Of a DNA stretch of 64,000 nucleotides, positions 1 through 64,000 are shown one piece after another. Every line of letters begins with the position of its first letter. Within the stretch, counting starts at the first letter, position 1. The position numbers were made by a program, and so were the translations under genes. The notes under the pieces are model-generated. The model saw only the letters and a list, made by a program, of their open reading frames with translations. It was not told where the DNA came from and ran no database searches. This stretch comes from an uncultured virus (IMG/VR IMGVR_UViG_3300044644_002613) (lineage: Duplodnaviria > Heunggongvirae > Uroviricota > Caudoviricetes): IMG/VR virus record IMGVR_UViG_3300044644_002613; one strand, 5' to 3'.

Positions 1-1
1 A

Positions 2-493
2 AAAAGAAAAGTTGAAATCTACAAAGAAGTGGCCAATTTTAAATCAACCAATAAATGCAAGATATGCAAAGAATCAAATCCAGTCGCACTAGATTTTCAT
101 CACCTGTCTGATAAAAAATTTGGAATTCGTGCTGGTATCTCTTCTGGATATAACCTAAAAAAAATAGTGGATGAGATGTCCAAATGTATAGTTTTGTGTG
201 CGAATTGTCACAGGAAAGAACATCACGACAAAAAGGAAAATAAAACCATAAACAATCGTGAAAAAATAAACAATTTCAAATCAATCAATAAATGCAAGAT
301 ATGCAAAGAATCAAATCCAGTCGCACTAGATTTTCATCACCTGTCTGATAAAAAATTTGAAATAAGCAAAGTATCAAGCTCCAGATGTAGTCTTGAACAT
401 ATAATGAATGAAATATCAAAATGTATATTGCTATGTGCGAATTGTCATAGAAAAGAACATTATGGCGAAAAATCAGAATCATCCCACTCGTAA
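2..493 (+). CDS. Tandem-duplicated HNH-type domain protein (5' truncated by the window)
   Basis: Two copies of CxxCxExNPVALDFHH...KCxxLCANCHRKEH; the frame is open back to base 2. Confidence 0.75.
   Translation, partial: KRKVEIYKEVANFKSTNKCKICKESNPVALDFHHLSDKKFGIRAGISSGYNLKKIVDEMSKCIVLCANCHRKEHHDKKENKTINNREKINNFKSINKCKICKESNPVALDFHHLSDKKFEISKVSSSRCSLEHIMNEISKCILLCANCHRKEHYGEKSESSHS
49..359 (+). repeat. Exact 74-bp direct repeat (49-122 and 286-359), period 237 bp
   Basis: caataaatgcaagat...gataaaaaatttg is identical in both copies. Confidence 0.95.
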
Positions 494-813
494 GGAATAA
501 TCTTCCATGTGTCTAGAATTGTATAATCTGCTTTTAAATCCATTTCTGGATGCAACTGCCAACTAGTAATTCTAACACCTTGAACAGTAATTTTATGATC
601 TTCCATCATCATGCACAAATTGAGTTCTATTCCCTGTTCATGCCAACCATCCATTTCTCGATCAGATGGCTCAATTTGAATAATTAAATGTCCTGTAATA
701 TCTTCTAATTGGTAACTACTAGGCAAAGGAAATTGCCCTGCATTCGATGGATAATCACCAGGGTCTTCCCAAATGTCTATTTCTAAAGATAAAGTATTTT
801 CAAGAATTTTCAT
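460..813 (-). CDS. Hypothetical acidic protein
   Basis: 117-aa ORF containing WEDPGDYPS. Confidence 0.6.
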   Translation of the reverse strand: MKILENTLSLEIDIWEDPGDYPSNAGQFPLPSSYQLEDITGHLIIQIEPSDREMDGWHEQGIELNLCMMMEDHKITVQGVRITSWQLHPEMDLKADYTILDTWKIIPYEWDDSDFSP

Positions 814-853
814 ACGATTCCCATCAATGTAAAATTACATAAATATATTTTTG

Positions 854-890
854 ATAAGAATCACAAATCAAGATGACTTGTGATTCTTAT
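854..890 (-). terminator. Stem-loop downstream of 902..1795
   Basis: 13-bp inverted repeat ataagaatcacaa / ttgtgattcttat. Confidence 0.6.
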
Positions 891-901
891 TCGTTCAAAA
901 A

Positions 902-1795
902 TTAATCTGCGTTTGTACCAAGAATATCAGCAGCAGCAGCAATTTTTCGATTGCTTTGTTCGACTGGATTATCGCCAACCGCAAACTTTGGATATGCGGG
1001 ATAAGATACTGGTCTGATTAAATTAAAGATTGCGATCAATTGATCCACACTCTTTGCGTATGCACAGACCCTTTCCAAAAATCCATCCCTAACAGTGACA
1101 CCAGAATCACGATGAATAAGAGCGATCTTTTCATCATCGGTAAGACCTTCAATCGTTGTCTTTCCAGATGCCGTTAAAAATATAGCTAGCTTTTTACCAG
1201 CAGATTTTTCAATCTCAGTCGCTGGCACAAATTCCCTACCACTTCCATAATGACCAGTCAATAGATCAGTAATAGGGCGAACACCAATTACTGGATTTAA
1301 AATTAATTCGTTATTTACCAAAGATTCGGCATCATGCGGATGTAGGCCAGAATCAGTAAATGCCGAAATATAAACACTTTTTGCATCAAGTCCCTCAGCA
1401 ACTTCTGGGAGCTTTACCTTAAATTTATCGGTAAACAACCAACTTGCGGTATGGTCAACAGTGTTATTTTTTTCAGTTTGTAGTTGGGGATTAGAAGGTC
1501 TTGATCTAGATTCAAAATATTTTATACAAAATTCTTGTAGACATATTTCATTCAAAATGTCTTTTGAATTTTCTAATCGCTGCATAACTGGTTCAGCTAC
1601 AATTTTTGCAGAAATCCAACGAGTAAACACCTCTTGTGCTTCTTCGTCTAGGGATATTTTCCACTTAGAAGCCTTGCCCTTTACTGTTGGGGTGATTGGA
1701 GGGAGAGATGCAACTAAAGATTCTAAAACACTTGCTACAGATTCTGTAGTAGAAGATTTGGATACAGACACAGACTTTGTGGCTTTTTTAGCCAT
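902..1795 (-). CDS. Hypothetical protein
   Basis: 297-aa ORF with GAGG RBS and a downstream hairpin. Confidence 0.75.
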   Translation of the reverse strand: MAKKATKSVSVSKSSTTESVASVLESLVASLPPITPTVKGKASKWKISLDEEAQEVFTRWISAKIVAEPVMQRLENSKDILNEICLQEFCIKYFESRSRPSNPQLQTEKNNTVDHTASWLFTDKFKVKLPEVAEGLDAKSVYISAFTDSGLHPHDAESLVNNELILNPVIGVRPITDLLTGHYGSGREFVPATEIEKSAGKKLAIFLTASGKTTIEGLTDDEKIALIHRDSGVTVRDGFLERVCAYAKSVDQLIAIFNLIRPVSYPAYPKFAVGDNPVEQSNRKIAAAADILGTNAD

Positions 1796-1900
1796 GATAC
1801 ATTACCTCATATTATAACCATTTGTTGCTCTGGCCCATTGCCATCGCTAAGGTCACTATATGGAAATAAATTTAAAAGTAAGGTGGGGAAAATATATTTT

Positions 1901-2761
1901 TCAAAAATTATTCGCAGAAATAAGAAGTGTTTGGTCTGCCATTAATATCCAAGACTGCAAAAAATAAGCATTTGGCAAACTTTTTTGTTCCATTTCTCGG
2001 AGTAAAACTTTTGCATCCTCGTTTATTTTATTTAACTTTTCATGATTGTTATTCAATTGAACAAGGATTTTAATGTTATCTACCAAATCATAATATTGAA
2101 GAATTAAAGATTCGTACATTTTTTTAGGTTCTAAGTAGAAATATTTCAAAATATTTTCGACACAATCATTTGAATGTAGCTGTCCATTTGAATGGTGTAA
2201 CCATCCAGCGCACATTAAATCTACTTTTTCATTTGGTTTTAAATTTATATCATATGCAGCCTCCTGTGTCATGGAGTACAAATGATTTTTTAATGGGATG
2301 TTTCCAAAAAACACATCATCTTTATGTAATTCTAAAGACTCATACTTTGATTTTCTAATATCTTGATTTATAAAATATTCCTGAACAAAAACCTTACATT
2401 TTCTACAAATGCCATCGCCAACCAAATCATTTTGACTTTCATTGTAAAAATCATGATTACAAGATTTTATTTTTTGAAAATTATCATATGCATCATCCTC
2501 AGCAATTTCAATTTTCTTACCTCTTCCTGTAATCCATATTCTTGGCCTTTGCCATTTTTCAAGTATAAATATGTTTGGTAAATTTATACTTTCTGGGATT
2601 TGTATATTGGCAGCAAATAAATACTTGTCTTTTTTATCTTTTTTTGAATAAAGATTTTTATACTTCAAATAATTTATTTCAGATTCTTTTATCTTAACAA
2701 TCGCATCTTCGCCCCAATCTTTGGAGCTTGAATATTCAATTTCTGTTTTATTAGAGTACAT
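1901..2761 (-). CDS. Hypothetical protein
   Basis: 286-aa ORF overlapping the end of the sigma gene. Confidence 0.65.
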   Translation of the reverse strand: MYSNKTEIEYSSSKDWGEDAIVKIKESEINYLKYKNLYSKKDKKDKYLFAANIQIPESINLPNIFILEKWQRPRIWITGRGKKIEIAEDDAYDNFQKIKSCNHDFYNESQNDLVGDGICRKCKVFVQEYFINQDIRKSKYESLELHKDDVFFGNIPLKNHLYSMTQEAAYDINLKPNEKVDLMCAGWLHHSNGQLHSNDCVENILKYFYLEPKKMYESLILQYYDLVDNIKILVQLNNNHEKLNKINEDAKVLLREMEQKSLPNAYFLQSWILMADQTLLISANNF

Positions 2762-3674
2762 TTTTACAATCCGTGTTCCTTACAGTTTCACGCATAGAAA
2801 TCAAAAATTTCTCTTTTAACTGCCTTACTCTTTCCTTCGTTATTTCCAATAAACCGCTTATTTCTTCAAGATTTTTTCTTTCTTTTCCATTAATTCCAAA
2901 ATAATGCTCAATGATTAAAATCTGCCTATTGATATCTCTTGTATTAAGTCTTTTTTTTGCAGTTTCAATAACACGATTGATAAATATTGCATTTTCTTTT
3001 TGATGCACTTCTGATGTAAGGAATATTTCTGCCGAATTTTGAATTTCTGTTTGATTATCGTCAATACTATAAAATTCATTTTTTTTATTTTTTTTAAGAT
3101 TAATCATTCTGAAGAAGTTTTTACGGAGAACCCAAACACAATATGTACTAAACTTATTTCCAAGAGTGTAATTGAAATAATCAACAGATTTTATCACATC
3201 CATATAAGCATCTGACAAATAGTTATCCAGATTGCGTTTTTCTCTATAACTTTTAAAATCGTTTTTCAAAATGTGTGTTGCCAAACGAAAATTAGAACTT
3301 GCTATCTTGTTACGCAAATCATATATTTTAATTTGGAGATTTTCTATTTTTTCTATTTTTGTTTTGATTGATTTTTTGCAATTCAATTTTTCAATTAAAT
3401 TTTTAGCTTTGAATTTGAGAAAATTAAGTTGTTTAAAAAGATGATATTCTTGTTCCCTCGTTAGAAGAGGCTCTTCGTAACAAGGTCTCATTTCTGGTTG
3501 TTTGTTTGTATTTCTAAGATTTAAAACTTTCTTTGATTCCAAATCGAATTTATGTTTGTCTGGTATATCGCCTAATATTTTTTTACTTGTAATCTTTTTA
3601 TCAAAATCAACATGATGAAAATACTTTAAGTTTGTCTTTAATATAGATTCTTTCCTTTCTTCAATCGCTTGCAT
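2751..3674 (-). CDS. Sigma-70 family RNA polymerase sigma factor (planctomycete-like)
   Basis: Region 1.2 PLLTREQE; region 2 NFRL...FNYTLGNKFSTYCVW; region 4 LEEISGLLEITKERVRQ. Confidence 0.9.
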   Translation of the reverse strand: MQAIEERKESILKTNLKYFHHVDFDKKITSKKILGDIPDKHKFDLESKKVLNLRNTNKQPEMRPCYEEPLLTREQEYHLFKQLNFLKFKAKNLIEKLNCKKSIKTKIEKIENLQIKIYDLRNKIASSNFRLATHILKNDFKSYREKRNLDNYLSDAYMDVIKSVDYFNYTLGNKFSTYCVWVLRKNFFRMINLKKNKKNEFYSIDDNQTEIQNSAEIFLTSEVHQKENAIFINRVIETAKKRLNTRDINRQILIIEHYFGINGKERKNLEEISGLLEITKERVRQLKEKFLISMRETVRNTDCKNVL

Positions 3675-3710
3675 TTTTAGACCTCTAAATTATAAAAATA
3701 AACATGATTT

Positions 3711-3739
3711 ATTTTAATTTATAAATTTTAATATTGCAA
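3711..3739 (-). promoter_or_regulatory. Sigma70-like promoter upstream of the sigma gene
   Basis: TTGCAA-17-TAAAAT on the minus strand. Confidence 0.5.
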
Positions 3740-3749
3740 GATAAATCTA

Positions 3750-4079
3750 TTACAAATCTTCCATTTCCTTTTTTATTTTATTTCGTACAAGATCGGCAGA
3801 TGATTCTAGTATACTTATAGATAAAGCTGGCGGTATATTAAAGCAATCTACTAATATTCCATTAGTAGATGTTTTTATTATAATTAAAGGTGTTTCACGA
3901 TTTTTAATTTCTTCAAAAAACTGATCCATAGTCGCCAATTCTAAATACTCTTGCAATGTTTTTTGCTGATAGTTTCTAAGTTTTCTATTTTCTGTCATTA
4001 GAATTGAAAGTAACAAATATCCAATCGATAAACCAAATATGAATAATGCTATAAGAATTGTTAGTAAAATTTCCATCAA
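3750..4079 (-). CDS. Membrane-anchored hypothetical protein
   Basis: N-terminal hydrophobic helix. Confidence 0.6.
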   Translation of the reverse strand: MMEILLTILIALFIFGLSIGYLLLSILMTENRKLRNYQQKTLQEYLELATMDQFFEEIKNRETPLIIIKTSTNGILVDCFNIPPALSISILESSADLVRNKIKKEMEDL

Positions 4080-4499
4080 TCACCTTATGGGCCAAAAAAA
4101 TCCAGCTTCTTTGCACCCGCTTACATCTTTTTGATAAAAATAAGCTTCGGCAGTCTTCCTGTATAATTTAGTAAGAGTTTCATTAAAAAGTGGCAAATTT
4201 ACAATTGTGATTTCATCCAATAGAATTTCACGCCTTTGAAAAACATTGTATTCCACCCCTTCAATATCATCTAAAACACGCAAACATTCTGTATCTACTT
4301 CGTATAATTCCCCATATATTTTTTTACCAGCGAATTTATCTTTCGACTCGACCAAACATGGATACGAAATTGTTTTAAACATAAAATATTGCCCGATTGT
4401 TTTAGCAATTCCTATGTATCTTTGTTCTTCCAAAATATAATGCCTTGAATGGCCATTTTTTAAGGTTCCATAAACAAAAATCAAATGATAATCTTCCAT
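4080..4499 (-). CDS. Gamma-glutamylcyclotransferase (AIG2-like)
   Basis: IFVYGTLKNG, GELYEV, LDDIEG motifs. Confidence 0.88.
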   Translation of the reverse strand: MEDYHLIFVYGTLKNGHSRHYILEEQRYIGIAKTIGQYFMFKTISYPCLVESKDKFAGKKIYGELYEVDTECLRVLDDIEGVEYNVFQRREILLDEITIVNLPLFNETLTKLYRKTAEAYFYQKDVSGCKEAGFFWPIR

Positions 4500-4505
4500 A
4501 ATTTG

Positions 4506-5012
4506 CTACCTTTCAATGAGACTTACTTTATGTTCATAAAAAGATAAACAAAAATTACAAATTAACTCATGATTATAATTTTTGTTTTCTATAAAATCAT
4601 GAACGAGCCATTTGGCGTATATTCTACGAACCTGCTCCCAAAACATTTGAGGTGCAAATATAAAACCAACATCATAAACAAGCCTTTCTTGAAAATATTC
4701 ATAGAAATAAACTTGTTTTAAAATGTTTACTATTGGAAAAACCAATAATTTTTTATCTTCTTGAAAAACCTCATTGACAATAATCCTATCTTTAAAGTCA
4801 ATATTTTTTATATCTTTATACGAATCTGTTAATATCACAGGATCTTTTGTAAAACTTAGTGTCTTGTAAATGTCATCCACTATTGTTGGTATTCCTTCGA
4901 TTTCTGAAATCAAAGGTTCAACACCAAGAATGGCAATCTCATGACCTTCATCCTTGTATTGATTCATCCAATCATAAGACTTATTTTTTATATAAATACT
5001 ATATATTTTCAT
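4506..5012 (-). CDS. Hypothetical protein
   Basis: 168-aa ORF in the operon. Confidence 0.55.
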   Translation of the reverse strand: MKIYSIYIKNKSYDWMNQYKDEGHEIAILGVEPLISEIEGIPTIVDDIYKTLSFTKDPVILTDSYKDIKNIDFKDRIIVNEVFQEDKKLLVFPIVNILKQVYFYEYFQERLVYDVGFIFAPQMFWEQVRRIYAKWLVHDFIENKNYNHELICNFCLSFYEHKVSLIER

Positions 5013-5042
5013 ATTTTTGTACCACTTGTTCTGTTGTGTTTT

Positions 5043-6296
5043 TCAAACCTTTTTAATTAACATTTCATCAATTGTAATTGAATTAGAGTCATTGTCGGAA
5101 GCGTTGAACATTATGTCGCTCATGAAATTTTCCACAACCGACCTTAAAGCTCTTGCCCCTGTTCCCTTTTTAAAAGCCACATTTGCAATTTCTTTTATTG
5201 CTCCATCGGTAAATTTCAAATCAATATCATCATAAAAAAATAATTTTTGATATTGTTTTAAAATTGAATTTTTAGGTTCAGTCAAAATTGAAATTAAATG
5301 GCTTTCAGTCATATGATCCAAAGCAACTTGTATTGGCAATCTTCCTACGAATTCAGGAATCATTCCATATTGTATAAAATCTTCATCAGTGACGCTTTTA
5401 AGAATTTCATGATCTGAATTTTCAACACCTGTTGAATTTACAAATCCAATTTTACTTTTTCCAATTCTTCTTCTGATTGTATCTTCAATACCAACAAAAG
5501 TTCCGCCACATATAAAAAGTATGTTTGATGTATCGACTTGTATAAAATGTTGCTCTGGATGCTTTCTTCCTCCTTGGGGCGGAACATTACAAACTGTTCC
5601 CTCTATTATTTTAAGAAGTGATTGCTGAACTCCTTCTCCACTCACATCTCTTGTTATCGACATATTCTTTGATGTTTTGGCTATTTTGTCTATCTCATCG
5701 ATGTAAATAATTCCCATTTGTGCCTTATCAACATCATAATTTGTTTCACGAAGAAGTTTAACTATAAGATTTTCAACATCTTCTCCAACATATCCAGCTT
5801 GGGTAAGGACTGTGGCATCTCCGATAGCAAATGGAACTCCAAGAAATTTGGCCAAGGTTTTTGCGAGTAATGTTTTTCCACAACCTGTCGGCCCTAAAAA
5901 TAAGATGTTGGATTTTTCTATCGTTACATCTTGAAGTTTTTTTGGAATTTTCGATTGATTGGTCTTATCGTTTATGCGTTTATAATGGTTACAAACAGCA
6001 ATTGCCAACAGTTTTTTTGCTCGATCTTGACCTATAACATGTTGATCTAAAAATTCGACAACCTTTTTAGGACTAATCTTTTCAGAAAATTGAATTTCTT
6101 TTTTTAATTTTGATGACTTTTTAAAATCATCGGGGTTTGCAGTGGACAAAGATACATGCATTAAATTTATACAATTCGAACAAATGTAAGCCCTATCACC
6201 TTTTTTTCTTCCATTTCTCGGCCTTGCCAATGATGCACCCTCAATAATAACAGCATCATTCTTTTCGCAAAACTCACAATAAAAAACTTTAGACAT
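5043..6296 (-). CDS. clpX: ATP-dependent Clp protease ATP-binding subunit ClpX
   Basis: C4 zinc finger, [50 protein letters not shown]. Confidence 0.97.
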
Positions 6297-6324
6297 TCAA
6301 CAATCCTCCGTGAAATAAAAAAAT

Positions 6325-6353
6325 ATTATACCATGAACCTTAACATCAAGCAA
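6325..6353 (-). promoter_or_regulatory. Sigma70-type promoter for clpX
   Basis: TTGCTT-17-TATAAT with extended TG; GGAGG RBS at 6305-6309. Confidence 0.7.
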
Positions 6354-6356
6354 TAT

Positions 6357-7115
6357 TTAAGATTTTAAAAATCTATGAGACCATCTTTTTTTTATAATTT
6401 CATGATTATGAGTAAAGCTAGACTCACAATCAATAGTTTTCATGACTTCTTTAATCGTTTTATTTTCATGATGTGTTACCAATCCAAGATGTAAAGCGTA
6501 AATTCTTTCCTTGAATTCTGTCAGTCTTAAAGAAAAATCACTGTCTTCACAATAGGCAAACTGTAAATGTTCTTCGTCAAACAAACCATATTTTTCATAA
6601 ATAAATCTAGGAATACAAAAGCACCAACCACAAATGTAATCAATATCGCTGCCAAAATTAAAAATTGTTCCTTTACCAGATTCGTTTATTTTTCCACCAA
6701 GATATCCAACTTGTGCATAGCCATATTGTTGAATTTGACCAATCATTGCCTTATCCCAGTTTGGCAACACTTCGGTATCAGAATTCAATAAAATTGCATA
6801 TGGATTTTTAGAAATTTTCATCAATTCATTGTTTGGCTTGATGAAACCAATATTTTGATCATGATGAGAACAAATTATGTCTTTTTGACTTTCTATCCAA
6901 CTTTTTGTTTCTTGATCTGAATTATTATTCCAAATATAAATTTGATAATTTTTTGTATTTTTTCTAATTGATTCGACACATTTTTTAAGATAAAAAAGCT
7001 GATTGTGGACAATTATCAAAATGTCTTTGGAAACATATTGGTAATTTGACATGCAATCCAACTCTGCTAGAATCTTTTGACTGTATCTTTCGATTCTAAA
7101 TATGACATCATTCAT
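6357..7115 (-). CDS. Glycosyltransferase family 2
   Basis: ILIIVHN, NNNSD, NIGF, LLNSDTEV, YCEDSDFSLR. Confidence 0.88.
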   Translation of the reverse strand: MNDVIFRIERYSQKILAELDCMSNYQYVSKDILIIVHNQLFYLKKCVESIRKNTKNYQIYIWNNNSDQETKSWIESQKDIICSHHDQNIGFIKPNNELMKISKNPYAILLNSDTEVLPNWDKAMIGQIQQYGYAQVGYLGGKINESGKGTIFNFGSDIDYICGWCFCIPRFIYEKYGLFDEEHLQFAYCEDSDFSLRLTEFKERIYALHLGLVTHHENKTIKEVMKTIDCESSFTHNHEIIKKRWSHRFLKS

Positions 7116-7129
7116 ACACCAATTATAAA

Positions 7130-7159
7130 AAAAAAGCGTAGAAAAATCTACGCTTTTTT
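7130..7159. terminator. Intrinsic terminator, possibly bidirectional
   Basis: aaaaaagcgtaga-aaaa-tctacgctttttt. Confidence 0.75.
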
Positions 7160-7175
7160 AAAATTAATATGTGAA

Positions 7176-7535
7176 TTAATTTTTCAATTCTTTTAACAAA
7201 TTGATAAATTCAAGCAGTTTATCAATTCCGCCAACCTTTTGGGCAAAACTTCGAAGCTCAATCAAAATCGAACCATAATTTTGCAAATCAATTGAATTGT
7301 TTTCTTCCTGATTTAATTTTCCAATCTCTTTGGAGCGTATAGCATAAATATTAACTTTTTTTATGTCAATATTTAAATCCTTAAGCCTTTGTATCATTGT
7401 GTCCTTCCAATCTTTTGGTGGATTTTCTGATACGGCTCCAATTTCTTGCAATATTTGCCTAACGATTTTGCTTTTATTTCCGACAGTGTCTTTTTGCATG
7501 TTACACCTATACTGCAAAATACAAGATTTCGCCAT
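7176..7535 (-). CDS. Hypothetical protein (planctomycete-like NKS...VGG pattern)
   Basis: NKSKIVRQIL...FAQKVGGIDKL. Confidence 0.55.
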   Translation of the reverse strand: MAKSCILQYRCNMQKDTVGNKSKIVRQILQEIGAVSENPPKDWKDTMIQRLKDLNIDIKKVNIYAIRSKEIGKLNQEENNSIDLQNYGSILIELRSFAQKVGGIDKLLEFINLLKELKN

Positions 7536-7977
7536 TATCTCTTTTTTGCTTAAGGTCTTTTGCCTTAACCAATTTGTTTACTGCTTGATAAACATTATTG
7601 GCAAAGTTTTTAGCATCGCTCTTGTAGCCAAGTTTTTGAGCTACACCAGCTACTTCTTTCAAAGATATTGGCTCCTTTGATTCATGTATAATTTTACATA
7701 CTAAAGAACCCAAAGACATAGGCTTGTCATTTTTTGCGACAATTTCTTTTTTTGCCTTATTGTGCTTAGGAGCAAGTGAATTATCTTCTTGATTGCAAGA
7801 TTCCAAAACTTGCGATGTCGAAATCGATAAAACTGCCGTTGTTGAAGATCCATTTGAAAGAGATGCCAATCTACTTTCAAAAACTGTAACTTCTTCAAGC
7901 TTGGAAATAAGACCATCAATAAATTCTCGCTGTTGTTTGAGAGCAGCGATTCTCTCCAGTGTGTTAACTGACATCAT
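7507..7977 (-). CDS. Coiled-coil plus winged-HTH-like DNA-binding protein
   Basis: C-terminal SLGSLVCKII..PISLKEVA..GYKSDAKNFANNVYQAVNKL; start moved to the ATG after GGAG. Confidence 0.55.
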   Translation of the reverse strand: MMSVNTLERIAALKQQREFIDGLISKLEEVTVFESRLASLSNGSSTTAVLSISTSQVLESCNQEDNSLAPKHNKAKKEIVAKNDKPMSLGSLVCKIIHESKEPISLKEVAGVAQKLGYKSDAKNFANNVYQAVNKLVKAKDLKQKRDNGEILYFAV

Positions 7978-8188
7978 GAACTCCATAAACAAAGTCATTT
8001 TTGTAATTGATCTTAAAGCAATGACTAAATCTTTACGATCATTTGTCTACAATTTAACTTACTGAAATGTTTTATCATCGTAAAGAGATTTAATAAAAAT
8101 TATTTATACGATTAAAAAATAGTCATACAAGCTCTTTTATCAATAAGCTGTAAATCGTAATTAACATTCGTAATAAAAGGAATTAAAC

Positions 8189-8374
8189 ATGCTTGTACTT
8201 AGTAGAAAAAAAGATGAAAAGATTATACTAAAATGTCCTGATATGCCTGACATAAAGATAACCATTGTTAGGATTGACAACAAAAATAGAGTACGCATTG
8301 GAATTGAAGCCGACAAAGACATAACTGTTCTACGATCTGAGTTAGATCGATCAATTATAGATAGCAACGATTAG
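8189..8374 (+). CDS. csrA: Carbon storage regulator CsrA paralog 1
   Basis: MLVLSRK...VRIGIEADKDITVLRSEL. Confidence 0.9.
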   Translation: MLVLSRKKDEKIILKCPDMPDIKITIVRIDNKNRVRIGIEADKDITVLRSELDRSIIDSND

Positions 8375-8651
8375 AAATTTTGATTTTTTGCAAATACTTT
8401 AAAAATTCTTCATGCGAATACGATTCCACGATAACTTTATCAGAAATCAAATCTGCTTCAGATTCGGATAAGGATAGTTTGCTTTTTAATTTTTCGACAG
8501 TGTAGTTCTTTTTTCTGGCAATCCAAGCTGCCGATAACAGTCTTGATTGATTGCTAGAATCAAATAAATTAGAACAAGAAGTGCAAATGCAAATTCCATC
8601 CACTAGTGGATGGGATAGACTTTGACCGCAATTAGGACAGACATAAATCAT
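8355..8651 (-). CDS. Zinc-ribbon protein
   Basis: CPNCG...CTSC. Confidence 0.65.
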   Translation of the reverse strand: MIYVCPNCGQSLSHPLVDGICICTSCSNLFDSSNQSRLLSAAWIARKKNYTVEKLKSKLSLSESEADLISDKVIVESYSHEEFLKYLQKIKISNRCYL

Positions 8652-8677
8652 CTCAATAATATTTATGCTGGAAAAGA

Positions 8678-8706
8678 AAAAACCCCATCATAAAGATGGG
8701 GTTTTT
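8678..8706. terminator. Intrinsic terminator downstream of the ParB-like gene
   Basis: aaaaaccccatc-ataaa-gatggggttttt. Confidence 0.75.
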
Positions 8707-8722
8707 ACAAAATAAAGAATTT

Positions 8723-9961
8723 TTACTTCTTATCTTGCTTAGAAAAACACTTTTTCAAGACTTTGTAACAATTTTCTTCGCCATCATGTATAGCTTTGGC
8801 TATTCTAATGGCAACCATTACAACATCTTTCTTGGGAACTTGCTTAGGTATGCAGAACAAAGGGTCTTCTTCAAGACAATTTGCATCATTTTTATAAACC
8901 TTGGTAAGATATCGAATATAATTTTCTTCTATTATTTGCTGCTTTAAAGCCTTTGGTTTGGATTCTTCAGCATCCTCACCATTTACCAGTTTTGAAGCGG
9001 CATCAATATCCTTTCCTTTGGTTGAGTTTTTATTTTCACGCTGACGAGAAACAGCATCTGAAACCTTTAAATTGGCCACATCCAAATTAGCCTGTGCAAT
9101 TTCGATCTCAATTTCATCGTTTTGATCTGCCAATTGAATTTCTACTTCGGCAATTTGCTTTTCCTTAGTAGCCCTATTCAATCTTCGAGCATCACGCATG
9201 GTTTTCTGTTCATTTCTACTTTCTGCAATTTCATTCGCAGTTTCACGAATTTGACTTCTTTCTTCAACATCGTCAATTTCTGCTAACTTTATCGCAGCAA
9301 GCCTATTTATTCTGCCTTCAAGCAAGTCGTTTAAAGTAGAAGGATCAAGCTTTTTTACGAGGTGATCAGTATCACGAAGCCAAAGCTTGTTTTTTTGAAG
9401 AATGCTCAAAATTTGATCATCTGTGGCCTTGAATTTACGCAATTCCATCAGCAAGGCAACATCATGACCATCATTTAAATTCTTACGGCAAGCATTTTCC
9501 GAATATGAATATGCTAAAGCATCAAGATCGCTATCGGCATTATAAATCTGACATATTACATCTTTATAAACTTCGTCAGCAACCTTCCAAGCATATTCTT
9601 CTTTTCCATTATCGCCCTCAACAATACAAGATGGATCTCTAACCATTTCATGTTTTTGTATTAGTTGCGACAACGCACGATATCTCCTATCTCCACCAAC
9701 CAATTGGATTGATTTGGTTTCATGGATATAGCGACAAATCAAAGGAACCATCATGGTTTTATTTTTAATATCCTCTTTCAAAATCTTTGAAAGATCTGCA
9801 TCAATAAGATCATTCTGGCCAGATTCGGTTATCAATCTAGGATTATAAAATTGATAATTACCTGCTGATTGATCGGCTTCGGGAACCTCAATCAGATTGA
9901 AAGGCACCAAAAACAAAGTTCCATGAAGATTTTTAACACTTTCGGGCAAATCAAAAGACAT
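8723..9961 (-). CDS. ParB/Srx N-terminal domain protein with a long coiled-coil C-terminus
   Basis: YNPR, VPLICR, LVGGDRRYRAL, ENACRKNL; start set at ATG 9961 after an AAGGAG RBS. Confidence 0.75.
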   Translation of the reverse strand: MSFDLPESVKNLHGTLFLVPFNLIEVPEADQSAGNYQFYNPRLITESGQNDLIDADLSKILKEDIKNKTMMVPLICRYIHETKSIQLVGGDRRYRALSQLIQKHEMVRDPSCIVEGDNGKEEYAWKVADEVYKDVICQIYNADSDLDALAYSYSENACRKNLNDGHDVALLMELRKFKATDDQILSILQKNKLWLRDTDHLVKKLDPSTLNDLLEGRINRLAAIKLAEIDDVEERSQIRETANEIAESRNEQKTMRDARRLNRATKEKQIAEVEIQLADQNDEIEIEIAQANLDVANLKVSDAVSRQRENKNSTKGKDIDAASKLVNGEDAEESKPKALKQQIIEENYIRYLTKVYKNDANCLEEDPLFCIPKQVPKKDVVMVAIRIAKAIHDGEENCYKVLKKCFSKQDKK

Positions 9962-10004
9962 AGACAAACTCCTTAATGAGATGATGACTTCCATTCCAAG
10001 GCGA

Positions 10005-10033
10005 AAAATATCAGAAATTAAAATCCCTGTCAA
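10005..10033 (-). promoter_or_regulatory. Sigma70-type promoter for the ParB-like gene
   Basis: TTGACA-17-TATTTT with extended TG. Confidence 0.55.
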
Positions 10034-10220
10034 CAGGTTTACGACAACAATTTAAATAATTTTTTCGTAAACCATATGACCCAAATTATCCAAATTAACC
10101 AAACTTCATATTTTTAAAAAATGAAATAGAATTATGATTAATTTAGACTTAAATTAGAATAATTAACTTCATAGGTTCAATTTACCTCGTTATCAACGAA
10201 AGTAAAATTGATGATTAAAT

Positions 10221-10412
10221 TTACATTTTGTTGGCGTTAAATTTTTCGGAAAAGTCATTGGTTGGATTAAATTCTTTTGATTCTTTTGATTCTTTTGCTC
10301 TAAAAACAAAATCATTACAATGATTGCAAATAACATTGAAATCATTATCAATCGAATAATCACGATCTTTCAAAAACTTTTTACAATTTGGACAGCTTCT
10401 TGCCTTTGACAT
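10221..10412 (-). CDS. Small zinc-finger protein
   Basis: CPNC...CNHC. Confidence 0.6.
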   Translation of the reverse strand: MSKARSCPNCKKFLKDRDYSIDNDFNVICNHCNDFVFRAKESKESKEFNPTNDFSEKFNANKM

Positions 10413-10581
10413 CTATTTCACCTAATTTTATAGCATCATAAACTTCTTGCCTATGGACAGGTATTTCACTTGGGGCTTCTATACCTATTCTAACTTTGCC
10501 CCTACCAACCTCCACAACAGTAATAATAATATTATTGTTTATCACAAGACTCTCATTGATTTTTCTCGATAATATCAGCAT
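10381..10581 (-). CDS. csrA: Carbon storage regulator CsrA paralog 2
   Basis: MLILSRKINESLVI...VRIGIEAPSEIPVHRQEVY. Confidence 0.95.
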   Translation of the reverse strand: MLILSRKINESLVINNNIIITVVEVGRGKVRIGIEAPSEIPVHRQEVYDAIKLGEIDVKGKKLSKL

Positions 10582-10662
10582 TTCATATCTTCCTTGAAAA
10601 AATAAATTGATCTTTAATTACTATAATTTAAATTTTAAATAAAAACAAGTCTTAATCAAAAC

Positions 10663-10693
10663 AAAAAAAGGCAGCAGGATTACCTGCTGCCTT
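10663..10693 (-). terminator. Intrinsic terminator
   Basis: aaggcagcagg-atta-cctgctgcctt followed by a U-tract on the minus strand. Confidence 0.8.
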
Positions 10694-10712
10694 ATCAAAA
10701 TATATATTTTGA

Positions 10713-10874
10713 TTATGCGAACAAAGATTGGCCACAAACTGTAACTGCTGCTACATAAGCACCAGCACGACCATTGCATGTACCAGAAGCAATGTTTGCT
10801 CTGCTACACTGGGGGTAAAAAAATCTCCAAGTAACATTAGTATATGTCGAATCACTCTTTTTGCAACGAAACAT
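10713..10874 (-). CDS. Unannotated 53-aa Cys-containing peptide
   Basis: MFRCKKSDSTYTNVTWRFFYPQCSRANIASGTCNGRAGAYVAAVTVCGQSLFA; GGAGG RBS and its own terminator. Confidence 0.7.
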   Translation of the reverse strand: MFRCKKSDSTYTNVTWRFFYPQCSRANIASGTCNGRAGAYVAAVTVCGQSLFA

Positions 10875-10907
10875 GATTCCTCCATTTTATAAAATGAGAA
10901 GCGAAAT

Positions 10908-11735
10908 TCAGACAACAATATTTAGAGTTGATAAATATTTATTTAAAGAATCTTTAAAAACATCATGGTCTTTTCGCAAAATTTCTTTCGATTTTGGTGA
11001 CAATGTATTTATAGTTCCTTTGCCATCATGATGAATCCAGCTATTTCCAGCTATGGCTTGTTTAAAACCATTTTTATTCATCGTCAATGCATATTCTTGT
11101 GATTCACATCCAGCATACTTGTACTCTTGAAAATAACCGGAAAACTTAAACAAATCCCTATGACAAATTGAACAAAACATTGGAAGATATTCATTAATGT
11201 TCAAAATATAATCCTCTGACTTTTGTTCTTTTTTCGTCTCAAGATGCCTAAGATCATCATTGAAGCAATTACTTCTGGCAGATACCATCTTTACATTTTG
11301 AGATTTTAATCTTTGCAAACACGATCCAATATTTGTCAGCCAATTTGTATCATCTGGAAGGACATCGGAATGCAGGATACACACATATGGAATCCATGGA
11401 TTATTTGAATTTTTTAATGCGTAATTTACAGCAGCACCAAATCCTTGGTTTTCTTCTTTTTGCAAGCAATTAAGGCCAGCAATTTTCTTCTTAGATAAAT
11501 CTTTTATGAATGATTTATTTTTTGAACCATCATCAACCAATGTCACTTGATACCTATTTGTTCTTATAGTCGAAAAAATTGCTTCTAACAATTTGGCAAC
11601 AGACGAATAAGTATTGTAAAAAGGAATGATGATTTCTACAGATTTCATATTTCTTGGATCTATGCTAGAAAAACCATCCATTGCAATATCATATTTTGTA
11701 ACCTTCTCTTTTTCTTCTGTTTCTAAATCATCCAT
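10908..11735 (-). CDS. Glycosyltransferase family 2
   Basis: IIIPFYN, LVDDGS, NQGFGAAVN, LHSDV. Confidence 0.85.
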   Translation of the reverse strand: MDDLETEEKEKVTKYDIAMDGFSSIDPRNMKSVEIIIPFYNTYSSVAKLLEAIFSTIRTNRYQVTLVDDGSKNKSFIKDLSKKKIAGLNCLQKEENQGFGAAVNYALKNSNNPWIPYVCILHSDVLPDDTNWLTNIGSCLQRLKSQNVKMVSARSNCFNDDLRHLETKKEQKSEDYILNINEYLPMFCSICHRDLFKFSGYFQEYKYAGCESQEYALTMNKNGFKQAIAGNSWIHHDGKGTINTLSPKSKEILRKDHDVFKDSLNKYLSTLNIVV

Positions 11736-12258
11736 TTTTAATTTCCTTTGTAATATCTTTCAAAATAGAATTAAAATAATTCATTTCTAAAATGCAATAA
11801 TAATTTGATTTTTTATCTTCTACAGCTTCTTGAAGTTCTTTCGAGTTTTTGGAAAATTCAAGGACATGAACGGAACAATTAAAATTTTTATCTTCATTCA
11901 TTCTTAAAATGTTTTTGTACGCATAGGTGTTATTAGGTTTGAATTTATTGGTACAAACAAAAATAATTTTTTTGCAACCCTCTTGAGATCCAACACCAAA
12001 TAAAGTATCTCTAAATGATTTTTCAAACAAATCATTGTCCTTTATCTGATAAGAATTTAATTGAGCTACACTTTCTCCATGAGTAGTCGGTAATTTGGAA
12101 TTCCCAGAAACATAAAGCTTTGAACTGCTTCCAATATTTGAAAAAAAATCCATAAATGTTTTTTTTATGAATTTAAGACCAGAATCTTTATTATATGTGA
12201 AATCATGTATATCAAAAACAATCCCAATGTATATCTGTTTTTCAAATCCATCAATCAT
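11728..12258 (-). CDS. Hypothetical protein, possibly a degenerate vWA fold
   Basis: IGIVFD...KKIIFVCTN...VHVLEF strand pattern. Confidence 0.45.
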   Translation of the reverse strand: MIDGFEKQIYIGIVFDIHDFTYNKDSGLKFIKKTFMDFFSNIGSSSKLYVSGNSKLPTTHGESVAQLNSYQIKDNDLFEKSFRDTLFGVGSQEGCKKIIFVCTNKFKPNNTYAYKNILRMNEDKNFNCSVHVLEFSKNSKELQEAVEDKKSNYYCILEMNYFNSILKDITKEIKNG

Positions 12259-12260
12259 TT

Positions 12261-13184
12261 TTGTTCTCCATTATACTATTTAATAGTAGAGAAACAAAGG
12301 AACAAAAAATGGAAAATAGAGAACAAATAAAGCAATATATTAAAGCTTGTGAACATATGATTAAGTTTTTCACCAAGTTTCTTGATACTGATACGCTTGG
12401 TATTAGATCTTTATCAAAAGAAGATAAGCTGAAAGAATTGACTGATTTAAGGTACGAAATCAAAAAAGATACTTGGCCAGAAGCCGAAAGTCCAAAACTT
12501 ACACAATCTCAAAAAAGTATGAAATTATTTGGAGAATTAATTTCTACACCAGTTAAAAATAAAAATATATTAGAATTTGGATGTTGTGATTGTGATTTAT
12601 CATCATTGTTAAAAAGTAAATTTGGAGCCAAAACTGTTGTTGCTTTCAAATTAGATGATTGTCAGTCTACAGACACCAATCTTTTAGACCCAAATGTAAT
12701 TTTCACAGACAATTTCCGTGTCGCCCAACAGATAGCTCCATTTGATATTATCATTCTAAATGATGTTATTGATCATTTAGAAAAGCCAGTTTTCTGGATT
12801 AAACAATTAGCAAAAATGCTTTCTAAAGAAACAGGAAGAATGTTTGTTCGTTGTCATCCATGGCTATCAAGAAATGGAACACACCTATCACAACAAATGA
12901 ACAAAGCTTTCTTGCATCTCATATTTTCAGATGATGAATTGGGAACTCTAGGTGTATCCAATAAATTCACAAGAAAAATAACCGATGATATGGATTCATA
13001 TAAAAGATTTTTTGAAGAATCAAATTTAAAAGTTTTAAACCATAAGATTTACACCAAATCAATAGAAGTGTCATTTCTTAAAAACCAAGTTGTTTTAGAA
13101 AGAATTAAAAAGTTCACCAAAATAGATAAAAACTTATTAGAAAAATTAGAAGTAGAGTTTATTGACTTTGAATTAAAGGCGTGA
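12261..13184 (+). CDS. Class I SAM-dependent methyltransferase-like protein (probable start 12309)
   Basis: ILEFGC, PFDIIILNDVIDHL, HPWLSRNGTHL. Confidence 0.75.
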   Translation: MFSIILFNSRETKEQKMENREQIKQYIKACEHMIKFFTKFLDTDTLGIRSLSKEDKLKELTDLRYEIKKDTWPEAESPKLTQSQKSMKLFGELISTPVKNKNILEFGCCDCDLSSLLKSKFGAKTVVAFKLDDCQSTDTNLLDPNVIFTDNFRVAQQIAPFDIIILNDVIDHLEKPVFWIKQLAKMLSKETGRMFVRCHPWLSRNGTHLSQQMNKAFLHLIFSDDELGTLGVSNKFTRKITDDMDSYKRFFEESNLKVLNHKIYTKSIEVSFLKNQVVLERIKKFTKIDKNLLEKLEVEFIDFELKA

Positions 13185-13186
13185 AT

Positions 13187-13804
13187 CTATTTTTCATCGT
13201 TATCATTATCTAATTCGATCATCCAATAAGCCACACCTAAAAAACTTTCCCAATCTTTTATTTTATAATCACATCTCAAAGCATTCATTTTAGGCTTCTT
13301 AGGTACTTTTAAAAGTTTCATATTGGCTTGTAACGGATTTCTATTCGCTTTTTTGGTGTTACACTTTACACAAGCTAAAACGCAATTTTCCCAAGTGGTC
13401 AAACCGCCATGACTTCTAGGAATAACATGATCTATAGATAATTCTTCTGTGCTAGGCTTCTGACCACAATATTGGCACTTGTATTCGTCTCTTTTGTAAA
13501 TTGTCTTTCTACAATAATGAACTTTTTTTGCTGGAACTTTATCGTATCTTGTAAGCTGAATAACTGATGGTATTCTGAATGATGCATTTACACTTCTAAG
13601 CTTTTCTTCATCGTCTTGTGGTCTTACTTTAGACCAATCTTCCCAAGTAAGAGTTTGAAATCCGTTGGCACAATCTACAATTATAGCTTTTGGCTCACCA
13701 TCTTTATGTTCACTGAATAATTTTATTAGAGCTTTTTCAAGCGTTAGAATAGTAATTGGTCGCCACGACTTGTTTAAAACTAAAACTTTTCTATTTTGTA
13801 TCAT
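13187..13804 (-). CDS. HNH endonuclease (McrA/HNH_5-like)
   Basis: VLVLNKSW, RDEYKCQYCG, IDHVIPRSHGG, WENCVLACVKCNTKK. Confidence 0.92.
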   Translation of the reverse strand: MIQNRKVLVLNKSWRPITILTLEKALIKLFSEHKDGEPKAIIVDCANGFQTLTWEDWSKVRPQDDEEKLRSVNASFRIPSVIQLTRYDKVPAKKVHYCRKTIYKRDEYKCQYCGQKPSTEELSIDHVIPRSHGGLTTWENCVLACVKCNTKKANRNPLQANMKLLKVPKKPKMNALRCDYKIKDWESFLGVAYWMIELDNDNDEK

Positions 13805-13811
13805 ATTGTAT

Positions 13812-14789
13812 CTATAATTTTAAATCACAATTAGACCATTCTTTAATTCTAATTCTTGCCAATTTCATGGCATCTTCAAACCATTCTTTAGTTTTCTTAA
13901 AATGAGGAGGACTATACATTTTTCCAGATGTGTAACTTCTAAAGTGATCTATATTGGAATCATTGGTTCTTTTTTCATTTTCTTCATGTCCAATTATAAT
14001 TGTTTCAATATTATTTTTTCTTAATATGTAATTACCAAGTATTTCTGTATCTGGCCAGTTTGGTCTCATTGGATCTGGCTTGTAATCAACAATATTATAT
14101 TCATTACAAAGTCTACGCAAACTCCACGCAAAACCAATTTTATCCATGGTTTTCATGTGATACATGCTTGCAGTGTGTGAAATCATACCTCTCCAATCAT
14201 CATGCTTTCTTGGAGTTATTTCATAGCCTACGACTGGAGTTTTCTCATTACATATATTCAATAAATAATCTATAAAATCATTACGCTTTAAAAATACATC
14301 GGCATGTGTGGCAAACAAATATGGAGTTCTACATAATGTCATAGCCAAATCCATAGCCATGGCTGGGTAATCACTTGGATGCATAACTCCGTTCAAAGCA
14401 ATTGTATGAACCTCTACATCCTCATCTCGAAGATCCAATACACTATCCAAATGATCGCTTCTACTTCCAGTATCAATGATCATGATGTATGGTCTTTCTG
14501 TTTGCAATCGCAACAACTCAATGCAAGTCCTCAATGTTTCTGATGTATTCAAGCAAGGTATGACCGCTGTTGCTTTATATTCCCAAGGCTTTTTATCACA
14601 TGATCCTTCCCATGGAGATTTTATGGTTAATTCGCCATAAGATGGAGATGTTTCAAATTTGCGAATCTCTACTTCTTCCCAATTATTTTCAGTATCTAGC
14701 CAAATATACTTTCTATCTTGGCTAATTTTCTTCTTCTTTTCTGGTGTTTTTGCCCATCTAGAATCGGAAATTTTCATAATTTTATTCAT
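13812..14789 (-). CDS. Glycosyltransferase (GT-A/GT2-like)
   Basis: AVIPCLN, IIDTGS, THADVF. Confidence 0.75.
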   Translation of the reverse strand: MNKIMKISDSRWAKTPEKKKKISQDRKYIWLDTENNWEEVEIRKFETSPSYGELTIKSPWEGSCDKKPWEYKATAVIPCLNTSETLRTCIELLRLQTERPYIMIIDTGSRSDHLDSVLDLRDEDVEVHTIALNGVMHPSDYPAMAMDLAMTLCRTPYLFATHADVFLKRNDFIDYLLNICNEKTPVVGYEITPRKHDDWRGMISHTASMYHMKTMDKIGFAWSLRRLCNEYNIVDYKPDPMRPNWPDTEILGNYILRKNNIETIIIGHEENEKRTNDSNIDHFRSYTSGKMYSPPHFKKTKEWFEDAMKLARIRIKEWSNCDLKL

Positions 14790-14852
14790 TTAAATATATT
14801 CCTCGCAATAACTAAGTAAGCAATTGTTTTTTATTATAAGAGAAGGCACATT

Positions 14853-15143
14853 ATGTTGACAAATTTTTATGAATGGATGAGCTTTAGACAAGCTGTAGAA
14901 GCACCAGAAGGCGATTATGCCTTTATAGGAACATACAACAATGATCAATTCCCAAACTTGAAAGAAACAAGCCAAAGAATTGAATTGGATGCCGCATTAT
15001 CCTTAATTCCAAAATCTTATCAAAATCAATTTTCTAACATGGAAACCATTCATGCTGGGAAGTCGCAAAATGAGAGCAATAAAGATGTTATTTGGATTTC
15101 TAATCAAGATCAAAATATTACTTTTTTGTTCGAAAAAAGATAA
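14853..15143 (+). CDS. Hypothetical protein with an N-terminal FxEW motif
   Basis: 96-aa ORF starting MLTNFYEWM. Confidence 0.65.
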   Translation: MLTNFYEWMSFRQAVEAPEGDYAFIGTYNNDQFPNLKETSQRIELDAALSLIPKSYQNQFSNMETIHAGKSQNESNKDVIWISNQDQNITFLFEKR

Positions 15144-15500
15144 TTATTTTTTAATATGAGTTATTGAAAAAGGATAGTTATCCTTTGCTGTATAAAACTT
15201 CTTAATTGGCTCTGGTCCTGATATATGTCTTATATCAAATGGGGCTTTAGTGCCATTATTGCCATCGCCATAATTCTTTGGCTCTCCTGGTATGTGCTTA
15301 ATACTAAATGGAGGGCCATCACCGTTATCGTAAAGCCTATTGTCCAAACTAATATACAAAAGAGCATCAGCAGAACTAGGCAAATATGTTTGCAATGGGT
15401 AAAGTCCAATGCCTCCATACCCTAGAGGGTACAAACCAGTTTTTCCAGATGTTTTACCTTCATTGATTTTAAACCAGTTTTTAAACGAAAAATCTTTCAT
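15144..15500 (-). CDS. Hypothetical protein with GLYPL and PFxIxHI repeats
   Basis: Starts MKDFSFKNWFKINE; internal repeats. Confidence 0.65.
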   Translation of the reverse strand: MKDFSFKNWFKINEGKTSGKTGLYPLGYGGIGLYPLQTYLPSSADALLYISLDNRLYDNGDGPPFSIKHIPGEPKNYGDGNNGTKAPFDIRHISGPEPIKKFYTAKDNYPFSITHIKK

Positions 15501-15519
15501 ATATTATTTATGCATGAAA

Positions 15520-15551
15520 CAAAAAAAAAGGAGCGTTTTTCAACACTCCTT
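15520..15551 (-). terminator. Intrinsic terminator
   Basis: aaggagcgtt / aacactcctt stem with a long U-tract on the minus strand. Confidence 0.6.
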
Positions 15552-15577
15552 GGTTTGACAATTTTTAACAACAAAAA

Positions 15578-15862
15578 TTACTTAGTGCTAGGTGCAACGA
15601 CTTTTGGCTTTTCTGCACCCTTTGGAGCCTCTGCTGCTTTAGCAGGTTCGGTAGAACACCCACTAGAGCCACAAGAGCTACGACCATGAAGCAGTTTTGC
15701 TCCACAACCAGAAGTTGTAGTCTTGCAAGAAGTTGTGGTCTTGCAAGAAGAACCACATGACTTACTTCGCAACTTGCCACCAAGCAAACCGCCACGACAT
15801 CCTGCTTCAGCGGAACTTACACTAAAAGCAACTGCCAAAACCAAAACTGAAAGATACTTCAT
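15578..15862 (-). CDS. Secreted Cys/Gly/Ser-rich low-complexity protein (planctomycete style)
   Basis: Signal peptide ending AEA; GCRGG..SCGSSCKTTTSC; AAGGAG RBS. Confidence 0.75.
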   Translation of the reverse strand: MKYLSVLVLAVAFSVSSAEAGCRGGLLGGKLRSKSCGSSCKTTTSCKTTTSGCGAKLLHGRSSCGSSGCSTEPAKAAEAPKGAEKPKVVAPSTK

Positions 15863-15907
15863 CTTTCACTCCTTTGAAAAAAAGTAGGAAACAAACTAAC
15901 CACAAAC

Positions 15908-15936
15908 AATATACCAAACACTTAAACGAAAGTAAA
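15908..15936 (-). promoter_or_regulatory. Sigma70-type promoter
   Basis: TTTACT-17-TATATT with extended TG. Confidence 0.6.
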
Positions 15937-15944
15937 ATGAATTT

Positions 15945-16175
15945 CTATTTTTTTGTATAAGGAAACCATATCCTAAAACAAAAACCAAATAATAAATTCA
16001 TTTTAAGTGCCTGTGTAAAAGTAATTTCGGTCAATCTTCCTTGTGTTATTTCTGGTATTAAAGAATTCCACAACCACCAAACTGGCAAGGTTAATATGAC
16101 AGCGTAAATAATTACCAAACACACAACAGCAATGCTAATTGCAAAAATTTGCTTAATGTTAAACTCATCAGACAT
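15945..16175 (-). CDS. Small membrane protein
   Basis: Transmembrane helix plus WWLWNSLIP...ITFTQAL. Confidence 0.7.
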   Translation of the reverse strand: MSDEFNIKQIFAISIAVVCLVIIYAVILTLPVWWLWNSLIPEITQGRLTEITFTQALKMNLLFGFCFRIWFPYTKK

Positions 16176-16196
16176 AATTTGATACCTCTAGTTCTT

Positions 16197-16937
16197 TTAT
16201 AAAATAGTAATTCTTTTATATTGTTTAAAATCAGTGTATTCAAATAATTTTTTCTGTATTTGAATTTGCCATAGTTTTTGATTTACACGAAAACTTTTTG
16301 TATAGCTCTTATCGTGTTGCCTGTAATAAAGTAAGGATTCTGGCATATTGTGCAATATCTTATCGTTTTGCAGCATTCTAATCCAAAGTTCATAATCCTC
16401 AACTATACAATTTGGAGATTCGTCATACCCACCAACATCTAATACAGATTTTTTTTTAAACAAAACTGTTGGATGGTTTATAAACCAAAGGCTTGAATTG
16501 GCGATTTTTTTAGTGATTATATGAGGATGATCTGTTTTGTTCTTTAGTATCCATCTTGTATTATTTGCGACCATAAATGTAAGATTACTTCCAACCAAAT
16601 CAACATTTGGATTTCTTTGCAAATAATCAAATTGCTTAAAAAGTCTTTTTGGAAGAGAAAAATCATCTGCATCCATTCTTGCGATCAAATCGAATTGTGA
16701 TTCTTGTATCCCTTTATTGCAACCAAAAGAAATGCCAAAATTATGTTTAAGATGAATTACTTTTATATTGTTGTTTTTGTGAAAATAACCTAATAAACTT
16801 TTTGTGTCTTTGGAATTTGATCCATTATCCACAATAATTACTTCTATTTTTTTAAATGTTTGATTCAAAATAGAATCAACGGCTTCTTTTAGCCAAAAAG
16901 AATTAGTATTACATACTGGTATCACTACAGATATCAT
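16197..16937 (-). CDS. Glycosyltransferase family 2
   Basis: MISVVIPV, IVDNGS, ARMDADD, HPTV, EDYELW; start moved to 16937. Confidence 0.92.
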   Translation of the reverse strand: MISVVIPVCNTNSFWLKEAVDSILNQTFKKIEVIIVDNGSNSKDTKSLLGYFHKNNNIKVIHLKHNFGISFGCNKGIQESQFDLIARMDADDFSLPKRLFKQFDYLQRNPNVDLVGSNLTFMVANNTRWILKNKTDHPHIITKKIANSSLWFINHPTVLFKKKSVLDVGGYDESPNCIVEDYELWIRMLQNDKILHNMPESLLYYRQHDKSYTKSFRVNQKLWQIQIQKKLFEYTDFKQYKRITIL

Positions 16938-17015
16938 ACTTAGCCTTAATTTAAAGAAGCCCACCACAACATTATTGTAATAGGCTTCTTTTTGCATATA
17001 ATCTTAAAATTAAGA

Positions 17016-17234
17016 TTAAACAATAAAATCAAGATCGGCAACGGTTGCAACAGTATCGGTGAAAGTTCCACCATCTAAAATGCGACCTGCCATTTTAAAC
17101 TCACCGCCTGAATGAAAATAAATCCCATGAACGGATCGTTGAATTGAGTTACCACCAGTAACAGATGTATCCAAAGACCCTTCAGTTCCAAGATTCACCA
17201 AAGCTGGTGATAATTCTACAGTATAAGTAGCCAT
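17016..17234 (-). CDS. Small hypothetical protein, possibly virion structural
   Basis: AAGGAG RBS, upstream TATATA, downstream hairpin, beta-rich composition. Confidence 0.6.
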   Translation of the reverse strand: MATYTVELSPALVNLGTEGSLDTSVTGGNSIQRSVHGIYFHSGGEFKMAGRILDGGTFTDTVATVADLDFIV

Positions 17235-17323
17235 AATTTTTCTCCTTTTGCAAAAGTAAACTACTAAAATATATAACCTTTTAAAGCCTATTTTGATTTT
17301 AAAAGTGTGTCTTTTGGTGAGAA

Positions 17324-18172
17324 TTAGTTTTCGACCAACTTACCTTCAAAAGCCAATTTAGAGAACAAATAAGGGAATGCACTGCTTGTTGAGTGAAGTA
17401 TAGCTAGGTCTTGACTGTATTCAAATACAGAAACATCTTCAGTATCAAAAAATGAATTTTTTATTTTATTTTCAAGAACAAAAAGATTACATGCAACTTC
17501 TTCTCTATTTCTTCCATCTTCTCGTAACGCATACATCATATCTGACATTGGGTGTTTTTTGTACAGTAGATTATTACAATACTGCAAAACCTGCTTTCCG
17601 TATTCTTTTAGTAAATTACCCTTCCAAAAAACTACGCCAGAATTAAATGGCATTAATGTTTGTTTCTCTAAATTGTCACCATTAAAATAGATAAATCGCA
17701 TTTTTTGCTTAGAAATAGTTCCATTGTTAATCCCAACTAAAGGACAAGCTACAAATTCATAATTAGAATATTTTTCGAAAATGAAATCAATTGATCTGAA
17801 ACAGAATGTGTCTACATCTAAAAGAATTGCGTCATCAAAATCATAATTCTCAAATATGCACCTTTGTATGGAAACATAATTTTGTGATTTGTATGGAAGA
17901 TCATTAATTTCTATAAGATTTATGTCCAAACTTTTAACAAGGCTGAAAATGTCTTCTTGGCGAAATAACATAAACCTTTTCGTATATTCTGGAGATATAT
18001 CTTTAAATAACTTATTTGTTTGTTCCCAAGAATCTTTATTTAGGTCATTTACATAAAATAAAGTAATTGGGATTTTTGGATTGTGCTTTCTAAATGTTCT
18101 AACAGAAACACTAAACATAGCATTGTAAATTGGATTTTCATTTAAAACATAAACACAACACTTGTTGTTCAT
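17324..18172 (-). CDS. GT-A fold glycosyltransferase (GT8-like)
   Basis: SVRTFRKHNP, LLDVDT, FNSGVV. Confidence 0.75.
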   Translation of the reverse strand: MNNKCCVYVLNENPIYNAMFSVSVRTFRKHNPKIPITLFYVNDLNKDSWEQTNKLFKDISPEYTKRFMLFRQEDIFSLVKSLDINLIEINDLPYKSQNYVSIQRCIFENYDFDDAILLDVDTFCFRSIDFIFEKYSNYEFVACPLVGINNGTISKQKMRFIYFNGDNLEKQTLMPFNSGVVFWKGNLLKEYGKQVLQYCNNLLYKKHPMSDMMYALREDGRNREEVACNLFVLENKIKNSFFDTEDVSVFEYSQDLAILHSTSSAFPYLFSKLAFEGKLVEN

Positions 18173-18561
18173 TGGTCAAACCTACTGCCATTTTTTATGA
18201 AAACAAATTTAGTCACATAACAATCATTGATCTGCCAATAGCAGCCATCTTGATTGAATTTTGAATTTACGACTTTATAATTTGCTCTCAAATAATATTC
18301 TTCGTCAATTTTTTTAATCAAATAAACCTTGGAATAAACCCAACCATCTTTATCAATCGAGCTAACCATGCCAAGGCCAACATACTCATCCTTCCAATAT
18401 ACTGGTATAAATCCTTTTGATTTGATCAATTTGTCGATACAGTTATAATTAATCAAGACATGATTTGAACTGATCGCATCTGCTTTCAAAAATGGAAGAT
18501 CAATTGCTTTATCTTTATCAGCATAAAATACTATAAAGCAAAACAAAAGATTAATCATCAT
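18169..18561 (-). CDS. Hypothetical protein
   Basis: 130-aa ORF coupled to its neighbours. Confidence 0.55.
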   Translation of the reverse strand: MMINLLFCFIVFYADKDKAIDLPFLKADAISSNHVLINYNCIDKLIKSKGFIPVYWKDEYVGLGMVSSIDKDGWVYSKVYLIKKIDEEYYLRANYKVVNSKFNQDGCYWQINDCYVTKFVFIKNGSRFDQ

Positions 18562-18745
18562 GATAAGAATCCAATGCTACTGATTTAGAATTAGTGCCAT
18601 TTTTTTTAACTTCACTTTCTTTTCTCTCAGAACACTTTGAGCAAAATCTAATCGTAAACTTATCAGGGCTACGAAATTGTTTATTGCACCAACCCAAACA
18701 GTTTACGATACCGCTTCTATCCATGATGTTTAATTTGCTTTTCAT
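18551..18745 (-). CDS. Small zinc-finger protein
   Basis: CLGWCNKQF...RFCSKC. Confidence 0.65.
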   Translation of the reverse strand: MKSKLNIMDRSGIVNCLGWCNKQFRSPDKFTIRFCSKCSERKESEVKKNGTNSKSVALDSYHDD

Positions 18746-18754
18746 TGTTATCTC

Positions 18755-19549
18755 CTATTTTTGAATAGTACCAAAGTTTTTAAAATTCTTCAACAGGTTT
18801 TGCAAATTATTATTTCTATCTGTTTTAGCTTTCATGACATTTGATATTTCATCCATGCTCCAAGGTGTTCCAAATGAAATATTTGGCCTTAAATTATCAA
18901 CACCAACATCCATGGTTAGATTGTTGCCTTTAGATAAAGAAATGACATCAATCAAACGATTTACAGTATCATCATTTTGAGAAACATTTAAGATAGATGC
19001 AAAACTATCTCTATATAATTTAGCATCACATTCAAGTACCATTCCATCATCTTCTGGAGAGAGAAAGCCATGTGTATGACCATAAAGCATCCAAGAGCCA
19101 TAAGATTTTTTATCCCATGATCTACAAGGATAATGAAAGGTAAAAACAACTTGTCCATCAATTTTAAATGTATATTGATCATAGCAAGTGAAATATTTAC
19201 TCATGTATTTACGATCATCATGATTTCCAAGTATTAAATACACATTAAAACAATTGATTCTATCTCTTAATTTCTTAATATCTAAATCTCTATCTTTATT
19301 CTTTGTGTGACAAAAATCTCCAATAATAACTAAATTATCTTTTCTTGAAACAACAGAATTTATCGAATCGATAATCGAATCAGTCATTAAATCAGTAGAT
19401 TCTTTGCTTATTACAACATCGGAAATTGGAATTACTTTTTTGTTTACTAAATCAAGCATATCTTGTTCGATTTTTGAACAAAATGGCCTATTGCAATACT
19501 TGATGATGTTACTATGATTCAAATGCAAGTCGGCAGTAAAAAACCACAT
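18755..19549 (-). CDS. Calcineurin-like metallophosphoesterase
   Basis: TADLH, GDF, GNHD, HYP, YGHTH, DVGVD. Confidence 0.9.
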   Translation of the reverse strand: MWFFTADLHLNHSNIIKYCNRPFCSKIEQDMLDLVNKKVIPISDVVISKESTDLMTDSIIDSINSVVSRKDNLVIIGDFCHTKNKDRDLDIKKLRDRINCFNVYLILGNHDDRKYMSKYFTCYDQYTFKIDGQVVFTFHYPCRSWDKKSYGSWMLYGHTHGFLSPEDDGMVLECDAKLYRDSFASILNVSQNDDTVNRLIDVISLSKGNNLTMDVGVDNLRPNISFGTPWSMDEISNVMKAKTDRNNNLQNLLKNFKNFGTIQK

Positions 19550-19613
19550 TTATTATCCTCGTAAATCAAGTAATTACGAATGATAACAAAAAGATAAATT
19601 TTCAACAATTAAA

Positions 19614-20030
19614 TTATTTTTCTTTTTTCCAAGAAATTGGTTTACTAGTTTTCTTTCTTTTAACGCCAGTTTTTGTACATGCTGATAATGTTGGTCTGCA
19701 AGCTGGATATTTTCTTTCAGTACCTTTGCCAGCTTTTTTACGGCCACAAGGAACAAGGTTCCCTTTTTTACTGGCTTTACAATCAATCCAACCTTTACCT
19801 TTATTTCTGCTAAACCATCCATGAAGACCTTTTTCTTTTTCTGCTTTAAAAGTGTCTTCATTCATATTTGATTTTTTTTTGGAATTGCCCCAATTAGAAG
19901 CACCAACTTTACGACATTTGACTAGCGCACCACTAGCATAAGCACTGGGAAAAACATCATATCTGCTTTTTACCTTGTGGTAACAAGCATCTTTTTCTTC
20001 ACGCAATTCTAGCCATTCACTAAATTTCAT
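19614..20030 (-). CDS. Basic phage protein with modules recalled from T4-like cyanophages
   Basis: DACYHKVKSRYDVFPSAYASGALVKCRK plus GLHGWF...PCGR...YPACRP. Confidence 0.75.
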   Translation of the reverse strand: MKFSEWLELREEKDACYHKVKSRYDVFPSAYASGALVKCRKVGASNWGNSKKKSNMNEDTFKAEKEKGLHGWFSRNKGKGWIDCKASKKGNLVPCGRKKAGKGTERKYPACRPTLSACTKTGVKRKKTSKPISWKKEK

Positions 20031-20094
20031 ATTATCCTATTAATCTTTAAGTTTAATCTATTTATCTTTATGGTTTTAAAAATTAATTAATTTT

Positions 20095-20352
20095 TTATTT
20101 TTTAGATAAACCGACTATCCTTCTTTGTTCTATTCCATTGATTATAAAAATGGTTGTAGGATAAAAGAAAACATTGAATTGTTGTGCAATGTCGATGTTT
20201 TCTTCAACATTACAAAAAATAAGATTATAATTTGATTTTTCTTTTTTGCTAATAGTCAACTGTTGAAAAGATGGATTTCCCCAAGGAACCCAAAAAACAA
20301 TTCTCCATTTTCCATGACTCAAAATGGCAAAGTTACTTGATGTTAATTCCAT
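20095..20352 (-). CDS. Thioredoxin-fold protein lacking CxxC
   Basis: ELTSSNF, FWVPWGNPS in place of WCGPC, NVEENIDIAQQFNV..YPT. Confidence 0.7.
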   Translation of the reverse strand: MELTSSNFAILSHGKWRIVFWVPWGNPSFQQLTISKKEKSNYNLIFCNVEENIDIAQQFNVFFYPTTIFIINGIEQRRIVGLSKK

Positions 20353-20999
20353 AGAAAATCAAATCCAAAATAATTATCACTTAATGATTGAGAAGGCGAA
20401 ATCAATTTATTTTTTATTTCATGATAATTAACAAAATTAAATTCAGAGTGCCATCCATGTCTTATAAGTGTAGAATTAGAATTTGTTAAATTTTCTGGGA
20501 GCTTTCCAGTATATTTTGTAAACCCATACATGAATCTAATGAGTGCGATTTTTGTTTCTTTTATAAGTTTGTTTTCTTGGAATTCTCCAAAAAAACAATT
20601 TTCAAAATTATCAATTTTCATATCATAATTTATAGATGCTCTAAGCATTAAGGTAAAAAGAGATTTTTTCAACATGCAATCAAACCAAAAACTTGAAGGA
20701 GATATCCACAAAATATTATCCTTATCAGTCTTATTGAAATTAGAAAAAATAAAATTTTCATGTGAAACTGCCAAAATATTTTCGAATTTAATAACAAAAC
20801 TTGCAACATCTTCGCTTTTTTCATGATAATGAGAAAAATAAAAACCTTTTATTTCAGATGTCATTTTTCCTAAAAATTGCTCTCTGCAATGATCCCAAAC
20901 TATAGGCTTAAATGCTTCTGGCTCTAATGCAAATTGACCAACTGGAGGTGGTTGATATACAAAATTAATATTTTTAATTTCTCCAAATTTAGCTTTCAT
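20343..20999 (-). CDS. Hypothetical protein, paralog of 46085..46678
   Basis: Shared W..CRE, FYFSH, PS.FW, SLFT..R, YTGK, GW motifs. Confidence 0.7.
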   Translation of the reverse strand: MKAKFGEIKNINFVYQPPPVGQFALEPEAFKPIVWDHCREQFLGKMTSEIKGFYFSHYHEKSEDVASFVIKFENILAVSHENFIFSNFNKTDKDNILWISPSSFWFDCMLKKSLFTLMLRASINYDMKIDNFENCFFGEFQENKLIKETKIALIRFMYGFTKYTGKLPENLTNSNSTLIRHGWHSEFNFVNYHEIKNKLISPSQSLSDNYFGFDFLWN

Positions 21000-21012
21000 T
21001 AAGCCTCAAAGG

Positions 21013-21672
21013 TTAAATATGAATCATTTTTTTCAAATTAAGATTATGAAATAATTTGTCAATCCAATTAGCATAGTTGTTTGCCATATCAAGCATATCT
21101 GCATTCCACACGCAATAAAGGGAATAGAATTTATTATATAATATCTTTAAAATTTTATCTATATTTTTAATTCTATTATCTGCAATATTATTCACATCAA
21201 GACTTTCCCATAAAATTTCTTTCACTTCGGAATTCTCATATATAAAATACGAATCAAACAGATACACAAACGATTCCCACATCATAAAATAAGCATCTTG
21301 CTGATTTGATGGCGTAATATAACTTGAATAATTCAACGAAAGTGAATCGAAATAATTAAAAATAAAATTTTCATAATCATCATATTCAACAATATGACTT
21401 GATAAGGTTTTATAAATTAAATTTCTATCTATGTAATTTTTATTTTTTAAAAATTCGTACCAATCAGTGTTGAATTTTTTAAATGATTTAAATTGAATTA
21501 TATAATTGCCTGGGCCTTTTTGCTTATCGTTCCATTTTATATCAATCAAAATATAATTATTTGATTCTGTCATAAAAACTGATTTTAATATAAAAAAAGC
21601 ATTATCGCAATGTTGAACAATAGGTATATCATTCAAATTATTTCGATTTAAAAACTCTTCAATTATTTTCAC
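21013..21672 (-). CDS. Hypothetical protein
   Basis: 219-aa ORF. Confidence 0.6.
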   Translation of the reverse strand: MKIIEEFLNRNNLNDIPIVQHCDNAFFILKSVFMTESNNYILIDIKWNDKQKGPGNYIIQFKSFKKFNTDWYEFLKNKNYIDRNLIYKTLSSHIVEYDDYENFIFNYFDSLSLNYSSYITPSNQQDAYFMMWESFVYLFDSYFIYENSEVKEILWESLDVNNIADNRIKNIDKILKILYNKFYSLYCVWNADMLDMANNYANWIDKLFHNLNLKKMIHI

Positions 21673-22339
21673 TAGGAACTAATTCCTTATCAATTATTGG
21701 CAAGCTTGGATTTAAAATGTCTTCTTTTTTCTGAAAATTTAAATTAATTTTATCTTGAATACTTTTAAGTTCAATTTTGATGTTAGATATCATCGATTTG
21801 ATTTCTTTATATTCTTCTTTTGTTTGTGATTTTTCTATACATTGCATCAGAACTTCATTTTTTTTGTTAATGTCTAATAACATGGCTTTAAGTTCCTCTA
21901 TATTTTTTGAAAAATCTTTTATTGCATCGTTGCTTTCGATATGTTTATTTAGTGTTTTTAACTTGTTAATTTCATTTTGAATTAAAGAAAATCTTTCCAA
22001 AAAGCTTTCTTCATTATTTTTAGTTTGTATCTTATTTTCAATTATTTTATTTTTTGAAAATAAAATAAACTTCTGATTTGTGTGCAACAAACAATCTTTG
22101 TCGTTATAATCACAAACTAATTTTTTGCTATTTTCATTTAATGAATGAATATAAATCACTGGTATTAGATTATTTAGTACTGGTACCTTTACGAGATCGG
22201 CATTTGGAAGTATTGCATCAATATAATCATGCTTTACAACATCTTTATTGAGTAAAATCTCCAAGACATAATTATCTTTGTTGATTTGTTGCGGATTCGA
22301 AAAAAGCAAAACAAAAAAAATAAAAACTACATTGTTCAT
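21659..22339 (-). CDS. Signal-anchored coiled-coil protein
   Basis: Hydrophobic N-terminus, heptad-rich C-terminal half. Confidence 0.6.
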   Translation of the reverse strand: MNNVVFIFFVLLFSNPQQINKDNYVLEILLNKDVVKHDYIDAILPNADLVKVPVLNNLIPVIYIHSLNENSKKLVCDYNDKDCLLHTNQKFILFSKNKIIENKIQTKNNEESFLERFSLIQNEINKLKTLNKHIESNDAIKDFSKNIEELKAMLLDINKKNEVLMQCIEKSQTKEEYKEIKSMISNIKIELKSIQDKINLNFQKKEDILNPSLPIIDKELVPSENN

Positions 22340-22560
22340 TTTATTCCCTCAAAAAATTCTTTTTGAAATGTAAAGTCATCAGTATGCATCCAACATTTAG
22401 ACTTTTCATTCCAATAAATAGGATAATATTTTGGCATAGTATCTAAAATATCAAAAAGATTTCCAGCAGATGATGCATGCTCAATAGATCTTTGAAAAAT
22501 CAAAGGATGCACTTCTGAATATCTTTTTTTTAAAGATGCGATGATTTCATCATCAATCAT
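22336..22560 (-). CDS. Hypothetical protein
   Basis: 74-aa ORF, translationally coupled. Confidence 0.6.
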   Translation of the reverse strand: MIDDEIIASLKKRYSEVHPLIFQRSIEHASSAGNLFDILDTMPKYYPIYWNEKSKCWMHTDDFTFQKEFFEGIK

Positions 22561-22855
22561 TGATCTTTTTCCCAGTAAAGAAATCTCTTGGGCCAGATGG
22601 AGATTTCTTTAATACATAAAATCTAAATGCAACACAACATACGACACCACCCAATATAGACATAATAAAACCAGAAGGTTCATATGGAGCATTGCCAAAA
22701 TCCAAAAGCCAATTGATCATTCCGCCAATAAACGATCCAGCCACGCCAATAAGAATTGTCGGCAAACAACCCAAAGGATCATCACCAGGGTGAATAGCTT
22801 TGGCAATACATCCAGTAACTAATCCAAAAAATGACCAAATAATTAAACTAAACAT
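22553..22855 (-). CDS. GlsB/YeaQ/YmgE (transglycosylase-associated) membrane protein
   Basis: GLVTGCIAKAIHPG..GCLPTILIGVAGSFIGG..SILGG. Confidence 0.88.
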   Translation of the reverse strand: MFSLIIWSFFGLVTGCIAKAIHPGDDPLGCLPTILIGVAGSFIGGMINWLLDFGNAPYEPSGFIMSILGGVVCCVAFRFYVLKKSPSGPRDFFTGKKIND

Positions 22856-22857
22856 TT

Positions 22858-23697
22858 TTACCTCTCAGTTTTTTTAATTTGCAAATAGGAATCAGGAGTT
22901 ACTTTGTTTGTTATATCTTTAGACAGACCATTAATATAACGAACATAGGTTTTTTCAAAATCAGAATAATCTTTAAAACCAAGAACTTTCTTTACAGATT
23001 CATTAGAGCCACTTTGAAATGATGTTTTTAAAAAGCTATGGAGTTTCAATTCTCCAAATTCTTTCCTCAAAAGAAGACACAATGCCACAGACTGATTAAT
23101 GAATAATTTCTGCTTGTCTTGGCCCAATTTAACAAATTGCTGTTCATTCATATTTAAAATTGTTTGAATGTCATAAATCTTGACATTACTTAAATTTGAC
23201 AAATCCAATTTAATATCATCAATCATTCCATTTAAGCTACTCATTCCTTTTTTAGACCATAAGGGTAACTTAACTAGATTTGATGATTCAAATTCAGCAA
23301 GAATAATTTCAGTTAAATAAATAGGCAAAACTTTTGATGGCTTATCGTCTAATACCAACCACATTGCCGTTATTTCTATTTCATCATTTTTTTTTCTAAT
23401 TTCAATTTTTGACGAATCAAGATTAAACAATTTTTTAAGCAGGTTTTTATCTGGAACGCAAAATATCCTACATTCTTTGGAAAATTTGATGTCTGAAAAT
23501 CCCCATCTTGTTAAACACCATATTTTAATATCTTCTAAATTATTTTTCATCCAATAACCTTGATCATTGTCAATGCTCAAAATCGTAAAATTGGTTGTAA
23601 TATATCTATTCCAAACCAAATTTTTGATTAATGGATCTTCAATGGGAGGTGGATCAAAACCTAAAAGTAACGCAAAAACAAACAACAAATTACACAT
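22858..23697 (-). CDS. Secreted zincin/peptidase-MA-like protein with a degenerate metal site
   Basis: Signal peptide, TTNFTI, VLPIYLTEIILA at the HExxH position, LPLWSKKGMS at the PxWxxEG position. Confidence 0.5.
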   Translation of the reverse strand: MCNLLFVFALLLGFDPPPIEDPLIKNLVWNRYITTNFTILSIDNDQGYWMKNNLEDIKIWCLTRWGFSDIKFSKECRIFCVPDKNLLKKLFNLDSSKIEIRKKNDEIEITAMWLVLDDKPSKVLPIYLTEIILAEFESSNLVKLPLWSKKGMSSLNGMIDDIKLDLSNLSNVKIYDIQTILNMNEQQFVKLGQDKQKLFINQSVALCLLLRKEFGELKLHSFLKTSFQSGSNESVKKVLGFKDYSDFEKTYVRYINGLSKDITNKVTPDSYLQIKKTER

Positions 23698-24706
23698 TGT
23701 TATACCTCTGATTTATTGATATCTTATCTAATATAGTTTGAGCTTGATTTTTAATTGATTTTTGCAAATCACTAAGATGAAAAAATTCCAAAATTCTAGG
23801 ACATCCACATATACTTTCGCTATTTGCAAATCTATTCAATAACCATATTTTTGTTTTATAAATATTTGAATCAAAAATTGAAAAATTATTGTCGTGACCA
23901 AATCCAATTATATCAAACAAATCATTTAAGGATATAATGTTGTTTTTATCTAAATTTTTTATATATGAAAAATCTTTTTTTTTCACATTATCTATGAAGC
24001 TTACAAACATAAGAACCCAATTTTTTATATCTTCGCAATCTAAAGAGCCTTCTGGCCATCGTAACTCTAAAGTCTTTCTTAAATTCGTTTTTAATCGCAA
24101 AGCATTATAAAAATTAACTAAATTTAAATTTTTTCTTCTTGCCATATGATCATCTATCTGTGGCCTGTATATATTAAAAACTCCCCTATAACCATAATTT
24201 TTATACTGGTAAGGAATTAAATTGAAATCGAATTTTGGTTTTAAATTTTGACAATATTTGTTATCCCATCTTCTTATTGGGAGGGCAAACATAAGTATTG
24301 GCTCTATTGTAAGCCAATACATTAAGATTCTTCCAACAGATTCTTCATCCAAATCTATAGCATCCGCATGAATATGAAGACCACAATTGTCATTAACTAT
24401 TCCGCCATGATCTTTTATTTTTTTAACTATTTTCAAAATATGATGCAGATCTTTTAACGAAGAGCAAACAAAGGTTGCTATTTCTACTCCATTTGGGCCA
24501 TCAGAACCTCTAGGGCCACAACTTCCATCGGTTTTTACATGCCAATTTTTATTGTCGTAAGATACGGCATATCTAGAAACTTTAACACCACGATTAGAAT
24601 TTTCATTTATAATTTCTTTTATTTTTTTCTTAGATAAATTATTTGACAATTCGATTTCAATTCCGAATCTTCTGGATGACGAAAAATCTTTAAAATTTAT
24701 TATCAT
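23690..24706 (-). CDS. Putative amidoligase (Amidoligase_2 / COOH-NH2 ligase)
   Basis: RFGIEIE, KTDGSC, VEIAT, NCGLHIH, TLELR. Confidence 0.85.
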   Translation of the reverse strand: MIINFKDFSSSRRFGIEIELSNNLSKKKIKEIINENSNRGVKVSRYAVSYDNKNWHVKTDGSCGPRGSDGPNGVEIATFVCSSLKDLHHILKIVKKIKDHGGIVNDNCGLHIHADAIDLDEESVGRILMYWLTIEPILMFALPIRRWDNKYCQNLKPKFDFNLIPYQYKNYGYRGVFNIYRPQIDDHMARRKNLNLVNFYNALRLKTNLRKTLELRWPEGSLDCEDIKNWVLMFVSFIDNVKKKDFSYIKNLDKNNIISLNDLFDIIGFGHDNNFSIFDSNIYKTKIWLLNRFANSESICGCPRILEFFHLSDLQKSIKNQAQTILDKISINQRYNNV

Positions 24707-24984
24707 TATTGATCCAGATCCACCAACCCATTTTGTTGCCTACTTCTTCTTAAAACCTCATTAAGTTCTTCTTCATATTTTTGATCCCAATTTTTCGTCA
24801 GAGGAACATCTGCTTCTGCGTTTTGTAAAGAATTTTCTGTTTGCCCTAATACATTTAAAACATCAATAAAAAAACCCTTTTGCTCTTCTCTCAATCTGAC
24901 CAAAAAGCTACTAAGATAAAATAAAATTATCGTATTTAAAATAAGAAAAAACAAAACGATTATATCAAAAATTAAATTTTGCAT
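24706..24984 (-). CDS. Small membrane protein
   Basis: Transmembrane helix follows MQNLIFD (internal Met used as start). Confidence 0.55.
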   Translation of the reverse strand: MQNLIFDIIVLFFLILNTIILFYLSSFLVRLREEQKGFFIDVLNVLGQTENSLQNAEADVPLTKNWDQKYEEELNEVLRRSRQQNGLVDLDQ

Positions 24985-24989
24985 TTTTT

Positions 24990-27122
24990 TTACAAATAAA
25001 ACTGTGTTGGTGCCTGTGGTCTGATTGAAGTAATATCGATTACCGAAACATCTAACAATGTAAGTTTCTCTAAAATTCTGCAATTAAGAGTGTTGGCATC
25101 CCAGTATGTTCCATTAAACAAACCTATACTATCATATATTGTAAAATTATCAACAACAACATTAAAATTATTTATTACGAAATTATCTCTAAAATGAACA
25201 TTAATAGTAAAATCAAGACCATACGAACTTGCACTAACACATATATCCTCTGATGGAAAATAGGCTAAAATTCTACTATCGACATCGTCACCAGTTACAA
25301 GATTTGTCTTGTTTACATACAATGAAAATTTCCAAAGATTAGAACTTAGTTCATTTTCTCCAAAATAATTAACACAAGACCACTCAATGTTAATCTGCCA
25401 TTTTTCGGCAACATTTGTACTTCCTATGCCTGTAAAAGAAAATGATCTCTGCCAAGATTCTGTTCTTGCACTGTAAAACATTTCAATGTTTTCACTTAAT
25501 GAAAATCCATTGTTATCTAAAAATTTCTTTAGTACCGTGGCCTTGTCAAAATTATGCTTTAAATAAAGTAATTTTGGAATTGCATCACACAAACCACACG
25601 CTGTATTAATTGTTTCGGATATCGGAATCATTACTTGATCCACAGATTCTGAAAAACTTACTTCAAAATTACTAATTTCTACAGCCATACCCATACCAAT
25701 ATTATCTGCAAAGAATAATGATGATGCAATAGTTCCAGAAAGATCAATTATTCCGCTTCCTTTATATTTATAGCCTGACAAAAATGACAAAGAAGATTCC
25801 TCTAGCAATATTGGAGATAATATTGTTGTGTACCAGAAATCTCCCAAAGAAGAATCTCTAGCCTCGCCTGTTCCATCAATCAAAATGAAACCAGAATCTG
25901 CTTCATAGGCATACGAAGCGACCTTTACAAATATGGAACCACCTACTGTAATTGCTCCATCAGATTCATAATAAAAATATGGCGACACAATTGAAGCGGT
26001 GCCAAAAATAAAAGCATTGCCTTCTGCATAGTTCCAAATATATGGCGTACCTGAAATGGATATCCCACTAACTAAAACTACACCATTAGCATTTTGCAAT
26101 ATGGGATATTCTGCTTCCCCATAAATAATTATCCCAGCATAAGTCGGATATGTATCGCTTTTTCCAGTAGAAACAAAACTTAATTTGAATCGCACCAAAG
26201 CATCATTAGAAACAACGATACTTCCCGATCCATTATATCTCCAACTAGGACTTATAATTTCTGGATTGCCTCCTACAATTATATTTCCACTTCCTTCAAA
26301 TGTTCGATACGAATACACAAGTTCAGATTCCCCATAAATTAAAGAATCTCCAGATCCAATGTAGCCGAAGTAATTATTTGAAAATTCTGCCGAACCAGAC
26401 AATAAAATTATTCCAGACCCAACATACGAAGATGTTAATTTGACACTTCCGCCAATTACAATACCTCCAGTGGCAGCAAAAACATTCATTTTAAGTACAC
26501 TTGTAGAAACTCCCATTTTCACTGTTGGTGTTGGTAAAACGGTAAATTGTAAACATTGTGGTATTTGAGAAAATGGAACAGGTTCAAAGCATTGAGATGT
26601 TGGAACAAATTCGCCATTTGTTGCTATGCCAGTAGATCCAATTGCAAAAAAAGATTCAATTGGATGAACAGATCTTTCTATGGTTTCAATTGGCCAAGTC
26701 CAATTAACATCGCTTAGAAATTGACAAACTTCTTGCAAATTTCTTGCAATTAGTTCTTGAAACATTCTATTTAAACCATTTGGTATTCCACAAAATGGTA
26801 TATAATCAGAATTATAATATTGACGACCAGTAACTCTGAATGTTCTTAATGGCAATTCGCCAACATTATAAGAAAAATCATAAGATGCTTCAAACGATTG
26901 ATTAATATCGTATGAGAAACTATATAAAAAATCTATATTAAAATTATATAATGAAGATGTAGTATTTGTAGCATTTATAAATCCATCCGATACATATTTT
27001 GGACGACAAACACAAATTGATGATCCATAAATAGTTAAATATCCTGAACCTTTATATGCATTAGATTCATCACCATCTCCATATATCGCAATGCCACCAG
27101 TAGCTTCGTAGTTATAGATCAT
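24990..27122 (-). CDS. Probable virion structural/tail protein with Gly-rich beta repeats
   Basis: 710 aa with repeated Y.GSG.I.i.G.A units. Confidence 0.65.
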   Translation of the reverse strand: MIYNYEATGGIAIYGDGDESNAYKGSGYLTIYGSSICVCRPKYVSDGFINATNTTSSLYNFNIDFLYSFSYDINQSFEASYDFSYNVGELPLRTFRVTGRQYYNSDYIPFCGIPNGLNRMFQELIARNLQEVCQFLSDVNWTWPIETIERSVHPIESFFAIGSTGIATNGEFVPTSQCFEPVPFSQIPQCLQFTVLPTPTVKMGVSTSVLKMNVFAATGGIVIGGSVKLTSSYVGSGIILLSGSAEFSNNYFGYIGSGDSLIYGESELVYSYRTFEGSGNIIVGGNPEIISPSWRYNGSGSIVVSNDALVRFKLSFVSTGKSDTYPTYAGIIIYGEAEYPILQNANGVVLVSGISISGTPYIWNYAEGNAFIFGTASIVSPYFYYESDGAITVGGSIFVKVASYAYEADSGFILIDGTGEARDSSLGDFWYTTILSPILLEESSLSFLSGYKYKGSGIIDLSGTIASSLFFADNIGMGMAVEISNFEVSFSESVDQVMIPISETINTACGLCDAIPKLLYLKHNFDKATVLKKFLDNNGFSLSENIEMFYSARTESWQRSFSFTGIGSTNVAEKWQINIEWSCVNYFGENELSSNLWKFSLYVNKTNLVTGDDVDSRILAYFPSEDICVSASSYGLDFTINVHFRDNFVINNFNVVVDNFTIYDSIGLFNGTYWDANTLNCRILEKLTLLDVSVIDITSIRPQAPTQFYL

Positions 27123-27838
27123 TTCCTTACATTCATTTCTTCAAACTTATCTAATATTCCAGCAATCAAGGGATGTCTTACGATTGAGCAAGCCTTGAAC
27201 CTTATGACAGCAACTCCCTTTAGTTCTTCCATTTTATTGGCTATTTCTAATAACGATGAATTGCCTCCATTTATATCACTTTGATCTGGGTCTCCCGTGA
27301 TAATCATTTTGCTATTATGTCCAAATCTAGTCATAAATAGTTTAATTTGTGTTTTAGTTGCATTTTGAGCTTCATCAAATATGCAAACAGAATCTTTAAA
27401 GGTTCTGCCACGGCAAAAAGCTATAGGTGCAATTTCCATTGATTTATTTATTATTTCTCTTTGTGGTCCGTCTTTGCCAAGACAAGTCTCCATACAGTCA
27501 TACATTGGCATCATATAAGGATTTAACTTCTCTTCTATGCCTCCAGGCAAAAAACCAAGGCTTTCTCCAGCTTCAACAACTGGTCTGGTTAGAATTATTT
27601 TCTTTCTTTTTAATGCTAAGATTTCACTTATAGCAAAAGCACAAGATAATTGCGTCTTGCCACATCCAGCAGGGCCAAGTAAAAATAAAACATCATGTTG
27701 ATCAAAAGCACCCCAAGCCAATCTTTGAGCTTGATTCATGAATTCAAAATGAAAATTTTGACTTGTAGAAGCGTGGTTTGGTTTTGGTATTTCTTGTTTT
27801 TTGTTTTTATAGACAACTTTTCTTTTTGATCTAGACAT
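27119..27838 (-). CDS. phoH: PhoH family ATPase
   Basis: GPAGCGKT, TRPVVEAGESLGFLPG, RGRTF, DEAQN, GDPDQSD, IVRHPL. Confidence 0.95.
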   Translation of the reverse strand: MSRSKRKVVYKNKKQEIPKPNHASTSQNFHFEFMNQAQRLAWGAFDQHDVLFLLGPAGCGKTQLSCAFAISEILALKRKKIILTRPVVEAGESLGFLPGGIEEKLNPYMMPMYDCMETCLGKDGPQREIINKSMEIAPIAFCRGRTFKDSVCIFDEAQNATKTQIKLFMTRFGHNSKMIITGDPDQSDINGGNSSLLEIANKMEELKGVAVIRFKACSIVRHPLIAGILDKFEEMNVRK

Positions 27839-27916
27839 TATTTGTTTCCTGATAAATAGTTAGTTTCTAACATATATATCAATTGAAATGACAAATAATC
27901 AGCATAAGGCAAATAT

Positions 27917-28387
27917 ATGTTAACCAATAATTTTAAATTATTTTTTGAAGAAAAAGAAATGGAAGATGTAAAGAAGCTTTTAAATAAGTTGCCTACAAGT
28001 CATAAAAAATTGATCCATGGATTCAAATTCAAATATACTGGTAATAATACTTTAAATGGCGATAAAAAACATGTTGGTGTAATTTATGGAAAAAAAATTG
28101 AGGTCGCTGCCCCTTGGAATTACAGCAGAGAATTTACCACATTGCACGAAATAGCACATTTGATTTGGTCTCATAAATTAACGCCTAAATTAAAAAAAGA
28201 ATGGGCAAAACTTTTAAAATCAACAAAAAAAGAAATGAATAAAAAAGAAATTTCAAAATCTTCTTTAAATCAAGGTGCTGAAGAGATTTTTGCGATGAGT
28301 TATGCAAATTATTATTCAAAACATAAAATTTTGACATATAATCATCCAAAGTGGATGGATTTTATAAAAGAAAAAGTACCAGACTAA
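27917..28387 (+). CDS. Zinc metallopeptidase-like protein
   Basis: LHEIAH plus downstream EEIFA. Confidence 0.7.
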   Translation: MLTNNFKLFFEEKEMEDVKKLLNKLPTSHKKLIHGFKFKYTGNNTLNGDKKHVGVIYGKKIEVAAPWNYSREFTTLHEIAHLIWSHKLTPKLKKEWAKLLKSTKKEMNKKEISKSSLNQGAEEIFAMSYANYYSKHKILTYNHPKWMDFIKEKVPD

Positions 28388-29106
28388 ATTGGTTTAGATT
28401 GAACTTGGCTTACCAGTTTTGGCAATATCGTAACAGCTTCTTCTTGAAGCTTTTCATATTCGTTGATTCCCAAGCTAAATATTTTATAATGATGAACTAC
28501 TGGGGTTTTCATTATTTGTGGCTTAAAACCTCTGCTTTGAGATTTCATAGTCATAATAAAGCTTGTTCCAATTTGTGGTAACTCTTCTGGCCAAGGTCCA
28601 ATATCATCCCAGCAATCTCTAGTCATCAAAATAAGATGATCAGTAATGAAACCAACATCTTGATTGCCAACTGTATATGTTTGACTATCCAATCCAATAA
28701 ATCCAGAAGATGTAGATTCGCTTACATTAAGAAGTAAATCTAACCAACTAGGATTGGTGATTACGACATCGCAATGCATAAAAATAAGATATTTTGAATT
28801 TTTGTCAGCAGCCTTTGCACCCTTGTTACATGCAGCAGACCAATATAGATTTTTTTCATTTCTGACAACCTTAACGGTGCCTTCTATATCATCCAAAAAA
28901 TCTTGGGATTCTTTATCACTACCATTGTCAACAACTATGATTTCGTAGTTACTATTAAAAGATGTGACACAAATACTTTGTAGCGTAAGATTCAAATATT
29001 CGGGTCTATCTTTATGAACTATAATGATTGATATTTGCTCATCACTATAATTTTTTAAAGATACTGTTAATTCTGATTTTTTATTTTCTAAAGTATTGTC
29101 GCTCAT
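28384..29106 (-). CDS. Glycosyltransferase family 2
   Basis: ISIIIVH, IVVDNGS, ACNKGA, MHCDV. Confidence 0.85.
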   Translation of the reverse strand: MSDNTLENKKSELTVSLKNYSDEQISIIIVHKDRPEYLNLTLQSICVTSFNSNYEIIVVDNGSDKESQDFLDDIEGTVKVVRNEKNLYWSAACNKGAKAADKNSKYLIFMHCDVVITNPSWLDLLLNVSESTSSGFIGLDSQTYTVGNQDVGFITDHLILMTRDCWDDIGPWPEELPQIGTSFIMTMKSQSRGFKPQIMKTPVVHHYKIFSLGINEYEKLQEEAVTILPKLVSQVQSKPI

Positions 29107-29108
29107 CT

Positions 29109-29321
29109 TTATTCCTCAATTTCTAATTCAAAAACGCCTCTAGTACACAGACACTGAATTGGTCCTGTTGGAGTTTGAATTGATTCTGTATAATTTTTTG
29201 CAAGTTTATTTGCGTATTGTTCCGCCTTATTAGATTCACGAAAAGCCTTTTCTGGCTTTAGTACAATGTATTCGCCTTCGACCTGCCTAGCAACGCTTAT
29301 TACTGCAAATATTTTTTCCAT
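29109..29321 (-). CDS. Hypothetical protein
   Basis: 70-aa ORF. Confidence 0.6.
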   Translation of the reverse strand: MEKIFAVISVARQVEGEYIVLKPEKAFRESNKAEQYANKLAKNYTESIQTPTGPIQCLCTRGVFELEIEE

Positions 29322-29348
29322 GAAATAATCTAGTTACTTATTTTAAAT

Positions 29349-29840
29349 TTAAATTTCTTTTAATCCATTTGGAACGATCAAAGGTTTTTGATCTTCACTT
29401 TTAATATCTATTCCATTATCAAAATCTTCCGTTTGCATGTCAATATAATCATTAATTTTGGGTTCTTTTCTCAAAGTATCTGTTACTACAGAAGATTTTT
29501 TAATTTCTGGTGCTTTGAAATCATCATTTAAAGAATCTAATTTTTTATAGTTATCATCCCCCAATTCGCCAACAAATAAAGGCCTATCCTTTTTCGTTAT
29601 CATTTGAGCCTTACTCAAATGTTGACGAAAATTTTTACCAAATGAACTGTATGCATTGCTTGGGTATTTGCTAACCATTTTTTTGAGTTCATTTTTTATA
29701 GATTCATCATATTCTTTTTTGTCAATCCAAGCAAAAACCTTATCTAAGGTCAACATTCTAAAGTCTCTTTGCTCTTCTCGATCTGGATTGTTTAAATTTA
29801 CAACTTTAAAATTTATTGATTCTGCACTGTGATGGCTCAT
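29349..29840 (-). CDS. Hypothetical protein
   Basis: 163-aa ORF. Confidence 0.6.
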   Translation of the reverse strand: MSHHSAESINFKVVNLNNPDREEQRDFRMLTLDKVFAWIDKKEYDESIKNELKKMVSKYPSNAYSSFGKNFRQHLSKAQMITKKDRPLFVGELGDDNYKKLDSLNDDFKAPEIKKSSVVTDTLRKEPKINDYIDMQTEDFDNGIDIKSEDQKPLIVPNGLKEI

Positions 29841-30163
29841 ATTTTATCCTTTGTTTCATTCATGTTTTGATATTCTTTTATTTCTTTAGTAATCCCAAAA
29901 AACTCCATATTTCCCATTTGAGCGTTTTTTATGTTCTCCTTTATGTATTCTGGAATTTCAAAAGAAATTGTCTTTATTGGTGTTTCATAATATCCACCAA
30001 TATATTCTCCAATTTTATTTTTTATTTCTGCGTCAATTTGACCTATTGGCATAACTTTTTTCTGCTCATTGTCATAAAAAACAATGACCGATTTTTGATT
30101 TCCATCATCATCAATCATGTTTATTTCAAATGTAGTCAATAAATTGGCAGATAATATTTGCAT
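29837..30163 (-). CDS. Hypothetical protein
   Basis: 108-aa ORF with ATGA coupling. Confidence 0.6.
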   Translation of the reverse strand: MQILSANLLTTFEINMIDDDGNQKSVIVFYDNEQKKVMPIGQIDAEIKNKIGEYIGGYYETPIKTISFEIPEYIKENIKNAQMGNMEFFGITKEIKEYQNMNETKDKI

Positions 30164-30183
30164 AATTTTTGTATATCTAATAT

Positions 30184-30537
30184 ATGGAAAATAAATTTAA
30201 AAATTTCGTTATTTTAAAAGAGTTATCGGAACACAATAATCTCTACATACCAGAAGGATTTGATTGGGTGAAAGACTATATTCATAAAATTCCCAAATAT
30301 GATATAGATCTTCCGACAATCACTAAAAAGTCTAAAATTCATTTTATAAACAAAAACAAGAATCCTATCTCTATTCATTTTATGGATGGATCTAAAATAT
30401 TTTGCTCATATGATCAATTTCTTAGACTTCCAAAAAATTTATGCCAAGGAAACGAACTTGAATTTAAATTTCTCGGTCATTCTAGCCAAAAAGACCAACC
30501 AATGCTATTGAAGTCAATAAAATTAATTAGCGTTTAA
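30184..30537 (+). CDS. Hypothetical protein with an N-terminal FKNF motif
   Basis: 117-aa ORF. Confidence 0.6.
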   Translation: MENKFKNFVILKELSEHNNLYIPEGFDWVKDYIHKIPKYDIDLPTITKKSKIHFINKNKNPISIHFMDGSKIFCSYDQFLRLPKNLCQGNELEFKFLGHSSQKDQPMLLKSIKLISV

Positions 30538-30730
30538 TTTTATTGATATCGATCTTATCAGGATCAAATCCTGGTGAAAATGGAGATGGAGAATATTCTT
30601 TTTGCAACTTATGAATTACTCTATCGGCCACTTTATCAATAATTACTTTATGACCAAATGCCAAACCTAAAAACAAAATCGCCAATGCAACAACTGGCAA
30701 AAATAATTTATTTTCTGTAATATTACTCAT
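30527..30730 (-). CDS. Small membrane protein
   Basis: Transmembrane helix plus YSPSPFSPGFDPDK. Confidence 0.65.
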   Translation of the reverse strand: MSNITENKLFLPVVALAILFLGLAFGHKVIIDKVADRVIHKLQKEYSPSPFSPGFDPDKIDINKIKR

Positions 30731-30751
30731 TTTAAACCTTCCTTTTGAATA

Positions 30752-31807
30752 TTATAGTTTACTAACTTTCCTATCCCATTCTTTTTTTCTTACACTTGGA
30801 TTTTTTTTCTCAATTTCATTTATTTTTTCAAGCAAATCAAGATATTCCTGTGGCATATTTTTAGGCATATCTAACTTTGGAATTGCAAACATGTCACCAA
30901 TACCATCTATTCCACCAGGCAAGCCCTGTCTTTGAATTCTAATTTGTGAATTTGGCATAGTGTTTTTTGGTATCTTTACTTTTACTTTTTGTTTGTAAAT
31001 ATTTGAAATTTCTAATTCAAATCCATTTACAAGTTGGTAAAAAGTACAAGGAACATCTATCACAATGTGATTATCGTGTCGTTGGAAAAATTCATGCTGT
31101 AATACTTGAATGAATATAATCAAATCGCCATTAATTCCATTATTGTGCCTACAAGGATCACCTTGTTCTGGCATGCGTATTTGACCACTTGATACCCCTG
31201 CTGGAATGGGCAAATCAATTACCACTTCTTCACTTTGCATTCCTTGATATCCAGCACCATTACAGTCATTGCAATTTTCTATAATTATCTTTCCAGAACC
31301 ATTACATGCTTGGCATGCGGTTTGAAAATTAATATTTGCATTTCCTTGCAACAAAACATTATGAATGCCTGTTCCATTACAATGCTTGCAGCTTTCAAAC
31401 TTTTTAGATCCATTTCCATTGCAGGATGCACATATTTTGCTTTTTTTTACTTTTACTTGTTTAGAACAACCTGTAGCAGCTTCTTCTAAAGTAATTTCAA
31501 CTTTGACTTGTATATTTTTTCCTTTGTGAATAGATTTTCCAAAGATGTCGTGCATAGTATGCATGAAACCAGAAGACCATTCATTAGGATTAACACCAAA
31601 GCCAAATTGATCAAATTGGTTTTTCTTTTTTGAATTATTTAAAATATCATAAGATTCTTGAACTTCTCTAAATTTCTCCTCTGCTGTAGGATCTCCAATA
31701 TTCCTATCAGGATGAAACTGTTTAGCTTTTTTCCTGTAGGCATTTTGAATTTCTTCAGCAGAGGCAGTTCTAGAAATTTCTAATACTAAATATGGATCTT
31801 TATTCAT
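30752..31807 (-). CDS. dnaJ: Chaperone DnaJ
   Basis: J-domain with HPD, four CxxCxGxG repeats, C-terminal domain. Confidence 0.95.
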   Translation of the reverse strand: MNKDPYLVLEISRTASAEEIQNAYRKKAKQFHPDRNIGDPTAEEKFREVQESYDILNNSKKKNQFDQFGFGVNPNEWSSGFMHTMHDIFGKSIHKGKNIQVKVEITLEEAATGCSKQVKVKKSKICASCNGNGSKKFESCKHCNGTGIHNVLLQGNANINFQTACQACNGSGKIIIENCNDCNGAGYQGMQSEEVVIDLPIPAGVSSGQIRMPEQGDPCRHNNGINGDLIIFIQVLQHEFFQRHDNHIVIDVPCTFYQLVNGFELEISNIYKQKVKVKIPKNTMPNSQIRIQRQGLPGGIDGIGDMFAIPKLDMPKNMPQEYLDLLEKINEIEKKNPSVRKKEWDRKVSKL

Positions 31808-31812
31808 TTTTT

Positions 31813-32151
31813 CTATTCGACAATAACAGCCTTAATAGCATTAGGTTCCATCAAGAAAGAGTCTCGATGAATAGAATTGTAATTTGGAGAAATTACACCG
31901 CTTCCGCTAATTAAAACTCGATCACCAACCTTATAACCCCATTCTGAACTAAAAGTTGGGCCAACAGCCCTTATGTAGCCCTGTAAAGGCACCTTAAGAT
32001 CTGTTTTTTCAGAAATAGTGATATTGGTGTTCATAAGCTCTTGTGGTGTCAAAATCTCAACTAAAACTTGACTACCACAAGGAGTGACACCTTTAACAGT
32101 ACGAACCGAAGAAAGGCACTCGCCATCTGCACCGACAATTTTCTTAGACAT
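31813..32151 (-). CDS. GroES-like co-chaperonin
   Basis: PCGSQVLVE, GYIRAVGP, KVGDRVLI, IKAVIVE. Confidence 0.75.
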   Translation of the reverse strand: MSKKIVGADGECLSSVRTVKGVTPCGSQVLVEILTPQELMNTNITISEKTDLKVPLQGYIRAVGPTFSSEWGYKVGDRVLISGSGVISPNYNSIHRDSFLMEPNAIKAVIVE

Positions 32152-32160
32152 TTGAAACTC

Positions 32161-32493
32161 CTAAAAAATATCATTTGTATTAGTTGTTATAGTAATATTC
32201 TTTGCATAAATTTCATTAGTAGAAAAATTGTTATGGTCAAATTGATTAGAAACAAATAATTGTGGATTAATTTGCCTATTTGTCATTTCTGAATCATAGA
32301 TTTTAAAATCTATATTTTTTTTATCATCCGATACAACCAAAGGCACATCTGATAATTTTTCAAATATTTTTTCAGCTTCCTTTTCGCAATAACCATCCAT
32401 TAAATCTAAATGGCCCAAACAAGCATCATAATAAATTGATTTAGCAAAGCTCAATAGTTGTTCAATTGTAATTTTTTTAGAAATCATTGGCAC
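32161..32493 (-). CDS. Hypothetical protein
   Basis: 110-aa ORF. Confidence 0.55.
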   Translation of the reverse strand: MPMISKKITIEQLLSFAKSIYYDACLGHLDLMDGYCEKEAEKIFEKLSDVPLVVSDDKKNIDFKIYDSEMTNRQINPQLFVSNQFDHNNFSTNEIYAKNITITTNTNDIF

Positions 32494-32499
32494 CTCTTG

Positions 32500-33708
32500 T
32501 TAAATCCAGTATGTTATAAAGTAACATTTGTGATCTTTCTCAGCAACTATAATTGGAGTAAAATATTTATTTTGAATCATATTTTTATCAAATTCATATT
32601 TTGATTCCAAACAATCTTGATAAACTCTCAATTTCCCATTGCAGTCTATAAATGAATAATTTTTATCTTTAGACAAAACAGGAAAATCAAAAGAAGGTAC
32701 TATTAAACCATAAAAATCAAATATCGATTTGTTGTCTGCCTCTGGAAATTTTTCCAATTTGCTTATAACATCTTTTACTTTATCGGTCATAATATCATTG
32801 AAATAATTCAATGGGTATATTTTAGGCTCATATTCATAACCATTTATTTCTTCATTTTCATCAAAAAAGTATTTTCCAAAAAGTCCTTGGGTGGCAAATA
32901 TTTTAAATATATCTGATTGATCTGAAAAAATAGTTGGTGTGATTGAACTCGTATAGTTAAAATTTCTCGACAGAATCAAACTGGCAGCGGACATGGTAAT
33001 TCTATTGAACCCAAAATAAGATTGTCGTATATACTCATGATAAGATTGCAAGTTGCTTGTTATTTCGTTTGCCAAAAAAGAACAACCCAAATCCTCATAT
33101 CTTTTGGCTTTGCGTTCCATATTTTTAACTTCATTTTCTAAAGATTTATCAAATCTTAAAAAATTATAAAAATTATTTGGATGAGAATTAAAATTATAAA
33201 TTCCTTTTTTATAAGCACTATTAAGATCAATTATTTGCATCTTTTTTTGACATCTGATTTTTTCTTTTTTTTCATTGTCATTTAAAAAACGCAAATTGCA
33301 TCTGTTGTTTTCTGGAACATCGATTTTAGACAATATTTTAAAATTATCTAAAACATATTTACTCATAAAACTTTGAAGAAGTTCACTCAGCTTGGTGAAT
33401 TTATTCGCTTTTCCAAAATTATAATAAGAGCATAATTCATCGAATACTTGGTTGAATTCACCATTATCTTGAAAAATCCCATCATAACAATCTTCAATAT
33501 TTGGATGGCTTATGTCAACACTTTTTAAAAAAGCGACAATTTTATCTCCGATGTCACCAAACGCAGTACGCAATATTTCGTGATCCGAATTAAGTAATTT
33601 GGAAATGAATAAATTATCTTTTTTTTTATAAAAACTAGAATTAGAATTAAGTCTTTTATAGAATTCTTCAAAAAAACTAATTATATTTGTGTCTTTAATA
33701 GGATTCAT
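32500..33708 (-). CDS. Hypothetical protein
   Basis: Long ORF; start placed at MNPIKD downstream of infC. Confidence 0.65.
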   Translation of the reverse strand: MNPIKDTNIISFFEEFYKRLNSNSSFYKKKDNLFISKLLNSDHEILRTAFGDIGDKIVAFLKSVDISHPNIEDCYDGIFQDNGEFNQVFDELCSYYNFGKANKFTKLSELLQSFMSKYVLDNFKILSKIDVPENNRCNLRFLNDNEKKEKIRCQKKMQIIDLNSAYKKGIYNFNSHPNNFYNFLRFDKSLENEVKNMERKAKRYEDLGCSFLANEITSNLQSYHEYIRQSYFGFNRITMSAASLILSRNFNYTSSITPTIFSDQSDIFKIFATQGLFGKYFFDENEEINGYEYEPKIYPLNYFNDIMTDKVKDVISKLEKFPEADNKSIFDFYGLIVPSFDFPVLSKDKNYSFIDCNGKLRVYQDCLESKYEFDKNMIQNKYFTPIIVAEKDHKCYFITYWI

Positions 33709-33715
33709 GTTTTTC

Positions 33716-34273
33716 TCAAACTTTAGAAGCCAAACAACAAAATATTTTATTACCTTCAAATTTAGGAGCAACTTCCACTGTTGAATATTCAGACAAACTA
33801 TCAATCAATTTTTTAACAAGATTAAAACCATTGTCAATATGATTTAATTCCCTTCCGCCTTTAAATTGAACGATGCAGTGAATCTTACAACCTTCTTGCA
33901 AAAACCTTTTCGCATGATTAACTTTTGTCATAAGGTCATTTTCTGCAATAGATGGTCTAAATCTCAATTCTTTAAATTGTATTTGAGATTCCCTTTTCTT
34001 TTTGGCACTCTCTTTATCTTTTACTTTTTTTTCATATTTGTACTTAGCATAATCCATAATTTTACAAAGTGGAGGATTAGCATTTGGGATAACTTCTACT
34101 AAATCAAAATTAGATTCTTCTGCAATTCTTCTTGCATTATCTGTTGACATGATGCCAAGCTGCTCTTCGTTTCTTACGACTCTTACAGTGAGTACTCTAA
34201 TTTGATAATTTATTCTAAGTTCGCTAGGTTTGTTTGGATCTTTATCATAATTGCGATAGTTCTGATGATGCAT
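33716..34273 (-). CDS. infC: Translation initiation factor IF-3
   Basis: RINYQIR..VRVV, DLVEV.PNANPPLCKIMDYAKYKYE, KELRFRPSI. Confidence 0.95.
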   Translation of the reverse strand: MHHQNYRNYDKDPNKPSELRINYQIRVLTVRVVRNEEQLGIMSTDNARRIAEESNFDLVEVIPNANPPLCKIMDYAKYKYEKKVKDKESAKKKRESQIQFKELRFRPSIAENDLMTKVNHAKRFLQEGCKIHCIVQFKGGRELNHIDNGFNLVKKLIDSLSEYSTVEVAPKFEGNKIFCCLASKV

Positions 34274-35820
34274 TAAGTGCTTTCCTTGGTAAATGTCACA
34301 TTTATAAGACTAATTTCTTTAGATTTCAAAGATGTAGATATAACGCTGTCTAATTCATCTTTGTTAGATACAATAAAACCATTACCGAAATTAAAAAATT
34401 GTTTAAACTTTTCAATATTATAAAATTTATTCATGTTATTACTTAGTATAAAAATTATAGGATTAAGTTTATTTTGAAACAAAGTATGCAATTCGATCAT
34501 GGAAATATCAAATGAATTTTCACTCAACAATACAATTGGTCTAAGTTCTGGCTTTGATAGTTGTAAACCTAAAGAGCCAGGAATTGCAAATCCTGTAGAA
34601 TAATGAAATGCAGGGCTAAAAAATCTATTTTCATAAACCCTTAATTTAGAAGCACTTGTAAGAAAATCGCCAGCATCGGCTATTATTGCCAAATTATTAT
34701 CTTTGCATATAAGATTATTGATTTTATTGAAAAAATATTTTTCAGAAATATATTCATTATTTTTAGAATCTTCAAAATATTCATTATTTTTATAATTTTC
34801 AATTATTGCCTTAGAAGGAAAATTTATTTCAAATAAATAATTACAAAAATCAGAAAATGTCACATTATTATAAACATGATTCTTTATATAAAGACCTTCA
34901 GTAGAGCAAAAAACAACATGTCTTTTAGTAAATCTTGGAGATTGAAATCCAAGAGTTACATCCGATAAACATTCTCCAAAAACCAACAGACAGTCAGACT
35001 GATCTATAATTGCATTCACATTTTCATCAGATGTCTTAGAGCCACAATAAACCCCACGAAACAAATGATTGTTCTCATCAACAGAACTTTTTCCAAGCAA
35101 TGTTGTCATAAATGGAATATTGTGTTTTTCTGCAAATCTAACAATCTTTTTGCTTAGTCCGTATCTTATAACTTGAACACCTATTAATATCACAGGATTT
35201 TTACTTTCGGCAATCCAATCTGAAGTTTCTTTTATTGCATCCTGTAATGTTTCTTTGTCGCTTGTTTTACTATTTGGAGTTCCGTCACGATAGACATCAT
35301 ATCTAATTGGTGAATTGGCTACATCTATAGGAAGCTCTAAGTAAATAGGCTGCTTGTTTTTCAGAAGTGCCTCCAACCCTTCATCGATAGCCAGACCTGC
35401 TTTTGTAGCATCATTTAAAATAGTCGAATAACAAGTAATGTTTTTAAATATTTTTTGCTGGTTATCAAAACTTCTCACGACATGATGTAATAAAAAATCT
35501 TCATTTCTTGATTTTATAGGAGGAGACATGGATATCACAATGACTGGTGATTTCTCCGAGTATGCACCAGCAATTGAATTGCAAAGCTTTAAGGCTCCCG
35601 CATTGTAATTTGCACAAACGCAACCAGTGCCTTGAATCCTAGCGTAAATGTCAGCAGCAAATCCAGAACTGTTTTCATCTTTATTGGCAATAAATTTTAT
35701 TTTAGAATTATTATTTATATTTTCTATAAAACTATTATTGTGACCACCAACAACTCCAAAAATGTGTTTAACACCAATGTTTTCAAGCCTTTCAATCAAA
35801 AAATTTGAAACTAATGACAT
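34273..35820 (-). CDS. Pyruvate/indolepyruvate decarboxylase-family protein with a degenerate ThDP-binding motif
   Basis: GVKHIFGV, GFAAD.YARI, IAGAYSEKSPV, LLHH, TTLLGKS, GFAIPGSLG; GDG replaced by SEN. Confidence 0.85.
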   Translation of the reverse strand: MSLVSNFLIERLENIGVKHIFGVVGGHNNSFIENINNNSKIKFIANKDENSSGFAADIYARIQGTGCVCANYNAGALKLCNSIAGAYSEKSPVIVISMSPPIKSRNEDFLLHHVVRSFDNQQKIFKNITCYSTILNDATKAGLAIDEGLEALLKNKQPIYLELPIDVANSPIRYDVYRDGTPNSKTSDKETLQDAIKETSDWIAESKNPVILIGVQVIRYGLSKKIVRFAEKHNIPFMTTLLGKSSVDENNHLFRGVYCGSKTSDENVNAIIDQSDCLLVFGECLSDVTLGFQSPRFTKRHVVFCSTEGLYIKNHVYNNVTFSDFCNYLFEINFPSKAIIENYKNNEYFEDSKNNEYISEKYFFNKINNLICKDNNLAIIADAGDFLTSASKLRVYENRFFSPAFHYSTGFAIPGSLGLQLSKPELRPIVLLSENSFDISMIELHTLFQNKLNPIIFILSNNMNKFYNIEKFKQFFNFGNGFIVSNKDELDSVISTSLKSKEISLINVTFTKEST

Positions 35821-35827
35821 AATTTTC

Positions 35828-36595
35828 TCATATCTCTGATGTTGGACTATCTGAAATTTTTAAAATATAGCCTTCAGTATCTACTGGGAATCTTCTGATC
35901 CATTCAATATTGGGAGGTATGTTGCAATGATAATCAATATTACTAGGATCTATAAAACTTGGAATTACCGATAATGATTCCAAGTTTAGCGTTACAGCCA
36001 TTTTCATGAGTTTAAATTCTAAAAAGTAACAACCTGGAAAACATGTATCTCCATTTTTCCATTGATATACGAAATAACTTTCTTGTAAAACATCTTTGGT
36101 CGTCATTCCATCAACGCCAATCACATCTTGATATACCATTTCTGTTTGAGCAGCAGAATTCATAAACTTTATAATTTTTACAGGTTGCCCTTTTTTCCAA
36201 TTTTGAGCAATTGTTCCATGATAACCTCTTTGTACTTGAATGTAATAATTAGATTCATCAAAGGCTGTAACCAACAAATGCTCCGTCTGTCTTGGTCTGT
36301 CAACTATTATAACATCACCAATCATAATCTGATTAAATCCGATATTATCAGCAAGAGAAAAATATGTATCTGTGCTGCTGACTGCGAATTTAAATTTCCC
36401 ATTTGACCACATCGAAGCCTCTAACACGAGATCAGTAAGATCTAAAGGGCCATCACAATCTTCGATCTTTACTTTAAAATCAGGCTTTGTATCATTTCTT
36501 CTTAGAGTAAAGTCGGGGCAAACACCGCTTTTACAACCATATTGGTCAATGCATCCGCTACTCTGACCCGTGTATTTATTTGAATTGCAACTCAT
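35828..36595 (-). CDS. Probable baseplate/tail structural protein (BppU-like N-terminus)
   Basis: FTLRRNDTKPDFKV...PLDLTD...YQWKNGDT..PG.YFLEF; start at ATG 36595. Confidence 0.65.
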   Translation of the reverse strand: MSCNSNKYTGQSSGCIDQYGCKSGVCPDFTLRRNDTKPDFKVKIEDCDGPLDLTDLVLEASMWSNGKFKFAVSSTDTYFSLADNIGFNQIMIGDVIIVDRPRQTEHLLVTAFDESNYYIQVQRGYHGTIAQNWKKGQPVKIIKFMNSAAQTEMVYQDVIGVDGMTTKDVLQESYFVYQWKNGDTCFPGCYFLEFKLMKMAVTLNLESLSVIPSFIDPSNIDYHCNIPPNIEWIRRFPVDTEGYILKISDSPTSEI

Positions 36596-36614
36596 ATAAT
36601 ATTTATCCAATCCC

Positions 36615-37052
36615 TTAAAATATCTCAGCTTGTTGTATTAAAAATATGTAATCCTTTATCCAATGAAGGTTTCCATCGTATTTTTGCAAATCTATATTTG
36701 CACTTAAACACAACTGCTCAACTTCGTTATTTATCACTTCTGTTTCAATATAAACAATTTTTTTTACCAAAGAATTAGCTAAAATTATCAAAGATTCAAA
36801 TAATGGAGTGTAAGTCAAATAAAGAATACCAGAAACATCAAAAATTTTAAGATTAGTAAACAAATATATTTCTGGCTCTAAAACAAATATACCTTGCTCA
36901 GAACTAATACCTTTAGGCTTATTTTCAGAACTAATATAAATTATATTATTTGTGTCGCAAAATAATGCTATTTTTCTTTGTTTGGATTTAACTGATGATA
37001 AAAGAGCAATTCCAATATGATAATCATCATTTTTTAATCTCTGAATTTCCAT
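36615..37052 (-). CDS. dCMP-deaminase-like protein lacking zinc ligands
   Basis: DDYHIGIALL, LEPEI at the HAE position, LYLTYTPLFES at the PCxxC position, VKKIVY. Confidence 0.6.
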   Translation of the reverse strand: MEIQRLKNDDYHIGIALLSSVKSKQRKIALFCDTNNIIYISSENKPKGISSEQGIFVLEPEIYLFTNLKIFDVSGILYLTYTPLFESLIILANSLVKKIVYIETEVINNEVEQLCLSANIDLQKYDGNLHWIKDYIFLIQQAEIF

Positions 37053-37463
37053 TTAATCACCAACCATTTGAAGAAATTCTACGGACAAATTGTCATAATC
37101 ATTAATCTTTATAAAATCTTTCAACAATTTCTTTTGTTTTCTATCCATAAGTTTCATACAAATTTTTGAAGATAATGGAATTTTTATTTCCCATGAATTA
37201 TGAATATGTAAACAAGCCACTCCTTGTATGCTTCCCAATCTATAATAATCAACACATTCTTTTACATAAAAATCAGACGCACAATCATATGAATAACCAC
37301 TAATGGCTATTCCTTTTTCACATGGTATATTTAACAATTTGTTTTTGCATGGGTTTATATTATCAATAAAAACCGCAACAAGATATGTTCTTTGACTTGC
37401 ATCCAAAGAAATATTTAATTCTTTTTTTTGTAATTTGCACAATGAATTTAAATTCGTAGCCAT
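37053..37463 (-). CDS. Hypothetical protein
   Basis: 136-aa ORF. Confidence 0.55.
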   Translation of the reverse strand: MATNLNSLCKLQKKELNISLDASQRTYLVAVFIDNINPCKNKLLNIPCEKGIAISGYSYDCASDFYVKECVDYYRLGSIQGVACLHIHNSWEIKIPLSSKICMKLMDRKQKKLLKDFIKINDYDNLSVEFLQMVGD

Positions 37464-37511
37464 AACCTATTTTAATGCTGCTTTAAATCTATTTCAATTG
37501 TAAATTGGCTC

Positions 37512-38051
37512 TTATTTTTTAATTACCTTTTTATCGTCTTTCTTAATTACCTTTTTATCGTCTTTCTTAATTACTTTTTTATCGTCTTTCTTAATTACTT
37601 TTTTATCGTCTTTCTTTTCATTCTTTTTATCATCTTTTTTGACTATCTTCTTATCATCTTTTTCAACCACTTCATTATCATCATCTACACTAACACCATG
37701 TTTTTTCATGATTTTTTTCATTTTTTCTTGTGTTTCTTTTTTATTTTTCAAGAGCTTTAATTCCCAAATATCTTTAGCCAAAAGCTCAATCGAAGACATA
37801 AATTTATCAAAATTCAAATCTCTTGGCATAGGCTTTTTAGCCTCTCCAATCATATGACTTTTCTTTTTACGGCTTTTCTTTTTGTGACTTTTCTTTAATG
37901 CTTTTTTCAATCTTGTGACTTGCCAAGGAGGAGGTGTTCCACGGCTAAATATATCTGCAACAGGAGGTGCCAAGCCTAATGCAGCCTGTGTTTTAATCCT
38001 TGTTGCCGAACTTGATTCTTTTACTTTCAAAAAATTAGAGAATGTTATCAT
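37512..38051 (-). CDS. Lys-rich protein with a KKDDKKVI repeat tail
   Basis: Starts MITFSNFLKVKE; C-terminal tandem repeats. Confidence 0.7.
   Translation of the reverse strand: MITFSNFLKVKESSSATRIKTQAALGLAPPVADIFSRGTPPPWQVTRLKKALKKSHKKKSRKKKSHMIGEAKKPMPRDLNFDKFMSSIELLAKDIWELKLLKNKKETQEKMKKIMKKHGVSVDDDNEVVEKDDKKIVKKDDKKNEKKDDKKVIKKDDKKVIKKDDKKVIKKDDKKVIKK
37519..37662. repeat. 24-bp coding tandem repeat (4 near-perfect plus about 2 degenerate units)
   Basis: ttaattacctttttatcgtctttc units. Confidence 0.9.
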
Positions 38052-38058
38052 GCCATAT

Positions 38059-38376
38059 TTATGCTTCGGGAAACGAGTTTAATGAAAATTTTCCACTTTC
38101 TATTTCAGAAAGAAATTCTAAATTCATTTCCTTTTTTGCCTTATGATGTGATTCTTCTATCAATTTAAATCTAGCATACATAAATTGCATATATCTTTTT
38201 TTGCAAAAAATACCAGTATGATCTACAAAGTTATCATAATTTCCAAATACCAAAAGATATGAAATAAAATTTTCTTGTATTCCCGTAGAAAAGTACTTCA
38301 TAAGATACTTCTTATCTTTTGGTATCTTGTAATCAAAAAATTCGCCTGAGATAAACAAAGCATCATTATTAGACAT
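38059..38376 (-). CDS. Hypothetical protein
   Basis: 105-aa ORF containing NFVDHTG. Confidence 0.6.
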   Translation of the reverse strand: MSNNDALFISGEFFDYKIPKDKKYLMKYFSTGIQENFISYLLVFGNYDNFVDHTGIFCKKRYMQFMYARFKLIEESHHKAKKEMNLEFLSEIESGKFSLNSFPEA

Positions 38377-38773
38377 TAATCTTTATACCTTTAACATATT
38401 TCAAATATATAAGCATCATTCCACCAGCAAATTTTTGAGGTATCCCACTTTTACATAATAAATTTAATGTTTCATTGACCATTTTAATATCTTCCGTTAT
38501 GTCTCCTGTATTTTTTGCTTCAACAAAATTTGAATCTTTCATAGAGTCATAAACAATCTTTACGCCATCAATCAAAGTGGTTGAAGATACCATTGAGATT
38601 TTTTTGGGGTCTGTTAAGATATATTTTGGAACTTTTCCGCCACAATGCATAATTTTATCGGCAAAAAATCTATCAATACAAGACTTTAAAAAGTCTTTTG
38701 AATTCTCCGAAATCAAATTTACACTATCATTTAGATCACTTTCGAACTCATCATCAAATTCTTCATTTTGCAC
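38369..38773 (-). CDS. Hypothetical protein
   Basis: 134-aa ORF with a GGAG RBS. Confidence 0.6.
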   Translation of the reverse strand: MQNEEFDDEFESDLNDSVNLISENSKDFLKSCIDRFFADKIMHCGGKVPKYILTDPKKISMVSSTTLIDGVKIVYDSMKDSNFVEAKNTGDITEDIKMVNETLNLLCKSGIPQKFAGGMMLIYLKYVKGIKINV

Positions 38774-38840
38774 AGTAAACTCCTTTTCAACTTAAACAAA
38801 ATTACAAAGATTAATCTACATACTTAAAACAGGAGGTCAA

Positions 38841-39353
38841 ATGAAAAAAACATTTTTCATCATTATTTTTATAATTTTTATTTCTGGTTGTGGTAATTTC
38901 AGTCCTCGTCTTCAAAATAGGATAGCTAACGAGAATGGTAAAATTGAAGACATTAAGAATAATCAAAATGGATTTATGCTTGAATTAGGAAAACTTCGTA
39001 ATGAAGCACAAATACAAAATTCACAACTGAAAGAAGTACAACAAGGAATGTTAAACATGAACAATGCCTTATCTCGCAATGAAAACAGTGGGATACAAAT
39101 ACTTCAAGGAGATGGATCGCTTATACTTATATTCGCCTTGGCATCAATTGGTATGTTACTTTTTCACTATAGAAACAAAGCAAATAATAATGAAAAAATT
39201 GCCAATATGCTCGCTGTAGAAGTGGCTAGATTCAATGACCCAAATTTAAATGATAACATTTTAAGAACTTCCATGTTTACCTCGGTTGAATCAAAAGTGT
39301 TCAAACTATTGAACACACATGCAAAGAAGATATCACCAAAATCTCAAAAGTAA
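38841..39353 (+). CDS. Lipoprotein with a coiled-coil and a second hydrophobic helix
   Basis: Lipobox ISGC; GGAGG RBS; internal transmembrane segment. Confidence 0.7.
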   Translation: MKKTFFIIIFIIFISGCGNFSPRLQNRIANENGKIEDIKNNQNGFMLELGKLRNEAQIQNSQLKEVQQGMLNMNNALSRNENSGIQILQGDGSLILIFALASIGMLLFHYRNKANNNEKIANMLAVEVARFNDPNLNDNILRTSMFTSVESKVFKLLNTHAKKISPKSQK

Positions 39354-39356
39354 AGA

Positions 39357-39671
39357 CTAAAGGATATCATATCCTTGAGCGATGTTTTTAAGCTTAATGT
39401 ATCCTGAGCAATTGTCGCCCAAAGGAACTTTTTGTGAATGTGGATTTTTACCTTTATTTTTTGAATCTTTTAAAAATTCCGCAACTCGCTTGTCGATAAT
39501 TGCTTTTTTTTCTGCAATTAATTTGAGACAATAATGCTTAGATGGGTCAAGATCATCCTTTTCTAAGTACTTGCAAATGCCACTAGGACTTGAGATAGGA
39601 CCAGAACAAACATTTTTTATTTGCTTTAAACTTAACACATTAATTCCTATGAATATAAATTGGCTTGCCAA
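39357..39671 (-). CDS. Hypothetical Cys-containing protein (probable GTG start near 39638)
   Basis: CKYL...CLKL...GDNCSGY. Confidence 0.6.
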   Translation of the reverse strand: MASQFIFIGINVLSLKQIKNVCSGPISSPSGICKYLEKDDLDPSKHYCLKLIAEKKAIIDKRVAEFLKDSKNKGKNPHSQKVPLGDNCSGYIKLKNIAQGYDIL

Positions 39672-40140
39672 TTTGTGAAATTAAAATTCCATTTTGATGA
39701 TCTATTTCATGTTGATAGATGATAGCATTGAAATTATCAACATCTTCCTCAAATTCACTAATTACAAGCATCGGATCATTGTCAGAAACCAATAACTTTT
39801 TGCCTTTTATCTTGATTTTTTCAAATCTTTCAACTTCGTATCTTTGAAGATTTCCATTAGAATCCTTTAAAGATAGACATCCCTCAATGGACTTGAGCTT
39901 TTCTCCAAAGCCTTCATAACTACAATGAAAAAAATATTCATTTTTTTTAAAATTAATGATGACAAAAAAATCATATGGAATTCCAACTTGAACCGCTGAT
40001 AATCCTACCCCATTATTGTCGAGGCAAATTTGCTCCATATGCATCCCAAGTTTGTATAAATCCAAAAGATTATCAATTGGAGTTACACATGCCAGAGGAA
40101 TATCTTTGGTGTCTACTAATCGCAAAAACTTAAAGTCCAT
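39640..40140 (-). CDS. def: Peptide deformylase
   Basis: GVGLSAVQVG, EGCLS, QHEIDH. Confidence 0.93.
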   Translation of the reverse strand: MDFKFLRLVDTKDIPLACVTPIDNLLDLYKLGMHMEQICLDNNGVGLSAVQVGIPYDFFVIINFKKNEYFFHCSYEGFGEKLKSIEGCLSLKDSNGNLQRYEVERFEKIKIKGKKLLVSDNDPMLVISEFEEDVDNFNAIIYQHEIDHQNGILISQIGKPIYIHRN

Positions 40141-40141
40141 A

Positions 40142-40405
40142 TCAGTCCTTTAAAGATGATAAAGTTTTTATAATTAGCTCTACTCTTTGGTCGATCCAAC
40201 TCTTTAACATGTCTTTTTCTTTGCGAAGATCTTTTGGAATCTTCAAAACAACCATGTCAACATTATCCTCTTCATTTAAGAATTTGTCTGCTAAATCACG
40301 AATCAATTTAGAAACAGACACATCCCTTTTTTTTGCCACAATCTTTAGCCTGTCTTGGATATCTAAGTCCATAGACAAGCTCATGATATTAACTTTCTTA
40401 GCCAT
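40142..40405 (-). CDS. Ribbon-helix-helix DNA-binding protein
   Basis: MSLSMD..IQDRLKIVAKKRDVSVSKLIRD. Confidence 0.7.
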   Translation of the reverse strand: MAKKVNIMSLSMDLDIQDRLKIVAKKRDVSVSKLIRDLADKFLNEEDNVDMVVLKIPKDLRKEKDMLKSWIDQRVELIIKTLSSLKD

Positions 40406-40413
40406 AAAATCTC

Positions 40414-40704
40414 CTATACTTTTTTGTTTCTACGAAAAGGCTTATTATCTTTCTTTTCAGTTTTTCGATTAGGAAAATTTTCTCGCAACTTCATTTTAAG
40501 TCTTTGAAGTTCTGCATCTCTTTTCTTTTTTCTCTTTTTCCTAGACTCACTTTCATAAAACTCATGCTCTTTATAATCATGCAGAACCCCAGCATCTGTT
40601 ACTGCTTTTTTAAAAGTTGCAAACATTCTTCTAAATGCAATTTCTCTTTCATCTCTAGAGCAATTTGGATGCATATCCCTTAGTTCCACTCTTACATTTC
40701 TCAT
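40414..40704 (-). CDS. rpsU: Ribosomal protein bS21 (phage-encoded)
   Basis: FKKAVTDAGVLHDYKEHEFYESESRKKRKKKR. Confidence 0.85.
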   Translation of the reverse strand: MRNVRVELRDMHPNCSRDEREIAFRRMFATFKKAVTDAGVLHDYKEHEFYESESRKKRKKKRDAELQRLKMKLRENFPNRKTEKKDNKPFRRNKKV

Positions 40705-40713
40705 AAAAACACC

Positions 40714-41850
40714 TTAATCCCTATTTATTTTAAATAATTTTTTACCCAACTTTATGGTTTCTATAGTTCTAACGCTTTCTTTATAGGAAACCTTTTTCCA
40801 ACTTTCAGAAGTTGTTGGCCATAATTCACGATCTAATTCTGGTAGGAATTTATTTAATCGATTAACTATGTTCTGCAAAATATCACCATTCCAACTTTGA
40901 ATATTTCCATCTTTTATAATAGTAGAAAATGTAAAAATATATTGCTTTGGTAATTCTGAAGCGCACATATCATCACATTCGTATTCTTTAAGATTGTTAA
41001 ATCTCGATCTTTCATCAATACATAAAAATGGAGTTCTAGCCATTATTGCAAATCGTGATATGCCATTAAAAATATCCAGAACACATCCACTTAATCTCAT
41101 CGCAGAAAGAATCTTACTTATATCTTTATCATTTATAAAAAGACAAGAATCTAAAAGTTCTGAAGATATGTCATATGTAAAATTATTTTGCCATATTATT
41201 GGAACAAAATTTTCACTTATTAGTTTTTTAGCAAGCTGTATATAAAAATCTTTAGTTGCTTTAAAGTTTCTAGATTTGCCATTATGCCACTGTTTGCAAT
41301 AAATAGTTGGAGAAAACAAAACTTTAAATCCCGCCATCAAATTTGCTTGTTTTGTAAATTCTTTTCCCAATATAGAAGACGAAGGAACAAAAGGTAGAAA
41401 TGTTTCTATTGGATTGCTAGAAAATTCTTTTTTAAACCCTTTATTACAAGGCAAAAAAACATCTTTAATATCAATTACACTTCTAAAAAACTCATTCAAA
41501 TTTCTTGTGTAAATACTTGCAATGTCTGATGTGTTTTGAAACCCATCAGATTTCTCATACATTCTTGATAATTGAGATTCATCCGAAAATCCCCAATACT
41601 CATCAACATAAGGAAACAAACTTGCATTGCCTGGCCAAGAACATAAAATGAAATATCTACTAGATTTAAATTGTTTCTTGTAATTGTGCAAAAGAAAAGA
41701 AGATAACAAAAATGTATTTCTATAATCACCAAAAAAAGGAAGAACACAAATGTCATTAAATTCTGTAGGAATATTATTTTCATGGTATCTTTCTCTTTCA
41801 TAGCCGTTTCTATGGGAGGCTCTTTTTAAGAAATCTGATACTGAGTTCAA
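40714..41850 (-). CDS. GT-B fold (GT9/heptosyltransferase-like) protein
   Basis: PFFGD, SLFPYVDEYWG, FYIQLAKKL, GISRFAIMARTPF. Confidence 0.55.
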   Translation of the reverse strand: MNSVSDFLKRASHRNGYERERYHENNIPTEFNDICVLPFFGDYRNTFLLSSFLLHNYKKQFKSSRYFILCSWPGNASLFPYVDEYWGFSDESQLSRMYEKSDGFQNTSDIASIYTRNLNEFFRSVIDIKDVFLPCNKGFKKEFSSNPIETFLPFVPSSSILGKEFTKQANLMAGFKVLFSPTIYCKQWHNGKSRNFKATKDFYIQLAKKLISENFVPIIWQNNFTYDISSELLDSCLFINDKDISKILSAMRLSGCVLDIFNGISRFAIMARTPFLCIDERSRFNNLKEYECDDMCASELPKQYIFTFSTIIKDGNIQSWNGDILQNIVNRLNKFLPELDRELWPTTSESWKKVSYKESVRTIETIKLGKKLFKINRD

Positions 41851-42978
41851 TTTTTACCCCACCAATAATTTAACTTCTTCATATTTCCCTCTACAACAGG
41901 TTTGTTGTCTACCATACCTACTATAGTTTCAAAATTTTTATTTATAATTTCATTTATAGATTGTTCACAATATAAAATGCCAGTTTCTTCGTTTTCTGCT
42001 AAATTTTGGAAGTTGGCAATTACTATTTTCTTTTTGTCATAATCAGTCGTTAGAACAATTCTCATTCCTTCTTGGCCATTTCCAACAAGCTGATCAGCAC
42101 TCTCAAATAATATCCATGGAGTTTTCACCATAGATGCCAAACGAGTGGAAGCTGTATAAAACTGTATTGTAAAAATACACTGCGAAATAATAGCAAGCGT
42201 TAATTCTAAATCTCTTGATTCATCACGAGTAGTAAAATCAAGAATTGTTGGATCTGGACACTTGTGAACGCTTTGTTTTTCTCCCATCCAAATTGGGTTA
42301 TATCCCATTCTTCTTAATAGATTTATAAGCTTTACATAAAAATTAATCGATAAATTTCTGCCGTATCTAGTTCTATTTCTTGCAAATATGGCAACTGTAT
42401 TTTCCTTCAATAGTGACTTGGCATAATTTTTCTTTTCTTGTGTAGGATCTGGAATTTTCCATAATCTCTTCTTACTTGCTTCTAAATCGCCAAAAAGTGG
42501 CCTCACAAGATTACTACTTTTGCACTTATCGCAAACTGCATTTATATGTTCCTTTGTGTAAAAAAAACTATTACATGCAACACAATAATATTCAACGCAC
42601 AACTTAGACATCATTCCAGCACAAACGACTTTTCCTTGTTGTCCAAGCTTTATTTCTAAATTTGATAGGTTTCTACTCTCGGTTCTAAAAGCATCCGCAT
42701 ATTCTCTCAACCATTGATATTCTTCTTTTAATTCCCAATATTCATCAGCAATTTTACTGTATAAAAAAGATCTTCCGTACCAACCAACAACTATCACATA
42801 ACAATCAGGATTGCGATGTATTATTTGAGGAATACAATATGTTATTCCTATAGTCTCTACGCCAAATTCATAAAATGCTGGTATGAATATTATTTTTCTG
42901 TTGTCGTTTGGTTTTTTTCTATTGTTAAACTTATGAACATGAAATGTGAGTTCATCTATTTTTTTCTCTGGAAGCATT
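41847..42978 (-). CDS. GT-B fold (GT9-like) protein, paralog of its neighbour, with a zinc-ribbon insert; start approximate
   Basis: EFGVE, ADEYWEL, CVAC..CDKC, FYVKLINLL, ASTRLASMVKTPW. Confidence 0.55.
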
Positions 42979-43015
42979 TTACTTCTGCTTCCAGTCGCAT
43001 AAGCATAAGGCTTAA

Positions 43016-43198
43016 CTAAGATAAGTTTCTTATTGGCATTTGTTTTGCAGTGTAACCGCATTTTGGACATCTGAATTTCCTGAATTGTTTGCATTTAGCA
43101 CACGATTTATATTCAAATAAATCCTTAGTGTCGTCAGGATTAATTACAACTCTTGACCAACTGCACTTGACACATTTTATTATATTATTATTAGCCAT
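43016..43198 (-). CDS. Small zinc-finger protein
   Basis: CVKC...CAKC...CPKCG. Confidence 0.65.
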   Translation of the reverse strand: MANNNIIKCVKCSWSRVVINPDDTKDLFEYKSCAKCKQFRKFRCPKCGYTAKQMPIRNLS

Positions 43199-43616
43199 AG
43201 ACCAACTTATTATACTTTAGCCATTCTGAAAATTTAATGTCTTTTCCGTTTTGTTTAAAAATAATTTCAATCGTATAATCAAAATCATTCTTATCAACTA
43301 TCAACAACATAGGACATTCTATGCTATTTAATAGATTTATAATTTTGTTTTTTGAATCTGATTTTATTTTGCAATTTAAATGTCCATCTATACAAACAAA
43401 TTCATCTTTTGACAAAAATGTAACTTCGTATCTGTCGGTAGTAATTATTTTAATTTTTTTTATAATATGCATCGTTTTAGGATGCATATTATTTTTGTCT
43501 TGATGAGAAAATTGATTTCTAATAAATAAAAATGAAAAAATAAATAAAATAAAGAAAAAAATAAAACAAAGTATTATGTTTTTTTTAGTCATTTTTTTTG
43601 AATTTTTTTCCATCAC
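43191..43616 (-). CDS. Membrane-anchored hypothetical protein
   Basis: N-terminal transmembrane helix. Confidence 0.55.
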   Translation of the reverse strand: MMEKNSKKMTKKNIILCFIFFFILFIFSFLFIRNQFSHQDKNNMHPKTMHIIKKIKIITTDRYEVTFLSKDEFVCIDGHLNCKIKSDSKNKIINLLNSIECPMLLIVDKNDFDYTIEIIFKQNGKDIKFSEWLKYNKLVYG

Positions 43617-44163
43617 TCAATTTATTTCCATTCAAAATATCACTTAATTTATCAATTTCATTTGTGATATTTTCAATTGATTTTTCAATTTTACTTACAT
43701 TTTTTCCAAAAACCTCATCTCCCAACATCTTGTCTTGAAGATCATGAAGTTGTTTTTTCAATTTATCCAAAGAATCAAGTTCTTTTCCAGAACTGAAGTT
43801 GTTAACTGGCTTCAATTCGGTATCTTTACCAATTGAATCAGGATAAACTGGGTTTTGAGCATTAGCTGATTTTTTTACATTATCTTTTATTTTTTTTTTA
43901 GAGGGATTCTTTTCTTCGTTTAGAATACTTTGATTTCTAGGATCAAAATGATCATTCATGGTTCTCATGACATCATTCCATTGCCCCATATCATCTTGAT
44001 TAATCTCAGTGTCAAAAACATTTGGCATTTGGCCAAAGAAATTAACTTGTTTGCTATCTCTTTCAGAAGCAGCTTGAGCATCAGATTTTCCAAAAATATT
44101 TTGAGCTTGAGCTTTATCCCATATTTTGGTTAACCTAGCTAGATCGTCACGCATATCAGACAT
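43585..44163 (-). CDS. Hypothetical coiled-coil protein
   Basis: Start at MSDMRDD after GGAG. Confidence 0.65.
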   Translation of the reverse strand: MSDMRDDLARLTKIWDKAQAQNIFGKSDAQAASERDSKQVNFFGQMPNVFDTEINQDDMGQWNDVMRTMNDHFDPRNQSILNEEKNPSKKKIKDNVKKSANAQNPVYPDSIGKDTELKPVNNFSSGKELDSLDKLKKQLHDLQDKMLGDEVFGKNVSKIEKSIENITNEIDKLSDILNGNKLSDGKKFKKND

Positions 44164-44287
44164 TTTTATTTTCTCCATTAGTTTGACCAAATAATTTCTG
44201 TACTAAATTTTTTACCCATATTGGTTGTGGTAAAAAGTTCCAACCTATAATTAGGCCAGCAACAAAAAATAAAGCATATATTAACAT
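44156..44287 (-). CDS. Unannotated 43-aa membrane peptide
   Basis: MLIYALFFVAGLIIGWNFLPQPIWVKNLVQKLFGQTNGENKNV; AGGAAGG RBS. Confidence 0.7.
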   Translation of the reverse strand: MLIYALFFVAGLIIGWNFLPQPIWVKNLVQKLFGQTNGENKNV

Positions 44288-44370
44288 TAAAAATACCTTC
44301 CTTTTATTTCACTTATATATCTAGTTTTTTTCAAGTAATTCTGATAAAATAAAGAAATAAGGAGAAAAAT

Positions 44371-45318
44371 ATGCCTCATCCATACATGGCCTTTAGTATT
44401 GAAGAGTGTGAAAGATTAAGTTTACTTCCCCAAAAAAACACTTTAATCATGGCAACATCACAAAGTTCCATGGATATATTTATGCTTTCTGTTTTTAGCA
44501 TACTCCTAAGAAGCAACCCAGAAAAACTCGAACATCTAATGGTATGCATAAACGGAGCAGATAAAAGATGTGGCGATCCAAAACTTCAAGATATAAAACA
44601 AAATTTCTTAGAAGAATTAAGAAATATGAAATGGAACGGCAGAGATATGCCACTTACTGTAATTCGTGCATGGAGTCGCATTGGACATTCTCATTCTTTA
44701 GAAATGGCAATTCCTTGGGTTCATACTGAGTTTTATACAATTATTCACGATGATGTCATTATCTTGCGTAAAGAATGGTGCGAAGAAGCAATTGAAAGTT
44801 TAAATGAACCAAAAGCAGCAATCTGCTATTTTCCACCTTTACTAAATGCTGGAGTTCTAAAGAAAATTTATAAAAACAAATGGATCTTAGAATTACCACA
44901 TATAAATAGTGCTTTTTTAGTTTGTAAAAAATCTTCTTTAGTTGAAAGCGGAGCAAAATGGATTGGATATCATTTTGAACATGAATTTAATCTTTATGAT
45001 CGTGTAGATATCAAAAAATTCTTAGATCATCATTATGAATTAAATAATATTCAAAGTTTTCCAGTAATCGAAAAGCCATATTCTGGTGTTAGTATGGATA
45101 TTGGATCTTGGGTTTACAATAATCTATTGGAGAACAAATGTGAATTTATTCCAATGGAAAAAAATACAGCAGTGCATCTTACATGTATGAGTTGGCAAAG
45201 TGATGAATTTAAAAATGAAAGAATTTCAATTTATAAAGATGAAATAAAATCAATTCACGAAGAAATAAAGAAAAACGAAAATTTCTTCTTACTTTTTGAG
45301 AAATATAAAAATGCCTAA
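44371..45318 (+). CDS. Glycosyltransferase (GT-A/GT2-like)
   Basis: IGHSHSLE, IIHDDVII, MDIGSW. Confidence 0.7.
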   Translation: MPHPYMAFSIEECERLSLLPQKNTLIMATSQSSMDIFMLSVFSILLRSNPEKLEHLMVCINGADKRCGDPKLQDIKQNFLEELRNMKWNGRDMPLTVIRAWSRIGHSHSLEMAIPWVHTEFYTIIHDDVIILRKEWCEEAIESLNEPKAAICYFPPLLNAGVLKKIYKNKWILELPHINSAFLVCKKSSLVESGAKWIGYHFEHEFNLYDRVDIKKFLDHHYELNNIQSFPVIEKPYSGVSMDIGSWVYNNLLENKCEFIPMEKNTAVHLTCMSWQSDEFKNERISIYKDEIKSIHEEIKKNENFFLLFEKYKNA

Positions 45319-46078
45319 TCCAATACTTAACATAATTACCGCTGTAAGCCGTGAATTAAATCTTTATTATATTGAATATGAACTAAAAAAAATAAAAAAT
45401 CTAGATATAAGATGGTATCTTATATTTGATGGAATTTTAATGACATCACTTAAAATACCAAAAGATATAAAATATTATTACGCAGAAATCTATAATGAAA
45501 AAAAAAGAGATTCTAGTGGTGCTGTACAAAAAAATATAGCATTATCTAAAATAACAGAAGGTTGGATTTATACATTAGATGATGACAATTCTATACATCC
45601 AAATTTCGAAAAAGAATTTTTAAATGCTACGAAAAAATATCCCAATAAAAAAGCCTTTGTTTTTTCACAAGTGAATTATAAAAACGAAATTATGATCAGT
45701 AGCAGGACAGTAAAACAAACAACAACAAAAATGCCATTTAAAAATTGGTTGGTTGATGCTGGTGGTTATGTGGTTCATTATGACCTTGTAAAAAAAACAA
45801 ATGCAAGATATCTTGAATTTACACATGAATCAGATAGACACTTTTGGAAATATATAGTAAAAAATTGCCTTGATGAAATAGAATTTATTGATAAAGAATT
45901 ATTTTTATATAACGCTCTAAGATACAAAAGGCATAACGAAGCACACATGAGTCACAATCCATACACCAAAGGAGAACAAAGGTATTTCCTTCATAAAATA
46001 AATAGTAAAAAACCTAATTATGAATTCCCAATATTTAAAGAAAAAATTAAAAGTAACAAAAAATATATATCAATTTAA
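45311..46078 (+). CDS. Glycosyltransferase family 2-like
   Basis: IITAVSR, KNIAL, YTLDDDN, SDRHF. Confidence 0.75.
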   Translation: MPNPILNIITAVSRELNLYYIEYELKKIKNLDIRWYLIFDGILMTSLKIPKDIKYYYAEIYNEKKRDSSGAVQKNIALSKITEGWIYTLDDDNSIHPNFEKEFLNATKKYPNKKAFVFSQVNYKNEIMISSRTVKQTTTKMPFKNWLVDAGGYVVHYDLVKKTNARYLEFTHESDRHFWKYIVKNCLDEIEFIDKELFLYNALRYKRHNEAHMSHNPYTKGEQRYFLHKINSKKPNYEFPIFKEKIKSNKKYISI

Positions 46079-46084
46079 AAAATA

Positions 46085-46678
46085 TCAAGTTTTTTGTGTG
46101 CTTTTCATCTCTGGTACAAGTAATTGACTCAGAATAAGATCATTAATTTCTTTATCACCAAATTGTTTGTACCAACCTCTTTTCTTACCAGTATAAACAG
46201 TATTTCCGTTTAAAAAATACTCAATAGCCGTTTTGCTTTTAAGGGCATAAGAATCACTAAATAAAGCTTCTTTAAAATTGTTTAGGCCAATGTCGAAAGA
46301 GCATGATGATCTCATTAAAATCGTAAATAACGACCTTCTCATGGCGTAACGCAACCACCACTTAGAAGGCTTAACATATAAAATAGATTTTTTTTGCGTT
46401 GGCCCAAATATCGTTCTTCTGTCAAGATTAAGTTTCTCTTCGATTTTATCAAAAAAAACTGAGATTGATTTATTTCTTGCTACAGGATGAGAATAAAAAA
46501 ATATTTTGGCATTGTGCATCTGATTATGCCATATCTCACGACAATTATACCAAGTTGACACAACATATCTTCCATCGTTATACGATCTTGGCTTGCCAAA
46601 AGAGCCAATAGCTGGACGATATATGGAATCTACATAAATCATATCACCAAAATTATTCATTTTGCTTTTTCTCATCAA
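46085..46678 (-). CDS. Hypothetical protein, paralog of 20343..20999
   Basis: WYNCRE, FFYSH, PSKWW, RSLFTILMR, YTGK, GWY. Confidence 0.7.
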   Translation of the reverse strand: MMRKSKMNNFGDMIYVDSIYRPAIGSFGKPRSYNDGRYVVSTWYNCREIWHNQMHNAKIFFYSHPVARNKSISVFFDKIEEKLNLDRRTIFGPTQKKSILYVKPSKWWLRYAMRRSLFTILMRSSCSFDIGLNNFKEALFSDSYALKSKTAIEYFLNGNTVYTGKKRGWYKQFGDKEINDLILSQLLVPEMKSTQKT

Positions 46679-47129
46679 GACTATCTACAACCTTTGTGGT
46701 CATTTTACATCTGTTTTTATCAGCATCTAAAAATTCGTCTAAATTTTTAACACTTATAAGCGACCAATGAGGATCATCCAATGGAACATATTCTTTTTTT
46801 GTGTAATAAAATGATTCCATTGTATACCTATAAACTTTATTCTCAACCTCTTCATCGGTCATACCACCAATTAAATCTTCACAAACTTCTTTACAAATTT
46901 TAATCGCATCTTGGTCTGTTGCACATCCTAACTTTCTCATAACTTGAACGGCAGCAAGTGCTTTATCTTTTTGCAAAAGATCTATAATGTTTTTTTTCAT
47001 CATACCATCAATGAAATCTGCCCTTGCCATAAAACGAGCCATAATCTGACCTCGCTTTGGAGCAAATCTCCTCACATCAAAAAAATACTGCTCAAAGTTT
47101 TTTTCGTCAATAATCAATTCTTCAGACAT
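46653..47129 (-). CDS. Hypothetical protein coupled to the end of dnaE-C
   Basis: MSEELII start after GAGG. Confidence 0.65.
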   Translation of the reverse strand: MSEELIIDEKNFEQYFFDVRRFAPKRGQIMARFMARADFIDGMMKKNIIDLLQKDKALAAVQVMRKLGCATDQDAIKICKEVCEDLIGGMTDEEVENKVYRYTMESFYYTKKEYVPLDDPHWSLISVKNLDEFLDADKNRCKMTTKVVDSLDEKKQNE

Positions 47130-49863
47130 TTTTTTCCTCTTTTGCATAATTTGAAAACTGTTCTAAAATTTCTTCTTCAGATAAATATTTATCTTCTTCA
47201 ACTTCAGCAGGTTTCATCAAATATACCCTATAATCAGTTTCCTTCGTTGGAAACTTATAGACCCATCTTTGATTAGGCAATTTTTTATTTTGCTCTAATG
47301 TGTATGTTGGAAACCCTTTATCTGGTGGCTGTAATCTTAATCTAACTAAGTTACCTTGTTCTAATTCTGAACCCCATCTTTTAAGATCGTCTTCCCAAAT
47401 GTTTATTTTATTTTTTTCTCCCAAAGCATCTTCTACCTCCAATTGACAATAAGTTGTTCCTTTTTTACTTTTACACATTTTTTTAACAACTATTTCTACT
47501 TCAACTGGACAAATAACACCAATGTTTTCTTTGAATGCTTCGAATGTGTAACCTTTAAAATCCTTGCTCTTTTCCAAATTATGAGTCCAAGCAAATCCAT
47601 AATACTTCATTTCACAAGCTACAATGCTTTTAAGTTCCTTTTCAAAATTTGGATCAATTTCATAATCATTAGGATTAAATGCTTCGATAGTAGGTAACAA
47701 TAATTTTTTAGACTCTTCAAGTCTTTCGATGCTTTTTAAATTTCTAACCCAAAGCTTTTTTAATTCCTTTAACCTATTGAACACTTTATTAGTCTTTGTG
47801 ATTTTATAATATCTTGTTTTTTGAACTTCAATAAAATCTTCAGTTCCTTCAATTGGAACATAAGTAATTTCCAATTTAGGTTCACCCTGACCCTTTTCAC
47901 ATTCGAATTTTCTTTCTGATTCTACCATTTCATTTACATCGTATTTTTCCCACTCGTCACCATCAAATGGATTAGCTCCATGAAAACTATTCAACAATCT
48001 TGTCTCGTCAGGAAAAAGCTCTTTAAATTCTTCTTCGTATTGCGACATACTAACAGCGAATCTTTTCTTTTTATCTTCTATCTTTCTCGCACATTCTTTG
48101 TAGTGTTCGTAAAATTTCCACAATGTGATTGGATCAGATTCATTAAAACACCTCAATCCAATCAAGCATTTTATAACACTAGCATCTGTGCCAAACTTAA
48201 AAAGAAAATCTCCAAATCCATTATATGGTTGACCAGAAACAATTTTTTCCGCTGGTGCTTCTCCAACACCCTTTATATTTGACAAGCCATAATAAATAAC
48301 ATCATCTATAAGCTCAAAATTTTTCTTAGACTTATTGATGTCAATCTTGTGCATCTCTATGTTGTGTCTTTTTGCTTCCATTTTATAGTCTTTAATCTTT
48401 TCGCTTAATGTTTCACAACTTAAAACGGCAGCATAAAACTCATGAGGATAATGAGCCTTTAAATATAATAGACGAGAAGATACATAAGTGTATGCTACGG
48501 AATGACTTAGGTTGAATCCGTATTCTGCGAATGATTTTATCTGATCGAATAAATTGATTGCTTCTTCTTCAGATATGTTAAGATTTTTTTGACCTTTCTC
48601 TATGAACATAATTTCATATTTTTTAAAAGCCTCCGCTTTCTTTTTTGAAATAGCCTTTCTAACAATTTCACAATCTCTGAATGGTATTTCTCCAACAACA
48701 TTCAAAATTTTCATAATTTGCTCTTGGAAAACCATAACTCCATAAGTTTTTCCAAGAATAGGTTCAACAAGAGGATGCAAACTATATTCTTCGTTGCCCT
48801 TCTTCCTCTCAATATATCTTTCGTGCATTTTCATGTTCAAAGGGCCAGGCCTATAAAGAGCAGTGTATGCAACCAAATCCTCAAATGAATCAACCCCACC
48901 AGACCTAACTAATTTTCTAATGCCTTCCGAATCAAATTGAAAAATACATTTTAAATCGCCTTCATTTGCCATCTCTAGAGCTTTAGAATCATTACGCCAT
49001 TTGATGATATCTGTCCAATCAGATTGGTTTGGCATGGCACAAATACTATCAATTGACTTTCTTCTTTTTACCAATTCACAACATTTACTGATTTGCATCA
49101 AATTAGAAATTACAAGTAAATCAAACTTAACCAATCCTACTGGTTGTAAATCTTGACCATTAAGACCTTCAACCCATGCAGATGCTTGTGGATTGTCTTT
49201 TCTCTTAACCAATGGAACAAGATCGTGTAGTGGAATAGAACTTATAATCAAACCACCAGCATGTTGGCCCATACCTCTATTTCTATTTATAAGTCTTTTG
49301 GCTGCGTTTGATACATCTGGATACTTTTCACAATACTCTTTCAATTTTGGATATTGTGATAGTGCCACATCCCAAGTCAATGGTTTTCCCTCATCATCTT
49401 TTGCTTCAAGCTCTTTTGTAAGTTCAAGTATTTCTCCTCTTGCCTCTCCATGGACTCTAGCCATATCAATCAAAGCACTCTTCATGCCAAATGTTGTGTA
49501 ATTGCCAATATTGCAAACATATTCTTCGCCAAATGTTTCAGAAGCCCACTTGTTTTTCAAATAATCTCTAACTTCAGAAAGATAATCGACATCAATATCT
49601 GGCATATCTCCTTGAACAAACTTAGGATCTTTATTGATATCAAAATCATCAACTATGCCCAAAATGTATGGAACTAAGATATTATTTTCATTCTTGGGGA
49701 ATTTTTTCTTTTCTTTAAATAAATTCAAAAAATATTCTGACTTTCCTTGAATGTCAATTTCTTTAATTTCCCACTCAAGTCTTTTTTTATGCTTTTCACA
49801 TAATTGTCTTCTTTTAAAGATGTGCCATAAAAGCTGTTCGATTTTTTGAACTGTCGTTAACAT
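47122..49863 (-). CDS. dnaE: DNA polymerase III alpha, C-terminal part (catalytic palm, fingers, HhH, OB)
   Basis: MPDIDVD, HAGGLII, GLVKFDLL, IFQF, ALYRPGPL, TYGVMVFQEQIM, YGFNLSHSVAY, GLSNIKGVG. Confidence 0.95.
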   Translation of the reverse strand: MLTTVQKIEQLLWHIFKRRQLCEKHKKRLEWEIKEIDIQGKSEYFLNLFKEKKKFPKNENNILVPYILGIVDDFDINKDPKFVQGDMPDIDVDYLSEVRDYLKNKWASETFGEEYVCNIGNYTTFGMKSALIDMARVHGEARGEILELTKELEAKDDEGKPLTWDVALSQYPKLKEYCEKYPDVSNAAKRLINRNRGMGQHAGGLIISSIPLHDLVPLVKRKDNPQASAWVEGLNGQDLQPVGLVKFDLLVISNLMQISKCCELVKRRKSIDSICAMPNQSDWTDIIKWRNDSKALEMANEGDLKCIFQFDSEGIRKLVRSGGVDSFEDLVAYTALYRPGPLNMKMHERYIERKKGNEEYSLHPLVEPILGKTYGVMVFQEQIMKILNVVGEIPFRDCEIVRKAISKKKAEAFKKYEIMFIEKGQKNLNISEEEAINLFDQIKSFAEYGFNLSHSVAYTYVSSRLLYLKAHYPHEFYAAVLSCETLSEKIKDYKMEAKRHNIEMHKIDINKSKKNFELIDDVIYYGLSNIKGVGEAPAEKIVSGQPYNGFGDFLFKFGTDASVIKCLIGLRCFNESDPITLWKFYEHYKECARKIEDKKKRFAVSMSQYEEEFKELFPDETRLLNSFHGANPFDGDEWEKYDVNEMVESERKFECEKGQGEPKLEITYVPIEGTEDFIEVQKTRYYKITKTNKVFNRLKELKKLWVRNLKSIERLEESKKLLLPTIEAFNPNDYEIDPNFEKELKSIVACEMKYYGFAWTHNLEKSKDFKGYTFEAFKENIGVICPVEVEIVVKKMCKSKKGTTYCQLEVEDALGEKNKINIWEDDLKRWGSELEQGNLVRLRLQPPDKGFPTYTLEQNKKLPNQRWVYKFPTKETDYRVYLMKPAEVEEDKYLSEEEILEQFSNYAKEEKNV

Positions 49864-49932
49864 GTTTTCGCCTTAAAATGAAAATTATTATATCACAATA
49901 TACTACATATAGCACAACGCAAAAGGGGAAAA

Positions 49933-50304
49933 ATGAACAACGAAATTGAAGAAATATTAAAATTATCTGGTGTATTTGTCGAACAAAAAACTGAAATTAC
50001 TTTAGATGAGTTTGCTAAAAAAAGGCACGATGGTGCAGAAAAAATAGCCAATAATGCCAAGGAAAAAGGTGGTATAGCACTTCTTACATATAGTCACTTT
50101 ATTGTAAAACTTCCATACTACAAGGAAGCTTCAAAAGGAAAATTTGATTTTAAAAAAGTAAAAAAAGAATATGAAAGCTTATGTTCTGAATTACATTCTT
50201 ATATGAATAAAATTGAAAATATTGATCCAACAAAATTTCAAAAGCTTGTCGGGAAAATTGAAGTCTTAGGCGAATTGCTAATTAGATACAAAGACACAAA
50301 ATGA
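49933..50304 (+). CDS. Hypothetical protein
   Basis: 123-aa ORF with RBS. Confidence 0.65.
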   Translation: MNNEIEEILKLSGVFVEQKTEITLDEFAKKRHDGAEKIANNAKEKGGIALLTYSHFIVKLPYYKEASKGKFDFKKVKKEYESLCSELHSYMNKIENIDPTKFQKLVGKIEVLGELLIRYKDTK

Positions 50305-50305
50305 A

Positions 50306-50337
50306 AAATGGAATATCAAATTTAATTGATATTCCAT
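50306..50337. terminator. Stem-loop between convergent genes
   Basis: atggaatatcaa / ttgatattccat. Confidence 0.6.
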
Positions 50338-50366
50338 ATTATCTGCTTGATATTTAATCTAAATGC

Positions 50367-50870
50367 TTATTTAGAAGTTGGCTTAGAAGGCTTTTCTTCA
50401 GTTGGCTTAGAAGGCTTTTCTTCAGTTGGCTTAGTTGGATTAACACTTGGAATTTTATCCAACATTAATTTCTTGTTTGCATTTGTGCCTGAACTAGCAG
50501 GACAAGAAATATCTTCACATGCACGATGGTATCCGTCTTCGTAAGAAGCCAATCTTACATACTCAACTTGATCCATACCACGATAATAACCGCTATGCCA
50601 AATCGCAGAAATATCATTGCTTTCTGGCTTAATATTATTCACTACACTAATGATACCTTCGATCTTTCCTTGATTTTTAGCAAGCTCCATATTTTCATTT
50701 TTCACACTGTTGACATGACCATAAAGAATTTCATTAAATCCACTTTGTGTTAACAAATCTTTTTGCATCAACAAATCTTGAACGCTTTTCATGTTATCAA
50801 TTCTGTATATTTGATAACCATTTGTAAGAACAGAACATGCTAAAATAGCATAAACAACATAATTGCTCAT
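50367..50870 (-). CDS. Signal-anchored protein with PTEEKPSK repeats
   Basis: Hydrophobic N-terminus; 24-bp repeat x2 at the C-terminus. Confidence 0.65.
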   Translation of the reverse strand: MSNYVVYAILACSVLTNGYQIYRIDNMKSVQDLLMQKDLLTQSGFNEILYGHVNSVKNENMELAKNQGKIEGIISVVNNIKPESNDISAIWHSGYYRGMDQVEYVRLASYEDGYHRACEDISCPASSGTNANKKLMLDKIPSVNPTKPTEEKPSKPTEEKPSKPTSK

Positions 50871-51015
50871 AATAACTCCTTAACCATATTTGAACCCTAA
50901 ACAACAAGATATTAGACTAACAAATATCTTTGAAAAAATCAATAAGTAAAATTGAAATAATTTCAACTCATTTAAGCCTATATACAAACAGTCGTATTTT
51001 GCAAAAATTTATATT

Positions 51016-52011
51016 ATGGAGATGATTATGTCATTCAAGAGCTTTCAAGAATATTTAAACGATACTGGTAAAATGATCGAAAAACCAGCAGTCAAAATAG
51101 TTGCTGGATATGAAGGAGAAACCCCAACTTCCCCAGAAAAAACAAAAAAAGATCCAAATGCTGGTGGGGCTAAAGATTCTAAATCTACCAACAAGCCATA
51201 TAAAGCTGGTACTGATGCTAAAAATCCCAATAAAGCAGAAAAGGGATTTGCACATGAAGGAGATTCAGATCTTAAGTATGAGCCAACCACAAATGTAAAA
51301 AAGAGCAACTATGGTGGCGATGAAGTTAAATCTTGGCTTGATTCTTCAAGCGTAACAGAATGGCTCAATAAAACTCGCAATCTTTCTGGTGCAAAATTTG
51401 TAAGTCAGATGCGAAATGAAACAATTGGAACTTCAATCGGGCAAATCAAAGAAACAGTAACTTTGTGCGAAAATAATTCCAAAAATATTCAACAACTTAT
51501 TTTTGAATTAAAACGCCACAAATTATTAGGAAAATTTATTACAGAAGCTTGCAAACATGGAACTGGTATCAAGGCGATCATAGCAGAAATCAAGAAAAAT
51601 ACTCTTTTTCAAAAAGCAATTAATGAAATGAGCTATATGTCTTCAGACAATGAAGATGATATGTCGAATGATGAATACGAACCAGATATGTCAGATATGT
51701 CAAATGATGATAGTGACGAAGAAGAAAATGATATGTCAGATGAAGATGATATGTCAGATGAAGATGATATGTCAGATGAAGATGATATGTCAGATGAAGA
51801 TGAAGATATGTCAGATGAAGATGAAGATATGTCAGATGAAGATGAAGATATGTCAGACGAAGATGAAGATATGTCAGATGAAGATGAAGATATGTCAGAT
51901 GATTCTCACAAAGATGATGATTCTGCATTATCCGATCCTTTTGGCAAAGGCCATGCTTCTCACGCCCTTAGAAAAATGGGGCCACGACCAGAACCATCTG
52001 ATGAATTTTAA
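51016..52011 (+). CDS. Protein with an acidic DMSDED(E) repeat tail, candidate internal head/scaffold protein
   Basis: SFKSFQEYL N-terminus; acidic repeats; downstream terminator. Confidence 0.7.
   Translation: MEMIMSFKSFQEYLNDTGKMIEKPAVKIVAGYEGETPTSPEKTKKDPNAGGAKDSKSTNKPYKAGTDAKNPNKAEKGFAHEGDSDLKYEPTTNVKKSNYGGDEVKSWLDSSSVTEWLNKTRNLSGAKFVSQMRNETIGTSIGQIKETVTLCENNSKNIQQLIFELKRHKLLGKFITEACKHGTGIKAIIAEIKKNTLFQKAINEMSYMSSDNEDDMSNDEYEPDMSDMSNDDSDEEENDMSDEDDMSDEDDMSDEDDMSDEDEDMSDEDEDMSDEDEDMSDEDEDMSDEDEDMSDDSHKDDDSALSDPFGKGHASHALRKMGPRPEPSDEF
51730..51903 (+). repeat. Coding tandem repeat: three 18-bp units then five 21-bp units
   Basis: gatatgtcagatgaagat(gaa). Confidence 0.92.
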
Positions 52012-52015
52012 CCAA

Positions 52016-52043
52016 CAAAAACCTTCTACTAAGAAGGTTTTTG
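52016..52043 (+). terminator. Intrinsic terminator
   Basis: caaaaaccttct-acta-agaaggtttttg. Confidence 0.75.
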
Positions 52044-52092
52044 TATGTGAGGTCATCTGAGAAAATGCGAAAAAGATAAAATCTTAATATGC

Positions 52093-52746
52093 ATGCCAAC
52101 ATACCACTCCCCAATAGAATGGCTAGAAAGATCTACCATTTCTATAAAATCACAAACTTATACAAATTTTGATTGTTATGTTGTGAAAGATGGATGTTGT
52201 GAATCTTGCACAATAGACACAACAAATAAAACATGTATTGAATGTGAAAACTGTAAATTAACAAAAAAGTTTTTTAAAAAAATTGCAAAAAATGACAAAA
52301 GATTTAAATTCCATATTTTGCCAATTCATCTAAGTGGTGCTGGTTGGGGTCCTAGAAATTTTGCAATCATGAACACACATCATAATTATATAGCATATCT
52401 TGATGATGATAATTGGTACGAAAAAGATCATATAGAATCACTTTATAAAACAATTACTTCTGGTGATTATAACTTAGCCTACACTGGTACTAGATTACAT
52501 GATTCTAATAAAAATATTATAGGAGAAAGAATTCACAATTCTATTCCAAAAGCTGGATATATAGATACTTCTGAGATCATGCATACTAGATATCTAATAG
52601 ATAAACATGGCGGATGGCGTTATGTGAAAAAATGCAATGATTGGGATTTAATATCAAGATGGATTCCCGATGTGAAATGGAGTCACACCAACAAGGTAAC
52701 ACTTAATTTCTTTATAAGGGATGGATGCGGAATACACAGGAAATAA
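52093..52746 (+). CDS. Glycosyltransferase family 2 (true start uncertain)
   Basis: MPTYH, VVKDG, GPRNFAI, AYLDDDN, IDTSEIMH, NDWDL. Confidence 0.85.
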   Translation: MPTYHSPIEWLERSTISIKSQTYTNFDCYVVKDGCCESCTIDTTNKTCIECENCKLTKKFFKKIAKNDKRFKFHILPIHLSGAGWGPRNFAIMNTHHNYIAYLDDDNWYEKDHIESLYKTITSGDYNLAYTGTRLHDSNKNIIGERIHNSIPKAGYIDTSEIMHTRYLIDKHGGWRYVKKCNDWDLISRWIPDVKWSHTNKVTLNFFIRDGCGIHRK

Positions 52747-54005
52747 AACAGTTCGTCCAGAAGTGGAAAAACTTCACCGATTCCTCCACGCAAATTCCCT
52801 ACGAATACAAGCCAATATGCAAAGATTTACTTTTGCACGATGAAGAAATCGTTGTCGAAACAATAGACATACTGAAAAGAAACATATCATCTTGGGCAGA
52901 AAAAAATTCCGAAGCTTACGCAAACAAAAAAGACCTTACTTTTTTAGGTAAAAATGATCTCACAGACAAAGACAAGTGGTATGTAAAATCCTTAGAAAAT
53001 GAATCCATGCCAATGAAAAGTAGCGGAAGCACCACTGGTGAGGGATTCGAATACTTGCGATGGGAACCTTTCCTTTATTTCATCGAAGGAGAAAACCACT
53101 ATGATCTGATTCTGGATGAATATGAAATACCACAGAATCCAGACATCATGTACTTCTTTAATTCTTCGTTCGGAAGTGGCTCAAGACACATAAACAATAC
53201 ATCGAAAAGCAAAAACTTTATGGAACATCACGGAACAAAAAGAACCGCAATGGTTCATTATGCAAACACGAAACTACAAAAAGAAAAAGAAGAAGTGTTT
53301 CGGAAATACCTATTCAGATATTTAAATTTAAAAAAAATGGATGTAATTTTTGCCCCAGGCCCACAAATAAAAAAAATATGCTCTTATATAAAAAAGGAAA
53401 ACTATAAAGGTAAACTGTGCAACTTGTTGAGCAATAGCAATGAAAAAATTCTGGATGAAGATGCTAAATTCCTTCTCGAAAAAAATTATGTGTCACATAT
53501 ATGCGACCACATGAGGTGTTGGGATGGAGGAGCTTCCTTCTTCACATGTAGAGATAAGAACTATCACTTAATGGATAACCTTTCTTGGTGTGTCGAAAAT
53601 GAGGAAAGGCTCATATCAACCGATTACTTCTCCTTGGCTTGTCCTTTTGTCAAATTCTGGAATGGCGACAGGTGCAAGATAGGCGATAAATATCAGAGAT
53701 GTTCGTGCGGAAGGTTGTACAGAGATTTTAAATTCTTGGAGAATCGACCATTTGCCATAAAAGGGCATTCGATCAACGAGTACAAAAAGAAGCTCACGGA
53801 AACTGGTCTTACAGAGATAAAACAAGTGAATTGCGGAATCGACTTCATAGAAATCGTGTCGAACAAAGAAATAGATCCTATCAAAAAAAATGAAGTTGCC
53901 GAAATATTTAAGTCTCACAAATTGAAATTCAAAGTTGTTCCAGACCAATTGGCATCGCAAAAAATTCATAACAGAACTCCATCTGAAAAGGTGGAAACAA
54001 AATGA
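52725..54005 (+). CDS. PaaK/CapK-like adenylate-forming (ANL) ligase
   Basis: P-loop KSSGSTTGE, ISTDYF, FWNGD, RCSCGR. Confidence 0.7.
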   Translation: MRNTQEIKQFVQKWKNFTDSSTQIPYEYKPICKDLLLHDEEIVVETIDILKRNISSWAEKNSEAYANKKDLTFLGKNDLTDKDKWYVKSLENESMPMKSSGSTTGEGFEYLRWEPFLYFIEGENHYDLILDEYEIPQNPDIMYFFNSSFGSGSRHINNTSKSKNFMEHHGTKRTAMVHYANTKLQKEKEEVFRKYLFRYLNLKKMDVIFAPGPQIKKICSYIKKENYKGKLCNLLSNSNEKILDEDAKFLLEKNYVSHICDHMRCWDGGASFFTCRDKNYHLMDNLSWCVENEERLISTDYFSLACPFVKFWNGDRCKIGDKYQRCSCGRLYRDFKFLENRPFAIKGHSINEYKKKLTETGLTEIKQVNCGIDFIEIVSNKEIDPIKKNEVAEIFKSHKLKFKVVPDQLASQKIHNRTPSEKVETK

Positions 54006-57000
54006 TAGATCCAAAACTGGTGAAAAAATGGGATATAGTTTTCGCTCTACAAGAAAAGGGATGTGGGTATTTCGCAACATATGAAGCAGTAGTCATTGTG
54101 CCACGACCTTGTACCGGAGGGTCAAGTGCTTATTGGACTCTTGCTTCTCCTTGCCCAGATGGTTGCACATCTTCTCCTCCTCCTCAATTGCCAACAAATC
54201 CTCCATGCGATCCTAATTACCCTGACAATGGAACGGAAAATGACATAATCGGGTGCTGCGAAGGTATAGTTTCAGTCGAATGCTCCGGCACTTGCTGTAA
54301 ATGCGGTGGTGTAGAGTGTTTGACAACGGAGACATGCTGTGACGATGTTTGTGTGAACTTACAAACAGATCGTGACCACTGTAATTCTTGTACCACCCCT
54401 TGCAATCCAGATCAAGACTGCTGTGATGGCGAATGCAAAAACATATACGAAGACAGCAATAATTGTAATGGTTGCGGAAATGTTTGCCCTGAAGCTACAC
54501 CAACTTGCTGCAATGGTGATTGCTGCACGACAGCGAATTGTTGTTTCGTTGATGACATCCTTACTTGTATTGATGTAACAAACAATCATGATCATTGCGG
54601 AAGATGCGACAATCCTTGTGCAGCCGAAGAAACATGCTGTTCTGGTGAATGCGTCAACACACAGACAGATAATGAGCATTGCGGATCATGTCCGAATGCT
54701 TGTCCTGTCGCATTCACATGCTGTTCTGGTGTATGCAAAGAATTATTTGGGGATGATCGTTTAAATTGTGGCGATTGTGGCAAAACTTGCGTTGTAGGAG
54801 AAATATGCAAAAACGGTGTTTGCAAAGACGCTTGTGCTGCGAACGACTGCGAGTTTACTTGGGTTGATCCTCCGGGTTGTTGTAGCCGTTATGTCTGTTC
54901 GACTGAAAATGAGTATGCGTTTTCTTCTTCATACACTTCAATTACAGATTGCTCTGTCGATAGCCCTCCAAATATACCTTGCGATGGAAGCCCAGAATCT
55001 ACAGGTTATTTTTACCTTACATGGAGTCCAGAGCCGTGTTGTACTGGATCTTGTCAATCTTTTTGTCTAGAACCAACTTGCACTTGGTCAGGTCCAGAAA
55101 ACTCTACTTGTGGAGAGGGTTGTGCTTGCCAATCATTTGAAGGTCAACCTTGTGCATGTGGAACACTCAGAGACGATCCATGTATAAGAACAGTAGTACC
55201 TCCCGGACAATGGAATGCAACTGCGACATGTCCACAAGGATGCAACTGCCCCGGGAACGCCCCAATACAAAATGGAACAAATGGTCAAGTAGTCAGTTAC
55301 GAATGCGTCAATTGCCTTGCTCCATGTGAAGCAGGAGAAAAATGCTGTTTCGGCACATGTAAAAACATACTGACAGATCCTCTTAATTGCGGAGATTGTG
55401 GAAACAATTGTGGCGATCAGATTTTGGGAAACAAATGCTGTAATGGGAAATGCGTAAACATACTTACAGGGGATTTAAACTGCGGAGATTGCACAACTGT
55501 ATGTCCATTTCCAGAAGTATGCTGCAATGGCGTATGCAAAAATCGTAACACTGACAATTACAACTGCGGATCTTGCGGTTACGAGTGCCAGACTGGAATT
55601 GGGGAAACCTGCTGCAATGGGATTTGCGTAAACGAAAATACCGACAGAAACAACTGTGGCTCCTGCGGATTTACATGTCCCAACGCAGATCAGTGCATTG
55701 ATGGAAACTGCGTTCCATGCGTTCCTCCATGTCTAGAAGCTGGTACGGCTTGCTGCAACAATCAGTGCATCGACATATTGTCTGACGAGAGCAACTGCGG
55801 TGGTTGCAATATACCTTGTGCTGGCAAGTGCTGCGGTGGCATTTGCGTATTAGATTTGAACACCATGTTTAACTGTGGTGATTGCGGAATAGAGTGTCCG
55901 CAATTGATCAACCAAATCAATCTGTGGCAGTGCTGTAACGGTCAATGCAAGAACCTAAAAACTGATCCAGAAAACTGCGGATTTTGCGGAAATGTATGTC
56001 AAGAACCTCCGGGTGACACATTTACAGTTCCAAAATGTTTCTTGGGAAACTGTGCGGAACCAGAATGCGATTGTCAAGGATATGAAGCTGGAATGCCACC
56101 ACAACCTGGGCCAGACGATGTGGCTTTCGTGGCTTCATGCGTTGGAAACACGGTAAGTTGTGATGGATCTTGTTATTTCAATGCTGTAGGCGGAGGATGG
56201 GTTCTGTATGAAGAGCCGGGCGGAACTGGATTTTCTGGTACCTGCGGAAAAGAACCAGATTACACATATTGCGTTGATGACAAATATGCATGTGTGGATG
56301 ACAAATATGTTTGTGTCGGAGATATATATTATTGTGTAAAAAACATAGAAGGACAAGATATGCCAACTTATTGTATACCTGCTGCATCGTTTAACGCTGA
56401 AACACAAGCACTAATCGGATCTTACATCGGAGCAGAAAACTGTGCCGCTGGTTGTAGCGGTGATGGAAGCGAGTGCGATCCTGCTTGTGGCAATGGATTA
56501 ACCTGTTGTGATACACAATGCGTAGACACGCAAACTGACAGTGCCAATTGCGGTGGTTGTGGTGGCGGTCCTTGTGCTGCTGGCGAGGCTTGCAAAGATG
56601 GAGTTTGCACAGGATGTACGCCTCCATGTGCCGATGGTGAATCGTGCTGCGAAGGTGGAACGACATGCTGCGAAACTTGCTGTGCTGACGCATGTTGTCC
56701 AACTGGTCAATCATGTGTTGATGGAGTGTGTGCCACATGCGAACCACCTTGTACTGCTGGACAAACCTGCTGTGGAGGATCATGTTGTGATGCTGGAATA
56801 ATATGCTGTGACCAAACATGTTGTGCTGAAGGTGAGTTCTGCGAAAACGGAAGTTGTGCAACATGCAACCCAGTGTGCTATCCAGACGAGACATGCTGCG
56901 ATGCAACATGCGTTAGGTGGCAATGTGGAGAATGCCCAAATGCATGTGCTTCTGCTGAAATAGTTTGTTGCGGTTTGCCGGGTCAAGAAGTATGTTGTCC

Positions 57001-58366
57001 TGAAGGTCAAACTTGTGTTGAGAATGCGTGTTACGGATGTACACCTCCTTGTTCCGAAAGTCAGGATTGTTGCGATGAGGTATGCACAGAAGTTGGAACA
57101 GACACAAATTGTTCGGGTTGTGGTGACGCTTGTGGAGAAGGAACAAAATGCTGCGATAAAGTGTGTACTGCTACTGGAACTGACACAAACTGTTCGGATT
57201 GTGGCGATGCTTGTGCCGAAGGTCAGAGTTGTTGTGATGATGTATGCACAGAAATTGGAACCGACACAAATTGTTCGGGTTGTGGTGATGCTTGCACAGA
57301 CGGAAAATGTTGTGAGGGAGTGTGCAAAGAAACACAAACCGACAATGAAAATTGTGGCGATTGCGAAAATGTATGTAATACAGCAGAAGGTGAAAAATGT
57401 GTTGCTGGAGTATGTGTTACTTGTGATCCACCTTGTACTGGACTTGATGTATGTTGTGATTTAACATGCTGCAAAGTTTGTTGCGGTCCAGAAGGTAGTA
57501 AGACATGCTGTGCTGAAGGAAAAATCTGTTTAAATGGTCAGTGTAGCGGTTGTGAACCAGAATGTACAGAACCTGGACAAACTTGTTGCACCAATCCTAA
57601 TCAGCCTAATCCTACAGAGGAGGAACCAAGTCCACCAATAGGACAATGTTGCCCTGCTGGAGTTCTTTGTTGTGCTGGTGGATGCTGCCCTAATGAAAAT
57701 TTTTACTGTTGTGATAACAAAGTATGTTGCTTCAATGATCGTGCTTGTTGCAATGGAGTTTGCTGTGCTGAAGGTAAATTCTGCAATAATGGCGTGTGTG
57801 CTGATTGTAATCCAACATGCTACTCTGATGAAAAATGTTGTCCTGGAACTACTGGTAGCGGGGAATGTATTAGGTGGCAATGTGGCGATTGCCCAAATGC
57901 ATGTACACGATTCCAAACATGCACCAATAATGTTTGTTGCGATGCAGTAACGGAGGGTCCACTATCAGGGCAAACTGGTGTAGGTTGCGGAACTGTTTGT
58001 TGCGACCCCGGTATCACATGTTGCCGAGACATTTGTTGTTTAGACCCTGACGAAGAATGTTGCGATGGCTTTTGCGTAAATACCAATTCTATCGACAATA
58101 ATAATTGCGGAGGTTGTGGCCAGCCATGTGTCGCTCCAGCAACTTGTTGTAATGGTTCGTGTAGAACAGTTTTTGCAGACACTTCTAGTTGCGGAAGTTG
58201 CGGGAATACATGTTCACTTGGAATGCTTTGCTGCCCTGATAACGGTGGCTGCGTTTACCCATCGTATTTAAATTGTGGTAGTTGCGGAAATGAATGTGAA
58301 GTAGGACAATCATGTTGCCCAGATGAACAAGGCGGTCACACATGCTTGGCTCAAGGTTCATGTTAA
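54002..58366 (+). CDS. Giant Cys-rich repeat protein (Stig1-like CCxGxCVxxxTDxxNCGxCGxxC repeats)
   Basis: 1454 aa with many Cys-rich units; ATGA overlap with the ligase gene. Confidence 0.85.
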   Translation: MIDPKLVKKWDIVFALQEKGCGYFATYEAVVIVPRPCTGGSSAYWTLASPCPDGCTSSPPPQLPTNPPCDPNYPDNGTENDIIGCCEGIVSVECSGTCCKCGGVECLTTETCCDDVCVNLQTDRDHCNSCTTPCNPDQDCCDGECKNIYEDSNNCNGCGNVCPEATPTCCNGDCCTTANCCFVDDILTCIDVTNNHDHCGRCDNPCAAEETCCSGECVNTQTDNEHCGSCPNACPVAFTCCSGVCKELFGDDRLNCGDCGKTCVVGEICKNGVCKDACAANDCEFTWVDPPGCCSRYVCSTENEYAFSSSYTSITDCSVDSPPNIPCDGSPESTGYFYLTWSPEPCCTGSCQSFCLEPTCTWSGPENSTCGEGCACQSFEGQPCACGTLRDDPCIRTVVPPGQWNATATCPQGCNCPGNAPIQNGTNGQVVSYECVNCLAPCEAGEKCCFGTCKNILTDPLNCGDCGNNCGDQILGNKCCNGKCVNILTGDLNCGDCTTVCPFPEVCCNGVCKNRNTDNYNCGSCGYECQTGIGETCCNGICVNENTDRNNCGSCGFTCPNADQCIDGNCVPCVPPCLEAGTACCNNQCIDILSDESNCGGCNIPCAGKCCGGICVLDLNTMFNCGDCGIECPQLINQINLWQCCNGQCKNLKTDPENCGFCGNVCQEPPGDTFTVPKCFLGNCAEPECDCQGYEAGMPPQPGPDDVAFVASCVGNTVSCDGSCYFNAVGGGWVLYEEPGGTGFSGTCGKEPDYTYCVDDKYACVDDKYVCVGDIYYCVKNIEGQDMPTYCIPAASFNAETQALIGSYIGAENCAAGCSGDGSECDPACGNGLTCCDTQCVDTQTDSANCGGCGGGPCAAGEACKDGVCTGCTPPCADGESCCEGGTTCCETCCADACCPTGQSCVDGVCATCEPPCTAGQTCCGGSCCDAGIICCDQTCCAEGEFCENGSCATCNPVCYPDETCCDATCVRWQCGECPNACASAEIVCCGLPGQEVCCPEGQTCVENACYGCTPPCSESQDCCDEVCTEVGTDTNCSGCGDACGEGTKCCDKVCTATGTDTNCSDCGDACAEGQSCCDDVCTEIGTDTNCSGCGDACTDGKCCEGVCKETQTDNENCGDCENVCNTAEGEKCVAGVCVTCDPPCTGLDVCCDLTCCKVCCGPEGSKTCCAEGKICLNGQCSGCEPECTEPGQTCCTNPNQPNPTEEEPSPPIGQCCPAGVLCCAGGCCPNENFYCCDNKVCCFNDRACCNGVCCAEGKFCNNGVCADCNPTCYSDEKCCPGTTGSGECIRWQCGDCPNACTRFQTCTNNVCCDAVTEGPLSGQTGVGCGTVCCDPGITCCRDICCLDPDEECCDGFCVNTNSIDNNNCGGCGQPCVAPATCCNGSCRTVFADTSSCGSCGNTCSLGMLCCPDNGGCVYPSYLNCGSCGNECEVGQSCCPDEQGGHTCLAQGSC
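57068..57307 (+). repeat. 81-bp coding tandem repeat x3
   Basis: CCDxVCTxxGTDTNCSxCGDAC units starting at 57068, 57149 and 57230. Confidence 0.85.
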
Positions 58367-58399
58367 AAAAACAGGCTTGATTTTCAAGCCTGTTTTTTT
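58365..58399. terminator. Bidirectional intrinsic terminator
   Basis: aaaaaaacaggcttga-tttt-caagcctgttttttt between convergent genes. Confidence 0.85.
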
Positions 58400-58418
58400 C
58401 TTTAATTTAGAATTTTTT

Positions 58419-58721
58419 CTATTCTTTGTAGGCTACCCATCGGTTACGAACAAATAAAAGATTTGCAAAAAAACCGCAAAAGGCAGAAATGAGATTTTCC
58501 GCAAACGGAACATATAGTTCGCCTACCGGATTAAGCACGAATGAAATTCCCAATGAAAACCAAAAACTGCTGCATTCATGACAAAGCATTGGAACATTGA
58601 CATATGGTATCTTGGCTACCAAGTTTCTAAATGGTCTTGCAACATCGGTGTCGGACCAAGCATAAGCGACACCAAGACATGTGACTAAATAAATCAAAAA
58701 TATCATAGGAAATAGACCCAC
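58419..58721 (-). CDS. Small membrane protein (DUF1360-like CxxCxxxW)
   Basis: PFRNLV...LCHECSSFW with transmembrane helices. Confidence 0.6.
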   Translation of the reverse strand: MGLFPMIFLIYLVTCLGVAYAWSDTDVARPFRNLVAKIPYVNVPMLCHECSSFWFSLGISFVLNPVGELYVPFAENLISAFCGFFANLLFVRNRWVAYKE

Positions 58722-59122
58722 ATATAATCAAATTCTCGAACAACGGAGAAACTTCTAAATGTTTTTCCAGTAATAGTCTTGTTGAAATTAGCCCAAGCCT
58801 CATCACCAAGCTGAACCTTGAAGACTTTGCCTACAATTGAATTATTGACTCTTTTTAGCTTAATAGCTTCGAGTTCCTTGACTATCGCAGCCTTGTCCTT
58901 GTAATACTTTTCCAAGATATTTGGATCAGCAGTTACTTTATCGGAAAAGAACTTGCCAACCTTGCCCCTGCATGAACAGTTTGGGTTGGTCTTTAATGTT
59001 GTTAGGTCGGCAAGAATATCTGGGAATTCCGCCTTTAATTCAGCGAATAAAGTTTCATCCTTGATGATCATATAAATAAGATCTGGCATCGTACCTAGAT
59101 CTACAGTGATTGTAGTTTCCAT
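58703..59122 (-). CDS. Hypothetical protein with an NPNCSC motif
   Basis: 139-aa ORF. Confidence 0.65.
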   Translation of the reverse strand: METTITVDLGTMPDLIYMIIKDETLFAELKAEFPDILADLTTLKTNPNCSCRGKVGKFFSDKVTADPNILEKYYKDKAAIVKELEAIKLKRVNNSIVGKVFKVQLGDEAWANFNKTITGKTFRSFSVVREFDYMWVYFL

Positions 59123-59173
59123 AAAATTAATATAGTTTTATATTTTTATTTTTTTGATTTTTAAAAATATTTT

Positions 59174-60536
59174 TTATAAATCAAAACAAATAGATCTACC
59201 GCCTCTAGCCTCAGACATGAATCGACTAAACAAAAGACCTTCAAATACTGGATCAACATCAGTAATTCCAAGACAATAGCAAATCAAAGAACCACAAGCA
59301 CTTCCCCTGCCTGGCCCCACAGCTTGAGTTCCATCACCACCTATATTCTCTTTGCACCACTTTCTTGCCTCATCAGTCATCATTTTTTGAATAAGAAAAT
59401 ATGTACTAAATCCTTTTCGAGTAATAAGACTTAATTCTTCAATTATTCTGTCTTTATATTCTTTGGTCTTAGGCAAGTTTCTCTGCTTGAATCCTTGTAT
59501 GACTAAATCTTTAAGCTTTTCGTCACAATCAGGCAAAATTGGTAATTTTAAACTTCTATCAAGTTCAACTCCTTTTGCCATTCTGCAAATCTCTACTGTA
59601 TTCTTTTTAGCTTCACAAAAAATTTCATATGGAATAACATCACTATAATCTTTAGCCCATTTTTCGTTAAGTTCTTCCTCTGACTTCATCCATAAGTTGG
59701 CATCTTGCAATTCAAAAAAGTCTTTCATGGCATCTTCTTTCATTGCCTTTTGAATTTCTTGAATTGTTCTATTTGTCTGTACCATTAACATAAGTCTTTG
59801 AAAGTGACTATCTTCCTTTCGACAATAATGACAATCATTTGTAAGAATTATTTTTAATTTATACTTTTCATAAGCCTTGATGATAAATGCATCATAAGGC
59901 TTTTGTTTGACAAAATCTAAAAGCATAATTTCAAGAAAATAATTATCTCTACCAAACATCTCAATGTATCTTTCAATCATTTGAAATGCAGCTTCTTCAC
60001 CACCAGAATCAAATGCTCTACCAACTTCGCTGTTATAGCAACAACTAGTAAAAAACAAACCTTCTTTATGTTTCTCAAGTTGTTCGTAATTTACTCTTGG
60101 CTTTCTATAAAATCCTTTTGTCCATCCCCAAGATGTAAGTCTTACTAGGTTTTTATAACCTATTTCACTATGTGCAATCGCAAGAAGATGTGGACTAGCT
60201 CTCAATTCCTTTAATTCTATTTCGTTTAAGTTTTTAGAGAAATTTTGCATGTCTTGCAAAGAATCACTTGATGGCTGTAACCTATTAACATATAGTTCTG
60301 CTGCGAATATAGGAGAAAGTTTGTTTTTACCAAACTTATCACAAATTTTCTCACAAGCTTTTATTTGTCTTGGAACAGCACCCAACATGCCATGATCACT
60401 AATAGTTAAAAAGTTTTGATTGATTTGGGTAGCTCTGAGTGAATATTCCTCACAAGTACCAAACCCATCTAAAACAGAAAAATCGGAATAACTAATGAAG
60501 GTGGAGATGTTCGAAACCGACAATCTCCACCTTCAT
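59174..60536 (-). CDS. dnaE: DNA polymerase III alpha, N-terminal part (PHP plus N-palm), interrupted by a 7-nt insert at 60488-60494
   Basis: AAGGAG RBS + MKVEIVGFEHLHLH | TAGTTAT | SDFSVLDG, ISDHG, AELY, HLL, SCC, TNDCHY, GPGRGSACGSLICYCLGITDVDP, LLFSRF. Confidence 0.9.
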
Positions 60537-60537
60537 T
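60494..60537 (-). promoter_or_regulatory. Perfect 15-bp stem-loop covering the dnaE-N start codon and the HLHLH codons
   Basis: aatgaaggtggagat (60494-60508) / atctccaccttcatt (60523-60537), 14-nt loop. Confidence 0.9.
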
Positions 60538-60576
60538 GGAACTCCTTTCATAAATGTCATTGTTCAATCCTTTTGT

Positions 60577-60828
60577 TTACTTCCAGAGTTTATATTTTTC
60601 ATACACTAGAGCTTCGCAATCCATAATTGCAATTCTTCTAGCGTACTTTCTTGGGGATAGGTATATTTTTTCGTCATCTTCATTAGATTCATCAGGCTTT
60701 ACTTCACGCTCCATTGATATTAAATCATCAAGGATTTCAAGTGCTGTATTTTTTTCTATCTGATTAACTTTGTGAAGATGAAAAGCAAAAAACAATAAAA
60801 ACAAAAAAGGAAAAATTAATTTTTTCAT
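60577..60828 (-). CDS. Small signal-anchored protein
   Basis: Starts MKKLIFPFLFLLFFAF. Confidence 0.6.
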   Translation of the reverse strand: MKKLIFPFLFLLFFAFHLHKVNQIEKNTALEILDDLISMEREVKPDESNEDDEKIYLSPRKYARRIAIMDCEALVYEKYKLWK

Positions 60829-60962
60829 TTTTGTTCTTTTTCAAAAAATGAATCATTGAAAGTGGCCATTTTGTAAATCACTCCCATTGCTACGGCTATT
60901 GAAACCAAAAGTATGGAAAATGAACCTACAAAAAATCCAATCCAGAAATTAAGATCAAACAT
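60825..60962 (-). CDS. Unannotated 45-aa membrane peptide
   Basis: MFDLNFWIGFFVGSFSILLVSIAVAMGVIYKMATFNDSFFEKEQK; AAGGAG RBS; ATGA overlap. Confidence 0.65.
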   Translation of the reverse strand: MFDLNFWIGFFVGSFSILLVSIAVAMGVIYKMATFNDSFFEKEQK

Positions 60963-61035
60963 TAATTGCTACTCCTTGTAGTGTGTCAAATCATCCTGAT
61001 ATAATATACCAAAAAAAATATCAAAGTAAACTAAT

Positions 61036-61257
61036 CTATTTTGCTTTGGTTAATGACTTTTGATCATCTGTTTGAGTTTTCTTCCATTTTTCAAATTCTT
61101 CTTGAAGAACTTGAGCCTGTTGCTCTAATTCTTTAAGTTTTGTTTGAGATTTATCGTAATAATCTTTTAATTCTTGTTTTAATTTCTTCTTTTCACCATA
61201 AATGTCAGACACTTTTTGTGAAAAAGATACAAATTCTTCGCTCAATAGCCAATCCAT
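61036..61257 (-). CDS. Small coiled-coil protein
   Basis: 73-aa helical ORF. Confidence 0.65.
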   Translation of the reverse strand: MDWLLSEEFVSFSQKVSDIYGEKKKLKQELKDYYDKSQTKLKELEQQAQVLQEEFEKWKKTQTDDQKSLTKAK

Positions 61258-61265
61258 AATTCACC

Positions 61266-63998
61266 TTACCTTTTTGCTCGTATTCTTACATTTAAAGGAT
61301 CATTGTCAAAACACTCAAAAACGATTTCGCTCCCATCATGACCTTTGGTCGATAGAAACACATCGTTTTGCCAAATAAACCTTAAAGAACAAAGAACATC
61401 ACGAACATAAGGCTCGTATAGTGTTCTTCCCTCATAATTATGCTCCAACATAAGATAACCTTTGCCACGATAATTTGGCTCAGTCAATCTAATATCTGGC
61501 AATCCACCATTAACATGCCTTGCCATAAGGAGTTTTTTTATTTTTTTATATTCATGACTTTCCAAGATTGTATCACCACTTGGATATTTTTTATATTCAA
61601 AATATTCTTGCTCTCTGCAAAAATCTTCAGTAAAAAATTCATGTATCAAAGTTAGATCATCGTAATACTTTCTAACTTCAAATATTTTTTCTTTTCCTAA
61701 TTTTGCATTTGTATCCCAATTTTCTTTTTTGGTTGAATTTGTGCAATCATCCCATTCAGTTCCAAATTGGCCTTTATCCCATCTTTTTCTTATGTCCGAA
61801 AGAAGATTATAGCCTAGCTTATATGGATTAGTGCTATATTTTCCTCCAAGAACACCCATCTTATGTGCAGCATATTCTATGATTCCATCATCATGTGTTT
61901 TCTGGCCCAATGAAACATAACCCTGTTCTGCCATAATGACATGGTCGGTCATACTATTATGATTCATAAATCCACAAGCCGAATATCGATGACTTGTTTC
62001 TACTGTAATGTCATACACTGTATCTTTTCCAATTTTTTCGATAGAAATAATTTCATCTTCAAGTTTTTGATCAATAAACCATTTATGATTGTCAATATAC
62101 TTCTTTAACTTTTGCTGTTTTCTAGATAATCCAAAACCTATTTGCTCATAATACTTTACCGCTTCCTGTCCGGTTATGCGTACATGCCAACAAGAATCTT
62201 TTTGTTTGCGTCTTGTTGATAATATGCAAAAATTCAACAAAACATTTTGTATTTGTCTGGAAAGAACTTCGCTTGCGGTGGAAAGAATAACACCAGCATC
62301 CCCCGCATAACCATCACAATCAAAATACGATCTTACAAAAGAAGCGATAACACTCTTGGGCGATTTAAGAATAATTTCTGGTATTTGCTTAATCCTAGCA
62401 CAGACTCCAGTTTTCATTCCCAAATAAACAAGTAGTTCTTCAAGTTCTTTTGAAGTTACAGAAATTCTATATCGACCATTTTTAGATGTGTCATCCCAAC
62501 GAGATTTACAATCTATATTAAATAATTTCTTTGTAAGACGAATATAATTATCAGCTTGATCTTTATCTCCAGTTGTTAAGCCAAGAGTTCTCTTGCTTTT
62601 AGATATATGACCATCTCCAATCATATATCCAACAAATGAAGCAAATTCTTCATCCATAGAAAAAGGTAAAGATATACATTTTCTTTTATTTCTCATGCAT
62701 GTCATAGACTGATCATCATATTGCTTGAGCAATTTGTCTAAATTGTCATTTTTTTCTTCACCTTTATAATGATATTTTCTATAAACGACTTGAGACATAG
62801 TCGCTGATGCTTTTTTACAGATTTGCTTCAATTCTATCCTTTTATTGGGCAATTTATAATCGATTTTTTGATATTTTTTCGTCCAAATATTTGAAAACGA
62901 TATTTTAACTTTTTCTCCTACATTCATTTTATCAAGACGAACCCAATCATTATCACCCATAACTCTATGATTATTTGAACCCTCAAAAACATATCCTCTT
63001 CTAGTTTCAATCCTATAAACATCACGATTTTCAAAAGTGAACCAATTTGTCACATTTCTAGATTTTTCACCATCATAAACCATAACAGGCAACTTTTTAT
63101 CAACAATTTCACCTAATGTCAAAATGCCCATATTTGTAGATACAAGAGAATCTCTTCGTCCGCAAGCCCACCCCTCGTTTAATACCTTGGTTTGTCTCTG
63201 TGGGAAAAAATAAATTGATTCCTCATAGATCATAGACATAATATCTTGCTGCCATGGCTTCAATGGAGCATTATCACGCAAGAATCCAAAAACATCTTTA
63301 ACTGGTTCAATAAAAAATCCAAGCTCTTCTGCCAAATCTTTATCTTTAACCTTTTCGTTTTCTTTATCTTTAAAATCTTTGGTGTTGATATAAGAATCCA
63401 TATAAAGTCTATCATTGCCAACTTTTAGTCGCCTTGGAAAACGATAATTTTTTTTATCAATAATGTTTTTATCTTTAATTACTTTTTGATGCCAAGCTGA
63501 TGCACCATCAATTAAATTGTCGATGCGAAGCAAATAATCAAGAAATTCAGTAACCTTTTCTTTACCCCATCTAGCCATATATTTTCTTATACGACTCGCA
63601 TGATTCGCCATGTTATTCAACATATTTGTGTCAGTGGCAGAAAAATGAATATTATTTTTAAAGAAATCATTATGACCAGTAGCGTGAGCGATAACTGTCA
63701 AATGATCCAATAGAGTATTGCTATCTAAGCAATAGATGTAGCAAGGTGATGTATTATGGGTAATCAATCCATATGCAATAAAATCATGAGAATCATGATC
63801 CAATGCAATATCAACAGTTTCGATCTCATCTCCATCAACAACATGCTCAACAACAAATAAAGGATTTGAAATAATATCTTTAATTTCATTTGGAACACTT
63901 AATCCTTGATTTTCTGCTCTTTGTACAAATGAAGAAAAAGAATTAATCCCAACTTTTTGTTTCTCGAACATTTTAATTGAATAACCAAGACTATGGTT
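61266..63998 (-). CDS. spoVR: SpoVR/YcgB family protein with two inteins (5' end beyond the window)
   Basis: PCYIYCLDSNT, VIAHATGHNDFFKNN, LKPWQQDI, YFFPQRQTKVLNEGWA|S, NPYKLG, KIFEVRK.Y.D. Confidence 0.9.
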   Translation of the reverse strand, partial: NHSLGYSIKMFEKQKVGINSFSSFVQRAENQGLSVPNEIKDIISNPLFVVEHVVDGDEIETVDIALDHDSHDFIAYGLITHNTSPCYIYCLDSNTLLDHLTVIAHATGHNDFFKNNIHFSATDTNMLNNMANHASRIRKYMARWGKEKVTEFLDYLLRIDNLIDGASAWHQKVIKDKNIIDKKNYRFPRRLKVGNDRLYMDSYINTKDFKDKENEKVKDKDLAEELGFFIEPVKDVFGFLRDNAPLKPWQQDIMSMIYEESIYFFPQRQTKVLNEGWACGRRDSLVSTNMGILTLGEIVDKKLPVMVYDGEKSRNVTNWFTFENRDVYRIETRRGYVFEGSNNHRVMGDNDWVRLDKMNVGEKVKISFSNIWTKKYQKIDYKLPNKRIELKQICKKASATMSQVVYRKYHYKGEEKNDNLDKLLKQYDDQSMTCMRNKRKCISLPFSMDEEFASFVGYMIGDGHISKSKRTLGLTTGDKDQADNYIRLTKKLFNIDCKSRWDDTSKNGRYRISVTSKELEELLVYLGMKTGVCARIKQIPEIILKSPKSVIASFVRSYFDCDGYAGDAGVILSTASEVLSRQIQNVLLNFCILSTRRKQKDSCWHVRITGQEAVKYYEQIGFGLSRKQQKLKKYIDNHKWFIDQKLEDEIISIEKIGKDTVYDITVETSHRYSACGFMNHNSMTDHVIMAEQGYVSLGQKTHDDGIIEYAAHKMGVLGGKYSTNPYKLGYNLLSDIRKRWDKGQFGTEWDDCTNSTKKENWDTNAKLGKEKIFEVRKYYDDLTLIHEFFTEDFCREQEYFEYKKYPSGDTILESHEYKKIKKLLMARHVNGGLPDIRLTEPNYRGKGYLMLEHNYEGRTLYEPYVRDVLCSLRFIWQNDVFLSTKGHDGSEIVFECFDNDPLNVRIRAKR
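61956..63164 (-). mobile_element. 403-aa intein with a LAGLIDADG homing endonuclease in SpoVR
   Basis: EGWA|CGRRDSLV...NNHRV...VGYMIGDGH...VRSYFDCDG...VYDITV..FMNHN|SM. Confidence 0.93.
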
Positions 63999-64000
63999 GT
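63753..64000 (-). mobile_element. C-terminal end of a second intein in SpoVR
   Basis: ETVDIAL..SHDFIAYGLITHN|TSPC (blocks F and G). Confidence 0.85.

What the first reader, a model, noticed from the sequence alone, without database searches (positions are those of the whole stretch)
60485..60547. Candidate translational-bypass element: 7-nt stop-containing insert at the foot of a perfect hairpin in dnaE-N
Seen (minus strand): AAGGAG-ttcca-ATG AAG GTG GAG ATT GTC GGT TTC GAA CAT CTC CAC CTT CAT [TAG T TAT] TCC GAT TTT TCT GTT TTA GAT GGG. Removing exactly 7 nt gives HLHLH-SDFSVLDG, the canonical PHP motif I. The other PHP metal ligands (D, H, E, H, C, D, H) all appear conserved downstream, so the HxH is probably needed. 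The codons for MKVEI are the exact reverse complement of those for HLHLH, forming a 15-bp stem that buries the AUG and ends at the stop, which looks selected rather than accidental. The layout parallels T4 gene 60 bypassing: take-off codon CAU, immediate UAG, and near-matched landing codon UAU (one G-U pair with tRNA-His). Inference: refolding of the hairpin could push the stalled ribosome forward, gating production of the proofreading half of the replicase. Alternatives are a +1 frameshift (HLHLH-SY-SDFS), RNA-level excision of the 7 nt, or re-initiation at TTG 60523 giving an exonuclease-dead form.
Basis: partly seen in the sequence, partly recalled or inferred. Interest (0 to 1): 0.92.

Follow-up and report, generated by a model that had tools for sequence, protein, structure and literature searches.

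The report
Ribosome-hop gap in phage polymerase gene
This large uncultured phage's DNA polymerase gene is really broken near its start by seven extra bases that begin with a stop codon, and dozens of relatives indicate that ribosomes hop over such gaps with the help of an RNA hairpin left by a selfish nuclease, a very rare way of reading a gene that has not yet been shown at the bench here.

Summary
Real, and not an assembly slip. A 7-nt, stop-first gap sits in PHP motif I of the N-half of a split phage DnaE, at the foot of a 15-bp hairpin (z -6.1). Among 128 distinct homologous 5' ends, 38 carry 5-15-nt stop-first gaps and 8 carry 39-47-nt hairpin gaps, at four codon positions. The hairpin is found in 42 of 46 gapped genes but 2 of 76 intact ones, and it covaries. 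The gap's last triplet matches the take-off codon at two or more of three bases in 38 of 39 distinct gaps, switching with His, Asp or Leu. Downstream coding is under purifying selection. An HNH-type nuclease gene lies just upstream in 16 of 42 gapped versus 3 of 69 intact loci; the window keeps only its scar. Best reading (0.8): programmed translational bypassing carried by a homing-nuclease cassette, a miniature of T4 gene 60/MobA. The likely start is an upstream ATG (60560), not the buried one; regulation is unsupported. No RNA or protein data. This scan noted the same kind of gap before on other phage DNA; eight searches found no paper on it.

The parts
60557..60582 (-). Scar of the 3' end of the lost HNH-type nuclease gene; its TGA overlaps the leader ATG (ATGA)
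   Evidence: Similarity to L005, which has the whole nuclease gene, begins 87 nt before the end of the take-off codon (sequences); L010's nuclease stops at this ATGA
60568..60572 (-). AAGGA, SD-like motif 7 nt before ATG 60560
   Evidence: Read from the sequence; function inferred
60492..60560 (-). Upstream mini-ORF, 22 codons plus TAG: cassette-derived leader followed by the first PHP strand ending in HLHLH
   Evidence: such a leader in 34 of 34 genes gapped at these sites vs 10 of 76 intact
60542..60547 (-). Internal AAGGAG at the 5' foot of the hairpin; can also pair with the landing/resume codons in an extended stem
   Evidence: role (anti-SD pairing or stem extension) not determined
60523..60537 (-). 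Hairpin 5' arm (contains the buried ATG at 60536)
60509..60522 (-). Hairpin loop, 14 nt, with a short inner helix
   Evidence: 14-nt loop in most homologs gapped after HLHLH
60494..60508 (-). Hairpin 3' arm (the HLHLH codons plus the first base of the stop)
60495..60497 (-). Proposed take-off codon CAT (His, equivalent to Mtb DnaE1 H16)
60488..60494 (-). 7-nt coding gap: TAG (60494-60492), T, proposed landing codon TAT (60490-60488)
59174..60487 (-). Resumed frame of dnaE-N: rest of PHP domain and first part of the polymerase domain
   Evidence: dN/dS 0.07 against L005
47122..49863 (-). dnaE-C, the separate 913-aa C-terminal half, an uninterrupted ORF
   Evidence: ORF and translation; named from its PDID motif, no family scan run on it
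60577..60962 (-). Two small ORFs (83 and 45 aa) standing where L005 has the nuclease gene
   Evidence: no Pfam match for the 83-aa protein

Best explanation
Programmed translational bypassing installed by a homing-endonuclease cassette. Shown: the gap, hairpin, longer leader and matched end triplet travel together and are scattered over the DnaE tree; an HNH-type gene often sits directly upstream; the gene stays under purifying selection. Inferred, step by step: (1) an HNH nuclease gene inserts just 5' of dnaE-N and replaces the gene's first ~25 codons with its own version; (2) a few extra bases in the conserved motif-I DNA protect the new allele from the nuclease; (3) ribosomes start at the leader ATG (coupled to the nuclease stop), melt the hairpin and stall with peptidyl-tRNA-His on CAU and UAG in the A site; (4) the freed 5' arm re-zips with the 3' arm as it leaves the exit channel, pulling the mRNA through and blocking back-sliding; (5) the tRNA re-pairs 7 nt on at UAU (one extra G-U pair) and decoding resumes at UCC, restoring H-L-H-S-D-F-S without added residues. 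In this phage the nuclease gene has since been lost and the gap kept.
For: Gap census: 38 micro gaps (5-8 and 15 nt) and 8 of 39-47 nt among 128 distinct 5' ends, each restoring motif I exactly. All 38 micro gaps begin with an in-frame stop, using all three stops (TAG 27, TGA 7, TAA 4), although TAG is the rarest stop in this genome (13 of 131 long ORFs). End triplet vs take-off codon: at least 2 of 3 in 38 of 39 distinct gaps, middle base in 36 of 39; offsets -3,-2,-1,+1,+2,+3 give 3,1,1,5,16,6 of 38; landing triplets switch with the residue (His to NAY, Leu to CTN/ATT, Asp to GAA/AAC). Among triplets that would restore the frame, the last is best or tied in 30 of 30, and any other reaches 2 of 3 in only 2 of 30. 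Hairpin z below -2.5 in 35 of 38 micro, 7 of 8 mid, 0 of 6 intron-like and 2 of 76 intact; the nearest intact relative L011 has none (z 0.61). 5 of 12 stem pairs show two-sided changes, 96% of cells pair, 0 of 500 shuffles reach the covariation score. dN/dS 0.01-0.07 in 7 of 11 gapped pairs; dS saturated with pN 0.06-0.13 in the other 4. Nuclease gene or remnant upstream in 16 of 42 gapped vs 3 of 69 intact loci, Fisher p 8e-6. L004 and L003 are 94.5% identical upstream and differ by a ~850-nt nuclease-bearing block plus the new 5' end. Micro state needs 22 changes on the DnaE-N tree, at least 20 forced by well-supported branches. Precedents: MobA/gene 60, exiting-mRNA driver model, Hau3 ter 7-10-nt gaps with 5' stem-loop and SD.
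Against: No RNA, ribosome-profiling or protein evidence. Most landing codons are near-cognate (all three bases in only 7 of 39), one is poor (L039, 1 of 3), whereas gene 60 relatives keep cognate pairs. In 8 of the 30 His-site 5' ends (read) a perfect CAC lies 2 nt past the productive landing site in a dead frame, so simple best-match scanning cannot be the whole rule. A 3-base target-site duplication could seed matched ends without selection. Loci are related and near-duplicates remain, so p-values and covariation counts overstate independence. 26 of 42 gapped loci have no detected nuclease, 3 intact loci have one, and the cut site is untested; Pfam gave no HNH hit for the 12 upstream proteins, the label rests on the motif and on annotated relatives at 28-49% identity over part of the length. 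Six intact homologs carry one extra residue after HxH, so added residues are not proven lethal. The contig is 34% complete, so a second dnaE cannot be excluded.
Confidence: 0.8

Rival explanations
1. Programmed +1 frameshift at the stop: the ribosome slips one base at CAU-UAG and adds Ser-Tyr before SDFS; relatives would use -1 shifts or readthrough.
For: A 7-nt gap is a +1 frame change; slow stops favour +1 slips (general knowledge); six intact homologs tolerate one extra residue at this spot.
Against: The +1 triplet (ATT) matches the His codon at 1 of 3 bases, the landing triplet at 2 of 3. Gaps of 5, 6, 7, 8, 15 and 39-47 nt would need three different mechanisms. It does not explain why the last triplet tracks the take-off codon in 38 of 39 gaps.
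Confidence: 0.06
2. The extra bases are removed from the RNA (micro-intron, or cut-and-ligate by a phage or host enzyme guided by the hairpin).
For: Six homologs have 223-240-nt group I-like inserts in the same 24-nt stretch, one (L205) at the same site as the 39-47-nt gaps; the window's gap can be drawn in four registers.
Against: 0 of 46 short gaps fit the group I U|...G boundary rule in any register (3 of 6 long ones do). Gap ends share no sequence but do share codon logic: in-frame stop first, tRNA-matched triplet last. 5-8 nt is too short for any self-splicing intron (general knowledge).
Confidence: 0.06
3. Two chains: the 22-residue peptide ends at the stop and the large fragment is re-initiated (for example at TTG 60523), working alone as an exonuclease-dead form or being complemented in trans by the peptide.
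For: A TTG lies in the resumed frame in the window; this polymerase is already split into two genes.
Against: Only 10 of 30 distinct micro gaps have any ATG/GTG/TTG in the resumed frame upstream; in-frame gaps (6, 15 nt) allow none. The downstream metal ligands stay invariant. It explains neither matched end triplets nor exact restoration of the motif.
Confidence: 0.05
4. A dead gene or an assembly error.
For: Raw reads were not examined; the contig is partial and the phage might have another replicase.
Against: Same gap in independent assemblies at dS 0.09 and 1.34; dN/dS 0.01-0.07 after the gap; compensatory stem changes; only one dnaE-N in the held contig.
Confidence: 0.02

Closest known systems
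Phage T4 gene 60 bypass within the MobA homing-endonuclease element (10.1101/2022.08.31.505936: abstract, Results part 1 of 2, section 12, Discussion part 2 read; 10.1101/2024.12.09.627546: abstract, Introduction part 1 of 2, section 18 read; PMC7026636: passages)
   Same: HNH nuclease gene directly upstream; cassette-encoded new N-terminal extension overlapping the nuclease stop; gap in a conserved metal-binding motif of an essential DNA enzyme; UAG after the take-off codon; patchy distribution with intact sisters; nuclease lost while gap is kept.
   Different: Target is DnaE, not topoisomerase; gap 7 nt, not ~50; take-off codon on the 3' arm of a strongly conserved upstream stem (gene 60's 5' stem-loop is not conserved); no room for an A-site stem-loop or in-gap mini-SD; landing mostly near-cognate; four take-off positions in the family; leader of 22 codons instead of 46 and no KKYK-like signal seen.
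Streptomyces phage Hau3 / prophage terminase bypass (PMC10732093: passages and section 3.4 read)
   Same: Short (7-10 nt) gaps, a 5' stem-loop with flanking internal SD proposed as signals; a UAA-substituted cassette bypassed in E. coli by mass spectrometry.
   Different: Triggered by a hungry UUA codon and proposed as regulatory; found in 3 of 100 ter genes; no nuclease link described in what I read. Here a true stop is the trigger and 46 of 128 5' ends are gapped.
Synthetic 'stop hops' in E. coli (as described in PMC5009743, passages read)
   Same: [quoted passage not shown]
   Different: That 2016 review says no natural occurrences of in-frame stop hopping were known; these are natural and carry a hairpin.
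byps of Magnusiomyces mitochondria (passages in PMC5009743; primary papers not read)
   Same: Short inserts bypassed, imperfect take-off/landing pairs with two-of-three pairing; the 39-47-nt hairpin gaps without a stop resemble them.
   Different: Mitochondrial ribosomes, unused sense codon as trigger, many genes; here bacterial ribosomes and one hotspot.
Split DNA polymerase III alpha of jumbo phages (PMC7824862, passages read)
   Same: Catalytic subunit in two distant genes.
   Different: That version is minimal and lacks PHP; no mention of bypass in the paper (0 hits).

Membership tests
Programmed translational bypassing (general) | One protein must be made from two discontinuous frames | tested here: met
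   Motif I is split across frames; downstream under purifying selection; ligands conserved. Need is inferred; the protein was not observed.
Programmed translational bypassing (general) | Poorly decoded A-site codon (stop or hungry) right after take-off | tested here: met
   TAG in the window; stop first in 38 of 38 micro gaps, 2 of 8 mid gaps
Programmed translational bypassing (general) | Landing triplet able to re-pair with the take-off tRNA, 5' of the resume codon | tested here: met
   CAT/TAT 2 of 3; 38 of 39 distinct gaps at 2 or more of 3, but only 7 of 39 fully matched
Programmed translational bypassing (general) | Gap retained in mRNA and junction peptide detected | not testable with these tools
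   Needs RNA and proteomic data
T4 gene 60 / MobA element | Insertion in the topoisomerase large-subunit gene with CTE and NTE tails | tested here: not met
   Target is dnaE-N; only an N-terminal extension is present
T4 gene 60 / MobA element | ~50-nt gap with A-site/take-off stem-loop and mini-SD before landing | tested here: not met
   Gap is 7 nt. Relatives L143 and the second gap of L140 do show a take-off stem-loop with the stop on its 5' arm.
T4 gene 60 / MobA element | Adjacent HNH homing endonuclease gene | tested here: inconclusive
   Absent from the window and held contig, scar present; present in 16 of 42 gapped relatives; homology to MobA itself not tested
T4 gene 60 / MobA element | Gap protects DNA from the nuclease | not testable with these tools
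   Needs a cleavage assay
T4 gene 60 / MobA element | Nascent-peptide signal | not tested
   Leaders vary in length and sequence apart from a frequent K-G; no formal test
Hau3-type ter bypass | UUA hungry codon at take-off in a Streptomyces phage terminase gene | tested here: not met
   Stop codon in dnaE of a ~31% GC phage
Hau3-type ter bypass | 5' stem-loop with flanking internal SD | tested here: met
   Hairpin with AAGGAG at its 5' foot; function not shown
Group I intron | Catalytic core of ~200 nt or more; U before the 5' site, G at the 3' end | tested here: not met
   7 nt; boundary rule fails in all registers for 46 of 46 short gaps

The most novel reading that the evidence does not exclude
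A minimal, portable bypass device: one upstream hairpin, built by making the new leader complementary to the gene's own codons, plus a stop codon, is enough to move a bacterial ribosome 5-15 nt with positional rather than codon-match precision, efficiently enough for an essential replicase. Homing nucleases have re-tuned it at four neighbouring codons, giving natural in-frame stop hops (reported as unknown in nature in 2016) and one gene (L140) needing two hops seven codons apart. It would be a direct natural test of the idea that re-pairing of exiting mRNA drives ribosomes forward.
Probability: 0.5. Interest if true: 0.9.

Novelty: new variant of a known kind. Interest (0 to 1): 0.76.

Why it matters
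The papers read name only three natural settings for programmed bypassing (T4 gene 60 and relatives, yeast mitochondrial byps, Streptomyces phage terminase). This adds a large, varied family in an essential replicase gene, with a far simpler layout and built-in natural variants (gap 5-48 nt, three stops, matched and unmatched landings, intact sisters) that separate the roles of hairpin, stop, landing codon and SD. It also shows a third way, beside introns and inteins, for a homing nuclease to occupy a conserved active-site motif, and it means automatic annotation truncates these polymerases and would call them exonuclease-dead.

Tried and rejected
Other cassettes in this genome: a loose scan (hairpin ending at a stop, long frame within 60 nt) returned mostly terminator-like hairpins and repeats; only dnaE-N looked convincing by eye. 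Other target genes of the nuclease family: 80 nuclease loci fetched; in the part of the output shown (middle cut), gaps were seen only in dnaE. Cultured examples: Streptomyces phages whose match began at residue 13 have annotated starts 18 nt before the match and looked ordinary by annotation; not pursued. SD-to-landing 'ruler' with the hairpin looped out: 7 nt in the window, but not constant across homologs on inspection; rejected as a general rule. Pairing of the gap with the leader (extended stem): native stronger than cross-matched in 17 of 24, mean -4.3 vs -2.6 kcal/mol, Wilcoxon p 0.01; modest, kept as a hint only. TAG reassignment: would not restore the frame, TAG ends 13 of 131 long ORFs, and only one tRNA (Arg) was found. 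DNA inversion between the arms would flip only the loop; no homopolymer run for transcriptional slippage (read). Promoter scan uninformative. Corndog tape-measure case (PMC4351075, passages): HNH upstream and possible bypass, but unresolved and a different gene. No structure prediction was run.

Full report
1. Observation. The region folds into a hairpin of -33.5 kcal/mol, z -6.10, with 0 of 200 shuffles as stable. The frame after the gap is open for 438 codons and carries PHP and DNA_pol3_alpha domains; the C-terminal half of DnaE is a separate ORF at 47122-49863. The window lies in a 165-kb linear virus contig estimated 34% complete, with one dnaE-N. Alignment to Mtb DnaE1 puts the take-off His at H16, and the seven downstream ligands (D23, H48, E73, H107, C158, D226, H228 equivalents) are invariant in 20 of 20 aligned proteins; nine residues bind three zinc ions in that enzyme (PMC5636811, passages; the assignment of H14/H16 as ligands is recalled). 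So the residues before the stop belong to the active site.

2. Homologs. Four scans fetched 216 loci (the last three capped at the best 80, 80 and 6). With the window, 217 records; 10 lacked the 5' end and were dropped; the rest collapsed to 128 distinct 120-nt 5' regions, near-duplicates included. A profile search for the cut that restores motif I, with 12 hand reassignments (L041, L042, L051, L173, L140 to gapped; L124, L175, L177, L178, L193, L194, L181 to intact), gives 76 intact, 38 micro gaps (one of 5 nt, 7 of 6, 12 of 7, 17 of 8, one of 15), 8 gaps of 39-47 nt with their own hairpin, and 6 group I-like inserts of 223-240 nt (intron label from size and boundaries, not from an Rfam search). 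Take-off falls at four positions: after HLHL, after HLHLH (the window), after H[ST]D, and after S[VL]L. L140 has two gaps, 8 and 48 nt, seven codons apart.

3. Signs of a translation-level event. All 38 micro gaps start with an in-frame stop (TAG 27, TGA 7, TAA 4). In 39 distinct take-off/gap pairs the last triplet matches the take-off codon at two or more bases in 38, at the middle base in 36, at all three in 7; shifted triplets give 1-6 of 38, except offset +2 (16 of 38). The landing triplets follow the amino acid: middle base matches 9 of 9 for Leu against Leu-site gaps and 0 of 9 for His or Asp against them. Among frame-restoring triplets the last is best or tied in 30 of 30. None of 46 short gaps fits the group I boundary rule. 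Against: in 8 of 30 His-site 5' ends a perfect CAC lies two bases beyond the productive site in a dead frame (read), and L039 lands on a 1-of-3 match, so position must matter as well as pairing.

4. The hairpin is part of the device. z below -2.5 in 35 of 38 micro, 7 of 8 mid, 0 of 6 long and 2 of 76 intact 5' ends, the intact ones being given the best of three windows (base-composition shuffles). The stem moves with the take-off site. In 26 His-site sequences 5 of 12 pairs change on both sides, 96% of cells pair, 0 of 500 shuffles reach the covariation score, and slid registers pair at 37-54% (relatedness inflates this). The codons of the 3' arm vary mostly synonymously. Gapped genes have a longer N-terminus: an in-frame ATG 9-18 codons before the G of G[FY]E in 34 of 34 genes gapped at the first two sites versus 10 of 76 intact. 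In the window this is ATG 60560, outside the stem, 7 nt after AAGGA.

5. The gene is alive. Downstream of the gap dN/dS is 0.01-0.07 in 7 of 11 gapped pairs, with dS saturated in the other 4. The window against L005 has dS 1.34 and the same 7-nt layout.

6. It is a mobile cassette. On a tree of 125 downstream proteins (L048, L052, L210 left out; quick method, SH-aLRT only; midpoint root distorted by intein-bearing rows) the micro state needs 22 changes, at least 20 forced by well-supported branches, with many gapped/intact sister pairs. A gene with Cys-rich repeats and an H-x-D-H...N...N motif lies directly upstream in many gapped loci. Pfam found no HNH family in 12 of 12 such proteins, only CapR-like repeats in three; partial relatives in cultured phages are annotated HNH or homing endonuclease. 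A profile finds it or a remnant in 16 of 42 gapped, 3 of 69 intact and 2 of 6 intron-bearing loci with at least 700 nt upstream. L004 differs from intact L003 by this block and the new 5' end. The window has no such gene but its similarity to L005 starts 87 nt before the take-off codon's end, covering the last codons of the nuclease and the ATGA overlap; two small ORFs fill the place of the rest.

7. Mechanism. Shown: items 1-6. Inferred: start at the leader ATG, stall at UAG, re-zipping of the stem at the mRNA exit as forward driver, re-pairing at UAU, resumption at UCC; gap as protection from the nuclease. The driver idea is that of 10.1101/2024.12.09.627546; the immunity and hit-and-run pattern is that of MobA. 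How release factor is out-competed without an A-site stem-loop is unexplained. Nothing supports a regulatory gate.

8. Relation to known systems. It works like T4 gene 60/MobA but is not a member (different target, gap, structure). In signals it is nearest the Hau3 terminase gaps, which differ in trigger. Six relatives have the exact 'stop hop' layout that a 2016 review knew only from synthetic constructs. Searches and term look-ups found no paper on bypass gaps in phage dnaE; the library lacks most subscription journals. Earlier unchecked notes of this scan describe the same kind of gap in other phages; I had the homolog pattern before seeing them, but the first prompted the look for an upstream nuclease. 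Their claim of cultured Gordonia and mycobacterial phage examples was not confirmed here.

9. Verdict. Real feature; new variant of a known, very rare kind; bypass 0.8; interest 0.76.

Noticed in passing
L140:1862-1940: Two gaps in one gene, 8 nt after HLHLH and 48 nt after the following SLL; the second has the take-off codon and stop on the 5' arm of its own stem-loop, then GAG and an A-rich run before the landing triplet, much like T4 gene 60. L143 has the same second-type gap alone.
   Followed up: partly
L211, L212, L214, L041, L042, L051 (dnaE-N 5' ends): Leu codon, stop, Leu codon: natural in-frame stop-hop layouts, at two different positions of the motif.
   Followed up: partly
L013, L022, L023, L117, L120, L203 (dnaE-N 5' ends): 39-42-nt hairpin gaps after the Asp codon that do not begin with a stop, flanked by a second hairpin upstream.
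   Followed up: partly
L036, L050, L192, L201, L205, L206: 223-240-nt group I-like inserts in the same 24-nt motif; L205 at the same site as the 39-47-nt gaps. The motif is an insertion hotspot.
   Followed up: partly
L144, L098: Intact genes that keep the hairpin (z -5.2, -3.2) and sit beside gapped sisters: possible revertants that lost the gap.
   Followed up: no
window 47122-49863 and 59174-60487: DnaE in two intein-free genes 9 kb apart; noted earlier by this scan in relatives.
   Followed up: no
window 61266-63998 (-): SpoVR-like gene carrying an intein with a LAGLIDADG domain.
   Followed up: no
window 54002-58366 (+): 1454-aa protein that is extremely Cys-rich and repetitive, at 45% GC in a 31% GC genome, between the two dnaE halves.
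   Followed up: no
window 33716-34273, 39640-40140, 5043-6296: Translation and proteolysis genes by appearance of their translations (IF3-like, peptide deformylase-like, ClpX-like; labels recalled, no family scan); one tRNA-Arg elsewhere in the contig.
   Followed up: no
window 16955-16990 (-): An 18-bp hairpin covering the start of the 266-aa ORF at 16197-16997.
   Followed up: no
L222, L232: The same nuclease family sits directly upstream of a more distant, uninterrupted dnaE type.
   Followed up: no
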